Shown: piece by piece, positions 1-64,000 of the stretch
How the letters are laid out: each line of letters begins with the position of its first letter
Numbering within the stretch: position 1 is the first letter of the stretch
Assembly: GCA_010015585.1 (NCBI GenBank)
Contig: ML975154.1
Source: Eremomyces bilateralis CBS 781.70
Taxonomy: Eukaryota
Length of the DNA stretch: 64,000 nucleotides
Strand: one strand, 5' to 3'
Program-made: the position numbers and the translations under genes
The notes under the pieces: model-generated
The model's database searches: none
What the model was told of the DNA's origin: nothing
The model's input: only the letters and a program-made list of their open reading frames with translations

Positions 1-50
1 AGGCCCCGGAGATGCTTGTCGACGAATTGTACTGACCCATACAACCATAG

Positions 51-744
51 CTTGCAGCACTATGGGTAACTGCATCTTTCCCAGGCAATGTGTTTACTGC
101 CTTCTTCGTAGACAAGATTGGACGGCGGTTCTTCTTGCTAACCGGGCTGGCTGGACTTGTTGTGACCAACAGTTTCGAAGCCGCGTTGCAAGCGCAGTTC
201 CTTGGAACTGACAACACTGCGGGTCAGAAAGCCGCTGTGTTCTTCATATTCCTCTTGTACGTAGTGCAACCCCTTGCCAGAACTAGAAGCCCAGAAACGC
301 TAACCGATGCTCGACAGTATCTTCTTTTGGTCTACTTTCCTCGATGCGAGCCAATTCGTCTATCTCGCTGAGATATTCCCAACCCACATCCGATCCCAAG
401 GAGTGGCTCTTGGTATGGTCGGGATGTACACCAGTTCGATCATTCTGCTGGTAGCCGGACCGATCGCGTTGGATGAGATCACGTGGAAGTTTTATCTCAT
501 CTTGATCATTCCAACAGCATTGCATTTCCTCAACGTGTACTTCTTCTTCCCCGAAACCAAGCAGCGGTCACTTGAAGACATCAACCAGGCATTCGGAGAA
601 CAGGTGGCAGTGCATTATTACGGAGCGACCGCTGAAGAGGAAGAGGAATATGCAAAGGCAATGGCAGACCTGGAAGTGAACGGTGTGTCTTCCGGGGAAG
701 ACAGTAAGAAGAAACTTGTTGTCGAGCAAGTCGAAAATGCTTGA
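51..744 (+). CDS. MFS sugar transporter, 3' part (5' end outside window)
   Basis: ORFs 90-371 and 307-744 are joined by an intron 257-317 (GTACGT...CTAAC...CAG). Motifs VDKIGRR, YLAEIFPTHIRSQG and FFFPETKQRSLEDI are typical of sugar porters. An acceptor AG lies at 49-50. Confidence 0.9.
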
Positions 745-1068
745 TTGTATCCCTCGCAACGGGATACCGTAACAACCCAGTACAATGGCCGGGTTCTCCC
801 AGCATAAGAAATGTGCCTCCTTGAGATCCGTCAAATTTTGTTCGTCCCTCTGTTTAAGAAGCAAATAAATATAGATGCTGGACTTGGTTGATGTTCCCAA
901 CTTTGGTTGGCTGCAGAACCGCTTCGCGCACCCTGAACTCTGAACAATGGCAGCCAAGCACCTTCAACAGGATAAACCGTTCTTGGACACGGGAATCAAG
1001 CCTTCGTTGATTCGACGGGAGAAATTCAAATGGCTAGGAAATGCTGCCAGTGGCGATAGCTGATTGTC

Positions 1069-2163
1069 CTACCTGCCAGCAAAGACCTTGACAATATCAG
1101 ACAACGCGCCAAGCCATCCCCTAGCCTTTTGAACTATGTTGAGTAGGACTACCATGCGTCTCGTGAATACCTCGGAGTCTTCCCAGTCCTCAGCGTATGC
1201 CTCCCAGATTGCCTTCTCTTCACCGCCTTCTCCAGGCCCGAAACCGACAAATTTCCAATCCCCAGAATCTTCTTGCTTGACCCGGACCTTCGGGCCGATC
1301 ACCACAGAGCGACCAAGGATTCTCGAGTCCGCAGTCAGTCTCGTGGCCGCTTCGACAACGTCTTCCACCTTTCCATATGCTGCACCAGCCATGAGTAGAC
1401 GGGCTTCCGCTGGAACGATGGGAGTTTCAATGAAGTAAGGGCAAAGTAGGTTTACTCTCACGCCTTGTACGAAAGAGCTGCCTCGTAGGCACCTGAAGAG
1501 TCCAAGCACTCCATGTTTTGCCGTCCCGTACTGAGGCTGATTGGCGATAGGCCCTAGGGATGCCACGCTTCCAGTCAGGAGAAGTAATCGATCTCGTTTG
1601 AAGCTTGCATTCTCGGGATTGGCATTCACACTGCAATCGAGGCTGCCAGGGTTGTTTGGGAGGTAGTGAAAAGCAAGGTGCGAGGTGTACATGACGCCAA
1701 TGAGGTCGACCTCCAGGATCTTTAAGTTCGGTTTTTGAACTTCGCCATTGCGCACAACTGGCATTTGCATTGGATCGGTTCCTGCAATTCCAGCATTCGC
1801 GACCACCACATCTATCCCTTTGTGAGGGCTCAAGCGAACGGCTTCCTTGAACATCTGAACTTGAGCATCCCAGTCACAGACATCGCACTTGACGAACCAC
1901 ACATTCTCGTTCTTAGTTTCTAACCGGATCGAAGCAACAGTAGACGTTCCAAGCTTTTCATTGATATCTCCCACAACAATACTCGCGCCGGCTGCAGCCC
2001 ATCGGCGTGCGAACCCTTCGCCGAACCCGGATGCTCCTCCGGTAATTAGGATATGTTTTCCCGAAAGCCATGATTCGGAGTACGGGATGGAAAAGTCGAG
2101 TGGGGGTGACTGCCTGATCGACTTCGTGAGGTTAAACGGCGCATATTCATTGGTTGTAGACAT
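1069..2163 (-). CDS. Short-chain dehydrogenase/reductase (classical SDR)
   Basis: TGGASGFG Rossmann motif, VVANAGI, catalytic YGTAKHG (YxxxK). ATG at 2163. The 3' end might be spliced (GTAGG near 1070). Confidence 0.88.
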   Translation of the reverse strand: MSTTNEYAPFNLTKSIRQSPPLDFSIPYSESWLSGKHILITGGASGFGEGFARRWAAAGASIVVGDINEKLGTSTVASIRLETKNENVWFVKCDVCDWDAQVQMFKEAVRLSPHKGIDVVVANAGIAGTDPMQMPVVRNGEVQKPNLKILEVDLIGVMYTSHLAFHYLPNNPGSLDCSVNANPENASFKRDRLLLLTGSVASLGPIANQPQYGTAKHGVLGLFRCLRGSSFVQGVRVNLLCPYFIETPIVPAEARLLMAGAAYGKVEDVVEAATRLTADSRILGRSVVIGPKVRVKQEDSGDWKFVGFGPGEGGEEKAIWEAYAEDWEDSEVFTRRMVVLLNIVQKARGWLGALSDIVKVFAGR

Positions 2164-3316
2164 GGTTCTCGATTCGCTTCTTTCAAGCAATTGAAAGGGT
2201 GCGGGATGCTACTAGCAGATGTGCCACAATTCCTTAAGCCTTTTTGTATGATATAGTTCTTGAATTAGTGAAAACTTTGAAAGGATGCGGAGTTCGACGA
2301 ATCCAGATATGAAGCGGGAGTAATACGACACACTTGAGGGTGCAATCTTGTCGCAAGAAAATCTATGCTATTTTTAGGTATTTCAATAATTAAGTTAGGA
2401 CCTAATTAGTAATTACATACTACCCTTCTCATCTTACTTGATAGCCCCTGTGTCAGACGTGTCTATATAAACCGCTCTATCCTCACCCAAAATCCTAGAT
2501 CTTTGTCCCCCAGTGATGGGGTCCCCTCTATATTGCTGATGGCACCTATCTCTCCTAATTATCCCTTGCCAAAATCAAGCGATTCTTGATTCAACAAATC
2601 TTAATGTGGAGCCTCGGTACGTCCGTGCTGTGCCTATGATCTGTATGGATGTGTTCTGGACATCTAGGAAGACTACGGTATTAGAATGCAGGAATGGAAG
2701 ACATGTCTACCGTTGCTTGGTATCAGATCTATTCTCTTTCGGACACAGGAGATTCATGCTTGCCTTCCTGAAGGCGGAGCTGTCTAGCGATTAAACCGCT
2801 TGCGCAAGCTCGCTCCAGAATGATCCATCTCTGGTGAGATTTGTGGCACGGTTTGGCTCCCCTGAAGTAGGGACGACATGGGTACAGATAAGGTACAAAC
2901 AGAGGGATTCAAGTGACGACTAGACCAAATGCCATGCTGAAGCCATTTACAAGTCAAGAGCTCGACAGCGATATCTAGAATCGTTGCGCCTTTGTCGAAG
3001 GTGAATTCTATTCCATTAGTATCGTCAAGTACATTGAAATCCATAACTCTATCGTAACTATACTCTCCTCTCTCTGGGCCATATCAATTCCACTGGACGA
3101 AACCAATGAACTTAAAGTATACCCCCCCAGGGTTGAGAAAAACCAAAGCTGCTCCCCATATTGGACCTTACCTTGCTAGAGTAGAGGCAAGACCTCATAT
3201 CTGCCGATTGTACCTTCTAGTCAGATAAGCCTGTATATCTTCCCGGTTTATGAATGTCGGGGGGCGTACGTCAAGTGCGTCGTGCCATCAATTTCGTCCG
3301 TCTTAGGTCCACTCAC

Positions 3317-5265
3317 CTAGCACATCCCCATCAAACTCATCATGCCCCCCAGCTCCCCCACATCCGCCATGTCCACCTCTTTCAGAAGACCTTCCACCTC
3401 CTTCGGATCTTTGATCCTCCAAAATTTGTGCACCCCTTTCACCAGCCTCTCGCTAATTTTCTTCACCTCTTCCTTTTCAATTGCCGCGAAACACACCCGA
3501 TAGCATTTCCACGCATCCTCCACCAACACCTCCTCGCTCGCCGCGAATATCTGGCCGGGGCTCAACAGGACCTTGAACGGGTCTTGCATCCAATACACCC
3601 ACAATGCCTTACTCAGCTTTTCCCCGGTGAACTTTCCCTCCCGCCCTCGGTTGGTAAATAACGGGTGCGTCTCGAACGCGAACCGCAACCAGATGAACAT
3701 GCCACCAAGCGGCCGCATGAAGTTAAATGTAGCGACTTTCTCTACGACGGCCCAGTCCTCGGTGCCGATGGAGGTTTCAAGAGAGAGGCGCCGCCCGTGC
3801 TTGAGGACATGTCGGCCCGAGGAGAGAACGTCGCACATTTCGGACATCCGGCGCTCATATTCGCCGCGTAGGCCTTCCAGCCAGCGGATCCAGCCGTCGA
3901 ACTGCCAGCCGACGGCTTGCTTTTCCTCGCCCGAGTCTTGCGCCTGGGCGCGAGAAAACCAGCCCGTTGAATGAGGCTTGTGGTCGGTGGTTCGAGGGCC
4001 GGACGCGGAGGATGCTTGGGATGGCCCCATGATTAGCTCGGCGATCATGCTCTGCACAAAGCCGCTGGGCTGCTGCGTCGAGGTTTCGGTGATTCTGAGG
4101 ATCCGCTCGACGAGAGCGGGTTGCGCGGTGATCCATCCGAGACGGCATCCGGGGGCAACGGTTTTGGAAAACGTATCGAGCCGGACGACGCGGCCGTCAG
4201 TGTCGATGGTGAGGTAGGAGGGGACAAGAGAGCGGAGGAAAGGCGGCCGTGAATCGCTGATCCGTGCATCATGTCGGGAAAAGGCGGGGTCTGGAGGGTA
4301 AGAAGATGGATATTGAAGATACCAGTAGGGCTCGTCTTCAATGATAATGATGTCGTATTGCTGGCAGAGGGCGTAGAGTTGCTTTCGACGCGGAACACCG
4401 AGGGTTCCGCTGGTGGGATTCTGGCCGATACTGCATGCTGTGAGCCACCTGTACGACCAACTTAAAGACTCATTCTTGTGCCAAAAACTTACGTGACCGT
4501 ATACATCAAATGCGGCATTTTCCCCTTCTTCAAATCCCAATTCTCCAACACCTCTCTCAGCCCTCCTTTCCCCTCTGCCACCATCCCCTCATTGTCAATC
4601 GCCACCGGCACGACATTCATCCCCCTCGGTTCTGCCGTCTGAATCGCATTCATATATGCATATTCTTCCACCAATAACCCTTCCTTCTCCTCAATCGGAT
4701 CATGGGCCCCATCCCATTCGTTATTGAAACATTGAATCGCTTTTGAGAAACCGTCCGTGGATCCACATGTTAGGATCACTTCCGGCCCTCCTGCGTACGG
4801 AATGTGCGAATGCAGATGCTCTCGTGTGAACTCCCGAATGAACGAATGTAGAGCCGGATATCCTTCTGCGGTACCATATTGAAGTGCAGTCGTCAAGTCG
4901 ATCTTCCGGCTGACGTCTGCGTCGTCAGTTCTCGGCACGAGGAGGCGAGATGCCGGCAGTATCGACGGTTCGTCAGACGAGCTCCTTGACGCTTTCACAG
5001 TCGTCTTTTGTGGGTTTATATCCTCAGCCGCCGTTCCGTCCATCGGTTGCCATCGGTTCGCATGAGCTACTGTTGCCTCAAATGTATCGTAAGGGAAATA
5101 AGACGGATTCGGGAGTCCGCCTGCAAGCTGGCCAATTCCAGGGATCTCGAAGAATTTGTAGAACTTCTTGATGTTTGACGACTTGCGGTTCTTGGTGGTT
5201 CTAGAGAGGTGGTGGGTAAGGTCCTTTGGTTCCGGGAGAGGCATAGTCTCCGACATTGATGCCAT
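3317..5265 (-). CDS. ARO8: PLP-dependent aromatic/2-aminoadipate aminotransferase (class I/II, Aro8-like)
   Basis: Two ORFs joined by intron 4492-4431 (GTAAGT...CAG). Motifs LAGGLP, ALQYG, GQNPTSG, IIEDEPY and DTFSKTVAPGCRLGW (PLP lysine). Confidence 0.88.
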
Positions 5266-6285
5266 GGTTCGCTGTCAGTTAGAGGGAGAAAAAGGCTTGC
5301 TTGAGATGAAACGAGCATTCAAACCTTGAGGTATTCAAATGATCAAGAGAAAGGCCTCAATTCAACCAGAAGATGGCCGCAAGAAAGGGTTACTGGTAGA
5401 TTGATAAGCAGATATCATGGAACTTCTGTTATCAACACGGCCAATACCAATGGCACCTCGCTCATCGCTGATCTCGGCCGCCAGCACTGTTGGGCCGTTA
5501 AACCTTTGAGCGTTTCCACCTCTTGCTGCACAGCACCACCAGCGCTAGAGTCCAGACCCTGGCGGGTCCGATTCGGCACTCCAAACTCCAGAGACCGCCC
5601 CATCTTGGCATCGCCATATCCAGGGCAGATAGAGCTAATGGCGAACAGAGTGCTAATAATGCGCCCTAGGCATACAGTATGATCAGTACTCCGTTACTCC
5701 GTACTTCGTAGTACTATTATCCTTTAGTCGGTACCCGTACACCGCACGGCACACATCAGTCATCAGGTGTTCCAGGTCTGAATGCGGTTCGGGTGTGGTC
5801 AAAATTGGTCGTTGAGACTTAGGAGTCCCGAACGGAATTCTTCCATTTCACGAAACTCTCAGATCATGGCGGCCAGCAGCCTTTTAATACTTCCTAATCT
5901 TCTAATGTCGTTATCCCTCAGCGTGATTATGTGATTGTGTTCCAGGACTAATGATCTCCCACTCATCCCAGGGGCCAGGGGTTGCCACCCAGTAATAGTA
6001 CTACGGTAATAATAGCGACCATCATGTCAGCGCTCGGGTCCCTCCAAAATCCAAAATCCAATGCTCCAGCTTAACTAAAACCGATGCTGCTTCGGTCCTA
6101 GCGCCGATCCAGATGATGGAACAGTGGGACCAAATGCATACGCACTCCAGCCTCCAGGTCGGTGCCATGGATGGGACTTCAGGTCACTGTGACTTTGGTT
6201 CTTCAGCCGATCGACGACACCGCGCTTGCAGCATCGCCATTCTGCTTCATAAAGAGAGTGTCTCCAGGCCATCCTGGTGATTAGC

Positions 6286-8269
6286 ATGTCCTCCTCTGTA
6301 CCCCTCCTCGACCCCGAAGAGCCACCTAGCCCGCAATTCCGCGACGATATTTCCGAACCATCCTCGGAGAACGCCTTCACGCTGAATGAAAGCTTCTCCT
6401 TCCGGCGGAGACGGAATGAATACTTCGAGTCTTCGAAGATGATGAAAAAATTCCAATTCTTAGAGAAATATGTCCCCACGAGGGTAACGAGGGCTTGGGA
6501 AGCATTGGGAGGGTGGGTGGTCGGCCCAGACCCTCCTCGGCCTTATCAAATACGTCCTTTCTTTCCGATGATCCAAGTGGCACCGATTCGATTGTTGGAT
6601 AGATATTGCCCAAAAAAGAAGGATAAGATCACGCTGCTTATTGCGACATATGTCGTATGGTTCATATTATTTGTGGTGGTCCTCCACAAGTCCGCCTTTG
6701 CGGAGGATATTCCGGGCTACGGGTCTCCTACGCGGGTTACCTGTCATGCACGACACTGGTAAGGCTCCTGGAGGTTTGATCGCAGGACATATCTGACATG
6801 GTTGTAGGGACGGTCCGGGCAATGAATGCGGTGTAAATGGTCGCGATTGCAGTCCGTTCGACAACGCTACATTTGCCTTCCGCTGTCCAGCCAGCTGCGA
6901 GAAGGCAGAAGTGCTTGAACCATACGCTGTTGGTGGCCAAATAGTCAATTATCGACCACTGGTCATCGGTGGGCCGAAAGAGTTAGATAAGGGCGTTCAA
7001 TCCAATCTCTACCGTGGCGACTCGTTCATATGCCCCGCTGCGATACACGCTGGCTTCTCAACCAAGCGTAGTGGCGGGTGCGGAGTAATCGCATTGATCG
7101 GCGAGCAAAACGAATTTCCCAGCACCAAGGCGAACGGTATCGAAAGTATTGGATTTGACTCCTACTTCCCTCTCTCGTACTCCTTCGTTGACGGCACGGC
7201 GGCGCAGTGTCCCGACCTTCGGTGGCCATTATTTTCCGTTTCCCTCACGTTTACTATCCTTATCTCCCTCTTCACCACTGACCCAGCTGTCTTCTTTTAC
7301 TCCATCTTCGTTAGTGTCTTCATGCATGTCGCCCTCGCGTCTGATCCACCTAGTCTCACGGATTACTATACGGTCATCAGTCTCACCCTTGGCCGCTTCC
7401 TCCCGTCGATGTTTATCGCCTATGTCATGTTCCGATACCCAATTAAGTTTCAGCTAACCGGGCTGACCGCACAATTCGAGAAGACGGTCCTCTGGCTTGG
7501 CGCCTGCTGGGTCGGCGCATTTAACAACTATACATTTGACCGTATTCCTATCTCCCGGCTAACTCCGCACGATCTCAAGCAACAACCAGGAGCAATCCCG
7601 GCGCTGGTCATCATCGTCCTATCCCTCCTTGCTATCGCTCTCGGCCAAGCATGGTGTTTCCGCGTGGAGGGCCGCATGCCACGATACCTGAAACTCTACG
7701 CCGTCTTTGTCCTAGGAATATTGATCATGGTGGCGATCCCGAAGATGAGCCTGCGCATCCACCACTATATCCTGGCGCTTCTCCTCCTTCCTGGCACGGC
7801 CCTGCAAACGCGTCCAAGCCTGATTTACCAAGGTCTACTCATTGGCCTGTTCATCAATGGCATTGCGCGATGGGGCTTTGACTCCATTCTGCAGACCCCG
7901 GACGAACTGCGCGGCGGCGCACAGCTTGGATCTTTGCTTCCCGTCCTGCTCCCGGAGTTCCCGAAAATCAATCTGAACTTGGATCTCGCCATCCCGGCGA
8001 ATATCACCTTCGCATGGGCGGCGCCTCCCATTGAGGAGGGATACGATGGTGTCAGTGTGTTAGTCAATGATGTGGAGCGCTTCAACAGGGTTGATGATGG
8101 GAAGAAGGACACGAGGGAATTCGCTTGGGAGAGACATGAGGAAGGATGGCCGGAGTATTTTAGGTTTGCGTATTTGACGGGCAAGAGGAGTAGGGGAGAT
8201 TATACAAAGGCCGGGACGTGGGATGGTAACGGGACTTGGATTATGATGGAGCCAGGGCCGAGTAAATAG
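6286..8269 (+). CDS. LCCL-domain multi-pass membrane protein
   Basis: Intron 6759-6807. LCCL-like YRGDSFICPAAIHAG, Cys-rich luminal part, several hydrophobic helices, RIHHYILALLLLPG. Confidence 0.82.
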
Positions 8270-8823
8270 ATGTAGATACTCGTTTTATATCCTGTGAATA
8301 TTTGAAATCTTACATCTATGGCCCTTGTGTTCAAATGGCCGCTTTTGATACCTCCCGCAATTGCACAATCAAGCCGCAATTCCTCCGTCCAGTCGGAATT
8401 CACCCTGGAATAATTATGCATATTGAACGTTTTGCTATACACGCCGTGATTGGGCGGTCGTAGATCGTATTCTAACTCGCTTGAAGGACTCGATTACTCT
8501 TCAACCATGTGGATGCATCACCTGAATGCTTGCAGAGCCTCGGCCTGACTCGGTAGAAACCCCACTGAACGCAACGCCATTCCCAAGTTTACCGCGTGAG
8601 CTACAGGCGAGAGACGTTGCCTCCCCGACAGCCAAAGCCGCCCTCGTTCGTTTCGGATGTCCGGCCATGAGGTTGCCGAGTTCTCAGTCTAGACTGCGGT
8701 TTGTTTAAATAGTATTTGTTGACAGCGATTTGCACTCCTTCAGATTTCCATAGCGTCGCCTTACCCTTCCAGTACACCGTCCCGTATCCTAGACCCTCGT
8801 TCCGTTGTAGATACCCCGACAAG

Positions 8824-10044
<1,221 letters not shown>

Positions 10045-10227
10045 AGATTGGAGGCTGCATTTGATTGAAGGATTTCATGGATACGATTCGCTGTATTAGA
10101 CAATTCTAAAAGATCATTTTCTCCGTCCGCAAGTCGCGTCCAGTTGAATTGTCCAACTAACCGCTAAGTCGTCCAAGTTGGGATTGTCATTGCTACACTG
10201 GCTTGTTCACTTCCGGTATTTACTTTG

Positions 10228-10836
10228 GGGAAAAGATCGACCTACACCCCCCCAAAGGCTCAACCTACACCCTTCGCACGTGAATTTGAATTCCTGCAAT
10301 CTGATTGGTCCATTTAGGAACGGTCATATAGCACGTGACTTATTTTGACGACGTCCCTATGGCGCGGGCACCCTATCACCCATTTGGGGCAACCCCCAAA
10401 ACCCATTTTGGGCAACCCCCACCCACCCGTCTTGGGCACCCGACCACCCATTTTGGGCGACCCCTACCACCCATTTTGCACTCCCTGTACCACCACTTTT
10501 GGGCACTCTTTGCCGCCTATACGGCCCTCGACCACTTCTACGCCGCCACAACGAGCGGCTAACCCAAAACTGGGGATAGGGTCTGCCTAAAACGGGTGGT
10601 CGTAAGTGCCACAGATGGGTGGTCGGGTGCCCAAGACGGGTGGGTGGGGGTTGCCCAAAATGGGTTTTGGGGGTTGCCCCAAATGGGTGATAGGGTGCCC
10701 GCGCCATAGGGACGTCGTCAAAATAAGTCACGTGCTATATGACCGTTCCTAAATGGACCAATCAGATTGCAGGAATTCAAATTCACGTGCGAAGGGTGTA
10801 GGTTGAGCCTTTGGGGGTGTAGGTCGATCTTTTCCC
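10228..10836. mobile_element. Non-autonomous Mutator(MULE)-like MITE/foldback element, 609 bp
   Basis: Long TIRs 10228-10451 and 10615-10836 (GGGAAAAGATCG...CGATCTTTTCCC), differing only in a C7 vs C5 run. Exact 9-bp direct repeat TTTACTTTG at 10219-10227 and 10837-10845. No transposase. Confidence 0.93.
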
Positions 10837-11603
10837 TTTACTTTGTTCGGGAACTTTCTTCTAGACCCCTAAATTATTCACGAATCGACTATCGTTTGTC
10901 AACTGCTTTTATCCAACGGCATCAAACCTCTCAACCACGCGCTGTTGACATAAAACTCTCATGCATAACAAATCTTCCATTTCAAATTTGTGGAGTGTTT
11001 CTCATATAAATTGCTTACGGGCCACCGAACGCGAACGAAATCGGAGACGCTAAAGGTTGCCTCCAGGGCCTCAAAAACTCGCAACCAAACCATTCTTCTC
11101 TAAGTTTTGCTAATTGTATCTTTCAAATACGGTTTAGACTACCACGGTCTGTGGCAATCTGGCTACCTGGAATTCCACGGCCTGAACCTCGGATCGAAGG
11201 TTTCCACGAGTCTCTGATGACCTCTCGAGGGCAACCGGTCATCCTGCTATCCGGCATAGGTAGTCTACATACGCCATGAGGTGTCCGTTAGGCGCGAAGA
11301 CATAATGCGAGACTGGGGCGATGGATACCTACTGTACTTAGTATGAAGGTAGGTAAATATCTGTTCCTAGGATTAATACGTTACTACTCCGTAGCACTTA
11401 GTACGTGCCGTGCAGCATATATGTTCAGTGCCAGCAACGCAGTCAGGGTCTCAGCTTTAGAGGTAAAGGCTTACTATTAACTGTTGCAATGCGTGTCATA
11501 TTTACGAAGTAGCGCGAAGGATATGAATGAATATGCTGATATATCAACAGTTCCAAAATGGTATTCCCCAATGTTTAATACAGAAAACACACCGTTTACG
11601 AGT

Positions 11604-12437
11604 TCAGTAGATTCCAGGGAACAGCTTGTACGGCACCTTTGCCTTATACTGCCTCCACTGCTCTCCGTATCGGAGTGACATGTAGTCATTCATCACCGCA
11701 ACTCCTCTTTTCCCTAAATCATTCCCATGAAATGCTACCGTCGCCAGCCCTGCGAGCCAATCCGATGCCGCCAGGGTATAAGACGATCTCCAGAGGATGA
11801 ATCCCCCATAGTTGATATGCCTAGCATATTTCCAGAACCCCACCGTGCAGATCTTTCCCTGATTCTCCGGCTTGTTCTTGAACACCTTCCTCTGGTGCTC
11901 GGAGCCGGTCTCAAGTAGACTGCCGAGAAGATATCCGACGAAACCGATGACAATCGGTGCGGGGAGGTCGATTCCGGGAATGCGCCAGGTGGAATTGATA
12001 CTCGAGGTCGCAGCCCAAGTGATTAAGATGGAGCCGATGCTGTTCACGAGGACACTGAAGGCAGGTATAGATAGAGCAGCGAACATTGACAACTTCTCCT
12101 TCGCGAGGAACAGGATTCAGTAATAAATTCGTATTGTACTGCTTGCGGTCATCAGGAGCATGAGCAGCTGCGGGAGCGGTAGATCCAAGGAATCGATTGC
12201 GGAGAGGCCGGTCCGGAAAGCAGGTTGCGCGGAAATCGGTGTTAGGCCCAGTTTCGTGAGTAGTGTTACCCCAAGTCCTCCGCGCAAGAGTGCATACTGA
12301 AGCGGGAGGTCGAGGGTGCGTAAGCCGATGAAGGTGAAGGTAGCTACTGGTGAAGGTCCTTTCACACCACGCCTCATCATGTCGAACTCTTTTGCTTTAA
12401 ACGGCTCATTAGAGCTTTGAGATTTAGAGTCGGCCAT
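11604..12437 (-). pseudogene. DUF1295 / steroid 5-alpha-reductase-like membrane protein with in-frame TGA at 12119-12117
   Basis: ORFs 12117-12521 and 11604-12092 are in the same frame (RIYY*ILFLAKEKLSMF). C-terminal motifs ETGSEHQRKVFK, GFWKYARHINYGG, YGEQWRQYKAKVPYKLFPGIY. No intron evident across the stop. Confidence 0.72.
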
Positions 12438-12788
12438 GGTGGCCTTGCGGGCGGAATCGATGGGTATACGATTTAGAGGGAACATGGCAACATGCGTCGA
12501 ATATGATCCCACGGTCCTCAATGGGAACTCTTGGAGCTGGGTATTCCATTGCAGTCGTTGAACGGACTTATAAACACTAGCAGCTTCTCAACTTTAATTA
12601 TCATTTGGAATTAAGCTCTGCCGGCCGAGATTACTCCGAAGGGATATATGTCAGCCAGACATATATGATCGTGGATTGTCAGCATCATTCCGAGAACGGA
12701 CGAAGTTGAGAGCGTGCCGCTCAATTCTTCGCCCCTACGGACCCGAATCTTCTATGAATACGGCCGTAAGGGTTGGTGTTTGACATGT

Positions 12789-12833
12789 CGGACATGTCAA
12801 TCTCGGACGTGTCAATCACGGACATATCAATCG
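12789..12833. repeat. 3 x 15-bp imperfect tandem repeat (CGGACRTRTCAATCN)
   Basis: cggacatgtcaatct / cggacgtgtcaatca / cggacatatcaatcg read directly. Confidence 0.8.
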
Positions 12834-13322
12834 GCCGGTACGCCGGGCTCGAAATAGACGGAATTGAAGAACGGATTTATTGCTTGAAATGACGAAGCAT
12901 AAAGAAGGATGCAATTGGGATTTTGATCCCGTAATCAAAGCGTAAGCCGTGAGGTCGGCGTTAACTGATGCCGAGTCCTACGCCAACAGGGCTGACACTG
13001 ACTGGAGAGACTGGAGGACCTTGCGTTCTCCACGATATTATGATGGCTTTGCTTAAGACCAGGCGCTCGTCTAGAAATTCAGATCTTTTCTAGGCACATG
13101 GTGCGATACTGGACGATGGATGCTGGAAATAAACTTGACTGTCATTGTGTGCTATTCGTAACAGTATGAGATCCAATCGCTAATTGAACTGTTTTAATCC
13201 ACAAGCAGGGCCTGCTATGCACAGGTGTATACGGTCTATTCCCTCCCATGTTAATCAACCAACATGTAAACACTACAATAAGCTGACCCATGTCCCGAAA
13301 CTTCACCGTATGAACCTCTTCA

Positions 13323-15221
13323 TCACTCATCGCTCAAGTCCGCATCCATCATCAAGCTCCCGTCCATATCCTCCACCACCACCTCCTTCATCTTCGCCCG
13401 CCCCTTCCTCCCCACTCTCGCCCCCCGCCGATTCCCCTCCATCTTCCGATCGAATTCCTCCTCCTCGCTCTCCTCCATAATCCCCTCTTCCCCATTCAAC
13501 TCCAGCGCCCGCTTCAGCAGATCCCCCGCAATCGGGTCCTGAGGACTGACCGCCAGCGCCTCGTGCAGCACCACCACCGCATCCCACGCCCGCTCCATCT
13601 CCATCAACACGAGCCCCTTCGCCGTGAAGATCGGCGCCCCCTCCTCCTTCCCCCCCTGACGGAGCACCTCGTCGAATTGCTCGAGCGCTTCAGGCAACCG
13701 ACCCGCCCGTCGGAGTGCGTGCCCCAGGTTCGCGCGGGTGGCGATCCAGGCGCGCGGCTCGGAGTGGATGTCGGAGGCGACGCGGAGGGCTTGCACGAAG
13801 ACTTTGATAGCGTCTTCGAGGTGATCTTCGTGGTAGAAGACGACGCCGAGCTCGTTGAGGAGGAGGGGGTCGGTGCGGCAGAGGCCGTATGCGGAGTTGA
13901 GGTACTCGTGGGCGAGGGCGAGGTTGTTGAGTTGGAGATTCTGCATGCCGAGGAAGAGAGGGGGGAGATGTGTGCCTTGGAAGAGCCGGGCCGCGGTGGA
14001 GTAGGCGGAAATCGCTTGATCGTGCTCCCCTTCTGCAGCGAAGGTGTGCGCAAATCCGATCCAGGCCGGCCCGAAATGCGGATCCATCATGCTGGACTTG
14101 CTGAAGAACCGCCGCGCTTCGGCCACACGGCGGATGGTGAGATAGTAGACGCCGATGGCTAGCCAGGAGGCGGGCTCTTCCGGATGGTTGTCGGCGAGGT
14201 CGTGGGATATTAAGAACAATGCATTCTTCTCGTTGAGTTCGTGTAGACAGGCGAGGTGTACAGGTAATGCTGCGAAGTTGTAACGATCGTTGGAGAGGAT
14301 CGCTTCGGTCAGGGTCAAGGAGTCGCGGAAACGACATTGGGTGAAGAGGAGGTCGGCTTTGGCGAGGAGGATGTCAGGGTTATCCGATAGTTTGTAATGT
14401 GTCGAGAGTGTTTCGGTGGCGAGGGTGAAGTTTTCGGGGTGCTCGTATTTGGATAACCGGGTCATATATAGCATTTTCGTGAATTCAGCGGCTTCCTGTG
14501 CTGAGGATGAGCTGTCGTTGACCGTGATGGAGTCGAAGTCGAGGGACTCTAAGAATTTCCATTCCTCTTCCGGGGACATAAGCGAATTCTTCATAAGCTG
14601 ATCGAATGCTTCGAAGCATTGCACGTCGATCTGCACGGCATCTTTATAGCATTCCTTTGCCCGGTCGAAAGCATTCTGCTTCGCGTAGCAGACCCCTCGA
14701 AGATAGCACATTGCGGCCTCGAACTTGATGTTCGACGAATCCTCGTGGTCCCGCTCATCGCTCCGGTCTATACGGTCCGATCGGACCGCCCCTTTCCCAT
14801 TTCGCAATTTGCCATGTACCAAGGCATCGATATGCTGGCGTTTTCTTCTTGCGCTGCCAGGGGCGGATATGAGGTGGACGGGGTTTTTGTCCCCAAGAAC
14901 CACCAAGGCTTCCTCGAACTTCGATTGCTTGATCAAGCAGTGTGCAGCGAGGTATCGACATGAGGAATTGCTCTTGATCAGGTCGTTTTTGGCAAGAAAA
15001 CTTAAGGCTCTTGAGTAGTTGCCGGTCGAAAAATGTACTTGTGCAAGCCAGAAGGCATCTTTGTCATTGTCTAGCAGAATTTTCAGTTTTCCGACCGGTC
15101 AAGGGCCAAATGGGAAGTACGAACTTGTGAGAGCTAACAACTTATCTCCGATGAAGATAGCAGACTCATATTGGTGCTTGTTCAAGGCATCCTGTCTCCA
15201 TTCCCTCAGGAACTTTTCCAT
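13323..15221 (-). CDS. CDC16: Anaphase-promoting complex subunit Cdc16/Cut9 (Apc6), TPR protein
   Basis: Start MEKFLREWRQDALNKHQYESAIFIGDK at 15221, short intron near 15124-15071. AWIGFAHTFAAEGEHDQAISAYSTA and EARRFFSK are Apc6 hallmarks. Confidence 0.93.
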
Positions 15222-15749
15222 GTCGGATATCTGGATGCAACGCGCTTGCAGAGGGGATCTGATAAGTTGAAAAGGCACATAAAGTTAACACATACAAGAT
15301 ACCGGTACGATGTATCCATGAAGACAGCGTGAAATCATATTCCAAGCAATAGCGACAGAGCACAAACAATCAGCGCCGAAGGCGCAACCACATGGGAGAG
15401 AGCATCTGCGGGTTTGGATGTTTATCATGTCCATGACAGGAGTCAGGAAAAGCCAAACATATCGAAGAGATCGCGGGGCACACGAGTCAGACACATTGCA
15501 CGTGATTTGTAGCAGTAGTTTGTCCACGTGATCCCAGATCCCTTTAATTCGGGGGAATCCACCGTCCAAACTCCAAACTCCAAACTCCAATCAGATGGCT
15601 GTCAGTGTCGATAAACTGCAGATTTGGTGCATACAGTTCGCCACAGCCCCTCTATCATCAACTCAAGGGAAGGCGGAACCTCAATATCAACTTTATCTTC
15701 GATTCCTGTTACACACCATCCTCCTAATCGTCACCCAGAATAATCCAAA

Positions 15750-16658
15750 ATGTCTGAACGAAAAGTCACCTCCAAATACTATCCCCCCGACTTCGACCCT
15801 AGCAAACTCGGTCGAGTCCGCCAACGTGGTCCCAAAGGCCCCAAGCGCATCCCCGTCCGCCTCATGGCGCCCTTCAGCATGAAATGCACGCGGTGCTCCG
15901 AATACATCTACAAAGGCCGCAAGTTCAACGCGCAGAAAGAGACGACCGACGAGAAATATTACTCCATCCCCATCTACCGCTTCTACATCCGCTGCACGCG
16001 GTGCAGCTCGGAGATCACCTTCAAGACCGACCCGAAGAACATGGACTACGAGTGCGAGCAGGGGGCGCGGCGGAACTTCGAGCCGTGGCGCGAGGGGAAG
16101 TTAGCAGAGGAGACGGAGGAGGAGACGTTGGATCGGCTGGAGAGGGAGGAGGCGGAGCGGGATCCGATGAAGGAGCTGGAGGGAAAGCAGGTGGATGCGA
16201 AGACAGAGATGGCGATTGCGGATGCGTTGGATGAGATTCGGATGCGGAATGCGAGGATCGAGCGGGAGGGGCAGGGGGGCACGGAGGCGGTGCAGGTAGT
16301 GAGGGAGCAGTTGGATGAGGAGAAGAAGAGGCAGGAGATGGAGGATGAGGAGGCGGCGAGGAGGGCGTTTGCCAGAGCGGGGAAGACGGACGAGAATTGG
16401 GATGGGGGGGGAATTCTTGTGGATGCGATGGATATGATGGATGCGATCGTGGAGGAGGTGGATGGAGTGGGCGACGCGGTTTCAGAAGCACCGGCGCAAG
16501 AGGAGAAACCGATCGTGGAGGTGGTCAAGCCGAAACCTCCTGTCCCGGAGTTCAAGCGTATCATCAAGAAGAAGCAGAAACCACTCCTCGCAGGCATCAA
16601 AGGAAAACAAGTGGCGAATCCTTTGGGGATTGTGGGCGGCGACTCAGACAGTGATTAG
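15750..16658 (+). CDS. YJU2: Splicing factor YJU2/Cwf16 (CCDC94 family)
   Basis: MSERKVTSKYYPPDFDP, RLMAPFSMKCTRC...GRKFNA, CTRCSSEITFKTDPKNMDY. Confidence 0.93.
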   Translation: MSERKVTSKYYPPDFDPSKLGRVRQRGPKGPKRIPVRLMAPFSMKCTRCSEYIYKGRKFNAQKETTDEKYYSIPIYRFYIRCTRCSSEITFKTDPKNMDYECEQGARRNFEPWREGKLAEETEEETLDRLEREEAERDPMKELEGKQVDAKTEMAIADALDEIRMRNARIEREGQGGTEAVQVVREQLDEEKKRQEMEDEEAARRAFARAGKTDENWDGGGILVDAMDMMDAIVEEVDGVGDAVSEAPAQEEKPIVEVVKPKPPVPEFKRIIKKKQKPLLAGIKGKQVANPLGIVGGDSDSD

Positions 16659-16800
16659 CGGAGGCTCATCACTTGTTACATTTATATTTACAGCAACGGC
16701 GTTGGGGGTATATTGAAACGCGGGTGGCAACCGTCCGCATTGAGGAATATATTTGTCTAATAGTACAAGCGAAGCGCAAGCGACCGCTCCAAGGAACGGT

Positions 16801-18363
16801 TCACAGCAGCCCCTGCTTTTGCAGATCGTAATACACTTTCTCCGGCATCACATTGCCCTCCGCATCCTCCATCTGCACCACATTCTCCGTGGACGACTTC
16901 TCCTTCTTCTTGTCCTTCTGGATCTTATCCCACAGGTTGATCGCGTCCTGGATCCGCGTGATTTCGCGGAAGAGCGTCGTGTTTGTGATGCCCAGGCACT
17001 TCAACCCATGGATATGCCGCGCCTCGCTGAAATGCTTATCGAATGCTCGTCGTCCCATGTACACGAAGTTCCCGCAGATCTCGCACGGGAACTCGACCCC
17101 TAAGCCATGCAGCTTGTATAGCCAATACGGGATCGGCTTGCCATCCCACGCCAGCGGCAGCTTCAACGGATTGTAAATCTTCTCCTCGTCGTCCGACTCC
17201 TCCCCCTCGTCTCTCGTTCCGCCCAGCACCTCCGATTGCTCCGCGAACAGGGCCGCGAGTTCCTGCTGCCGCTCCTTCTCCGTCATGCCCTGCTTCCGCT
17301 CCACGTTGCTGCGGGTATCGTGCCGGATCGTCTGCATCGCGTTCGCGAACTTCTGCACCCGGAATTCCCGCTCCGCCACGGCACGCTCTTTCAGTCGTTG
17401 GATTGAGGCCGTCGCCTTGTCGGTTCCGGGGGCGTCGCTTGTTCTAGTGCCGCCGCGCTGCTTCTTGGCCTCCGCGGCGCGAATGTGCTTTTTCCCGTTT
17501 AAATGCGCTTTGTACGTGTTCTCGTTGCCGAACTCTTTCTCGCAGTCGTCGCAATAGACGGCCTCGGACGGGCTCGTCGCGGGTTTTGACGGCTGTGCAG
17601 CCTTTGCGCCCCAGCCTTCGATTTCGTTGCTGGCCCAGGCTTTCTCGAACTCTTCGTCGAACTGCGTAAGGAGCTTGTCGGTGTCTTCCAGCGGCCGTAT
17701 CCGTCGCATGAACCCCTCCAAATACTCCGCCAGCGCCGTGATGTATTGGAAATACGGCTCCTTCATCTTGTCCGGCGGCTTGACGGTGCACTCGGGTGGT
17801 GTGAACTTGTCGAATATGTCGAGATATTGGGGGTATGTGACTCGCTTTCCTCCTTTTACTCCCGGCAGGTTGAGGTAGTCCTCGTGTAGCACCGTCAGGT
17901 CAAAGAACCTTCCGTACGTCTCCTCGCCCGTGAATATCGCGTCGATGTCCACGCCCCCGGATGGTCCATTTTCCCCCGGGCCGCGGTTCTGGTACGCCTT
18001 CTCGAGATTCTCGACCGGTTCATTGGGATATTTCCGGTGGTGCGCTTTGATGTCTTTCAGGTTAGAGTAGAAGGTTTCGAACTGGTCGCTGGTGGAAAGG
18101 GTCTGGATTTCCCGAGCGCGCGACTTGTCCGCATCTTTGTAGATGTCGAGCAATCTTTGCGACTGCTCTTCGATCCGTTGGAGGAAGCCTGCGATCTGGT
18201 GGTCTCGGTGTAACCGGTCGCGAATCTGCGTTCTGTTAGCGTCTGGCGCAAAAGTATAGTCATGAACGCGTACGTTAGTGGGATCGTCAATGATGCGGTC
18301 GGCGATGGCTTGTTCCAACCGCTCGATATCCTCATGGATTATCCTTTGGTCTTCGATAATCAT
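16801..18363 (-). CDS. PRP9: U2 snRNP splicing factor SF3a60 (Prp9/Sap61)
   Basis: HEDIERLEQAI, YNPLKLPLAWDGKPIPYWLYKLHGL, CEICGN zinc finger, YYDLQKQGLL. Likely 48-nt in-frame intron 18273-18226. Confidence 0.94.
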   Translation of the reverse strand: MIIEDQRIIHEDIERLEQAIADRIIDDPTNVRVHDYTFAPDANRTQIRDRLHRDHQIAGFLQRIEEQSQRLLDIYKDADKSRAREIQTLSTSDQFETFYSNLKDIKAHHRKYPNEPVENLEKAYQNRGPGENGPSGGVDIDAIFTGEETYGRFFDLTVLHEDYLNLPGVKGGKRVTYPQYLDIFDKFTPPECTVKPPDKMKEPYFQYITALAEYLEGFMRRIRPLEDTDKLLTQFDEEFEKAWASNEIEGWGAKAAQPSKPATSPSEAVYCDDCEKEFGNENTYKAHLNGKKHIRAAEAKKQRGGTRTSDAPGTDKATASIQRLKERAVAEREFRVQKFANAMQTIRHDTRSNVERKQGMTEKERQQELAALFAEQSEVLGGTRDEGEESDDEEKIYNPLKLPLAWDGKPIPYWLYKLHGLGVEFPCEICGNFVYMGRRAFDKHFSEARHIHGLKCLGITNTTLFREITRIQDAINLWDKIQKDKKKEKSSTENVVQMEDAEGNVMPEKVYYDLQKQGLL

Positions 18364-18689
18364 GGTTGAGATGCGTTTAATGTGATAACTGGGAGTGCAA
18401 GGTAAGGATGTATGAGAGAGATTTGAGGTATCAATCGAAGTAGGTATTACTGTAGGTATCAGACTGGATGATCGATGTGAAGTCCATAAATTCTCAGCCT
18501 TGTCGCCTCACGATCTTTTGCGCACGGACCATCCAAATGTTCGAAGTTCGAGATATCCATCCTGAGTTGCTTCTCCATCTCACAATCTCAACTTCTACTC
18601 AACAGTCAATCATCCGATCGCCGTCTTCAAGGATTCCTTGAACCCCCTACAAATCACTTCTATCGACTTGGACAGACTCAATCTTCAAT

Positions 18690-20093
18690 ATGGCGGAAGG
18701 CATCGATCGAAGAGCCGATGGTGAGTAGCTCCACTCACTTGCATATTCGCCTCTAACAGAAGCAATGCAGAGCGGATGGAGTTTAACACCTCCAAGGAGG
18801 TGACAGTCGCACCGACCTTTGAGGCTATGCACCTCAAAGAAAACCTCCTTCGCGGCGTCTACGCTTATGGATATGAATCCCCCTCCGCGGTCCAGTCTCG
18901 TGCCATCGTTCAGATATGCAAAGGTCGCGATACCATTGCTCAAGCGCAGTCCGGCACGGGTAAGACGGCGACGTTTTCGGTCAGCATCCTCCAGGTTATT
19001 GATACAGCGGTGAGAGAGACACAGGGTGAGTACTGAAGACCATCGAATGCGCAAGCCTTGCTGATCCAGTCGCTAGCTCTCGTTCTCTCCCCCACCCGCG
19101 AACTTGCGACGCAAATCCAGTCGGTTATCATGGCTCTTGGTGACTACATGAATGTGCAATGCCATGCCTGTATTGGCGGCACAAACGTCGGTGAGGATAT
19201 CCGCAAGCTGGACCATGGTCAGCACGTAGTGTCTGGAACGCCCGGTCGTGTCGCCGACATGATTCGCCGTCGCAACCTTCGCACACGCCATATCAAGATG
19301 CTAGTCCTTGACGAAGCCGACGAGCTCCTAAACCGAGGATTCAGGGAGCAGATCTACGATGTCTACCGATATCTTCCACCTGCGACACAGGTTGTGGTCG
19401 TCTCTGCCACCCTCCCATACGACGTGCTCGACATGACCACCAAGTTCATGACCGACCCGGTGCGCATCCTGGTGAAGCGTGACGAGCTTACCTTGGAAGG
19501 CCTCAAGCAATATTTCATCGCCATCGAGAAGGAGGAATGGAAGTTCGACACGCTGTGCGACCTTTACGATACCCTCACGATTACCCAAGCAGTCATCTTC
19601 TGCAATACACGCCGGAAGGTGGACTGGTTGACGGACAAGATGCGCGAAGCGAATTTCACGGTCTCCTCAATGCACGGAGAGATGCCGCAAAAGGAACGTG
19701 ATAGTATCATGCAAGATTTCCGTCAAGGCAACTCCCGTGTGCTCATCTCGACGGATGTCTGGGCAAGGGGCATCGACGTGCAACAAGTTTCTTTGGTTAT
19801 CAACTACGATCTTCCGAGCAATCGTGAGAATTATATTCATCGGATTGGGCGTAGCGGTCGCTTTGGCCGAAAAGGTGTGGCGATTAACTTCGTCACGACC
19901 GAAGACGTTCGGATTCTGCGCGATATTGAGCGTAAGTTGCAGCATGCCTATGTCCGAACTGCTACTGACGGAAACAGTCTACTACTCGACACAGATTGAT
20001 GAAATGCCAATGAATGGTGAGAATCCTCTTCCTGAGTTGTGAAAATGGTCTTCCAGATACTAATGCGAAGCAGTGGCGGACCTCTTGGCTTAG
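18690..20093 (+). CDS. FAL1: DEAD-box RNA helicase eIF4A-III / Fal1 (exon junction complex core)
   Basis: [35 protein letters not shown], plus eIF4A-III-type [17 protein letters not shown] and DVWARGIDV. Four introns. Confidence 0.93.
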
Positions 20094-20805
20094 AAAACCT
20101 TGGCGGACACAATATCAATTCGACATGAGAACTAAGTCAAGAAAAGGCGCACTTTGGAATGGCATAAGGCGTTTCGGATAAGAAGGTAGTTCCGTGGGCA
20201 GAAATGGAAGTGGAGGATGGGCATGGATATAACCAAGAGTTCGTGATATGGAGATCAATTTCCCGGACGTTACTGACGTGGTCTCAGATGCAATTTCATC
20301 GAATCCAACCATGATTTTATATGAAGCAGACCCCGATTGCGCCTCTGAACTTGAGATATAGGGCCATGTATGGAGATCTCCATGGCGATCATTGGGGGGT
20401 GTCCTGAAGTCGTCCTCGACAGTTCTCGGCGATCCAGGAGTGTCATTGAGCTTTTGAACAAAGTACTCCTCCCATGTACCATGAGCCGAGCCAACAGACA
20501 TCAAGCAAGGCATCAGCCGACACGGGATTCGAGTCCTCTCCATAGCGGGGGCGACAACGGCATTTCAACAGTCTGGAACGGTCATCCCAGACCTTCGCTG
20601 CAAATGTTTTGCCACCTAAAAGGAGAAATGCGAGGGAATCTTGTTGATGAATTCAAAAGATTCTTCACGCAGACTTAGTTCCACGATTACGAGGCCAAGT
20701 GAGGATTAGTCAATAGTCCATTGCTATAATGCAGTCTAGTCACTGTCTATATACCAAAGTCCGGCACAAGGCTGCAAGATCTTGCGTAGATATGCGCAGG
20801 AATAT

Positions 20806-22197
20806 CTATATCTTACTATCCCCACTAACGAATCCGTTAGCCACAGCTGTCAACAACTGATTAGCAATCGCGGTGCTCGGCGGTAACCTCAGCCCCCCTT
20901 CCTTGTACTCCGCACCAGCCGCATCCCCCAAACCACTCGTGCCAACCCTCAACGCCGTCCTCACTTCCTCCATCGTAAACCATTTCGCATCCTCCAACTC
21001 CGCATCATGTCCCAGGTGCACCTTCTCCCCGTCCCCGGCGATCGCCTGCCCGATCGCCCCGATCATCAGGTTCGCCGGATACGGCCACGGCTGCGTCGAA
21101 TGGATCACCACCCGCCCGAGCGTAATGCCACTCTCCTCCCACACCTCGCGCCGCACCGCCTCCTCAACCGACTCCGCCGGCTCCAAGAACCCAGCCAGTG
21201 TGCTATACCAAAACGCCGGCCACCGCTTCTGCCGGCCCATCAGCACGCGATGCCCGTCCGCCGACACGACGGCCATGATGACGGTGGGGTCGGTCCGCGG
21301 GAACGAGACGTTGGAGAGGCTCGTCCGCGTCGCACAGTCGGGTCGCTTGGAGGGGGTCTCCGAGGTGGTGCTGCCGACGACGCCGCCGACGCGCGCGAGG
21401 TCTGTAGGCGGACAGCTGCGTTTCCAGCCGGCGTTAATGGAAAGGGTGGGTTGGCCGCATTGGGCGCAGAAGGGGTTGCGGGCGTTCCAGTCCATGACAT
21501 GGCGGGCTTCGGCGTAGATGGCGGCTAGAAGGGGTCAGGTTTGTTGGTGGCCGACGATGGGTGCCAAGTGGGGGAGGATAGGAGGCTTACCTTCGTGGGC
21601 GGGGAACGACATTTGAACGCGATCCTTGGGGAAGCTGTATCCCTTGCCCTCGAACTCCTGGACCAACTTCTCCGCGGCATCTTTTAACGTCGATTTCGGC
21701 GTGATGTCGATCGCGAATACCGGCGCGCCCTTGTAGCCGCCCTTATGATCGATCCCGTCCTCTCTCCGGGGATCCAACCCTAGGAAGACGACTTGCGGGA
21801 GATACGTCGTGGAGTTGTATTCCTTCAGCAGCTCGGCCTCGGATTTCACGAACGGGTCACCGCCGAGGATCGCCTTGACGGCGTCGTATTTCACGTACGC
21901 GAGCTCTTTGGGCGCTGTGACGAGGGCGTTGAAGTTGTTCAGGACGAGGAAGGTGGTCGAGGGATGGTTCAGCGCGGTGGAGAGGAAGGCATGGTCGGTT
22001 CGGAGGAAGGAAACTCGGTTGAGGGGCGATCCTGCGGTTTAGTTAGATCTTGTTTGCATAATGAAGAGGGATTTGGAGTTCGTAGTACCTGCGAAATAGT
22101 TCGCGACCTCCTTGCCAAACTTCCGGGACAGCATGGAATCGATGTCGGCGTGGGCGGGTTCAGGGAGACTCGGCTGCTGTTGTGGTGGTTGAGACAT
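20806..22197 (-). CDS. NPY1: NADH pyrophosphatase (Nudix, NudC-like)
   Basis: CAQCG zinc site, FPRTDPTVIM, Nudix box GFLEPAESVEEAVRREVWEESG, TQPWPYPANLMIG, C-terminal SKI. Two introns; an upstream in-frame ATG lies at 22353. Confidence 0.92.
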
Positions 22198-22600
22198 GGT
22201 ATCAGATAGACTTCGAGCCGCCCTTGTAGCGAGATGACGCGCAATTGAAAGTTGAGGCTTACTGTTCGTTCGCACCGATGAGGAAATCCCTAAAGATCGA
22301 AATGCTCGATATGTTGTCGACACGGCGGGGCGGCATAGACATAGAACCAACATAGAGATCAGTCATCACAGCGGACTAGTTGCGGACTTGCGGTTGTCAT
22401 CAACGACTCGGCTAAAAGTTCCACCCCTCTTCGGAAGTCAACAGGTAGAGCTCCCTTGCCATCACCAATGCCATCGTATTGCCATGTCAGCGTTATCGAT
22501 AAGAGTCGTTAGCGCCTTGATACATCATTATTGCTTGCATTGTCGACATTGCTTCTCCTCGTAACGCCAACAATTATCTCTACGATATAGTGCATTCATC

Positions 22601-23544
22601 ATGAGCCGATTTCAGGTACGTCCCCCAAACTCCGCCTGACAAATCCACAGCTAACATTCGTCCAGCTCGACACCCCCTCCAGCCTCTCCGAAAACGGCGA
22701 CGACATCTACGATCCCCCCTACGACTCCGACACCGACGACCTCCCCTACCCTGCCCCCCTCTCCCGCCAACCCTTCCTCGCCTCCCCCTTCTCCCCCTCA
22801 GAATTCCTCTCCTCCCTGCACATCCGCTCGCGACACCAAACGCTCGCCGACCTCGCGACCGAGCTGCGCGCGCGCGTGCGCACGATCCAAACGGAGCTGC
22901 TGGAGCTGGTCAATTCGCACTATGGCGAGTTTTTAAGTTTGGGGGAGGGGCTGAAGGGGGGGGAAGAGAGGGTGGAGGAGGTGAGCGTGGGGTTGATGGG
23001 GTTGCGGAGGGGGTTGGAGGAGACGAGGGGGAAGGTGGGAGGACGGAGGGGTGAGGTGGAGGGGTTGTTGGGGGAGAGGGTGGAGGTGAGGGGGTTGTTG
23101 GGGGTGGGGAGGGGGTTGATGGAGTGGGAGAGGAGGTGTAAGGAGTTGGAGGCCGGGTTGATGATTGATTCCACCGGGAAGGTGGAGGGTGATTCCGACG
23201 ACGACGAGAGCGAGGAGGACGAGGAAGATGGGGATGAGGAAGAGCTGGTGGGTGCGGTGCCTCTATTCCGTCTGCGGAGACATGTGGAGATGTATCTGAG
23301 CCTGGAGCATCTCTCCAAGGAACTTGGCCCCGAGCACCCCTTCTTAACAGCACAGGAAGCACGGGTGATGCAGGTGAAGAATACGATCTTGTTGGATCTG
23401 GGCACGGCACTCAAGCAGGCACGGTCGACGAAGGTGCCAAATATGACGAGAATCATGGCTATTATGGGCCTCTATCGGGATCTTGATGAGGCGAAGGAGG
23501 CGTTGAAGGTCATCAAGAACGACGCGACCCGGAAGGTCGGGTGA
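22601..23544 (+). CDS. COG2: Conserved oligomeric Golgi complex subunit 2-like protein
   Basis: ATG 22601, intron about 22616-22665. LPYPAPLSR, RHQTLADL and ELLELVNSHYGEFLSLG match the COG2 N-terminal pattern. Confidence 0.75.
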
Positions 23545-24237
23545 GCTCGATGATTACGACTCTGACTTGTACTTTACCGTATTCATATAGCATTTGGAAG
23601 CGCGGGAGTTTGGCGAGAGATCAACGACAACTCTCAATGATTCGATATGTTGAAGCCCATCCACCACAGGCGTACTCTGTACCTGCATAATACCGACGAT
23701 CTGATTCCTCCCATCTAGTATCTGATGCTTAGGTATGCATGTAGACCCCTTATCTACCCCCCTAATAATAACTTGCGGTAACGTCACATGTCAGAAATCC
23801 AGGCATCGGACATCCCGCCCCTCCGTCTTGACTCTTGAGTCCACAGGCTTATTGCTAGTACTGTTACGGCATAAGGTCTCCGACATACGGTATCCTCAGT
23901 TTCTCGCCTCCAACCCTTCCATTTGTCCATGTTGGATTCAGCCAATTGGAACTCCGGAAATCACCGAGCGAAACCCGGAATTCTCACGCCGAATCCTCGG
24001 CTACAAGCGGGGGAGATCATCGACAAGGACAAGGGGTCGCCCTAGTTGACTTTCACCTTCAACTGCCATCCCGCACTTCTCCTCCTTTGGGTATGGGCAT
24101 GAGAATCTGACAGTATTTGTGATTTTCCTTCTGACAACTGCTGCTTTGTATTTCAATCGTTGTTAGCCGTTGGAATTCTGTTTCTCCTTCTACTGGTATA
24201 CCTGGAAATCCTTGAAGTAGTGCCCCAACTATACAAG

Positions 24238-25754
24238 ATGGCAAGCGTATCAAGAGCAATGCGGCCATTGACCGCTGCCGCCGCACGAGTCGGAGGACGA
24301 CGGGTCGCGGTGCCACGCCAGAGACTCCGATTGTAGGTTGAATTTCTCTCAATTGACGCGATAGCAACCAATACTTGCTCTCATATCCCACCGCAAACCC
24401 AAACTTACCCCATCCTTCAGCAACACTGCCCGATGCCTCTCCACCACTCGTCCCCTCCACAATGACTCCACCATCGACCTGACCGATCTCCAACCCACGC
24501 CGATCAGCCACTTCTCCGAAATCGAGACCATGATGGCGGACAGCGTCGGCAAATTCGCCCGCGAAGTCATCCTCCCCAAAGTCCGGGACATGGACGAGGC
24601 CGAAACGATGGACCCGACAGTCGTCGAGCAGCTGTTCGAGCAGGGGTTGATGGGTGTCGAGATACCGGAGGAGTATGGCGGAGCCGGTATGAACTTCACG
24701 GCGGCGATCGTGGCGATCGAGGAATTGGCGAGGGTGGACCCGAGTGTCAGTGTCATGTGCGATGTGCATAATACGTTGGTGAACACGGCAGTGTTGAGGT
24801 GGGGAACGGAGGCACAGACGAAGAAGTGGTTGCCGAAGCTGGCGACGGAGACTGTTGGTAAGTGGTGGTTTGCGGACCGGTGCGAGTTGCGATATTGACG
24901 AGAGTCTAGGATCATTCTGCTTGTCCGAGCCAGTGTCCGGATCCGATGCATTCGCCCTTGCCACCAAGGCGGAGAAGACCGCGTCAGGATACAAGATCAA
25001 TGGCAGCAAGATGTGGATAACAAACTCGATGGAAGCCAATTTCTTCATCGTCTTCGCGAATCTGAACCCCTCGGCCGGATACAAGGGCATCACGGCCTTC
25101 ATCTGTGAGAAGGACACCCCCGGATTCAGCGTCGCCAAGAAAGAGAAGAAGCTTGGAATCCGGGCTAGCTCGACCTGCGTGCTCAATTTCGACGATATGG
25201 AAATTCCGAAGGAAAATCTTTTGGGTGAAGAGGGCAAGGGCTACAAGATGGCAATCAGCCTACTCAACGAAGGCCGGATCGGTATCGCTGCGCAAATGAC
25301 CGGTCTTGCATGGGGAGCGTTCGAGAACGCCGCGAGGTAAGGTCACGCCGCCGTTGAACGAGTGCCTAGTAACTAATATATCCTCAGCTACTGCTTCAAC
25401 GACCGCAAACAATTCGGCCAGCTCATCGGCACCTTCCAAGGCATGCAACACCAGATCGCACAATCCTACACCGAGCTCCAAGCCGCGCGGGCCCTCGTGT
25501 ACAACGCCGCCCGCAAAAAGGAAGCCGGCCTGGACTTCGTCCGCGACGCCGCGATGGCGAAGCTGTACGCGTCGCAGGTCGCGGGCAAGCTGTCGTCCAG
25601 CGCGGTCGAATGGATGGGCGGCATGGGGTTCGTACGGGAGGGGCTCGCGGAGAAGTTCTTCCGGGATAGCAAGATTGGGGCGATTTATGAGGGGACGAGC
25701 AATATTCAGTTGACGACGATTGCGAAGATGTTGCAGCAGGAATATACGAAGTGA
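24238..25754 (+). CDS. Short/branched-chain acyl-CoA dehydrogenase, mitochondrial
   Basis: Arg-rich presequence, FCLSEPVSGSDA, NGSKMWITN, KLGIRASSTC, LNEGRIGIAAQ, RDSKIGAIYEGTSNIQL. Introns about 24333-24420, 24858-24909 and 25337-25388. Confidence 0.92.
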
Positions 25755-28700
25755 GGCGGCCAGGGATAGGCTTGCGCTGCTTCGGTGCTGGGAAGGATGG
25801 GGTATGGGACGTCCACCGTTTGGGATATTAGAGAATAAAGAGATTCCTCGGGGAAGAGGAGACGGACTGATCTGCATAAGACGCAGGACATGTTGGTAGA
25901 CAGATCTCACCGAGCCAGTTTGGTTTATGAGCATTGAGCATTATATAAATGTGTATCTGTTGGTTTAATTTGCATACCTGGCTCTGATTTGTCTCCGTCT
26001 ACCATTTACCCTTTCCCTCGCCACGCACATATGATTCTCCGTATAGCAACCCATTAAGCTATCGTCACTCTACCGAGGTGTGGATGTTTCATGCACGAAC
26101 CTTTCGATCCAACTTTCACCACCTGGACTCCTGGAGGCTCTTCGAAGGATCAAGCCATCCACAATTCCTAATCCTTCCGTTAGAGCAGCCTAGCCATCCC
26201 GGATCCCGACTGGCCGGCACATTATCAATTCCAACCCGGTAGATTGTTGGTACTCTATAATCCACATCATCACGAAGCGACTTCAACTCCTCGCCGCATC
26301 TACTAACAGCTCCCCTGGGCCATCTCATCCGTGGCACTGGGTGGCGTGGCTATTGGTTACAATATGGTGAGATGATGGCTGGTTCTTAAGCGGATACGGA
26401 CGGTCGATCGGCACTTGTGGTAACGGGCGTATTCATCGTTGTAGATCAGTCGAATCAGATGTCGACTCGTCAGTCGTTTCCACTTCCGGCTTCAGCCCCT
26501 TCCGATGTCGATTCGCCCGGGAGGATCGGATTGCAAAACACTGACCATGCGTTCATTGTTGGTTTGTTTTTGTTGGAAAAAAAAGGTTTGGGGAAGGATG
26601 TCCTAACTCCTAGCGAGTTAAGGGGCGAGTCATGGGCGTTGACGACGGATGTGGACTGCGGGGACTGGAGAGATCATCGCCCACAAAAAAGAGGGATCAT
26701 TTGATCTTTCGCTCTGCTCTCGGCCCTTTTCTCTTGAATCTTGCTACTTAGTATCTGTCTAGGGTATCTAGTTCCTCTCAACTGTCATCGAATCCAGCGT
26801 TCAAGTCAGAAGAGGTTCATAAAGCCTCAGTATGAGTACAATTCGAGTCAATATATTGGATCAGAACTGTGTATTATATGCACGGCCCTGGATTCTATCA
26901 GGCGGAACAAGATGAGACCAATGGATACCCAGTAATATTGAACGAGCTGTTGGTTCTAATATCTCGGCACGTGGGATCCGCATAAACAATTAGGCCGTCA
27001 TCCTGAAGTTGAAGGTTGCCCAAGGAGGCTGATAGACGAAATAGGTTTTTAAGAATTCTCCCATCGCCAGCCAATTATCTCCCCAATATATCCCTTTTGG
27101 AGATTGTGCGCTCAGGATAAGTCTTTCACCGCAGAATGCGTCCAAATTCCCAAGCCGAATATGCATTCAGAGAAGGCTAGCATCGACAACTCAATTATCC
27201 AAACTGTCCATCTGCCGTGCCGAGTCTCATCATGAGACGACGGACGATAACGCCTCATGCACCATCGCTGCATCTCGAGCATGCATGCTGCAGCCCTAGC
27301 AAGCAACAAGCAACATTCTCCGGACCTTAGCGAAATGACCGGTGAAGGAGCATCTGAATTCTGAAGTGTTGCATGGGATGCGGCTCAAGGGGAGCGAAGC
27401 TGGAAGGTCAGAGGAATGAGGAGGGGGAGGGGCTGGCCTTTGTTCGTAGCTCCAGGTTGGATTTTGGGCTGTCAGGTTGCCTGATTCGTCAATGGTTTAT
27501 GCAAGACAATAGCCAGGGGCTGCCGCTCGAACCTCTCTACATCACCTTCAAATTACCATCTACGGCCTACGGGGAGCCTGGTGCGGGCAAGCTGCGGGCT
27601 GCCAGATGCTCGGATGTGAGACGGGCTCAAAAATTCGGGAATCCTCCCCCCGCTCCCTAACAGGTCGCTTGTACCTGGACTTATCGAAAACGAGGAGATC
27701 CCAACCGCCATAGCAAGCGATGCATCTCCATGCTCACGACGCCACGACGTCAATGTACCAATACCTGCTCTGATTGGCGACCCGAGGGAGTAGAAATGGC
27801 GGCACTCGCTCCCGTAGCGGGCAGTTTTACTTGGGTCCTCCGTCCTTGGGATTCCTCAGCGGATACTAATGGTATGGTGCCCATGGGATTTTCTGCGACA
27901 TGACCAATCTTCATCGTGGAGGGGGCATCGTCAACACGGAACTCATGGCATCAGCGTTGGGCTAGGCTGCAAAAGGAAAAGAGCAGGAGAAGCCGTGGAT
28001 GGTGGGAGGAGGGATGGATTCCTTCATCCCTTGTCGATGGCTTGGTGCTAAACCGTCGACGTGGATTCTTTGATGTCGCTGAGCTTGAAGGTGGTCCACG
28101 GCGCTTACGCTTCCCCATGATTGGTTTTCTGTCGTTTTCCTGCGAGGGTTAGGCTGCCGACCATGCGATTTTATGTCGCGTTATGAGCTTGATTCTGCTT
28201 GAGAGAAACAACGCTCCTGCTGATTGCTCAGTATTCACACCCCTCCAGTGTTTCGTCAGTTGGTGATCAGCGGGATCGGTCATTGGCGCAAAGAGTGATG
28301 TCCTGCGGGCTGCATGCTCCTCCAGGCCTCTGCCCACATCTGACTACACATCCGCTCTTCCATGTCGTGTCGTGCATGTTTTGTCAGAAGCCATAGTCAA
28401 TGAGGGATTGTGGGAGGTCGCACTGCATGAGTTTCGGTCGAACTCTCTCCACGTTGAGGCCCAGCAGAGGCACACGAAGGAGTAATCGAGGCTGCTTTGC
28501 CGAGCGAAGCCGCATCACGGTACAATCCAGATGGTGAGCGGGGATGTTGATGGATTGAGGCTCGATACTCAGTTGTTTTTCTGAGACTGGTCGATTGCAG
28601 TGTCCCTGTCTCGTCCCACGTCCCCAAGGCCAAGTCGATGCGACTCACGGGCCATCCCATGATTCCCATCCAACCTTGAACCTGAGTTAAGGACAAGCAA

Positions 28701-29520
28701 GCATCCGCCGATTCCTCTCCGATTTGTTCTTTTTCCCTCCGGCGATTGATCCGTTGTTGCTTTTGCATTTACGGGATACAGAGGTCGCGCCATTGTGCGG
28801 TGCAACTAATGTACCAAGACCGCGTCCTGTTTTCTATCCGGATTCCGACACGATTCATTACCCAAATATGACCTCGCCGTCCGCCATTTGATCCTCCTCA
28901 TCTCCTTGGGAGCCTCGCCGTCGAGGACTTTCATATTTACCTCGCCGTGTGCCTTCGCCAGTCCTTCTTAGGTGGCTCTTTAATTCTTGCCGTTGCACCA
29001 CCTTCTCACTTCCTCCGTCTTATCCTTAACTCTCAGCTCCTCAGCTTGAGCTTTCCGCCCCTCCTTGCCTCACATACATCGGAAGGCGAGCCAGGCTGAG
29101 TCGAGCGAGAGACCACCACTGCAGCCTGTTCATCCGACCGCGTCTGCCTTTGCTGTCTCGGGCATGATTATTCTTTGCTGGGTGTAGGAACAGCCTTGGT
29201 GCATATCTTCGTAACTGGCGCGCGGCGGATACATTTTGCGGCGTTGGATGCAACTGTCGGTTTTCACGGGTCAAGCAAGTGTCTGGACGTGCGGCACAGC
29301 ACCCACACACAGCTTCTGGGAAGAAAGCTGCCCAGAAGTTTTCTAAAAGACAGATAATCGGACCTAGCGACCTCTCGAAGAGGATGGCATTGACCGCTCC
29401 CCTCGTATGACTCTCTTCCCTGAATATATCCCTCTACTAAGTGGCATTGGGTGATTGAATGATCACTGCCGATTACCCTACTATCAATGACCATATGCTA
29501 ATATGATATGCTTCGTCTAG

Positions 29521-32139
29521 ATGCCAAGCCCAACCTTACAATCTGCTTTCTCGCCATATAGCGATTCGCCACAAAGTTCCCCGGCGACCTTCACGTCCGC
29601 TTTCAGTGCCATGCAAAGGTGCGTGTTGTGCCGCGTGAGGCGATCGACGACTTGCAGTCAGCCGCAATGAATTAGAGGGACGCAGACTGACGCGGCTTAA
29701 TGAATAGGTTTTCGAACGGCTCGGCTGGCAGTGGGTCTCAATTGAGCGTGGAATCCCCATATCCGGCTCATGTCGACCCGTCACCCGTGGATTCCCATGC
29801 CTCAAACTCGACGGAGACGACAGAAATAGAAAATGAAGACCAGACGGATCCGGAGCATGTGGAGGAGTTGAGATCTCCAGATATAGAAGTCATCAGTCCG
29901 CCTCCGACGGCAAGGTCTCCAGCTTCCGAAGTATATATTGATCTGTTCTTCTCCTCGAGCAGCACACTAACAGCTGGACCAAAAGCTTGCGAAAATCAAT
30001 ACGTCAATATCGATGCGGATGCGTTCCGACTCCGCAGAAGACGCACCGTTATCTGTCATCCACGTTCCACCGGGCTTCAGACAATTTGTGGTACGGGAAC
30101 CTACACGAGAGCTCTGTTTTTTCGCACTAGTAGCAACCCATCATGCTCATTCTATTTGTACAGGAGAACCCAAAATCGTCCCCCCCGCCATCAATTGGAA
30201 CGCCAAACAACCAAAAGCAGCAGCAGAGGACAAGATCCGCTTCGTCGCCATCGGAACAATCAGAGAATACGGTTGTGTCACCTGCTACACCGGAACGGAG
30301 CAAATTGCACGAGGACAGGGTTTGCTGCTCCCCCTTTGTATACTAAAATGAATATAGACTGACTTTGAATAGCGGCTCTCCTCTGGGATGATCACCACCC
30401 CGATCGATACAAACATCCCTCGGAAGAATGCCGACTTCGGTATTACCCCGCGAGCTTCAAGTGCAAAGGAAGTCGAGGAAGAGTGGAAGAGGAAACGGAA
30501 CAGCACAGGCTTAGAAGGTAGCAATTAGCCAATTACTATAAGAGAAGAGTTATTAACATTCATTCCAGACATTGCGGAACACGACGACCACGAGAAGGGT
30601 GATGAGGAAGAAGACGAGGAAGAAGAGGTTGAGGAACCAAACGTTCAATCAATGGGCCAAGCATTGCAAGATCTCAGCAATGTCGAAGAAGACGTTGGAA
30701 CGCTACGAGTTGCTCTGGTCGAGTGCTGGACACTATGCAACACGTTAGCGGGTCTCAGCTCCATCCACCGAGAACGCATGTTCAGTTTCGACAACACCGG
30801 ATCGGTTCAGGAGCAAGCATGGAAATCGTGCTGGCGGCTCTGTCAAAAATTGTACGACAGCTGGAATGAAGGTCAGGCCAGCCAAGTCGAACCCACGTTA
30901 GAGCTCTGCCGGGAATTCTGCCAGGCACTGTTCGAAGCAAGGCAGCGAGCCGACGAGAGTTCCGACTCGATCCTGAGGGTTAGCTTCGAGCTAAACAATC
31001 ACCTTTACAACACGAACGACCGAGCACTACCAGAGGCATTCCGGGAACGGACGTTGGATTTTTACCTCACCATGTGCCATCGACTGATGAAGCAACGAAC
31101 GAGTCTGCCAGAGGAAACCGATTCCCTCCTTCGTGCATGCTGGTCGCTGGCCGAGATGCTCTTCAGCCTACGTCAGAGCAACCGCGACGGCAAACCTGCG
31201 GACGAAGAACTCATGTGTTCCGCCGTCCAAGCCTGCTGGGAACTCTGTGACCTGTTCCGCGAAGGCTGGACGCAGGTCCGTCCGGAACGAGGCACCCCGC
31301 GACCCGTTCAGCGTGTCTTTCCTCCGTTCTCCAACTCCAGCCAAAAGAACGGTGGAAGCAACCCACCGTCAATCTACGCCCCCAGCCAAATCCCCAGCCG
31401 TCCCGAGAGCTCCATGTCGCTTACCGACTCTTTCCGCAAGATGCCTAACCCCGAAACCCCCACGACTATCTTTGACGAGCCCACCGATATTTCCCCCGAA
31501 GAGCCCGAAATTCCCAACATCATGGTGCTAGGCCCGGAGATGAACAATATCCGTTCCCCAACGGCCAACACACGCTGGTCCAGCTCCGCCGCCTCGTCGT
31601 CTTCCCGCTCCTCCCTCTCCGATGCGTCCCACCGCACCCTTTCCGCCACCGGCGTTCCCATCAACTCCTCCGCATCCAGCACCCCCATCCCTCCCGCCGA
31701 AGTCGAAGACCCACATCTGACTCGTCTAAAAGTCCTGATCCTCAAAGCCGCGCTGAATAGCGGCTACACTCCATACGCCCGCGTCCCCACCGGCGTCTCG
31801 TCCACAAACTCCAACTCCTCGTCCACCGCCACCCATTCGACTAGCCTTTCCCTCCTCACCTTCGTCAAATCCCTCCCCACCACCACCTTCGGATCCGCGC
31901 CCTGGCAGCTCAAGTTGTTGGAGCAATACAAGCGACTCGTGCTGACGGATCCGACCCTGCGGGCGCGGGAAAACCTGCCGTTCGGGAGGCGGATGTCCGC
32001 TGCGGAGATCGCGCGCGCCGTACAGTGGATGGCCCGGGCAGAGGGGTTCAGCTGGCTGAGGGATTTGTTCCGGCTCGTTTGCGGGTTTTTTCCCGAGGAT
32101 GGGACGGGGGCGGCGGGGAAGGGGTGGGTGGTCACGTAG
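29521..32139 (+). CDS. Fungal hypothetical protein (disordered Ser/Pro-rich N-terminus, helical Cys/Trp-rich core)
   Basis: Large last exon (LVECWTLCNTLAGLS, AVQACWELCDLFREGWTQVRP). ATG 29521 with intron about 29619-29707 joins in frame to ORF 29700; several further short introns. Exon model approximate. Confidence 0.7.
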
Positions 32140-33194
32140 GCGAGGGTTTTTTGCTGCGAACTTCCTTCGATGCGTAGCCACGGACTACATTGCCATGCAT
32201 TTCCGATCTGTCATTATCTGTTCCCTCGTTTCGGTCGACTTCTGCTGTCTCGTGATTTCACGACGCACTATACCCATTTTCCACTTTCGCTATTTGCATG
32301 ATATTTGCGGAACTACTATCCTTTACTTAATGTCTTGGTCTGCATGGCGCCATTTGGTTACGAGGCGCATCTTGGAGTGAAAAGGAGTCGGGGCCTGTTT
32401 CGAGACAGACGACTCAGTGAGATACTATCCAAGCATGGTTCCTGAAGGGAGCAAGGTTCCCTTCTTAGCATTGAAATGGGCGGCACATTGCATTGTTATG
32501 AAAGCTGATAGGGATACACAGAGCGAATGTATGGTGCATGGTTTGAACGGAATCCTGGAAGTCTGGTGGTGGGTTTGATATTACTACGGGTATGCTAGAG
32601 GCCTGACAATGAATTCACCTACCTCAGTCATCAGGGGCAGGGGGGTGAACAACGACAAGTATCATTTGTAGACTGTATACTGCTTGCATGTGGTTGAAGC
32701 AATTTGATAGCCCTTACTGATGATTTTCGTCCTCATTCTAGCTGAATCTGAGCAAGTAGCCTATGGTAATACAATTCCCCTGTATCTTGTTGTTTACGAC
32801 AGCTTGGAAGCGTTTCATCCCATTCCAGTTATGGAGCTTCAGGGTCCAGCTCCACATCCAGGAATCACGGACATCTCGACTCGAGTTCCAACCAGCGATA
32901 AATCTCCAGAACTCAGCATCACCGTACTCCACCAATAGACTTACATACTACTTCATATCCTCGTAGACATTTAGAGCCTACACCTACGCACGCATAGGAT
33001 GGAGTAGCACTTCTATGCTCAGCGGGCTCCAGAGCTGCATTCACCTTGCGCCGTCTGTTTACCAACAATAGCATTGCTGACAGGTCACATCTTCCATCCT
33101 TTCAACCTCTTTCCTCAGGACAGGTCCCGACCCTCCATAATGAATAGATACTCAGCTATTCCACCTATCCAAGGAACCGGTCAAAGTTGCAAGC

Positions 33195-35750
33195 ATGGCG
33201 AAGCTGCGGAGTGCCAGGAAGAAGCCGACTCGAGTCGTATTGTCGGACGACGACAACAATAGTGACGATTATGTTGAAACACCAGCACCGAAAAAGAAGG
33301 CAACTTCTAGAAAGCCCCCGCCGAAACCCTCGAGTTCGATCCTCTCGCAGCTAAAGGACGCTCCCAACAAACACAATGGATTGTCTTCGTCACAGCAACT
33401 TCCATCTCGAAGTCGCAATGGTACCACCTCGATCTCGCCTCGAAAGAGGAAGACAACCGCTGCATCCACCGAGTCCCCGAGTAAGAACCAGAAGATCTCG
33501 TCGTTCTTCACCGCCGCACCTTCCACCCAATCCACGCGAACCTTACAAACAAACGGAGACCACCGTTCCCTACCATCCAACATATCAGCAAAGGAAGACG
33601 AAATCGAAGACATCGAGGATGATTCGCCAACAGAAGACTCACAATCGCGGAAGCAATCCTCATTTTCGTCCACACAGTCCGGGGCGAAGAGGAAAAGAGA
33701 TTCTGTGGATGCTATTCCTGGGGAGGGTTTGCGGAGGGCTAGCCACAAGTTCCTCAAGACAAACCCCATCCCACCACAGAATCCCAGCCGAATTGAAGAC
33801 GGTAGGCCATGGACAGAGCGATTTGGGCCTATATCCATCGATGAACTTGCAGTTCATGTGAAGAAAGTCAAGGATATCCGGTCATGGCTCGAGAATGTTT
33901 ACACCGGGCGGGAGAGGCGGCGCTTCCTGGTGCTTAAAGGGCCCGCCGGGGCAGGGAAGACTACGACGATAAGCCTACTGGCGAAGGAGCTTGGGATAGA
34001 AATAACAGAGTGGAGAAACCAGGAGGCCATGGAAACCTCCGAAGGATTCGTGTCGATGGGCGCAAAATTTGACGAGTTCCTAAGGATGGCGGGCAAGTTT
34101 GGCAGCCTTGCTCTATCAGACGGGTCAGGAACGGTCGTATCGCAATCAAATCCGAAGAATGAATCCACGAGGAAGGCAATTCTGCTGGAAGAGTTCCCAA
34201 CTATCACCTCCCGATCGTCGACATCACAAGGGTTTCGCAATGTCGTCCTCCAATTCCTCGCACAGAACACTCCATCAATGGGCGAGTTATTCTCGAACAC
34301 TGCCTCTCTCCCACCACCAATTCCCGTAATCCTGATCATCACCGAAAGCCTCCTCGCTAGCGCATCATCTTCAGCTGACAACTTCACGGCTCACCGACTG
34401 CTTGGGCAAGAGATCCTTTCTCATCCAGGGGTTACCGTCATAGAGTTCAACCCCATAGCACCGACATACATGTCCAAGGCACTGGAACTGATCATCCGAA
34501 AGGAAGCGCGAAAGTCCGGACGGCGGCGGGCCCCTGGGGTAGCAGTGCTGAAGCATCTATCCACCATTGGCGATATCCGGAGCGCCGTGTCATCGTTGCA
34601 TTTCCTCGCCTTGCGTCCCGATGATGAAAAGAATTGGAGTGGAAGGGTCACCTTCACGACGAAGAAACGTGGTGCGGTTGCCCCGGAGATCACGGCAATG
34701 GAAAGGGAATCGCTCGAATTAATCACGCAACGTGAGAATACACTAAACATCTTCCACGCAGTCGGAAAAGTCGTCCATAACAAACGCGATGACCCGCCAC
34801 CTGGCACCATCATCCCCCAACCGCCAAACTGGTTCTCCCAGCACTGGCGCTACAAAACCCCCCAAAACAACGTCGATGACATCCTCAACGAACTGGGAAC
34901 CGACATCTCAACCTTTATTGCCGCTCTCCATGAAAACTACGTTCTCTCCTGCAGCGACACCGACACCGAAGCCACCCTGGACTCCGTATGCGGCTGCCTC
35001 GACGCCCTTTCCGATGCCGATTCAATCTCACCCGAAGGGTTCGGCGTCCGTCGTCGGCGATTCCAGGGCGGATCGGTCGATGAGCTACGGCAGGATGAGA
35101 TGTCCTTCCACCTTGCAGTGAGGGGATTGTTGTTTAACTTACCGAACCCAGTGAAGCGGCTTCCGCCTCCGAATGCGTCTATAGCGACCGGGACAGGGTC
35201 GCGGACGGACGCATTTAAGATGTTTTACCCCGCAAGTGCGAGGGTGTGGAGAAAACAGGAGGAGATTGGTGCGGTGCTGGATTTGGTGGCGACGGAGGCG
35301 ATGAAAGGGCGACTTGCCGCCGACTCCGGGGCGATGGCTTCACGGCCGAAGTTCAAAGAGACGGGAGTCGCAGCGTGGAATCGTGCGGCGACATCTCGAC
35401 GGCCTCCGATCCAAGCAGAGCACTCAGATGGAACGCAGAGTGACCGGACAGAGGACGCCGCCGTTCTGAAGAGTGTCTCAAAAGGAGAGCTCTTACTTGA
35501 GATCTTGCCCTACCTCGCCGCAATCCGTGGCAAAACGCGTGGTGCTTTCCACGACAGCATATGGAAACATGTTGAAAATTTGACGAAGATCCGGCATGAG
35601 GAAGTACAGGTGGACGAAGAGACTGACGACGAGGATATTGGCGAGGGCCCAGGAAACGCCGTCGGGACGAAGCTCAAACGGAGCAAGGAGCCGGTCGAGG
35701 AGATGGCTGAGGAGAAATTGTTCCTCAGCGATGATGACATCGAGGATTGA
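33195..35750 (+). CDS. RAD17: Checkpoint clamp loader Rad17 (S. cerevisiae Rad24)
   Basis: PWTERFGP..LAVHVKKV, Walker A GPAGAGKT, ILLEEFP, IEFNPIA, GDIRSA, IFHAVGKVVHNKR, LHENY, C-terminal LSDDDIED. Confidence 0.93.
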   Translation: MAKLRSARKKPTRVVLSDDDNNSDDYVETPAPKKKATSRKPPPKPSSSILSQLKDAPNKHNGLSSSQQLPSRSRNGTTSISPRKRKTTAASTESPSKNQKISSFFTAAPSTQSTRTLQTNGDHRSLPSNISAKEDEIEDIEDDSPTEDSQSRKQSSFSSTQSGAKRKRDSVDAIPGEGLRRASHKFLKTNPIPPQNPSRIEDGRPWTERFGPISIDELAVHVKKVKDIRSWLENVYTGRERRRFLVLKGPAGAGKTTTISLLAKELGIEITEWRNQEAMETSEGFVSMGAKFDEFLRMAGKFGSLALSDGSGTVVSQSNPKNESTRKAILLEEFPTITSRSSTSQGFRNVVLQFLAQNTPSMGELFSNTASLPPPIPVILIITESLLASASSSADNFTAHRLLGQEILSHPGVTVIEFNPIAPTYMSKALELIIRKEARKSGRRRAPGVAVLKHLSTIGDIRSAVSSLHFLALRPDDEKNWSGRVTFTTKKRGAVAPEITAMERESLELITQRENTLNIFHAVGKVVHNKRDDPPPGTIIPQPPNWFSQHWRYKTPQNNVDDILNELGTDISTFIAALHENYVLSCSDTDTEATLDSVCGCLDALSDADSISPEGFGVRRRRFQGGSVDELRQDEMSFHLAVRGLLFNLPNPVKRLPPPNASIATGTGSRTDAFKMFYPASARVWRKQEEIGAVLDLVATEAMKGRLAADSGAMASRPKFKETGVAAWNRAATSRRPPIQAEHSDGTQSDRTEDAAVLKSVSKGELLLEILPYLAAIRGKTRGAFHDSIWKHVENLTKIRHEEVQVDEETDDEDIGEGPGNAVGTKLKRSKEPVEEMAEEKLFLSDDDIED

Positions 35751-35953
35751 CGGATGTTAATCTTGGATGCATGTTTCGGAGTTTAACCTCAATATGCCGG
35801 TGTTTGTGCACGGTATGGAATCGGGATGCTCTTGGAGTTTTCATCAAACATTATGAGCACTTGACTACGGTGCCATGGTAACTACCGTACGTACAGAACG
35901 AACCCTGTGCAAATCCAACAGTGGTACATAGAGAACTGTTCCGTCGAGTCAAC

Positions 35954-36770
35954 TCATCTGCCTTGCAGCCCAGCCTCAGTAGCAGCAATAGCAGCCGCCG
36001 CTGCAGCTGCCTTCTTCTTCTTGCTCTCATCGATACACTCGATATTATCCTCGGGCACACCTTTATACGTCTTCACAATGTATTCCAACAGCCCTTCCGT
36101 CAAGTCCCCCTGCACCGTGATCTCCTCTCCACCCGCCGCCATCTTCGTCACGCTCGACCCCGTCGCGAATTTCTTCCCCAAGTCCTTGGCCACCTTCTTC
36201 AACTCCAGCCCATGCTCCTCTAGCCCCGCAACCGCGGTCACATATTTCCTCTTGTTCCGCTCCACTCGCTTAATGTACACCTTCGCGGCGGCCTTCTTCT
36301 CCACCTCTTTCGCCTCCGCCGTGGCGGCTTTGGCGGCTTTCTTCTGGGCGTCTTTCTCGGCACGTTTTTGGGCGTCGAGGGAGAGGGTAGAGAGGTTGGC
36401 TTCGATTGCGGCTGGGCGGTATCCGTCAGCGCTGGTTTCGGATTAGGAGCAACTCGGACGGCAGGGAGGCGTACCTTCGGAATATAACTCTCCGTGGAGG
36501 CTAGGATGGTGTTTCTTCAGCCATTCCTCGCATTTCTTCGTCGTCCCGCCGAACTCGCAGTACTAGGAGGGGCATGTCAGGAATCGGCCCGCAGCAACGA
36601 TCCCGCGATGGGGATCTCACCTACTTCTGGGGGTAACGAGCAGACTGGACATAGTTAGCACAAGTCCAGATTCAACAGTTATACTAGGACATGTCTTTCG
36701 CACCTCCGCAGTACACGACCACCTTCGACTGTGGGATGGATTCCGCGCCAGCTACGCCATTGTCGCCCAT
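35954..36770 (-). CDS. TMA22: Translation machinery-associated protein 22 / DENR (SUI1 domain)
   Basis: Spliced VVYCGVCSLPPEYCEFG zinc site (includes a micro-exon), KRVERNKRKYVT, KKFATGSSVTK, IxVQGD. Confidence 0.9.
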
Positions 36771-37329
36771 CACGGAAGGATCTGGAACGTATTGGGTAAT
36801 CTGGTGGTTCTAGAGTTAGACGTGAGGCTCAAGATCGATTTCCGCTTCGAGTTTCGATTGAATGACCCGTTCAAGGACCGAGATAGTAGAACTTGGAGTA
36901 GATATTCCCCGCATGCATTACACGCACACACTGCAGCTTCAAATGAGGGCAGAATTTCCCCACCATCATAAGGCCATAAGGACACAAGGCGGCAACTACG
37001 TATATGCTTCTGTTGTTCAACTCGGCCTTACCGGTAATTCTGGTCATCAGAGTCTTATTGGACTCCGATTATATCGACCAGACCGGGATGCAATACTTTC
37101 GGATGGGACTCGGATCCTTGACTGGCCGAGATCATGTAAAGTGTCCAAAAGGACGGACACCAAACACACCTGACTGATGATCAAAGCAATACCTGGGCAA
37201 TTGCATCGGGGGACCTCGGCATGATGGACGGGTAACAATAGCCCATCCTTACATGACCAGAGATTCAACCTTCTTCGGTTTCACGGATTGCGTGTCAGTA
37301 CAACTTAGGTACATAGTATCATACGAAAG

Positions 37330-38614
37330 ATGGCTGGTGCAGTTCGCCAACCCATCGATGTGGCCTCCTTGGAGCGCTTCGTCGCATCCAACGTGCCGGA
37401 AATCCAGGTCCCATTGGAGGTGAAGCAGGTGAGATACCAGGTCCCGAATTAAACGACGTAGAAGTTCATCTTCGCTAACATTCAAGTGCAGTTTGGCTAT
37501 GGACAATCCAATCCAACCTACCAGCTCATCGACAAAACCGGGAAGAAGTTCGTGTTGAGGAAGAAGCCTCCGGGACAGCTGCTTTCGAAGACCGCGCATA
37601 AGGTGGACCGAGAGTATCGGATCATTCACGCTCTGGAGAATACCGACGTGCCGGTGCCGAAAGCGTATTGCCTATGCGAAGATGACAGTGTCATTGGCAC
37701 CGCTTTCTACATCATGGAGTTCCTGGATGGGAGGATCTTCGAGGATCCGGCGATTCCAGGCGTAACGCCTGAGGAAAGGAAGGAAATGTAATACTTGAGC
37801 CCCGATAATTTACCTATTAAACCGGACAGTATCTGACTTCTCTTCTTAGGTGGCACGACGCCATCCGCGCCCTTGCCAAGTTCCACCGCGTCAGCCCGAA
37901 GAGCGTCGGATTGGAGAGCTACGGCAAGCCCAGCGGCTTCTACACCCGCCAACTGGCCACGTTCGCGACCATCTCCGAAGCGCAGGCGCAAGCCATCGAT
38001 GTGGAGACGAAAGTTCCGGTCGGCAAGATCCCTCACTACGACGACATGGTGGCCTTCTTCTCCAACCCGAAGACGCAGCCTAAGGACCGGAGTTCGTTCG
38101 TCCACGGCGACTATAAAATCGACAACGTCGTCTTCCACAAGACCGAGCCACGGATCATCGGGATCTTAGAGTAAGTCGAATCCTCTCTGCCTGTGTTGAA
38201 CTCGGATTGACGGTTCATAGCTGGGAAATGTCCACCGTCGGCCACCCACTCTCCGACCTGGCCAACCTCATCACCCCCTTCACCACTGCCAGCTCCCAAA
38301 AGGCCATTGAAATCGGCCGTGGCAGTCCGAAATTCCAGCCCGGCAAAACGCCCGGCCTCCCCACCAAGCAGGAGTGCATCAACTGGTATACGGAGGTCGC
38401 GGGATGGAATCCGGCCTCGGAAATCACCTGGGGCGACGCGTTTGGCATCTACCGCGGCTCCATCATCATGCAGGGGATTGCCGCGCGGTATGCGTTGCGG
38501 CAGGCTAGCAGTGCGCAGGCGAGCGAGTATGGGAAGCAGATGAAGCCGTTTGCGGAAGTGGCTTGGAGTTTGGTGGAGGAGGCGAAGGGTCAAGCGTCGA
38601 AGAGCAAGTTATAG
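37330..38614 (+). CDS. APH/choline-kinase-like phosphotransferase (ACAD10/11 N-terminal-like) with PTS1
   Basis: [47 protein letters not shown]-terminal SKL. Three introns. Confidence 0.88.
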
Positions 38615-39078
38615 GTTCCTCATGGTGTCGTAGATTGTATGTAGCGATTCTCGTGGAGGTTCGGGTGGAATTTGTAAAATCTGGCCTTCCCTATAGCCAT
38701 AAATATATCTGGTATCGTCTATGTTTCAGCCAACTCGGAGAACTCCTGGCTATTCAAGTCTATTATGTTCAGGAAATAATAGAATGTCCACAATCCATAA
38801 ATACAATATCAAAAGCTGCATCATTGAAATCCAGGCCGAACTGGAAGATCTTCAGATCAACAACAAAGGGTGGGGTAACTTGGGGGTACGCCAACAGGGA
38901 TCGAGTCGCGCAAAATGACGGAACGCATCTTACATTTCTTCTCAACAGGTCCTCAATGCAGAGTAGCCCCCAAGCCGGCAATAATAATACCGAGTGAATG
39001 ACCTATGTCATAGGAGGAGACATCCCCTTTAATCCAACTTACCCCTCCCGCTTCGAAAACATATCAAACCTTTTCAAA

Positions 39079-39629
39079 ATGGCCCAAGCCGCAACTGCTC
39101 CCACCGCCACCGGCGACTCATCATTAGAGAGACTATCCAGCCGGTACCGTGGGGTAAGTATAACAGTCAATGTATATCCTCGATAATAAGGCTAACATGT
39201 ATAAAGGCGACAGTAGAGGATCTGGAACCCCCCGCCGCCCTCTCCGTTAGCCCCTCCGACCCCATCTCCCACGCCCTCATGAACGCCTTCGAACGCGACT
39301 ACACCCACCTCACCGTCGTCTCCCAAGAAAACCGCGCCCTCCTCGGCTACCTCAGCATCCCCCGCCTCAAGGACCAGCTCCAGCACGGCAAGGTCCAGGA
39401 GACCGACGCGGTGGAGCAGGCGATGACGCGGTTCCGACGGAAGGGTAAGGTGTATAAGGTCATTACGATGGACACGCCGCTGGAGGAGCTGCAGGGATTC
39501 TTCGAGGGGGGTGCGGACGGACGGACACCGGAGGATTTCGCGGTGGTGACGGATGGGGGGAGGCGGTTCGTGTTGGGGGTGGCGACGAAGGAGGATTTGG
39601 AGGATTTTCTGAGGAGGAGACCAGCGTGA
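39079..39629 (+). CDS. Small CBS-domain protein
   Basis: Intron about 39154-39206. YRGATVEDLEPPAALS, ERDYTHLTVV, FAVVTDGGRRFVLGVATKEDLEDF. Confidence 0.75.
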
Positions 39630-39990
39630 GAGATGGGATGGGATAGATGCATGTGTCAGGTTCTTGCTCTTACCTGCTCGGAGTCAGGGCGTTGGTTGTT
39701 CATCCATATTTTATCATTCAACATGCATGCTACAGGGAACCTTCTGTACAATAATTCGCATCCGTCGAATTGGTTGACAGGAAGCGGACTGGGGTGTTGG
39801 TTGTTTTATCTCTAAGCTTGGCTTTGCCTGCATCTGGTGGACGATACCATATGACCCCGGTCTCGAATAATGAAACTATCTCAAGCATTTCCCATCTTCA
39901 ATTGTCAATGATATATCTAGACAACTTTTATCCGCGGTGTAATGTACCCGCTATCATTCATTATCCCATGCTAGATATTGTAATTCCAGG

Positions 39991-41576
39991 ATGAGACTCT
40001 CATGTAGATCTATTGCGATTATCGGCGGGGGTCCAGCAGGTATCACGGCAGCAAAGTTCGTATTGCGTGGTACCGTCCCCTATTGAACAAGCTCCTCATT
40101 CCGGCTAGGTATCTAGAGGCCGAACGAATATTTTCGAAGGTCACGGTTTTCGAGCAACGATCGACGGTGGGCGGCGTTTGGAATTACACTTCACAAGAGA
40201 AGACATCGAAACCTGTTCCCGTTCCATCCACTGACGCAAGAGTCGGTGCTGAGAAGCCAGTATGGCGGCAAAAATGTCACAATCCAACTGAAGGTCATCA
40301 AAAGAGCTCGGAGAATGAAGAAGTTTCAGTACCGGAGTCTCATAAAGACGCACATGGCACATCGAACGCTGACCCCGTGTTTGTCAGTCCCATGTACTCG
40401 TCCTTAACCACGAATCTCCCCAAGCAGTTGATGCGATTTTCCGACCACGCGTTCCCCACGACGGCGCAAATCTTCCCTCCGCACGAAATCGTCAAGGACT
40501 ACTTGGCCTCGTACGCAGAAAGCGTGACGGATCGGATCCGTTTTCGGACGCAGGTGATTGACGTATGGAAAGACAATCCAGGGGACGCCCAGTCGCCGTG
40601 GCTCGTCGTGTCTATGCCGTTGGACACGGGGAAAATAGTGCGCGAGGAGTACGATGCCGTGATCGTTGCCTCGGGGCACTTTGCTACGCCGTTCATCCCG
40701 AACTTGCCCGGCATTGAGGAGTGGCAGGAGGTGCATCCGGGGACGATATACCACTCGAAATACTACGATCAGCCCCAGGAGTTTAAGAAGAATCGAGTTT
40801 TGGTCATTGGAGCGAGCGCTTCGGGACTTGATATCGTCGGTCAAATCGCGTCGGTAAACGAGAGGAGCGTTTTGCTGGCGTCTAATCATCCCCTCGATAA
40901 AGTCCCGATTAGATTCAAGGATAATACTACGACCCATGCGGGACTCGTGTCCGTAGATCCCGTGGGCAGAACGGTGAGGTTCTCAGATGGCGAAGAAGCG
41001 AAGGATATCGATGTTCTACTCTTCGCAACAGGCTATCTCTACACCCTTTCCTTCCTCTCCAGGCTGGATCCGGCGGCCATCACTCCCGCAGGGCGGCGGG
41101 TTCAGAGGACCTTCGAACACCTATTCTACTGGCCCGACCCGACGCTTTCCTTCCTCGCGTTGCCTCAACGCGTGGTGCCTTTTCCCCTATCGGAAGCGCA
41201 GGCTTCCGTAGTGGCTCGAGTCTATGCAGGCAGATTGGACACCCCAAGCCAGGAGGCGATGAAGAAGTGGGAAGACGATAGGATCGAGCAGCGAGGGGAA
41301 GGGGAGTCTTTCCATCTGATGCCCTTCCCTGAGGACTTGGAGTATATCAACCAAATGGTGGATTGGGCGGCACATGCGGATAAACGGGAGGGCTTGGAAA
41401 ATGATGGGTTGGGGAAGCAGGCGGAGCGGTGGGAGGATAGGCAGCGGTGGATGAGGGCAAATGTTCTCGGACTCCGGAAAGCCTTTGAGGCTAAAGGGGA
41501 AGAGAAGGGTTCATACACTAACCTTAGTGAACTCGGCTTAGAAGACGAAGGGAATGGGAGCATTGTTGGAGGCTGA
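39991..41576 (+). CDS. FMO1: Flavin-containing monooxygenase (thiol-specific Fmo1-like)
   Basis: IAIIGGGPAG (FAD), FEQRSTVGGVW, SPMY..L.TN, VASGHF, HSKYY, VIGASASGLD (NADPH), FATGY. Intron about 40056-40108. Confidence 0.88.
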
Positions 41577-41648
41577 GCTTCCATAATCTTAGAAACATGC
41601 TCTCATTCTCTAGCTGATAAATGCAATTCGGCTCGTGGTAGTCGGGAA

Positions 41649-42464
41649 TCATGACTCGTCGTCGTTCTCCTCCGCCACTCTCTCCACCTTCTTCCCACCA
41701 CCCGCAATCAGATCCAAAAAGCCCTGCTTGCTCATCTCCGTCACCTTCTCCTCCCTGTTGCCAATCCCAATCACCCCCTCCTCCTTCGCCTGCCTCGACG
41801 CCTCCTCCCCCTTAAGCTGCGCCGCCCTTACCGCGTTGAACAACTTAATCACACCCCTCTGTGCGATCCTCTTGAGCGCCTTCTCCCTCTGCAAGATGTC
41901 ATGCGTCGACACATCCGTCGAATCCAGCCCCATCACATCCTTCACCCTTCCCCGCTCCCGCGCGGCCTTCTTCTCGGCGCGCATCTTCTCGCGCGCTTTT
42001 ACTTCCAGCTTAGCGTCGAGGACGGCGTGGGACGCGGTAGTCGCGTCCTTGCTGCGGGAGAGGACGGGGTCGGTGCGTTTGGTGGTGGTGAGTTTGGAGC
42101 TGAGGATCTTGGACATGGAAGTCGCGAAGGCGCCGGGGTCGTTGCGTTTGCGCTTCTTGCGGGCGCTCGTGGTGGAGGCGTCGGATGCGTCCGAGTCGAA
42201 GTCACTGCCGGCTTCGCTTCCGAAGTCATCATCGCCCTCCTCTTCCTCCTCTTCGGCTATATCTTGAATTTCATCGTCGGAATCTTCGGCTGCCTCCTTG
42301 GTCTTTGAAGCTCTTGATTTCGGGCCTGTTCGGGTCTCATCGTCTTCGTCTTCGCTGGAGCTATAATATGCGAATCTTTGTCGTTTCGGTTTCTTTAGGA
42401 TCCCTTTTACGGGTTTTTGAGAGCCCGTGTCTGGTTGTTTGCGTTTCAGAGTGCTTGGGGCCAT
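41649..42464 (-). CDS. RRP15: Ribosomal RNA-processing protein 15
   Basis: KRKRNDPGAFATSMSKIL, DPVLSRS, EKALKRIAQRGVIKLFNAVRAAQ, EMSKQGFLDLI. Confidence 0.88.
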   Translation of the reverse strand: MAPSTLKRKQPDTGSQKPVKGILKKPKRQRFAYYSSSEDEDDETRTGPKSRASKTKEAAEDSDDEIQDIAEEEEEEGDDDFGSEAGSDFDSDASDASTTSARKKRKRNDPGAFATSMSKILSSKLTTTKRTDPVLSRSKDATTASHAVLDAKLEVKAREKMRAEKKAARERGRVKDVMGLDSTDVSTHDILQREKALKRIAQRGVIKLFNAVRAAQLKGEEASRQAKEEGVIGIGNREEKVTEMSKQGFLDLIAGGGKKVERVAEENDDES

Positions 42465-42762
42465 TTTGTGCTCAATTGTTTTGGTGAATTGATATGTTTC
42501 CCTGAAAACTCAAGATGGGAAGCAGCGACTGAGCGAAGTATGGAAATTTTGATGCCAAGGATGATTACCCCTGTAGCGCCAAGATCTCGCCCCACTATCA
42601 ACATTTGACGCACCTGACATCTCGACCGTCAACTGAACAGAAGTTCCGTGTCAACTTGGCATGTCCCGCTCTCATCCCACTTCACTTCAGATACCTGTAT
42701 CTCGTGCACCCCGTGCCAGATGAAGTGATATACTTCTACCTATTTAAGGAACAGTCGCAAAT

Positions 42763-44403
42763 ATGGTGCTTTCAAGCCTCGGGCAGCGGATCAGCTCCGC
42801 TGTCTCGGACTTGACCAGAGCACCAACTTTGGATGAGAAGGTACTGACCGCATAACTACGATTATTCTAACGAGGTTCTGACATATTCTAGGCTTTCGAT
42901 GGAATGGTCAAAGAGATCTGCAATGCCTTGATCGAAGCCGATGTCAGTGTCCGACTAGTGTCCGGGCTACGAACCTCGATACGCAAGAAAGTCAACTTCA
43001 AAGAGTTGGGCCAGGGCGTCAATAAGAAGCGCATAATCCAGAAGGCTGTCTTCGACGAACTGGTCAGCCTTGTCAACCCTCATGCCGAGCCGTTCAAACC
43101 GAAGAAGGGCAAACCAAATGTTATCATGTTCGTCGGATTACAAGGTGCGGGAAAGACGACAACGTGCACGAAAATTGCCCGATTCTACGCAGTTCGGGGC
43201 TTCCGATCATGTCTCGTGTGCGCGGATACTTTCCGTGCCGGTGCCTTTGACCAGCTGAAGCAGAATGCGACGAAGGCGAAGATCCCGTACTACGGCAATC
43301 TATTGCAACCCGACCCGGTAGTGGTCGCACGTGAGGGTGTGGAGAAGTTCAAGAAAGAGAGGTTCGATATTATCATCGTGGATACATCCGGTCGACATCG
43401 GCAAGAAGAGGATTTATTCACCGAGATGGTGGATATCCAACGGGCTATCAAACCCGATCAGACAATCATGGTTCTAGATGGCTCAATAGGCCAAGCCGCC
43501 GAAGCGCAATCAAGAGCATTCAAAGAGGCGGCTGACTTTGGGGCGATCATTATTACGAAGACCGACGGTGCCGCCAAAGGCGGTGGCGCCATTTCTGCAG
43601 TGGCTACCACTCACACTCCTATTATCTTCCTCGGGAGTGGCGAGCACCTCCTCGATCTAGAACGGTTCGAACCGGAACGCTTCGTGAGCAAGCTACTTGG
43701 CCTGGGGGATATGGCCGGCTTGGTCGAGCACGTCCAATCGATGAACCTCAACCAGAAAGATACCATGAAACATATTGCCGAGGGTGTCTTCACCGTCCGG
43801 GATCTCCGCGACCAACTCTCTGGAATCATGAAGATGGGTCCCCTATCCAAGATGGCCGGCATGATCCCCGGCCTCTCCAATATGATGCAGGGCATGGACG
43901 ATGACGAAGGCTCCACGAAACTCCGCCGCATGATCTGCATCTGCGACTCCATGACCCTGAAAGAGCTGGACTCGGACGGCCGCATCCTCGTCAACCAGCC
44001 CAGCCGCCAGGTACGGATCGCTCGCGGATCCGGCACCAGCGTCCGTGAGGTAGAGGACCTGCTGACCCAGCATCGGATGATGGCCGGTATGGCGAAGAAG
44101 ATGAAGGGCGGCATGGCGAATATGCAGCGCGCACAGGGTCAGTTGGGTGGGAAGAATAATCGGCAGCAGATGGAGGCCATGCAGCGGAGGATGCAGAGTA
44201 TGGGCGGGGGAGGGATGCCTGGTGGAGCGGACATGGCGAGTTTGATGAAGATGATGGGCGGAGGAGCGGGAGGGATGCCGGGTATGGGAGGCGGTGGGAT
44301 GCCGGATATGTCCCAGCTGATGAAGATGATGGGCGGTGGCATGGGCGGCGGGATGCCCGGGATGCCCGGGATGCCGGGTGGTGGCGGACGGGGGAGGAGA
44401 TGA
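42763..44403 (+). CDS. SRP54: Signal recognition particle 54 kDa GTPase
   Basis: [10 protein letters not shown] start, intron 42841-42892, [38 protein letters not shown] and a Met/Gly-rich M domain. Confidence 0.96.
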
Positions 44404-45774
44404 TCGGCTTTGTCTTGCCCGGTCCAACATTTGTCGGAGTTAGGAGGATGAGTTGGAAATCAGCATCGCATGGCGCTTGGGGTCGCGTTCAGGGGAATTT
44501 CACGCAACACCTCCTGGCTTGGTGTTGGTCATCAGGTTGCGGCTAAAGGGCTCCAAGACGTCTATATAGATGGAGGCCCTATTATCTACGTCTGATTTTC
44601 ACGTTGATCGCGGTCATCGACCTTGCTGTAGTAGATCCCTAAGTCGGCTACATCGTACAGCATCAATCTATATTTCCTAACCGGAGGTGGACAAGACTGG
44701 TCTACCAAAGCTGTTGTCTGGGTCATGCATGTGCTTCCTAAATGCTGTGACCACTGATCCAGTTATTCCAGTGGAATGTACTAGGGTAGCGTGGTGCCTA
44801 AATATCCAACATAATATATGTTGGGATACCGCAGCAATGGAGCAAACTCACCGACCACTGGGCCCAGTCTTGAATACGCAAACTTAGTCCGACCACGATG
44901 GCTGAGCGTTAGAGCTTACGCCGTAACGTTGTAGCTTAAAATTTCAATCATATTAAATGAGTTAAATGTATCACAATTGTGGGAGTTTTCAGCGGTATCG
45001 GATGCTGGCGTTACTCTAGCAGTAGATAGGTACTCTGCTATTTTTACCGATAATATGGTTCAGCAATCAGCGTGCGGAGTAGTTACACGCTCACTTGCTC
45101 ACTCCCTCAGTAAGTCGGGCATAGCAGCGGGACGCCCGCTCTGGAACGGATGATCGACGGCTTCATATTCCCCTTTCGTGATCCGAAACGTTTGATGGAC
45201 ACGACCATCTCTACTGGTTGTGATGCAATCATACAACCGCTCGGCATTGGACGCTATACATCACTACGTACGTAAACCGGCCGGTCACAGGCTCACAGTT
45301 TACAACCCCCATCCGATCAATGTTCATCGATCAATGTTCATTCTGCTGTGCCCTCCCGCCTCCATTCTGTGAATAGGCTAGGATGAGTGGTCGGATCCGA
45401 CGTTGACGACTTTGTTGTGGACCTAATGCAGTGTCCCGCATTGGCAAGTCCGACTGTCCATCTCATATAATCGGGATATAGGGAAATGGGGGCCGCAACG
45501 GAAATGACCCGGAGGCAAGGGCCGCATCGAATGCCAAAGGGGCCATGTTTGAACCACTGTTAAGGTAACTTACCCATAATACGAAGGTTCATGGCCCCTT
45601 GCATATAAAGGTGAGAATCTGAGCACATTCTGCGCCGCACCTGATTGCATTTCACTTCTTTCTCGCCTTCCTCCGTTCAACAGACACCAATATCAAGAGC
45701 TTACGACCTCACACCTCACACCTCACACGATCCCATCATTGCTTGACTTGAGAAATCAAGAACATATCGTGGCC

Positions 45775-47509
45775 ATGGTCTCCGACACTGCCCGAAAAGA
45801 GATCACGACCATTTTGTCGGCCGATGAGGTCATCCACCCGTCGTCCGAAGATGCCTTCGTCACCGAAACCAAGACTTGGTCAGCGGGAGCGAACCGAAAG
45901 CCAGGCCTCGTCGTCCGCCCGGCCAACCTCACGTCGCTGCAGAAGATCGTAAAGTACTTGTGTGATTCGGATTTGGAGTTCGCCGTCCGGTCCACGGGAA
46001 CCGGCGATGCTACCGCGCAGGATGTCGTCATCAGCCTGAGTGCGTTCGACGATGTTCAGTTTGATGAGGAGAAGATGGAGGTGCTCTTGGGGGCCGGGCA
46101 GGAGTGGGGAAGCGTGTATCCCAAGTTTAAGGATATCGCTCCTGGCTATGCGGGTAAGTTGTCATGGTTTCTAAATGGAAGCCAATGTCGAGCTTTTCAG
46201 TTTGCGTCTGGCTTGGTCATGTCCATATTACATTCCTTGGAATCAAGTCTAACAAGTGGAAGTTCCCGGTGCTCGGCAACCATTCGTTGGTGTCGGTGGT
46301 TCAATCCTCGGGGGAGGCGTCTCATGGCTCTCCATGGAGCATGGCTTGATTTCCAATGCCAAGAACCTTCTGGATGCTCAAGTTGTGCTCGCGGACGGAA
46401 GTGTAGTCTGGGCCTCTAGTGAGCCGGACCTGATGTGGGCGATTCGAGGTGGAGGCGGAAACTTTGGAGGTAAGACTCCCTAAACGTATCATGGCCAAAA
46501 CACCTCTAAATTTGAAGCAGTCCTGGTCAATGTGAAGCTTCGGGCATACAAGGAAGACAAGCCGGTCTTCTTTGGGCCGGTCCTCTATCCAGAATCGTCC
46601 ATCGAGGCAATTTCCAAAGCTGTCGCCGACTTCATTCCTAAAAACAAGGATCCCAAGGTCGCCATCATGGCGTTTGCGACGGAGCCCAACTCACCCCTCT
46701 TCCCCTTCCCCAGAGGGGTTGGACTCCTTCTCTATGATGCCAATGGCGAGGATTCGGGCCGAAAGAACTTTCAGTGGGCCTTCGAGATTGAAGGGGCGAA
46801 GCCCATGGTCGGGGAGATGCCGTATTACAACGTGGTCATGGGAAATGGTGAGTGATGCCTCCAATTTATGCTGTACTTGATTGCTCAAATTTTCTCGCAG
46901 CTCAACTCAGTGCTCTCAAGGGGAAAACTTCTACCTTTGGACAAAGTGCTCTCGTCAAGGAAGTCGATCCCGGACTCGTCGCTCGCTGCATGAACTGGTA
47001 CTTTAAGACGATTGAAGAGGACGAAACCTTGGCTCATGGCTCGTACGTGCTCTTTGAACATGCTCAACCGGTACACTAGACCCCTGATTCAAAGGCACAT
47101 TGATTGCTTTACTTACTCTTTAATTTAGGCTTGCTTCGGCTCGTCAGAAGGCAAGTCTGCCTGGCCTTACAACGAACCGGCCCATCTTCTCCAGCTCGGT
47201 GTCGGCTATCTACCAGAATCATCCTGCTCACTCGATACCGCGATGACCGTCCTTGGCGAATCATTTGGCAAGATTGTCCCTGGGATCACAAGTGCAGACT
47301 TCATGCCGAACTTCATCAATCCCAAGTACACTGACATCCCAGCCGTGAGTGCCACTCCATTATCTTAAGAGGTAGCGTGATGCTAAATTTTCCCCTAGAT
47401 TTTCGGCAAGAACTACCAGAAGTTGAGGGAGGTCAAGACCAAATATGATCCGAAGGATAGGTTCTCTAGGGCACTGATGCACATCCCTCCCATATGGGGG
47501 GCAATCTGA
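45775..47509 (+). CDS. FAD-linked oxidoreductase (VAO/berberine-bridge family), no signal peptide
   Basis: PGLVVRP, FAVRSTG, VGVGGSILGGG, DLMWAIRGGGGNFG, FGKNYQKLREVKTKYDP. Five introns inferred. Confidence 0.85.
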
Positions 47510-47869
47510 AGGCAAGAGAATACGGGACGCGGTATCTTGATGGGTAGCTGTAAAGCCAGCTAACTCGGAGAAGAGTCTCGATAGTTGAGATAGCAATCAG
47601 ACTATAGCACAGCACAAATAGTATAATGAAGGTACTAGCAAAGGACATGATTCAAGGTGAAGAGGTATCAAGAGCTACGACAGCTTGCATGCTCCCATGA
47701 TCTCAGTCGTGATGTAAATGGGCTATCAAAGCACTATTGTTTACTTATACAATACAAGCCGCTGCGGCATCAATGCTTGCTCTGCAAGTCACTGCCACTT
47801 CATTCAAACATTGTCAAGCAATTCACAGCTGTCCAACAACCACATCCGGCCCCTTTACACTGAATACGT

Positions 47870-48342
47870 CTAGCGGCTCGTACCATTGGGCAAAAGTCCA
47901 CCAATCAGTCCCGGCAGCAACGGCAAAAGCTATATGGCGATCAGTCTTCCTCGTTCTGTCCCTTCGCAGCTCAAGATAGTCCTTCACTCACCGTACTAGC
48001 CGTGTCAATCAAGCTGTGCGTCTGGTTGACGAACCGCGGTGTCAACAGTGCATCAGCCTGCGTGACGACGTTTCCCAGTTTCCCGACCGTATCACCTATT
48101 CCCCCAACACTGCCCAAAAGTTCTCCGAGTCCTCCCGTATCGCGTCCAGACAGGCCACCCAGTCCTTCAGAACTGCCAGAGAAAAGGTCGATCAGTGGCC
48201 CCGCAGCGTTAATGAGTTGCATGATTTTGGCAAGGTCAAGATTTTCAAGGTCGAACTGTGGCTCTGGATTGGGTTTGGGGTTGGGTGTGGCGAGGATGGG
48301 GGTAGTGAAGAGAAGGGGTGCGAGGAGAGATGAGAAGCGCAT
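47870..48342 (-). CDS. Small secreted Gly/Leu-rich protein
   Basis: Signal peptide MRFSSLLAPLLFTTPILA followed by TPNPKPNPEPQ. GTGAGT donor near 47991 and ACTGA..TAG acceptor give last exon LLPLLPGLIGGLLPNGTSR*. TATATAAA on the minus strand near 48460. Confidence 0.75.
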
Positions 48343-49949
48343 CTTGGGTGATGTTGGATATGATAAATGTTGAACTGGTGAAGAGTCTATGGAGTGACTT
48401 CTATGGACAAGGCGACTGACTGAGAAGATGCACTGACCTTAAGTTGCTGGACATCCTCCTTTATATATCTCCAGGAGTCAATGCCTTGAGCGAGGCAACT
48501 TTGACGGTTCGCTATCAAACCATGAGTTCACAAGACCCGAAAACGCCATGATTCGAACCCTATACCCATCCTCATTCGCCTTTCATTTGCACTCTTAGTC
48601 CTGTCCTGGAACACAATCCATTCAGGCTCACTTCAGCCTGCCAGTGACAGGGACATGTCCATGTTCCTGAAAACAATGACAGCGGTTTCAATTGAACGGT
48701 AGGAAAGGATGAAACAATGGCGTATAATCCTTTGAATACGGTATACAGAAGCTACGATTAACACATGCAAGAAGCTTCTCGTAGAGAGCTGCGAACGATG
48801 CGGTTAGAGAATGTCATCCTTCGCAAATCAAAATAAGAACACACTCCAAAGTTACCAGCCGAAATCGAAGGGCTGGACAATAAAGGCCATTGGTATACTG
48901 ATGATGCCTCTGAAAATGTTACCAATCATGAAAATCCGGCATCACTCGCCTATCTACTAATGGAAACCTAGGAACTCGCTTCGAATGTAACCTTGTTCTG
49001 TCCGGGCCTAGCCGTTTCTCACTTCTTCACAGTCTGATATCACAAGACACAAATGAATTCATCACGTATAGACTAGGGTTCCGGCATCTCAGCCGGACGA
49101 TCAAAATTTGGGAAGCGGGACCGCCTTTGCGAACAGGAAGATGCATGTCAAACGGTCAAACCATGTGGCTCGCCCCTTTCACCAACCGACGAGATCTTTG
49201 CCTTTAGAGTACCCCGGATTTTAGCATATGATTCCTCAAGACACAAAGCTTAATTATTAACTAGTTAATTGCATTGAAGTATTTAATAGCTGCACACCTG
49301 TACCTTATCGTGAAAGCATCCTTAACGGAAGTCCCAGCAATATCTGCACCCGACCTTCAATCACTGTAGTTTCCTTTGGTATATCTGTACCTTCCCTTGA
49401 ACACGTCTTAGGATCTCAGCCAGATCTGGGCCTGACCTTCTAACACTACAGTTTCTCTGGCTATTATATTAGCCTTAACCTTCATTCATTCGATCTAAAC
49501 GCCCTCCCATGTCTATAATGAGTGGTTGCCATCTAACAGAGATTAAGGGCACTCCGCTCTATCCTACACCATCTCCTTCCCGCCTAGCGCATCCATTGTC
49601 GGACGCTGGGACATCCTCTGGGTCTGATAATTAGGTGTCAGCGGAAGCAGAATATACTTCTGCCGATACAGACTAAAGGCAGGGCTCCACCGAGAGGTAC
49701 GATTCACCCCCTCTATACTACTAATAAAGGAACCAAATTCACCACTGATTCTGTCCAGGTATTGCCTCGCTATCCATCATGCTATCGAGATCTTTGTATG
49801 CTCCAAGGGCCGGAGCACCTCGCCACCTACATGCAGCATGGCGCCTGCCCAGGGCGTGGAACTTAGGCGGCTCTGCGAACCTACATGGCAGAGTGCCTGG
49901 TCGATCACAGGATGCTAGGCCAGGTCGATGCGAGCCCAACGTTTGCAAC

Positions 49950-52900
49950 CTATTGATCAACTTTGTCATCGCACTCCCCGTCTTTAGCTGCCGACGTACC
50001 AATATCAAGCTGCTCTGTCTGCCACTGCATCAATATTGCCGAAGAAGAACGAGTGTAAGCGTGATCAACACCTAAGACATGCTTTCGTAGCATGATGCAT
50101 TGTTCCATTAGATGAATAGCATCCAAATCTCGGCCGGTTCCTTTCCACGTTATGGCCAGGTTGGCCATGCTGCTGAGCGTGTGGGGATGGTCCGCTCCGA
50201 GTTTCTTCTTGCGAGTCTCCATTACTTGCACCTCTAGCTCTTCAGTTACGTCCCACCGGCCTTGATTCCAGTACGTTGACGCCAGGTTGGCCATGCTGGT
50301 CAGCGTGTCGGGATGGTCCGCTCCGAGTTTCTTCCTGCGAGTCTCCATTACTTGCGCATCTAGCTCTTCCGCTGCGTCCCACCGGCCTTGTTTCCAGTAT
50401 GTCGACGCCAGGTTGGCCAGGCTGCTGAGCGTGTCGGGATGGTCCGCTCCGAGTTTCTTCTTGCGAGTCTCCATCACTTGCACCTCTAGCTCTTCGGCTG
50501 CGTCCCACCGGCCTTGATTCCAGTACGTCGACGCCAGGTTGGCCATGCTGCTGAGCGTATGGGGATGGTCCGCTCCGAGTTTCTTCTTGCGAGTCTCCAT
50601 TACTTGCACCTCTAGCTCTTCGGCTGCGTCCCACCGGCCTTGATTCCTGTACGTTATCGCCAAATTGCCCATGCTGCTTAGCATGTCGGGATGGTCCGCT
50701 CCGAGTTTCTTCTTGCGAGTCTCTATTACTTGCACCTCTAGCTCTTCGGCTGCGTCCCACCGGCCTTGTTTCCGGTACGTCGTCGCCAGGTTGGCCATAT
50801 TTCTTAGCGTGTCAAGATGATCCGATCCAATTTTCTTCTTGCTCGTCTCCATTACTTGCACCTCCAGCTCTTCGGCTGCGTCCCACCGGCCTTGATTCCG
50901 GTACGTCGACGCCAGGTTGGCCATGCTGGTCAGCGTGTCTGGATGCTCTAGTCCAAGCAACCTCTTCTTCATTTCGAGAACCTGTGTAAAAGGTCCCTCG
51001 GCCTCATTCCATCTTCCGTCTTCGTAGAGACACGTTCCATATCTCCATAGAAGATCCGTTCTATCCTTCCAATTTCTGTCAACCAGATCTGACTCCAGTA
51101 CATAACGCGTATGTGGCAAATATGTTCTCCAAATGCTCCGATTTTTGTGGTCCGCGTCCGGAAACACTTCTTCTAGTCGCGAAATTGCTTTCTCCATTGA
51201 CCGGACAAGTATCCCTTCGTTTCGAAGCCAGTTGCGCGTAGACAAATGCACTAGCCGATGAACATCGACTGCCAGGTCTGCTGGCCGTCTGCTGATGAAA
51301 GAATACGCGTAAAGCGTTCCGATCGCATCCATTTCCTTCTTCCGTGACAGCCCTGGTGGGAACAGAGACAGCGGAATGTCCTTTGGTTCCACACAGGCCA
51401 TGAACGAGAGGTAATCGGCCGCCAGAGCATCACGACGTCGGATCTGCTCGAATGAGATCAGCCATGTCGTGGCTACGGGATTCTTTACGTTGTGGTATCT
51501 TCCAGCATCTTCAAAGTCCTCACTCAGAATATCGATAGTATCTTCTTCTTGCCCTTTGAGGACAGACAGGTACTCTGTTATAGACGTCCCGTTCTCATTG
51601 ATGTACGCTGCTGCTTGAATGATAGCCAGTGGGAGGTACATAAGCTTTGCAAGCAGGTCTGTTGTGTCTGGTCCCCTGCCAAGGTGATCTTTATTGGCCA
51701 AGCTCTTTCGAAGCAGTTGCATTGCTATTTCTTCATCCATCTCAGTCACCTCCACTATATTTTGCGGTGCGAGCTTGACGGCCGTCTTCCGATCACGCGT
51801 AGTGAAGATGATAGAGCCTTGCTTACTGCTCGGGAGATAGTCGATCAATCGGGAAAGCTCTTGCTCCGGTTCCTCTCGAGGTATAGTTTTGGTAATCCAC
51901 ATGTCCAAGTCATCGGCGTTGTCGAACACAAGCAGCCACTGGCTTGCATTATCTATGCTCAGGTATTCTTGGACCAGTTTCTTCACATCTCTTTGCTCTT
52001 GCTCCCAACCAGGAATTCCCAGTTGCCGCGCAACGTGGACGTAGGCTTGATGAAGATTTTCCATGTTCGTTGCCGGTATCCAGATGATCGAGCAGTTTTG
52101 GAATTTTTCCTTCGTCCGAAACAACAGTTCCAGTACCAGCTGAGTCTTTCCTACTCCCCCAAGTCCCGTCACTGCGATCTTCATTGTGCGATCTTTGGCG
52201 AATAGCTTGCCTTCCAACTGAGCGAGTTGCGATTCGCGACCGGTGAAATGGGGGTTTCTTTCAAAAGGTACAATCCAAGGAGCACCTGCTGGGATGAGCG
52301 ATGCTGGGTTCGAAAACTTTCGGATCTTCCGCTGAAGCCGGTCCAATGCATTGTTCCGTCCTTCGCCGTAAATAAGTGGTATGTAGATTTCGAAAATACC
52401 TAGCAGGCAGTATGCAGCATCTTCTCCGATCGTTGTCTCACGTCTTGCTGCCCATGATAGTCGGTCGGCGATGCTGAATTCAGACATAGGATTTCCTCGA
52501 AGAGCATCAATGGCAATCCCGGTTATCTGATGAACTTGTTGCTCTCGCGATTTCTTATCGCCCAAAGGCTCGCCTTTATAGGAGAAGAATTGGACGGATG
52601 ACGGCGCCAGGAGCTCTTGGAGTGTCCACCCTCGCATGAACCATCGGCTGTTTAGGAATGCTGACTCCGCCGTAGATGTAGGATCCTTCGGGTTAGGAAC
52701 ATCTGAAAGATACACGTAGCACCGAGCAGCTTCACGATACCAGCGAAACATAGAGTTAATCGCCGTCGAGAGTTCGGCGCTGCTTGATCGATCGATGCAA
52801 CACGAATCCACCCAGAAGAATAGGAGACCATCTTTCTCCGCTTGCTTTCCACAAAATAGCAGCTTCTTATATCCAGGTTTGTTGATCCCAGTCTTATTGA

Positions 52901-53033
52901 TGACATCTTTGAAGGTGACCTCCTCGTCATCTGCTCCCCAGGTATGCGAAAGTATGGCATATTCCGGAATGTTATCACCGACACGGTTAATGAGGCGCAG
53001 CTCACCGTCACTATCAATTACCAAAAGACGCAT
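49950..53033 (-). CDS. Fungal NLR: HET domain - NB-ARC - TPR (42-aa kinesin-light-chain-type repeats)
   Basis: HET motifs YAILSHTWG, WVDSCCID..SSAELSTAINSMFRWY, WFMRGWTLQELLAP. NB-ARC motifs FTGRE, P-loop GLGGVGKT, Walker B LLVFDNAD, FTTRD, LPLAIIQAAAYI. Single uninterrupted ORF. Confidence 0.95.
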   Translation of the reverse strand: MRLLVIDSDGELRLINRVGDNIPEYAILSHTWGADDEEVTFKDVINKTGINKPGYKKLLFCGKQAEKDGLLFFWVDSCCIDRSSSAELSTAINSMFRWYREAARCYVYLSDVPNPKDPTSTAESAFLNSRWFMRGWTLQELLAPSSVQFFSYKGEPLGDKKSREQQVHQITGIAIDALRGNPMSEFSIADRLSWAARRETTIGEDAAYCLLGIFEIYIPLIYGEGRNNALDRLQRKIRKFSNPASLIPAGAPWIVPFERNPHFTGRESQLAQLEGKLFAKDRTMKIAVTGLGGVGKTQLVLELLFRTKEKFQNCSIIWIPATNMENLHQAYVHVARQLGIPGWEQEQRDVKKLVQEYLSIDNASQWLLVFDNADDLDMWITKTIPREEPEQELSRLIDYLPSSKQGSIIFTTRDRKTAVKLAPQNIVEVTEMDEEIAMQLLRKSLANKDHLGRGPDTTDLLAKLMYLPLAIIQAAAYINENGTSITEYLSVLKGQEEDTIDILSEDFEDAGRYHNVKNPVATTWLISFEQIRRRDALAADYLSFMACVEPKDIPLSLFPPGLSRKKEMDAIGTLYAYSFISRRPADLAVDVHRLVHLSTRNWLRNEGILVRSMEKAISRLEEVFPDADHKNRSIWRTYLPHTRYVLESDLVDRNWKDRTDLLWRYGTCLYEDGRWNEAEGPFTQVLEMKKRLLGLEHPDTLTSMANLASTYRNQGRWDAAEELEVQVMETSKKKIGSDHLDTLRNMANLATTYRKQGRWDAAEELEVQVIETRKKKLGADHPDMLSSMGNLAITYRNQGRWDAAEELEVQVMETRKKKLGADHPHTLSSMANLASTYWNQGRWDAAEELEVQVMETRKKKLGADHPDTLSSLANLASTYWKQGRWDAAEELDAQVMETRRKKLGADHPDTLTSMANLASTYWNQGRWDVTEELEVQVMETRKKKLGADHPHTLSSMANLAITWKGTGRDLDAIHLMEQCIMLRKHVLGVDHAYTRSSSAILMQWQTEQLDIGTSAAKDGECDDKVDQ
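50150..50990 (-). repeat. Tandem array of about 6.5 highly similar 126-bp (42-aa) TPR-coding units
   Basis: Unit VQVMETRKKKLGADHPDTLSSMANLASTYWNQGRWDAAEELE repeated. Nucleotide identity is visible (gcgtcccaccggccttg recurs every 126 nt). Confidence 0.95.
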
Positions 53034-53495
53034 AATGATCAGCTCATAAGACAATGGGTAAGATTTCTATTGAGACTATACTCGAACATATTGTCTCCTG
53101 ATGAGCAACAGAGATAATAGCCGTAAACTGAAGTCTGAAAGTGAGTTAAGACGTGACATATCGAAAGCAGCACAACAAGGCTGAGTAAGTGAGTTAGCTT
53201 TAATTATGCCTCTAAAAATAAATGAGCGACGCCACATGCTTCACCACCCTGAGTATTTGGTATTATTCCGCATCCTCATCATTCAGGTCATTCTTAAAAC
53301 CTCCACCATCAGCCAGGCTTGGAGTGATTTACGCAGGATTTACATTCATCTAGATACAGAACTCCGTGGATTACCCAGTCCTAAATGCGCCAAATTCGAG
53401 AGATATCCCTTCACCAACATTAAGACCACCATTATAGGGCATTATCGTCGTAAGGAAAATCCAAAGCCAGCCACGGCAGCAGACCCCTTTCCCCA

Positions 53496-56012
53496 TTAAC
53501 GACTCCTCCTAAAGAAGGACCTCCTCTTGTTCGCAGATTTCAACTTCGACCAAAAGCTTTCAACCACCACCATTGCATTCTTGGCCTCTGGAATTTCTTC
53601 CCCACGATGATCGGGGCATCTCCGTATTACGCTTCGCCCCTGTGATTCGCAGAAGAACTCGGACGTATAGAACTCGTGGTACGGCCCGGGAGCGACACAG
53701 ATCCGCTTGACGGCAAACATGCGTACCTGTAGCCAGCACAATTCGCACCAGCGGTACCCGGGGAACTTTTCCGACTTCTTGGAGCTGGATTTCCGCACAA
53801 TCTTGCCGCAAAGCTTGTTGGAGCAGCACACCGTATTGTGCATGTTCGGCCACTCCTCCCGGAATTTGTACTCGCCCGACGAGATCATTGCGCCGTTGCT
53901 CTTGAGATCCAACTTGCGGCAGATGTCATTGCAGGCGTGCGTGGCGAAGAAGAACTTGAACCCTTCCTGGCCAAGGTTAGTGTCCGCTAGCTGGAACCGT
54001 CCGGGATCGAGCGAATGGATGGCCGGGTCAGTAAGTAAGTGTCCAACACCCTGCATGTCGCTGACTAAAAAGCGGCCTTGCGAGCGCTCGAAAGTGAAGT
54101 GCGAGAACGCTTGCGCGGCTTGGTTGAACCGATCATCGGACTGTTCCTCGTTGACATAGCCGCAGTTGTTGTTATACTTGACGTACGTGCCTTCGAGGAA
54201 AGGTTCGAGGGACATGCACTCAGAGCCTGACGTTATCCCCGCTTTGCCCTTCAAGCACGTCGTTACGATGAAGTCAATTGCGTGTTCCTCCCCCGAGAAG
54301 GCGTTGAACTCGAGTGCAAAGGCTTTGCATAGCGCTTGGCACCGCATGTCTTCGGCCAAATGTGCGAGCCGCTTTCCGTCTCGCTTGAATGACTTGACCA
54401 CGAAACGGTTGGTAGAAGCCGCCGTGCGGGCATAAAACGCCTCGCGCAGCGCGCCTTCGGCAAATGGCCGCGACCGCTTGTAGATGGAAAGTTCGGTGAT
54501 ACCCATCATGATGTTGTCGTCATGCGCCATCATTTCGTTGAGGGTACTGGCGTTGTGCACGATAACATCAGGAGAGAAACCTTCTACCGACAGCGCCTCG
54601 TTGAGCCATCCGGGCGTGTCCCACTGGGGTAGGGTGATCTCCAGCCGCTTCTCGTCGCCCTCGTCATCCTCATCCTCGTTGATAGCACGAAGCTTCGCAT
54701 CCTGCTTCTTGTCACCCACTAGCTTGGTCGCTCGGCTCCCCGACACACGAACAGCTGTGCGAGAAGCCGAAGTGGTGACCATTTTGACAACCAGGTGCTG
54801 TAATGCACTAAAAGTAGTTCCGAGCTCATTCTCCTCAAATACCAGCCCGGCTTTGGCGCTGCGCTTAGAACTTGTCCCGCTCCGAGTGCTTGTGTCCGTG
54901 CGCGTGCCCGTGGCCGGATATAAGTAGTATATGTGATCCTTGTGTAGCCTGCAGTCCGCAGAAGCAGCATCGTACTCCTTGCAGAATTCGGTGGCCATAC
55001 GGTCCGTGCTACTGTTGATACGGAGCAGAGTATAGTTGAGTTTGAGGGCGATCATCCGCCTGAGTAGCGGTTTGTGGGTGAGACCGTGTGGCTCAGTTCC
55101 GGGTACGGGGAATTTGTCGCCTGCGTCCGGGACTAATTGTAAATCGCTGCCATGTGGTGGAGCGTCTGCGATATGGATGACGCACCGAGTCTGGTGCGAC
55201 CACGATGCGTTGATGGCTTGTTGAAGACCTCCCAGGACGTCCTCGGGTGCATCGCCCCCGCCGGTAGCTTGTAGCGTGTTAAGAAACCTATGTACTTCAT
55301 CCACGGACGGCGTAAAGTCTAGAAACTGGATATTAGGTTTATCACCGTGGTCCTTATAGCCCACCACCGCGACCCGTACTTCCGCTTCGCCGAGAAACGA
55401 TTCTCCGATGTCTTTCACGATGCTCCTGACTTGGTCCTTTGCGGCGTTAATGTAGTCCCACATGGAGCCAGTGGTGTCAAGGAGGAACAGCAAGTCGGTG
55501 GAGCAGACCGATTTGAATAGTCCTGTCGTCGGACGACGTGGTGCCTTGGCACCTGCCGCCTGCATGTCTTGTTTGAGTTGGAGAATTCGGAGCCGGGCTT
55601 CTGTTGCAGAGAGCTCGCCTTCGTTGCCCTCGCGCTTGAGCCGCTCGACGATGGCTCGTTCCGCCTCGGCGAGGCGTTGAATCTCGGCCGTTCTTGCCCG
55701 TTCTTCCGCAACGGTACGAAGCAGCGAGTCACGTTCCGCCTGGAGCAGCTCCATAGTACTCGAGGTAGCGGATAAGGTCGAGCACGACCACTCACTCGCC
55801 GCATACTTGGAACCTACGGACATGTCGCATTCGGTGGTCGACGAGCCAGGCCCAATGATGACGGGAAATGATGAGGTGGACAATGTTGGGGTTGCGGGAT
55901 CTTCCTCGGTGCGAGAATCCGATGCATTAGAGGAAGTAAGCATGGTGGTATCCGTCGACGTGGTCGACGAGGAATTGTGGGAGGGCGAAGTGTCCTGCAT
56001 TGCGTCTTCCAC
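53496..56012 (-). CDS. vWA-domain alpha-kinase (eEF2K/MHCK family) with N-terminal coiled coil and C-terminal Cys/His-rich region
   Basis: vWA MIDAS DLLFLLDTTGSM, GGGDAPED, IADAPPHG. Alpha-kinase PFAEGALREAF, VVKSFK, EPFLEGTYVKYNNN, QAFSHFTF, LVSDMQGVG..LTDPAIHS, NLGQEG, zinc-binding HACNDIC. Single 838-aa ORF. Confidence 0.93.
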   Translation of the reverse strand: MEDAMQDTSPSHNSSSTTSTDTTMLTSSNASDSRTEEDPATPTLSTSSFPVIIGPGSSTTECDMSVGSKYAASEWSCSTLSATSSTMELLQAERDSLLRTVAEERARTAEIQRLAEAERAIVERLKREGNEGELSATEARLRILQLKQDMQAAGAKAPRRPTTGLFKSVCSTDLLFLLDTTGSMWDYINAAKDQVRSIVKDIGESFLGEAEVRVAVVGYKDHGDKPNIQFLDFTPSVDEVHRFLNTLQATGGGDAPEDVLGGLQQAINASWSHQTRCVIHIADAPPHGSDLQLVPDAGDKFPVPGTEPHGLTHKPLLRRMIALKLNYTLLRINSSTDRMATEFCKEYDAASADCRLHKDHIYYLYPATGTRTDTSTRSGTSSKRSAKAGLVFEENELGTTFSALQHLVVKMVTTSASRTAVRVSGSRATKLVGDKKQDAKLRAINEDEDDEGDEKRLEITLPQWDTPGWLNEALSVEGFSPDVIVHNASTLNEMMAHDDNIMMGITELSIYKRSRPFAEGALREAFYARTAASTNRFVVKSFKRDGKRLAHLAEDMRCQALCKAFALEFNAFSGEEHAIDFIVTTCLKGKAGITSGSECMSLEPFLEGTYVKYNNNCGYVNEEQSDDRFNQAAQAFSHFTFERSQGRFLVSDMQGVGHLLTDPAIHSLDPGRFQLADTNLGQEGFKFFFATHACNDICRKLDLKSNGAMISSGEYKFREEWPNMHNTVCCSNKLCGKIVRKSSSKKSEKFPGYRWCELCWLQVRMFAVKRICVAPGPYHEFYTSEFFCESQGRSVIRRCPDHRGEEIPEAKNAMVVVESFWSKLKSANKRRSFFRRSR

Positions 56013-57319
56013 CGATTGAAGGAAATTAGATGAGGTGTTCGACTGGGTTGTAGAGGACGGTTGATCGAAAGGAGAGTGAGCATTTGGGGTACTGAAGATG
56101 CACAGACGGTTTTAGAGCGTGTCTGTTTGAGGAAGGCTGCAAGTTCGTGGACAACTGCTCCTATATATGAACCGCAGCGAAAGCCTTATCAGAAATGCCA
56201 AAACCAGTCACCGAATTGTCTGCCAAATGTCGACACGAGCCGTTGCATGGCTACTGCCCGACATCTCGTGAGAGCCAGTTACTTCGCCCCGCTATCTAGG
56301 TTAGTGCGCCTCTTCAAGGCAGAAGTACCCGTCTGTTCTGCCTATAAGGCTGCCTGCTTGAGGTGTGGTGCTATGGTGGGCGGGGTTGCTTGTCTCCAAG
56401 AGCACAGCCACTCCATCTCTTATATTACGCCGGTCTGTAGGGAGTACCCTAGCTTCAACCACAGCCTTGAGGTAGTGCAGCATCGCCTCGCGAGCACTCC
56501 TCGCATGAAGCAATCAAGCAGTGTTAACTTCTTCCGGGTCCTTGCATCTTACTTGCCAAGCGATGTGTTGTCAAGTATTGACACGAGCAATGCCATCGAT
56601 GAAACGAGACAACTGCCGGAGCTTGCCCATACTATACTGAATGGAACGACATGTCCTCGGCCAAAACGCCTCAGCGAAGAACGAACCTTCGTGTTCTTCT
56701 ACGACGCCAATTCGATTCTCCTGCCGGTAAATAATTCTTAGTAGGCAGCTCGAGCGGTTGACACTTGACTGATCTTTGGCCGCGATTGATTTGTTGCATT
56801 CTGACATTGTAGCGGCATGAAGCGAATGAGAAGACGATAGTATGGATGACAAGCAGCTTGCTTCCGCTAGTGTTTATCTCGGTATGCATGCCAAGATGCC
56901 GAAGCTATCAAGGCTGTGTTGTCAAGACGGATTGTCGGACTGCGGCGGAAGGTTTGTCGGCTGTAATTAGCCTTCCGGTGAGCTAGCTTCAAAGGTTGAA
57001 GCTTCGTATCATCGAGGGAGGTCGACAGTAAGGCTGACGTTCAACATGACTCATATGATTCAACGTCCGACCGACCTATGACTCAGCATATTTATATCGG
57101 AATTCGGAACTCAATGCAGAGTGCGGCATTTGTTCTCTTGTCAAGGAAGTATGAAGAATCTGCCATAGATGATCATAATAATGAGATCTCGCTTAGTTGT
57201 TCTACCTTATAGTCATTTAATTAAATCGCTACTGAAAATCCTCAACCTATCCAACTTCTCCCAACACCCGCAGAAATATTTATAAACGCTTATCCAGTAA
57301 TGACCAACGTAGCCGCTCT

Positions 57320-57920
57320 TTATTCAGCGGTATCAAGAGCTCGCAGTTCGCCGGTGGGTATATCGTAGACAAAACCATGAACCGTCAGACCCCTCCCTTT
57401 CATCGCCTGCTGCACCGTGGCGTTTGCCTTCACATTTTTCACACTTCGCTGAACATTCAACTCCACCACCCTGAGCCCCCTCAAATAATCCGTCTTCAAC
57501 TTATCCAACTCCCCTTGATGACTCTTACGTAGCTCCCTCAGTGGCTCTATCCACTTATTCAAGTTCGGTCCCAAATTCGCATCCCCCAAAGCCGCCGCAG
57601 CGCCGCCGCAGTTCGTATGCCCGCAGACCACGATCTTCTGGACCTTCACGTTGCCGACGGCGAAATCGAGGACGCTGTTCGCGCCCACTTCATCAGTGTT
57701 GACGACGTTCGCGATGTTACGGTGCACGAAGATCTCGCCGGGCTTGCTGTCGGAGATGGTGGTCTCGGGAACGCGGCTGTCGGCGCATCCGATCCAGAGG
57801 ACCCCAGGCCTCTGTTTGTCGGCGTAACCCTTGAAGAACTCGGGGTCGGCCTCGAGGGTGCGGCGAGCGTGAGCTTTATTTCCTTGGAGAATGCGCTCGA
57901 TCTGGTCTACGGGAGGTACT
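57320..57920 (-). CDS. Beta-class carbonic anhydrase (5' exon not resolved)
   Basis: LWIGCADSRVPE, IFVHRNIAN, VCGHTNCGG zinc ligands, VHGFVYDIPTG. Confidence 0.9.
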
Positions 57921-58643
57921 ATGTAGAATCGTTAGCAAATCACATGGAAGGAAGATTTCACCCAGCGAAATGACAATGAAAAGAGATGGCGATGTGACTG
58001 CAAGATGAAGTATCATAGAGGCCGATTACCATTACTAGAAGGACCCCGTGACGTGATGGAATTCGAAAACGTTCCTGTAAGTGCGATCTTTGCGAAATGG
58101 ACCCTGGCACCAACCCCCCTGAACCACCAACAGCCCACACCTACCCGCCCATCCAACATGATGATTCATAAAAGAATCATGGAGAAAATTTCGAAAGCAT
58201 GGATCGCACTAAGTACGTACCGTGCTGTTTCATGACGGGCAACTGAACAGCGGAATAGAATTGGATGCTGTGTCCTGCCTGACTCTACTTGACTTCAGCC
58301 AAGATGGTATTGTGGGGACCCCTATCGGCGCTTGAGCCCGCAATAAGATTCGCGTCAGGGTGCAAGCTTCAAGCTCCACAGAACCCTGAAAATAACTACA
58401 GATGTTGGGATCAAACAAAAACGACACTCGGGATCGATCAGATCTGCAATCAAGATGCCCTATAAAGATCAACAATAACAGGGAATTGCTAGACAGTTAT
58501 ATCTTGAGGGATGTGTGAGTCCCGACCTGGGCGACCCCCTGACCGTGAACGCTCTGGAGATTGGAGATCGGGGTGACGTGCGGCTCTCCGCCGCTAAAGA
58601 AAAAGTATCGGGGACGCGGGAGCTAGGTTGGCTGCTCGATAGA

Positions 58644-58718
58644 GTATCACATCGGGTGGGTTAGCCCGTCGAGTCGTATCACATCGGGTGGGTTAGCCTG
58701 TCGACGACTCGACGGGCT
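58644..58718. repeat. 32-bp tandem duplication followed by a 14-bp inverted copy
   Basis: gtatcacatcgggtgggttagcc(c/t)gtcga occurs at 58644 and 58676. agcccgtcgagtcg (58663-58676) is the exact reverse complement of 58705-58718. Confidence 0.85.
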
Positions 58719-59315
58719 GGGCCGCCGGATCTATTCATTTATCTTTCCTTCCCTGGTCCTTCCATTTTGCATCTCCGACTGTCCGAATCCGATAGTCCGG
58801 CCGCGGCTTTTCGAGGAGAAGTTGAAAAGGCTGTCTTTGCTTTTTTGACTGCATGCTACGGACTCATAAATACGGAGGATCTGAGTGCCTGGGGGTCAGT
58901 GGGGGAGAACTACCAGAATTTGATCAGTCTCGTTTCGAAGACAATCAATTAGAGAATAGAAATTCGGCATACGGTACTATTGAATCCTAGTATCTACTAT
59001 TATGAGTACCGTATCTGCGAAGGTACCAACCCAGTACCTTGGTAGTCATCTTGGGTGATGGAATAGATCCAACTCCAAGCGGACGAATGGAAACATGAGT
59101 GGTCTGCTCAACGGGTGATGACATGAGACCTCCAGTAAACTCGTGGGGCTAGTAGTGTGCCTTGGATGTACATTGCTTTTGTATATCATGTAAATGCCGC
59201 ATGCATACATTTCCTCAGTTCTCCGAGTCCAATGAGAGTGCAACGACCATGTCGCCAGCATGATCCGTTTGCATAATGACATCGTGTAGCTGCATCTGCC
59301 TGCCTATCTGGGATT

Positions 59316-61170
59316 TCAGTACTTGAAGCCACCGACTCTTCTCAAGAACAGTCCAGCCGGATCATTTCGTCGCTGCAACCATCTGAATGAGTTGTAGTCC
59401 TTGTACGACTTCAATACATCCTGATTGAAGTTTGCGTCGTTCAAGAAGAAGGGGTTATATCTCTCCGCTCCCCTGTTCACGGGCTGCCTCAATGCGGTAG
59501 CCAACGACCTCTCCGCATATTTCGTCACCTGCGTGGCCAGCCCATAAATGGTCTGGTCATCCGTTCCATTCTGTGGACTTCCCCAGATGCTACTCAGCTC
59601 AATAATGTAGCGTGGACCATCAGACCCGGTAAGGCCCATGGCATTTCCACCGGCAGCTTGAGAGTGTTTTCCAAAGAGGCTCGGGAGAGGCTGGATCGCG
59701 ATGGTTTGGACGGCCTCTGCGTGCTGGGAGAAGTACGGGAGCGAGATGTTCTGCCAGTTATTGACCAGATTTTGCATAAAATCAATGCCCCCATCACCAG
59801 GAAGAAGAGGGAGGGTTATGCTCTGTGATGTTCTATCAGTATGGCAGGGTTTCAAACACACGAGAAACACCTACACGCCACGAGGACCGATGCTTGAACC
59901 CGGCAGCGCCCTCCGAATTGAAATCAAGCTACATATATCAGTTGCGGCTCATCTGTTCTCAGACTCGGCTTACTTACCAACTCGGCATACGATCGGACCG
60001 CCGTCTGGTCTTGCACGGATGGAATCTCGAGCAAGCCGTTGAACGCAGCTGATGGAGGAGTCGTCCCGTCATAGAAAAAGAAGACCTGAACAATAGTCAC
60101 GCCTCCCATAACCATGTTATGGTTGACGATGATGGCCGCCTTCGGGTCGGACGGATTGGAGATGAAATCATGCGTCGCCTTCAGCACCTCACGCTGAACA
60201 TCTGGGAGGTAGATTCGCGAGCCGCCCCAAACCTATCCAAGGTAAGTATCTGTACCATCTCCGTATGAAGTACGAACTTACTTGACCGATCGGGTAAGCC
60301 TTAAGGGTGAACTTTGTTACGATGCCTCCACGCCGTTAGCACGGGTCATCAATCAGCCGCTGGGAATTTGTCATACCGAATTGGTTGGTGCTACCCTTCA
60401 TCGCGCGGAACACTTCTGGGTCGCTCGTAGCATTGATATTCTGAATAGAGCCATCGGCCCTGACAGTTTCAAAGTTCACCGCGGTCTACATAGTACGTAC
60501 GTCAGCGTTAATGCTCATAGTCAATCGGGACCCTTACTTACGTCTGCTGTTAGCCCGTGTTGTGCGCTAAGGAACGACATCCCGCCGCCGGTGATAAACC
60601 CTCCAATGCCCACAATCCCTAGTTACCGTTCAGTAGTGGCCTATACAGTGCACAGTTATACGTACCCAGCCGCCCCGAAAGGACCGCATATCCCTCAGCA
60701 TCTAGCGCCTTGATCACACCGCTCCAATTTCCTCCGGGCTTGATATGCGCGACTCCGTTCTCCTTATCCAACTCCGTTCCCGTCAATTGCTCTAGTGCGA
60801 TCAACACTCCATCCTTAATCGACGAATGCCCTGGGTTGGCGTCATGCCCTCCGCTCTTGACCGCGAACTTGACGGTTGGGTGCTGATTTAGCACCTTCAC
60901 CGCTGCGGCGACCTCCTCGGCTGCCGTCGGCAATACTATGCATGGCGGCGCCCATTCCGAAAGTCCCGCGTGCCAGTAGTCGTCCTGGACTTCGTGGTAT
61001 GATGTCGAATTGTCTTTGGCGAACACGACCTTACCGGGAATAGCGCGTTCAAGAGCCGCGCAGGCGGCGGTGACGCCGCGGCCGGTGGACGGGTTGGGGA
61101 AAGAGGTGAGTTGAGCGGAGCATTCGGTGGCGGCAAGGCCGATGAGGAGGGTCGAAATGGACGGACGCAT
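59316..61170 (-). CDS. Secreted FAD-linked oxidoreductase (VAO/berberine-bridge family)
   Basis: Signal peptide, PPCIVLP, FAVKSGGH (covalent-FAD His), VGIGGFITGGG, MKGSTNQFG, FLNDA, RNDPAGLF. Multiple introns. Confidence 0.87.
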
Positions 61171-63899
61171 TGTGACGAATGCAACGAGTGAATTGAAAAG
61201 AATGACAATTGTTGTTCAGACGATGAACTGACCGGGGAGAATGTCAGCTATGTATTGATCATTACGAGTGCAATAACTAGTAGACTCCTTATCAACGGGG
61301 ACTGCCTATGTGGAACGATATAAATCTCAACTGAGGGCCAAAGGATGCCTTCATAGGTATATATACAAATTGAATAGGATGGACTGTGCTTGACGCGTTC
61401 GCCGGCTGGCTGACCTGAGATATGAACAGCATGGGACAAGGTTTATTCTGCTTGCCTCTACTATCATCCCTGTGCCGAGGACTCACAATGGGAAATGGGA
61501 ATACCGAATATTAGTCTCCCAAGTTCTAGGAAGGCACGACCCGTTTTGGGGCCGAAGATGCATGGCATCAGTGATCAGCCATGAAAGCATGATCGGCTGC
61601 TAAGCGCTAGCAGTGGGAGGGTAGGTAACGGTTCGTCGGTTCCTACTGGCATTTCACAAAATGCCGATCGAAATGGGGACAAGATCGACACTCGTTCGGC
61701 AGTAATTTTAAATTTCCGGTTCAGGATCGGAGACTCCATGGCCACCAGCATTAAATGTGGGGTGATGATCGCATTTTTGGGATCAATCATCAAAGTTCGT
61801 TAATGGTATGATGCTGGCATGCTGCAGATAGGTCCAGGGTTGACAGGAAACCATCTTCAAGGTAGACCGTAAAGTTGTGCAGGTTGCGCATCAAAATATA
61901 CAATAATTTATATAATCCGTTCATAACAAGGGTATGAACACAGTTCGACGTTCGCAAACGGCATTCAACCAGGAATTCTGCTTGAATTTGTTTCATGTTG
62001 CTCGGAAGTGATCAAGCCTAGGCATCATGGCGCCAAGGTTCAATCTGGGGGAATCCTGGTGGAATCCCGGACAAGCTGTCGATTATCAATATGGCAAACT
62101 TGCCGAAGAGCTCGAGAACAATTCAACCAGTTCAAACAATTCATACTTCGTGAAACAAACCCAGTCGAGGCCATGGGCATGGGTTTCCTTGACGTTCCCT
62201 AAAATTAAGTGACGACTTGACTTCGGCTGTAATCGACTCCTCTGACACTAGAGGGGAAAGTCAACTTCGTAACAGAAACTTGCAAGAAATACGTAATAAG
62301 CGGGGAATGGCATTCATCTCAAGTGCCAGCAGGATGATCTGAGGTACTGACTTCTGAACAACCGAAAGCTTCATCAACGAGACTGAATAGGTATGTACGT
62401 GTGCAGAAATGGATGGCGATGAACTATAACCAAAGTTCGATTTCGTTAAGCGTCTGCCACCAAATCCTAAGGCGGGGTTAAGGAGAGAATGACAGTGGTT
62501 TGGTCGAGACAAATTCCAAAAGTACAATCGTCAATCATTAATCAACCTAGCCGCTAAATATAACGATCAGCCATCGCCCATCAGGTAAGTTTAAAGTGGG
62601 TTCACACTTACGATACTTAGTCCCTACTATGGATCTCTCCCGTTGATTATCATCCGACATCAGACAGAAAGAGGGGAAGGTCTGGCAGCTCGTGAAGAAT
62701 CAAGAAACCATGCTACGTACTGGTGTTGTTCGTGGTGCGACTTGCCGATTTCCACTGTCGTGTGTGGTAATTATCGTCAAACGCTTCGGCCGTATCTGGA
62801 GTCCTGGGCAGTGGACATGGTCCAGAAGAACGGTAGGTCATAGCATTGCCCTCTAAATGACATACGATGATAGACTGTAGTCTGTACGTCTTTAGCTCTT
62901 TGCTATGCCGCGGTCATTGCGACTGCGGACAGCGATTGGCTATTGCCAGCGATGCCATCCACCATTGCGGATGCAATTCCGGCTCCAACTTCGCCGTGGA
63001 TGAAAAGAAGTTAAGTCAAGCCATCGTGCAGGACACTAATATTAACTAGTAGAATGCAGTAGCTGCTGTGGCGTTTCTGGTTCAACTTTTCAACTCTCAA
63101 ATACATTGAGCCAACCAGCAAAGAATTCAGATACACCATAATGAAATAACTGACTTGAGTTCATGAGGACAACGGCAACCCCCGACAATTGTTCTCCTGC
63201 TCTAAACGCAATGAAATTAACTGAATACATATATGGATGGACAATGAACTCCAGGTGAATATGAGATGTGAAAAAGGAGTGACACGTGATAGCGTGCATT
63301 AGCGCGTTTTCTTCAACAAAGGGAATGGTCTGCCACCGCGTCCATAATGGCAATTGGCAATACGTCGCCTCAGGCCGAATTATTTGTCGCTTTTGATCCA
63401 TCTACGACATCTACAATTCTACGCTCATGCTATTAATGGTCAAGAGATATCATGTTTCAGTTCTTTTAAGTTCTTGCGATTTTATTTTTCTCAGCGTCAC
63501 TGGATAGCCTTATCTTCAATGCTGATGAAGCACTTGGCTTGTCCAACTTTGGCAATGGGGTGAAAACAGGAGAGGCGTAATTATTCGTTCAAACTCCCCT
63601 ACCATTCTGTTCAACATCCCCTACCATTCTCTAGCTATTCAATATTCCATAATAATACCTACCGCGCACTCAGCTGGAATGTCTTCTATCGGCTCCACCT
63701 TCCCGACTCCCAAAGTGAAAGGATTTCCTTCTGTTCCGTTCCTTCTTCCGTCAATCTTTCCCAACATATCTACTATTCTATTGCAGCTAATATTTTATAC
63801 AACGCGTCTTTCAACCCATATTCAGCCTAGACAGAACACCAAGAGCATATAATCCGACAGCTACAGTCCGAATCACAGCTTGGTTCTATCAAAACGAAC

Positions 63900-64000
63900 A
63901 TGGCACTCAAATTCTCTGCATTTTGCAACCTTCTCCACGAACTGGAGAGGACGGTCACCAAAGATCCCCCTCTACTTCCTGCACGACGCGATGAAATCCT
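63900..64000 (+). CDS. 5' start of a gene, possibly a fungal ATP-dependent DNA ligase (Lig4-like); truncated by window edge
   Basis: ATG after a CT-rich promoter. MALKFSAFCNLLHELERTVTKDPPLLPA resembles the F..LC.LL..LE start of ligase DNA-binding domains. Only 33 codons visible. Confidence 0.45.
   Translation, partial: MALKFSAFCNLLHELERTVTKDPPLLPARRDEI

What the first reader, a model, noticed from the sequence alone, without database searches (positions are those of the whole stretch)
49950..56012. vWA-alpha-kinase immediately upstream of a HET-NB-ARC-TPR NLR: candidate two-gene fungal immune/cell-death module
Seen: two long uninterrupted ORFs, co-oriented and only about 460 bp apart, in a gene-sparse accessory stretch where neighbours are intron-rich. 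Both keep intact motifs (MIDAS DxTxS, alpha-kinase catalytic and zinc motifs; P-loop, Walker B, HET motifs). Established: fungal NLRs often function with adjacently encoded partners; HET domains are TIR-related cell-death effectors; alpha-kinases include the translation-shutoff kinase eEF2K, the innate sensor ALPK1 and Dictyostelium vWA-kinase VwkA. Inference: the kinase could be a guardee/decoy watched by the TPR array, an upstream regulator, or a second effector (e.g. translation arrest). I know of no described NLR + vWA-alpha-kinase unit in fungi, but one co-occurrence may be chance clustering.
Basis: partly seen in the sequence, partly recalled or inferred. Interest (0 to 1): 0.8.

Follow-up and report, generated by a model that had tools for sequence, protein, structure and literature searches.

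The report
Fungal alpha-kinase beside a death-domain NLR
Two intact fungal genes, a vWA alpha-kinase and a HET-type immune receptor, sit side by side; this exact pair is not conserved, but kinases of this family turn up next to, or fused with, cell-death domains often enough to suggest a real link.

Summary
On the minus strand lie an 838-codon vWA + alpha-kinase + Cys/His-module ORF (53496-56012) and, 462 bp downstream, a 1027-aa HET-NB-ARC-TPR NLR (49950-53033). All motifs are intact. The flanks are core housekeeping genes, not an accessory stretch.

The pair itself is not conserved. The top 120 homologues of each gene share no contig except the window's own. The nearest kinase relatives have other neighbours. 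No kinase-NOD fusion was seen in 68 family representatives.

The kinase family nevertheless recurs beside fungal death genes. In 21 informative non-redundant metagenome loci, 6 hold a HET, HeLo-like, NACHT or TPR_10 gene, mostly as the immediate neighbour. These make up 7 of 43 annotated flank genes. The same kinase cassette also occurs fused to NLR-type N-terminal domains in place of vWA: HeLo-like in Fusarium oxysporum and PNP_UDP in Stachybotrys.

Best reading: two ordinary family members whose adjacency is one instance of a loose, probably functional, and apparently undescribed kinase/death-domain association. How they would act together is not shown.

The parts
53496..56012 (-). vWA + alpha-kinase + Cys/His-module gene, one uninterrupted ORF (838 codons from GTG; first ATG at 56000; database model starts at 55754)
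55146..55496 (-). vWA domain (residues 173-289 by Pfam). The MIDAS D179-T-T-G-S183 lies at 55464-55478.
   Evidence: D179, T181, S183, D254 and D283 are invariant.
53919..54461 (-). Alpha-kinase catalytic domain (residues 518-698) with K540, D652, Q654, D662 and zinc ligands H692/C694/C698
   Evidence: E 5e-55; eEF2K 1.6e-27, MHCK-A 2.7e-24, also ALPK1 and TRPM7. for conservation.
53607..53828 (-). C-terminal Cys/His-rich module (C730, C735, C756, C759, C772, H779, C799, H802). No Pfam family matches it. I infer it is a two-site zinc module.
   Evidence: Invariant; no Pfam hit. The fold was not tested.
53034..53495 (.). 462-bp spacer between the kinase stop and the NLR start codon
   Evidence: One contig of run X1 bridges it, but the run is not labelled as RNA or DNA.
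49950..53033 (-). HET-NB-ARC-TPR NLR gene, one uninterrupted ORF of 1027 aa from the ATG at 53033
52701..52961 (-). HET domain core (Pfam match). Homology to another HET gene (L041) runs over residues 1-266.
   Evidence: 2.4e-12; 42-44% identity to the L041 HET
51639..52235 (-). NB-ARC NTPase domain. Walker A GLGGVGKT lies at 52143-52166; Walker B is LLVFDN.
50136..51017 (-). TPR_10 array of seven 42-aa units, six of them nearly identical. The tandem 126-nt repeat spans 50155-50945 (6.3 copies, 89% matches).

Best explanation
The locus holds two separate, intact, intron-free genes, each an ordinary member of a known family.

Gene 1 is a VwkA-like kinase. It has a vWA domain with a complete MIDAS site (a protein-docking domain), an active-looking alpha-kinase domain and a conserved Cys/His module.

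Gene 2 is a HET-NB-ARC-TPR NLR. By analogy with characterised fungal NLRs, its highly repetitive TPR array binds a ligand, the NB-ARC domain then oligomerises, and the TIR-like HET domain kills the cell.

The two are not a conserved, co-inherited module. Their adjacency is most likely one instance of a loose but real association between this alpha-kinase cassette and fungal death-effector/NLR-type domains. That association shows up in other fungi both as neighbouring genes and as gene fusions.

My working mechanism is inferred, not shown. The kinase acts in the same regulated-cell-death network, with the vWA domain docking on a separately encoded death protein (here the NLR). The alpha-kinase then either switches that protein by phosphorylation or is itself the protein the NLR watches.

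I put about 0.6 on the family-level link being functional. I put about 0.35 on this particular pair acting together.
For: Anatomy and intact motifs.

Neighbourhood evidence:
- 46 fungal kinase loci from metagenomes collapse to 30 non-redundant units, of which 21 have at least 1.5 kb of flank.
- 6 of these 21 hold a death/NLR-type gene within 5 kb. L015 has a HET gene 445 bp away. L011 has a HET gene 1.4 kb away. L041 has a HeLo-like gene 455 bp away, plus a HET gene 8 kb away. L045 has a HET gene 471 bp away. L033 has a TPR_10 array. L009 has a NACHT gene 4 kb away.
- That is 7 of 43 Pfam-annotated flank genes. The binomial P is 2e-5 against a 2% background and 5e-3 against 5%.
- 5 of the 7 lie within 1.5 kb of the kinase, where 27% of the flank bases lie (P 0.019).
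- These loci fall in at least four kinase clades.
- In the window the NLR is the only HET/NLR gene in 64 kb of core genes, and it is the kinase's direct neighbour.

Fusion evidence:
- Among 68 family representatives, the same pre-kinase + kinase + Cys module carries Helo_like_N (PF17111, E 9e-10) in Fusarium oxysporum, where three accessions give the same protein.
- It carries PNP_UDP_1 (1.5e-15) in Stachybotrys elegans, a weak PNP_UDP_1 match in Elsinoe batatas, and a Pkinase fragment in one further protein.
- All of these domains are on the published list of fungal NLR N-terminal domains (PMC9815663, passages).
- The F. oxysporum HeLo-like part is 27% identical to the HeLo-like neighbour gene in L041.

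Precedent: het systems are often two tightly linked genes, and the NB-ARC-TPR NLR PLP-1 binds SEC-9 (PMC10197012 and PMC12881547, passages).
Against: - 15 of the 21 informative loci show no death/NLR-type neighbour, including the window kinase's nearest relatives L002, L005 and L035.
- Partner type and orientation vary. Most neighbours are convergent, one is divergent, and the window pair is in tandem.
- No HET, NACHT or NB-ARC fusion was found in 68 representatives or in the 'longer' search.
- The top 120 homologues of each gene share only the window's own contig.
- Comparing near and far flank genes gives 5 of 18 against 2 of 25, which is not significant (Fisher P 0.11).
- Four of the six positive loci come from one series of metagenome records. 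L045 is a frameshifted kinase relic and L033 a fragment.
- Long intron-poor HET/NLR ORFs are easier to detect than intron-rich genes, which inflates their share.
- The background rates are borrowed, not measured on these organisms. The NLR figures are from PMC4986451; the HET gene counts are recalled.
- The kinase is very conserved: 55-68% identity across classes, with all 20 checked sites invariant. That is more like a housekeeping enzyme than an arms-race gene.
Confidence: 0.5

Rival explanations
1. Pure coincidence. Two unrelated genes happen to be neighbours, and the recurrence elsewhere reflects only that both families are dispensable genes that collect in the same plastic regions. It may also reflect easier detection of long intron-poor ORFs.
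For: - HET-NB-ARC-TPR genes are very numerous: 7871 homologues passed E 1e-3 among 8000 candidates. Fungal genomes average 46 STAND NLRs (PMC4986451).
- The exact pair is not conserved.
- 15 of 21 loci are negative.
- The near-versus-far comparison is not significant (P 0.11).
- Neighbour type and orientation vary.
Against: - 7 of 43 annotated flank genes is well above a 2-5% background.
- Five of the seven are immediate neighbours.
- The window locus lies among core genes with no other HET/NLR gene.
- Negative loci from the same record series (L017, L027, L036, L046, L019, L039) show those genomes are not simply dense in HET genes.
- Region-level clustering does not explain fusions of the kinase cassette with HeLo-like and PNP_UDP domains.
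Confidence: 0.33
2. A dedicated guard or allorecognition pair of the PLP-1/SEC-9 kind. The NLR's variable TPR array binds the kinase encoded next door and triggers HET-dependent death when the kinase is altered or is of a foreign allele.
For: - The genes are adjacent and co-oriented, 462 bp apart.
- The TPR array has six near-identical units of the type that diversifies by recombination.
- There is precedent: an NB-ARC-TPR NLR binds a conserved protein, and het systems are often tightly linked gene pairs (PMC12881547 and PMC10197012).
- In the L015 locus the HET neighbour carries a local polymorphism peak (18-21 differences per 300 nt) while the kinase has 0-4.
Against: - The pairing with this NLR type is not seen at any other kinase locus. 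By contrast, the NLR/SEC-9 system recurs in four species.
- Most neighbours elsewhere are HET-only or HeLo-like proteins without a repeat sensor.
- In the one population-like comparison the kinase itself is not polymorphic.
- Only one genome of this organism could be examined, so allelic variation is unknown.
Confidence: 0.15

Closest known systems
PLP-1 / SEC-9 (Neurospora crassa; also HET-Z in Podospora, and Cryphonectria and Botrytis vic loci)
   Same: An NB-ARC-TPR NLR with an N-terminal death domain works with a conserved cellular protein that it binds. Het systems are commonly two tightly linked genes (PMC12881547 and PMC10197012, passages).
   Different: The effector is patatin there and HET here. 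The partner is a SNARE there and a vWA alpha-kinase here. That pairing recurs in four species, whereas this exact pairing was found nowhere else. Interaction and polymorphism are untested here. [quoted passage not shown]
HET-E / HET-D / HET-R (HNWD) NLRs of Podospora anserina
   Same: An N-terminal HET domain, a central NOD and C-terminal repeats with strong internal conservation (PMC12881547). Here six of seven TPR units are near-identical.
   Different: Those have NACHT + WD40, this one NB-ARC + TPR. Their ligand HET-C is, as I recall, encoded at an unlinked locus.
Dictyostelium VwkA (vWFa-kinase)
   Same: An N-terminal vWA domain followed by an alpha-kinase domain. Several fungal homologues are named 'Alpha-protein kinase vwkA' by their sources. 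The review PMC2827801 describes the architecture.
   Different: The fungal family adds a conserved C-terminal Cys/His module. VwkA acts on myosin II levels and sits on the contractile vacuole, and no cell-death role is described. No fungal member is discussed in that review ('fung' occurs 0 times).
MLKL / RIPK3 necroptosis module
   Same: The HeLo-like domain aligns with the MLKL executioner domain (PMC9815663). The Fusarium fusion joins such a domain to a kinase-fold domain, as MLKL does, and MLKL is switched by a kinase (PMC10197012).
   Different: An alpha-kinase fold, not a classical kinase or pseudokinase. The fusion is in other fungi, not in the window. No phosphorylation is shown.
ALPK1-TIFA and tomato Pto-Prf (both recalled, no call)
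   Same: ALPK1 is an alpha-kinase acting as an innate immune sensor. Pto is a kinase guarded by an NLR (Prf) encoded in the same gene cluster.
   Different: Those are animal and plant systems with different domain contexts. They serve only as analogies.

Membership tests
Alpha-kinase family (PF02816) | Significant match to the family profile and to solved alpha-kinase domains | tested here: met
   Pfam E 5.1e-55, 186.9 bits against a cutoff of 21.3. eEF2K 1.6e-27, MHCK-A 2.7e-24, ALPK1 6e-16 and TRPM7 1e-15.
Alpha-kinase family (PF02816) | ATP-binding Lys, catalytic Asp-x-Gln, metal-binding Asp, and His/Cys zinc ligands | tested here: met
   K540, D652, Q654, D662 and H692/C694/C698 are present. 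They align with the matching stretches of eEF2K and MHCK-A and are invariant. Which residue does what is recalled from the literature on TRPM7 and eEF2K.
vWA domain with MIDAS | vWA profile match and a DxSxS-type metal site with downstream acidic ligands | tested here: met
   VWA_4 1.6e-14, VWA_2 1.8e-10 and VWA 3.6e-6. D179-T-T-G-S183 (DxTxS), D254 and D283 are invariant. Metal binding itself is not testable here.
VwkA-like kinases | vWA N-terminal to an alpha-kinase domain in one polypeptide | tested here: met
   The same architecture is seen in nearly all of 120 listed homologues and in most of 68 representatives. Orthology to Dictyostelium VwkA was not tested.
Fungal NLR (STAND NB-ARC class) | Tripartite plan: N-terminal effector, NOD with Walker A and B, C-terminal repeats | tested here: met
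   HET, NB-ARC and TPR_10 x8. GLGGVGKT and LLVFDN. Homologues have the same three domains.
Fungal NLR with highly internally conserved repeats | Near-identical tandem repeat units | tested here: met
   126-nt unit, 6.3 copies, 89% matches. Six near-identical 42-aa units; among them 59 synonymous and 130 non-synonymous codon differences. Positive selection was not tested.
HET domain (PF06985) | Profile match and the three conserved blocks | tested here: met
   E 2.4e-12, 47.8 bits against a cutoff of 22.5, though only profile positions 1-88 of 146 match. The blocks YAILSHTWG, FWVDSCCID and RGWTLQE are read directly. Death activity is not testable here.
Two-gene guard/allorecognition locus (PLP-1/SEC-9 type) | Same pairing recurs in other species | tested here: not met
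   No shared contig among the top 120 homologues of each gene except the window's own. No other locus pairs the kinase with a HET-NB-ARC-TPR gene.
Two-gene guard/allorecognition locus (PLP-1/SEC-9 type) | Physical interaction, and cell death on co-expression of incompatible alleles | not testable with these tools
   The complex predictor was not available. This needs bench work.
Two-gene guard/allorecognition locus (PLP-1/SEC-9 type) | Balanced polymorphism of both genes in populations | not testable with these tools
   No whole genome or population data are held. The only hint comes from another locus, where the HET neighbour is polymorphic and the kinase is not.
NLR + amyloid-signalled effector pair (NWD2/HET-S type) | A short amyloid motif at the NLR N-terminus, repeated at the C-terminus of the neighbouring effector | tested here: not met
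   The NLR begins directly with its HET domain (the Pfam match starts at residue 25 of 1027), which leaves no short N-terminal motif. The neighbour is a kinase, not a HeLo or PNP_UDP effector.

The most novel reading that the evidence does not exclude
The alpha-kinase + Cys/His cassette of this Pezizomycotina family is an unrecognised control module of fungal regulated cell death, used in the way a NOD module is used. Its N-terminal slot holds either a death effector (HeLo-like/MLKL-like or PNP_UDP) or a vWA adaptor. The vWA versions dock on separately encoded death proteins (HET, HeLo-like, NLR) or giant ankyrin proteins, which therefore tend to be encoded next door. In the window, the kinase would bind the neighbouring NLR and either switch its HET-dependent death output by phosphorylation or be the protein that the TPR array guards.
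Probability: 0.3. Interest if true: 0.85.

Novelty: new variant of a known kind. Interest (0 to 1): 0.58.

Why it matters
Fungal NLRs and HET genes number in the dozens to hundreds per genome, and very few have a known partner or trigger. The known signalling routes are amyloid templating and, for PLP-1, binding of SEC-9.

If an alpha-kinase cassette really is wired to HET, HeLo-like and PNP_UDP effectors, fungi would have a phosphorylation-based branch of cell-death control. That would parallel RIPK3-MLKL and ALPK1 in animals. It would also give a conserved, assayable enzyme as an entry point.

Four full-text searches found no paper linking alpha-kinases with fungal NLR, HET or HeLo genes. 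A search of 11 of 14 supplementary files of the main fungal NLR domain survey found none either.

The claim can be tested directly by a neighbourhood survey of sequenced fungal genomes and by co-expression of this pair.

Tried and rejected
- Whole genome of the window: not held.
- Earlier notes of this scan: nothing by sequence, place or words.
- Search for longer, fused forms of the kinase: one unrelated fish vWA protein only, which is weak evidence.
- Searching the large metagenome contigs behind the loci for HET density: records not held.
- Complex prediction (kinase 165-838 with TPR 705-1027): tool not available. Binding is therefore untested.
- Structure prediction of the kinase: not accepted. 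The fold of the C-terminal Cys/His module is untested.
- RNA evidence: no RNA holder listed. The single run X1 is unlabelled contigs that cover all 7 kb including both spacers, with very uneven depth (53 to about 6900). It cannot show transcripts, strand or level.
- Flanking direct or inverted repeats that would mark a mobile insertion of the pair: none beyond the TPR repeats and short chance matches.
- The bacterial-type promoter/terminator scan of the spacer is not meaningful for a fungus.
- N-terminal 460 aa of the giant ankyrin neighbour: no Pfam hit. The ESM Atlas gives only ankyrin-like look-alikes at 0.91-0.93.
- Relaxed Pfam re-scan of 37 ORFs without a Pfam hit (34 from locus flanks, 3 from the window): no further HET/NLR hit.
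- Small ORFs of 90-149 aa within 4 kb of the kinases: 219 of 246 scanned, no further HET/NLR hit. Of the 27 left out, 25 lie inside the ankyrin-giant ORFs and 2 had been scanned.
- Heller et al. 2018: not held. It is cited only through two reviews.
- The careful tree search did not finish, so a quick IQ-TREE tree was used.
Full report
**1. What is there**

Two long ORFs lie head-to-tail on the minus strand.

The upstream ORF (56012..53496, 838 codons from a GTG) has its first ATG at 56000. The database copy P0001 starts at codon 87 and is otherwise identical. Pfam finds a vWA domain at residues 173-289 and an alpha-kinase domain at 518-698 (E 5e-55).

An alignment with 30 homologues shows the following positions are invariant:
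- MIDAS D179-T-T-x-S183
- K540, D652, D662
- zinc ligands H692/C694/C698
- a further C-terminal set of six Cys and two His, which matches no Pfam family

Q654 is nearly invariant in that alignment. The same 20 positions are kept in all 21 locus kinases that could be aligned, apart from the last three in the truncated L022. The kinase domain matches solved eEF2K (1.6e-27), MHCK-A, ALPK1 and TRPM7 structures.

The downstream ORF gives a 1027-aa protein from the ATG at 53033, 462 bp after the kinase stop. It has HET, NB-ARC and eight TPR_10 matches, Walker A GLGGVGKT and Walker B LLVFDN. Its TPR array is a 126-nt tandem repeat (6.3 copies, 89% matches) coding six near-identical 42-aa units.

The database copy of this NLR (P0122) is labelled as a HET-domain protein of Eremomyces bilateralis CBS 781.70. 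It lacks exactly two TPR units relative to the open frame.

**2. Surroundings**

Pfam on 32 window ORFs finds core genes on both sides: Prp9/SF3a60, Yju2, a DEAD-box helicase, NUDIX, Rad17, Rrp15, SRP54 and carbonic anhydrase. There is no other HET or NLR gene in the 64 kb. No repeats bracket the pair.

**3. Is the pair conserved?**

No, on four counts.
- The kinase family is large. More than 300 near-length homologues at 55-68% identity span several ascomycete classes plus Mycena. There are 406 cluster representatives at E 1e-30.
- The NLR class is huge: 7871 hits among 8000 candidates.
- The 120 best homologues of each gene share no contig length except the window's own 1,515,116.
- In a quick tree the window kinase sits near L005 and an Amniculicola protein. 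L005, L002 and L035 have a permease, a transcription factor, an aldo-keto reductase and a P450 as neighbours.

No NACHT, NB-ARC or HET fusion appeared in the 'longer' search or in 68 representatives scanned with Pfam.

**4. Is there a class-level association? Neighbours**

A metagenome scan returned 79 loci, and L001-L046 encode fungal relatives of the kinase. At 95% nucleotide identity these collapse to 30 units. Of those, 21 have at least 1.5 kb of flank on one side, about 219 kb of flank in all.

I scanned with Pfam:
- all flank ORFs of 150 aa or more, plus ORFs of 120 aa or more in 14 short or cluster-member loci
- 34 unannotated flank ORFs plus 3 window ORFs again at a relaxed threshold
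- 219 of 246 ORFs of 90-149 aa within 4 kb

Six of the 21 units hold a death/NLR-type gene:

| Locus | Gene | Position relative to the kinase |
|---|---|---|
| L015 cluster | HET | 445 bp downstream, convergent |
| L011 cluster | HET | 1.4 kb downstream, convergent |
| L041 | HeLo-like (PF17111) | 455 bp downstream, convergent |
| L041 | HET, 42-44% identical to the window's HET | 8 kb upstream |
| L045 cluster | HET | 471 bp upstream, divergent |
| L033 | TPR_10 array, 44-46% identical to the window's | convergent |
| L009 | NACHT gene | 4 kb downstream |

By my grouping this is 7 of 43 Pfam-annotated flank genes. The binomial P is 2e-5 at a 2% background and 5e-3 at 5%. Five of the seven lie within 1.5 kb of the kinase, where 27% of flank bases lie (P 0.019). 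The positive loci fall in several kinase clades.

Caveats:
- 15 units are negative.
- The near-versus-far contrast (5/18 against 2/25) is not significant (P 0.11).
- Four positives come from one series of records.
- L045 is a frameshifted kinase relic and L033 a fragment.
- The background is borrowed: a mean of 46 STAND NLRs per genome and at most 2.3% of proteins (PMC4986451, passages). The HET gene counts are recalled.

**5. Class-level association: fusions**

Most of the 68 representatives are vWA + alpha-kinase. A few keep the pre-kinase stretch, the kinase and the Cys/His module but carry another N-terminus:
- Helo_like_N in Fusarium oxysporum: P0291, E 9e-10, above the Pfam cutoff, with the same protein under three accessions
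- PNP_UDP_1 in Stachybotrys elegans: P0276, 1.5e-15
- a weak PNP_UDP_1 match in Elsinoe batatas: P0285
- a Pkinase fragment: P0269

Pkinase, PNP_UDP_1, HET and Helo_like_N are all on the list of 19 Pfam N-terminal domains of fungal NLRs. That paper also aligns the HeLo-like domain with the MLKL executioner domain (PMC9815663, passages).

The Fusarium HeLo-like part is 27% identical to the HeLo-like neighbour gene of L041. The same two parts are therefore adjacent in one fungus and fused in another.

**6. Mechanism**

Shown: both proteins are intact and of known kinds. The pair is not conserved. The kinase cassette recurs beside, and fused with, death-effector domains.

From established knowledge: fungal NLRs sense through their repeats and signal through the N-terminal domain. 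HET is TIR-like and sufficient for death. PLP-1 binds SEC-9, and het systems are often two linked genes (PMC10197012 and PMC12881547, passages).

Inferred: the vWA domain docks the kinase onto a separately encoded death protein. The kinase then either switches it or is guarded by it.

I give about 0.6 to a functional family-level link and about 0.35 to this pair acting together. Chance adjacency stays a serious rival at about 0.33.

**7. Novelty**

Each gene alone is an ordinary member of its family. The possible link is new relative to what I could search. No paper combined alpha-kinase with fungal NLR, HET or HeLo terms. 'Alpha_kinase' and PF02816 are absent from 11 of 14 supplementary files of the fungal NLR domain survey, with three files not searched.

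Noticed in passing
L009:5416-9291(-), L011:5284-9354(-), L034:1189-5166(-), L038:1-291(-): A giant ankyrin-repeat gene (about 1300 aa in its first exon, plus a second ANK exon, no P-loop) lies head-to-head with the kinase in four non-redundant loci of one kinase clade. The L009 and L034 copies are 69% identical. L011 is 36% identical to both over the full length. This is a better conserved partner than any NLR. The window has no homologue.
   Followed up: partly
L015:12500-13100 versus L032: Two copies of the same locus from different samples differ by 0-3 nt per 300 nt across the kinase but by 18-21 per 300 nt in the C-terminal half of the adjacent HET ORF. The HET protein is 88% identical between them. 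This local polymorphism peak looks like a het locus, while the kinase is not polymorphic.
   Followed up: partly
window 50400-50700 (TPR array of the NLR): The database gene model of this NLR (943 aa) lacks exactly two 42-aa TPR units relative to the uninterrupted 1027-aa frame. This is probably a predicted intron inside the repeat array.
   Followed up: yes
P0285 (Elsinoe batatas), P0269: Two of the kinase variants without a vWA domain have Asn in place of the catalytic Asp652 (P0269 also has Glu for Gln654), while the zinc and Cys/His sites are kept. They may be pseudokinases, which recalls MLKL.
   Followed up: no
P0368 (Brachionus calyciflorus, 1205 aa): A rotifer relative carries a CIDE-N domain (an apoptosis-associated domain) in front of vWA + alpha-kinase. 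Other non-fungal-looking relatives carry SAM, zf-CCCH or RRM domains.
   Followed up: no
L045:8632-9437, L046:9869-10914, L033:33-1142: Kinase relics. The pieces lie in several frames and the vWA part is missing in L045 and L046. The L033 copy stops inside the zinc motif.
   Followed up: partly
L034:8509-9297(+): About 500 bp downstream of the kinase lies a run of 31-aa DUF7104 repeats (E 5e-47). It is a repeat protein of unknown role that runs towards the contig end.
   Followed up: no
(kinase homologues): Mycena (basidiomycete) kinases are 64-67% identical to the window protein and nest among ascomycete sequences. Some species have two or three paralogues in different clades (Hyaloscypha variabilis, Fusarium lateritium, Orbilia brochopaga). 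The family does not follow the species tree.
   Followed up: no
window 47971-48342(-): A 123-aa ORF with a hydrophobic, signal-peptide-like start and Gly/Leu-rich repeats, with no Pfam hit. It may be a small secreted protein between the NLR and the next core gene.
   Followed up: no
P0121: The only 'longer' hit, a fish protein, combines the same vWA subtype (VWA_4, PF25106) with a Het-C domain (PF07217). This is a curiosity, with no evident bearing on the finding.
   Followed up: no
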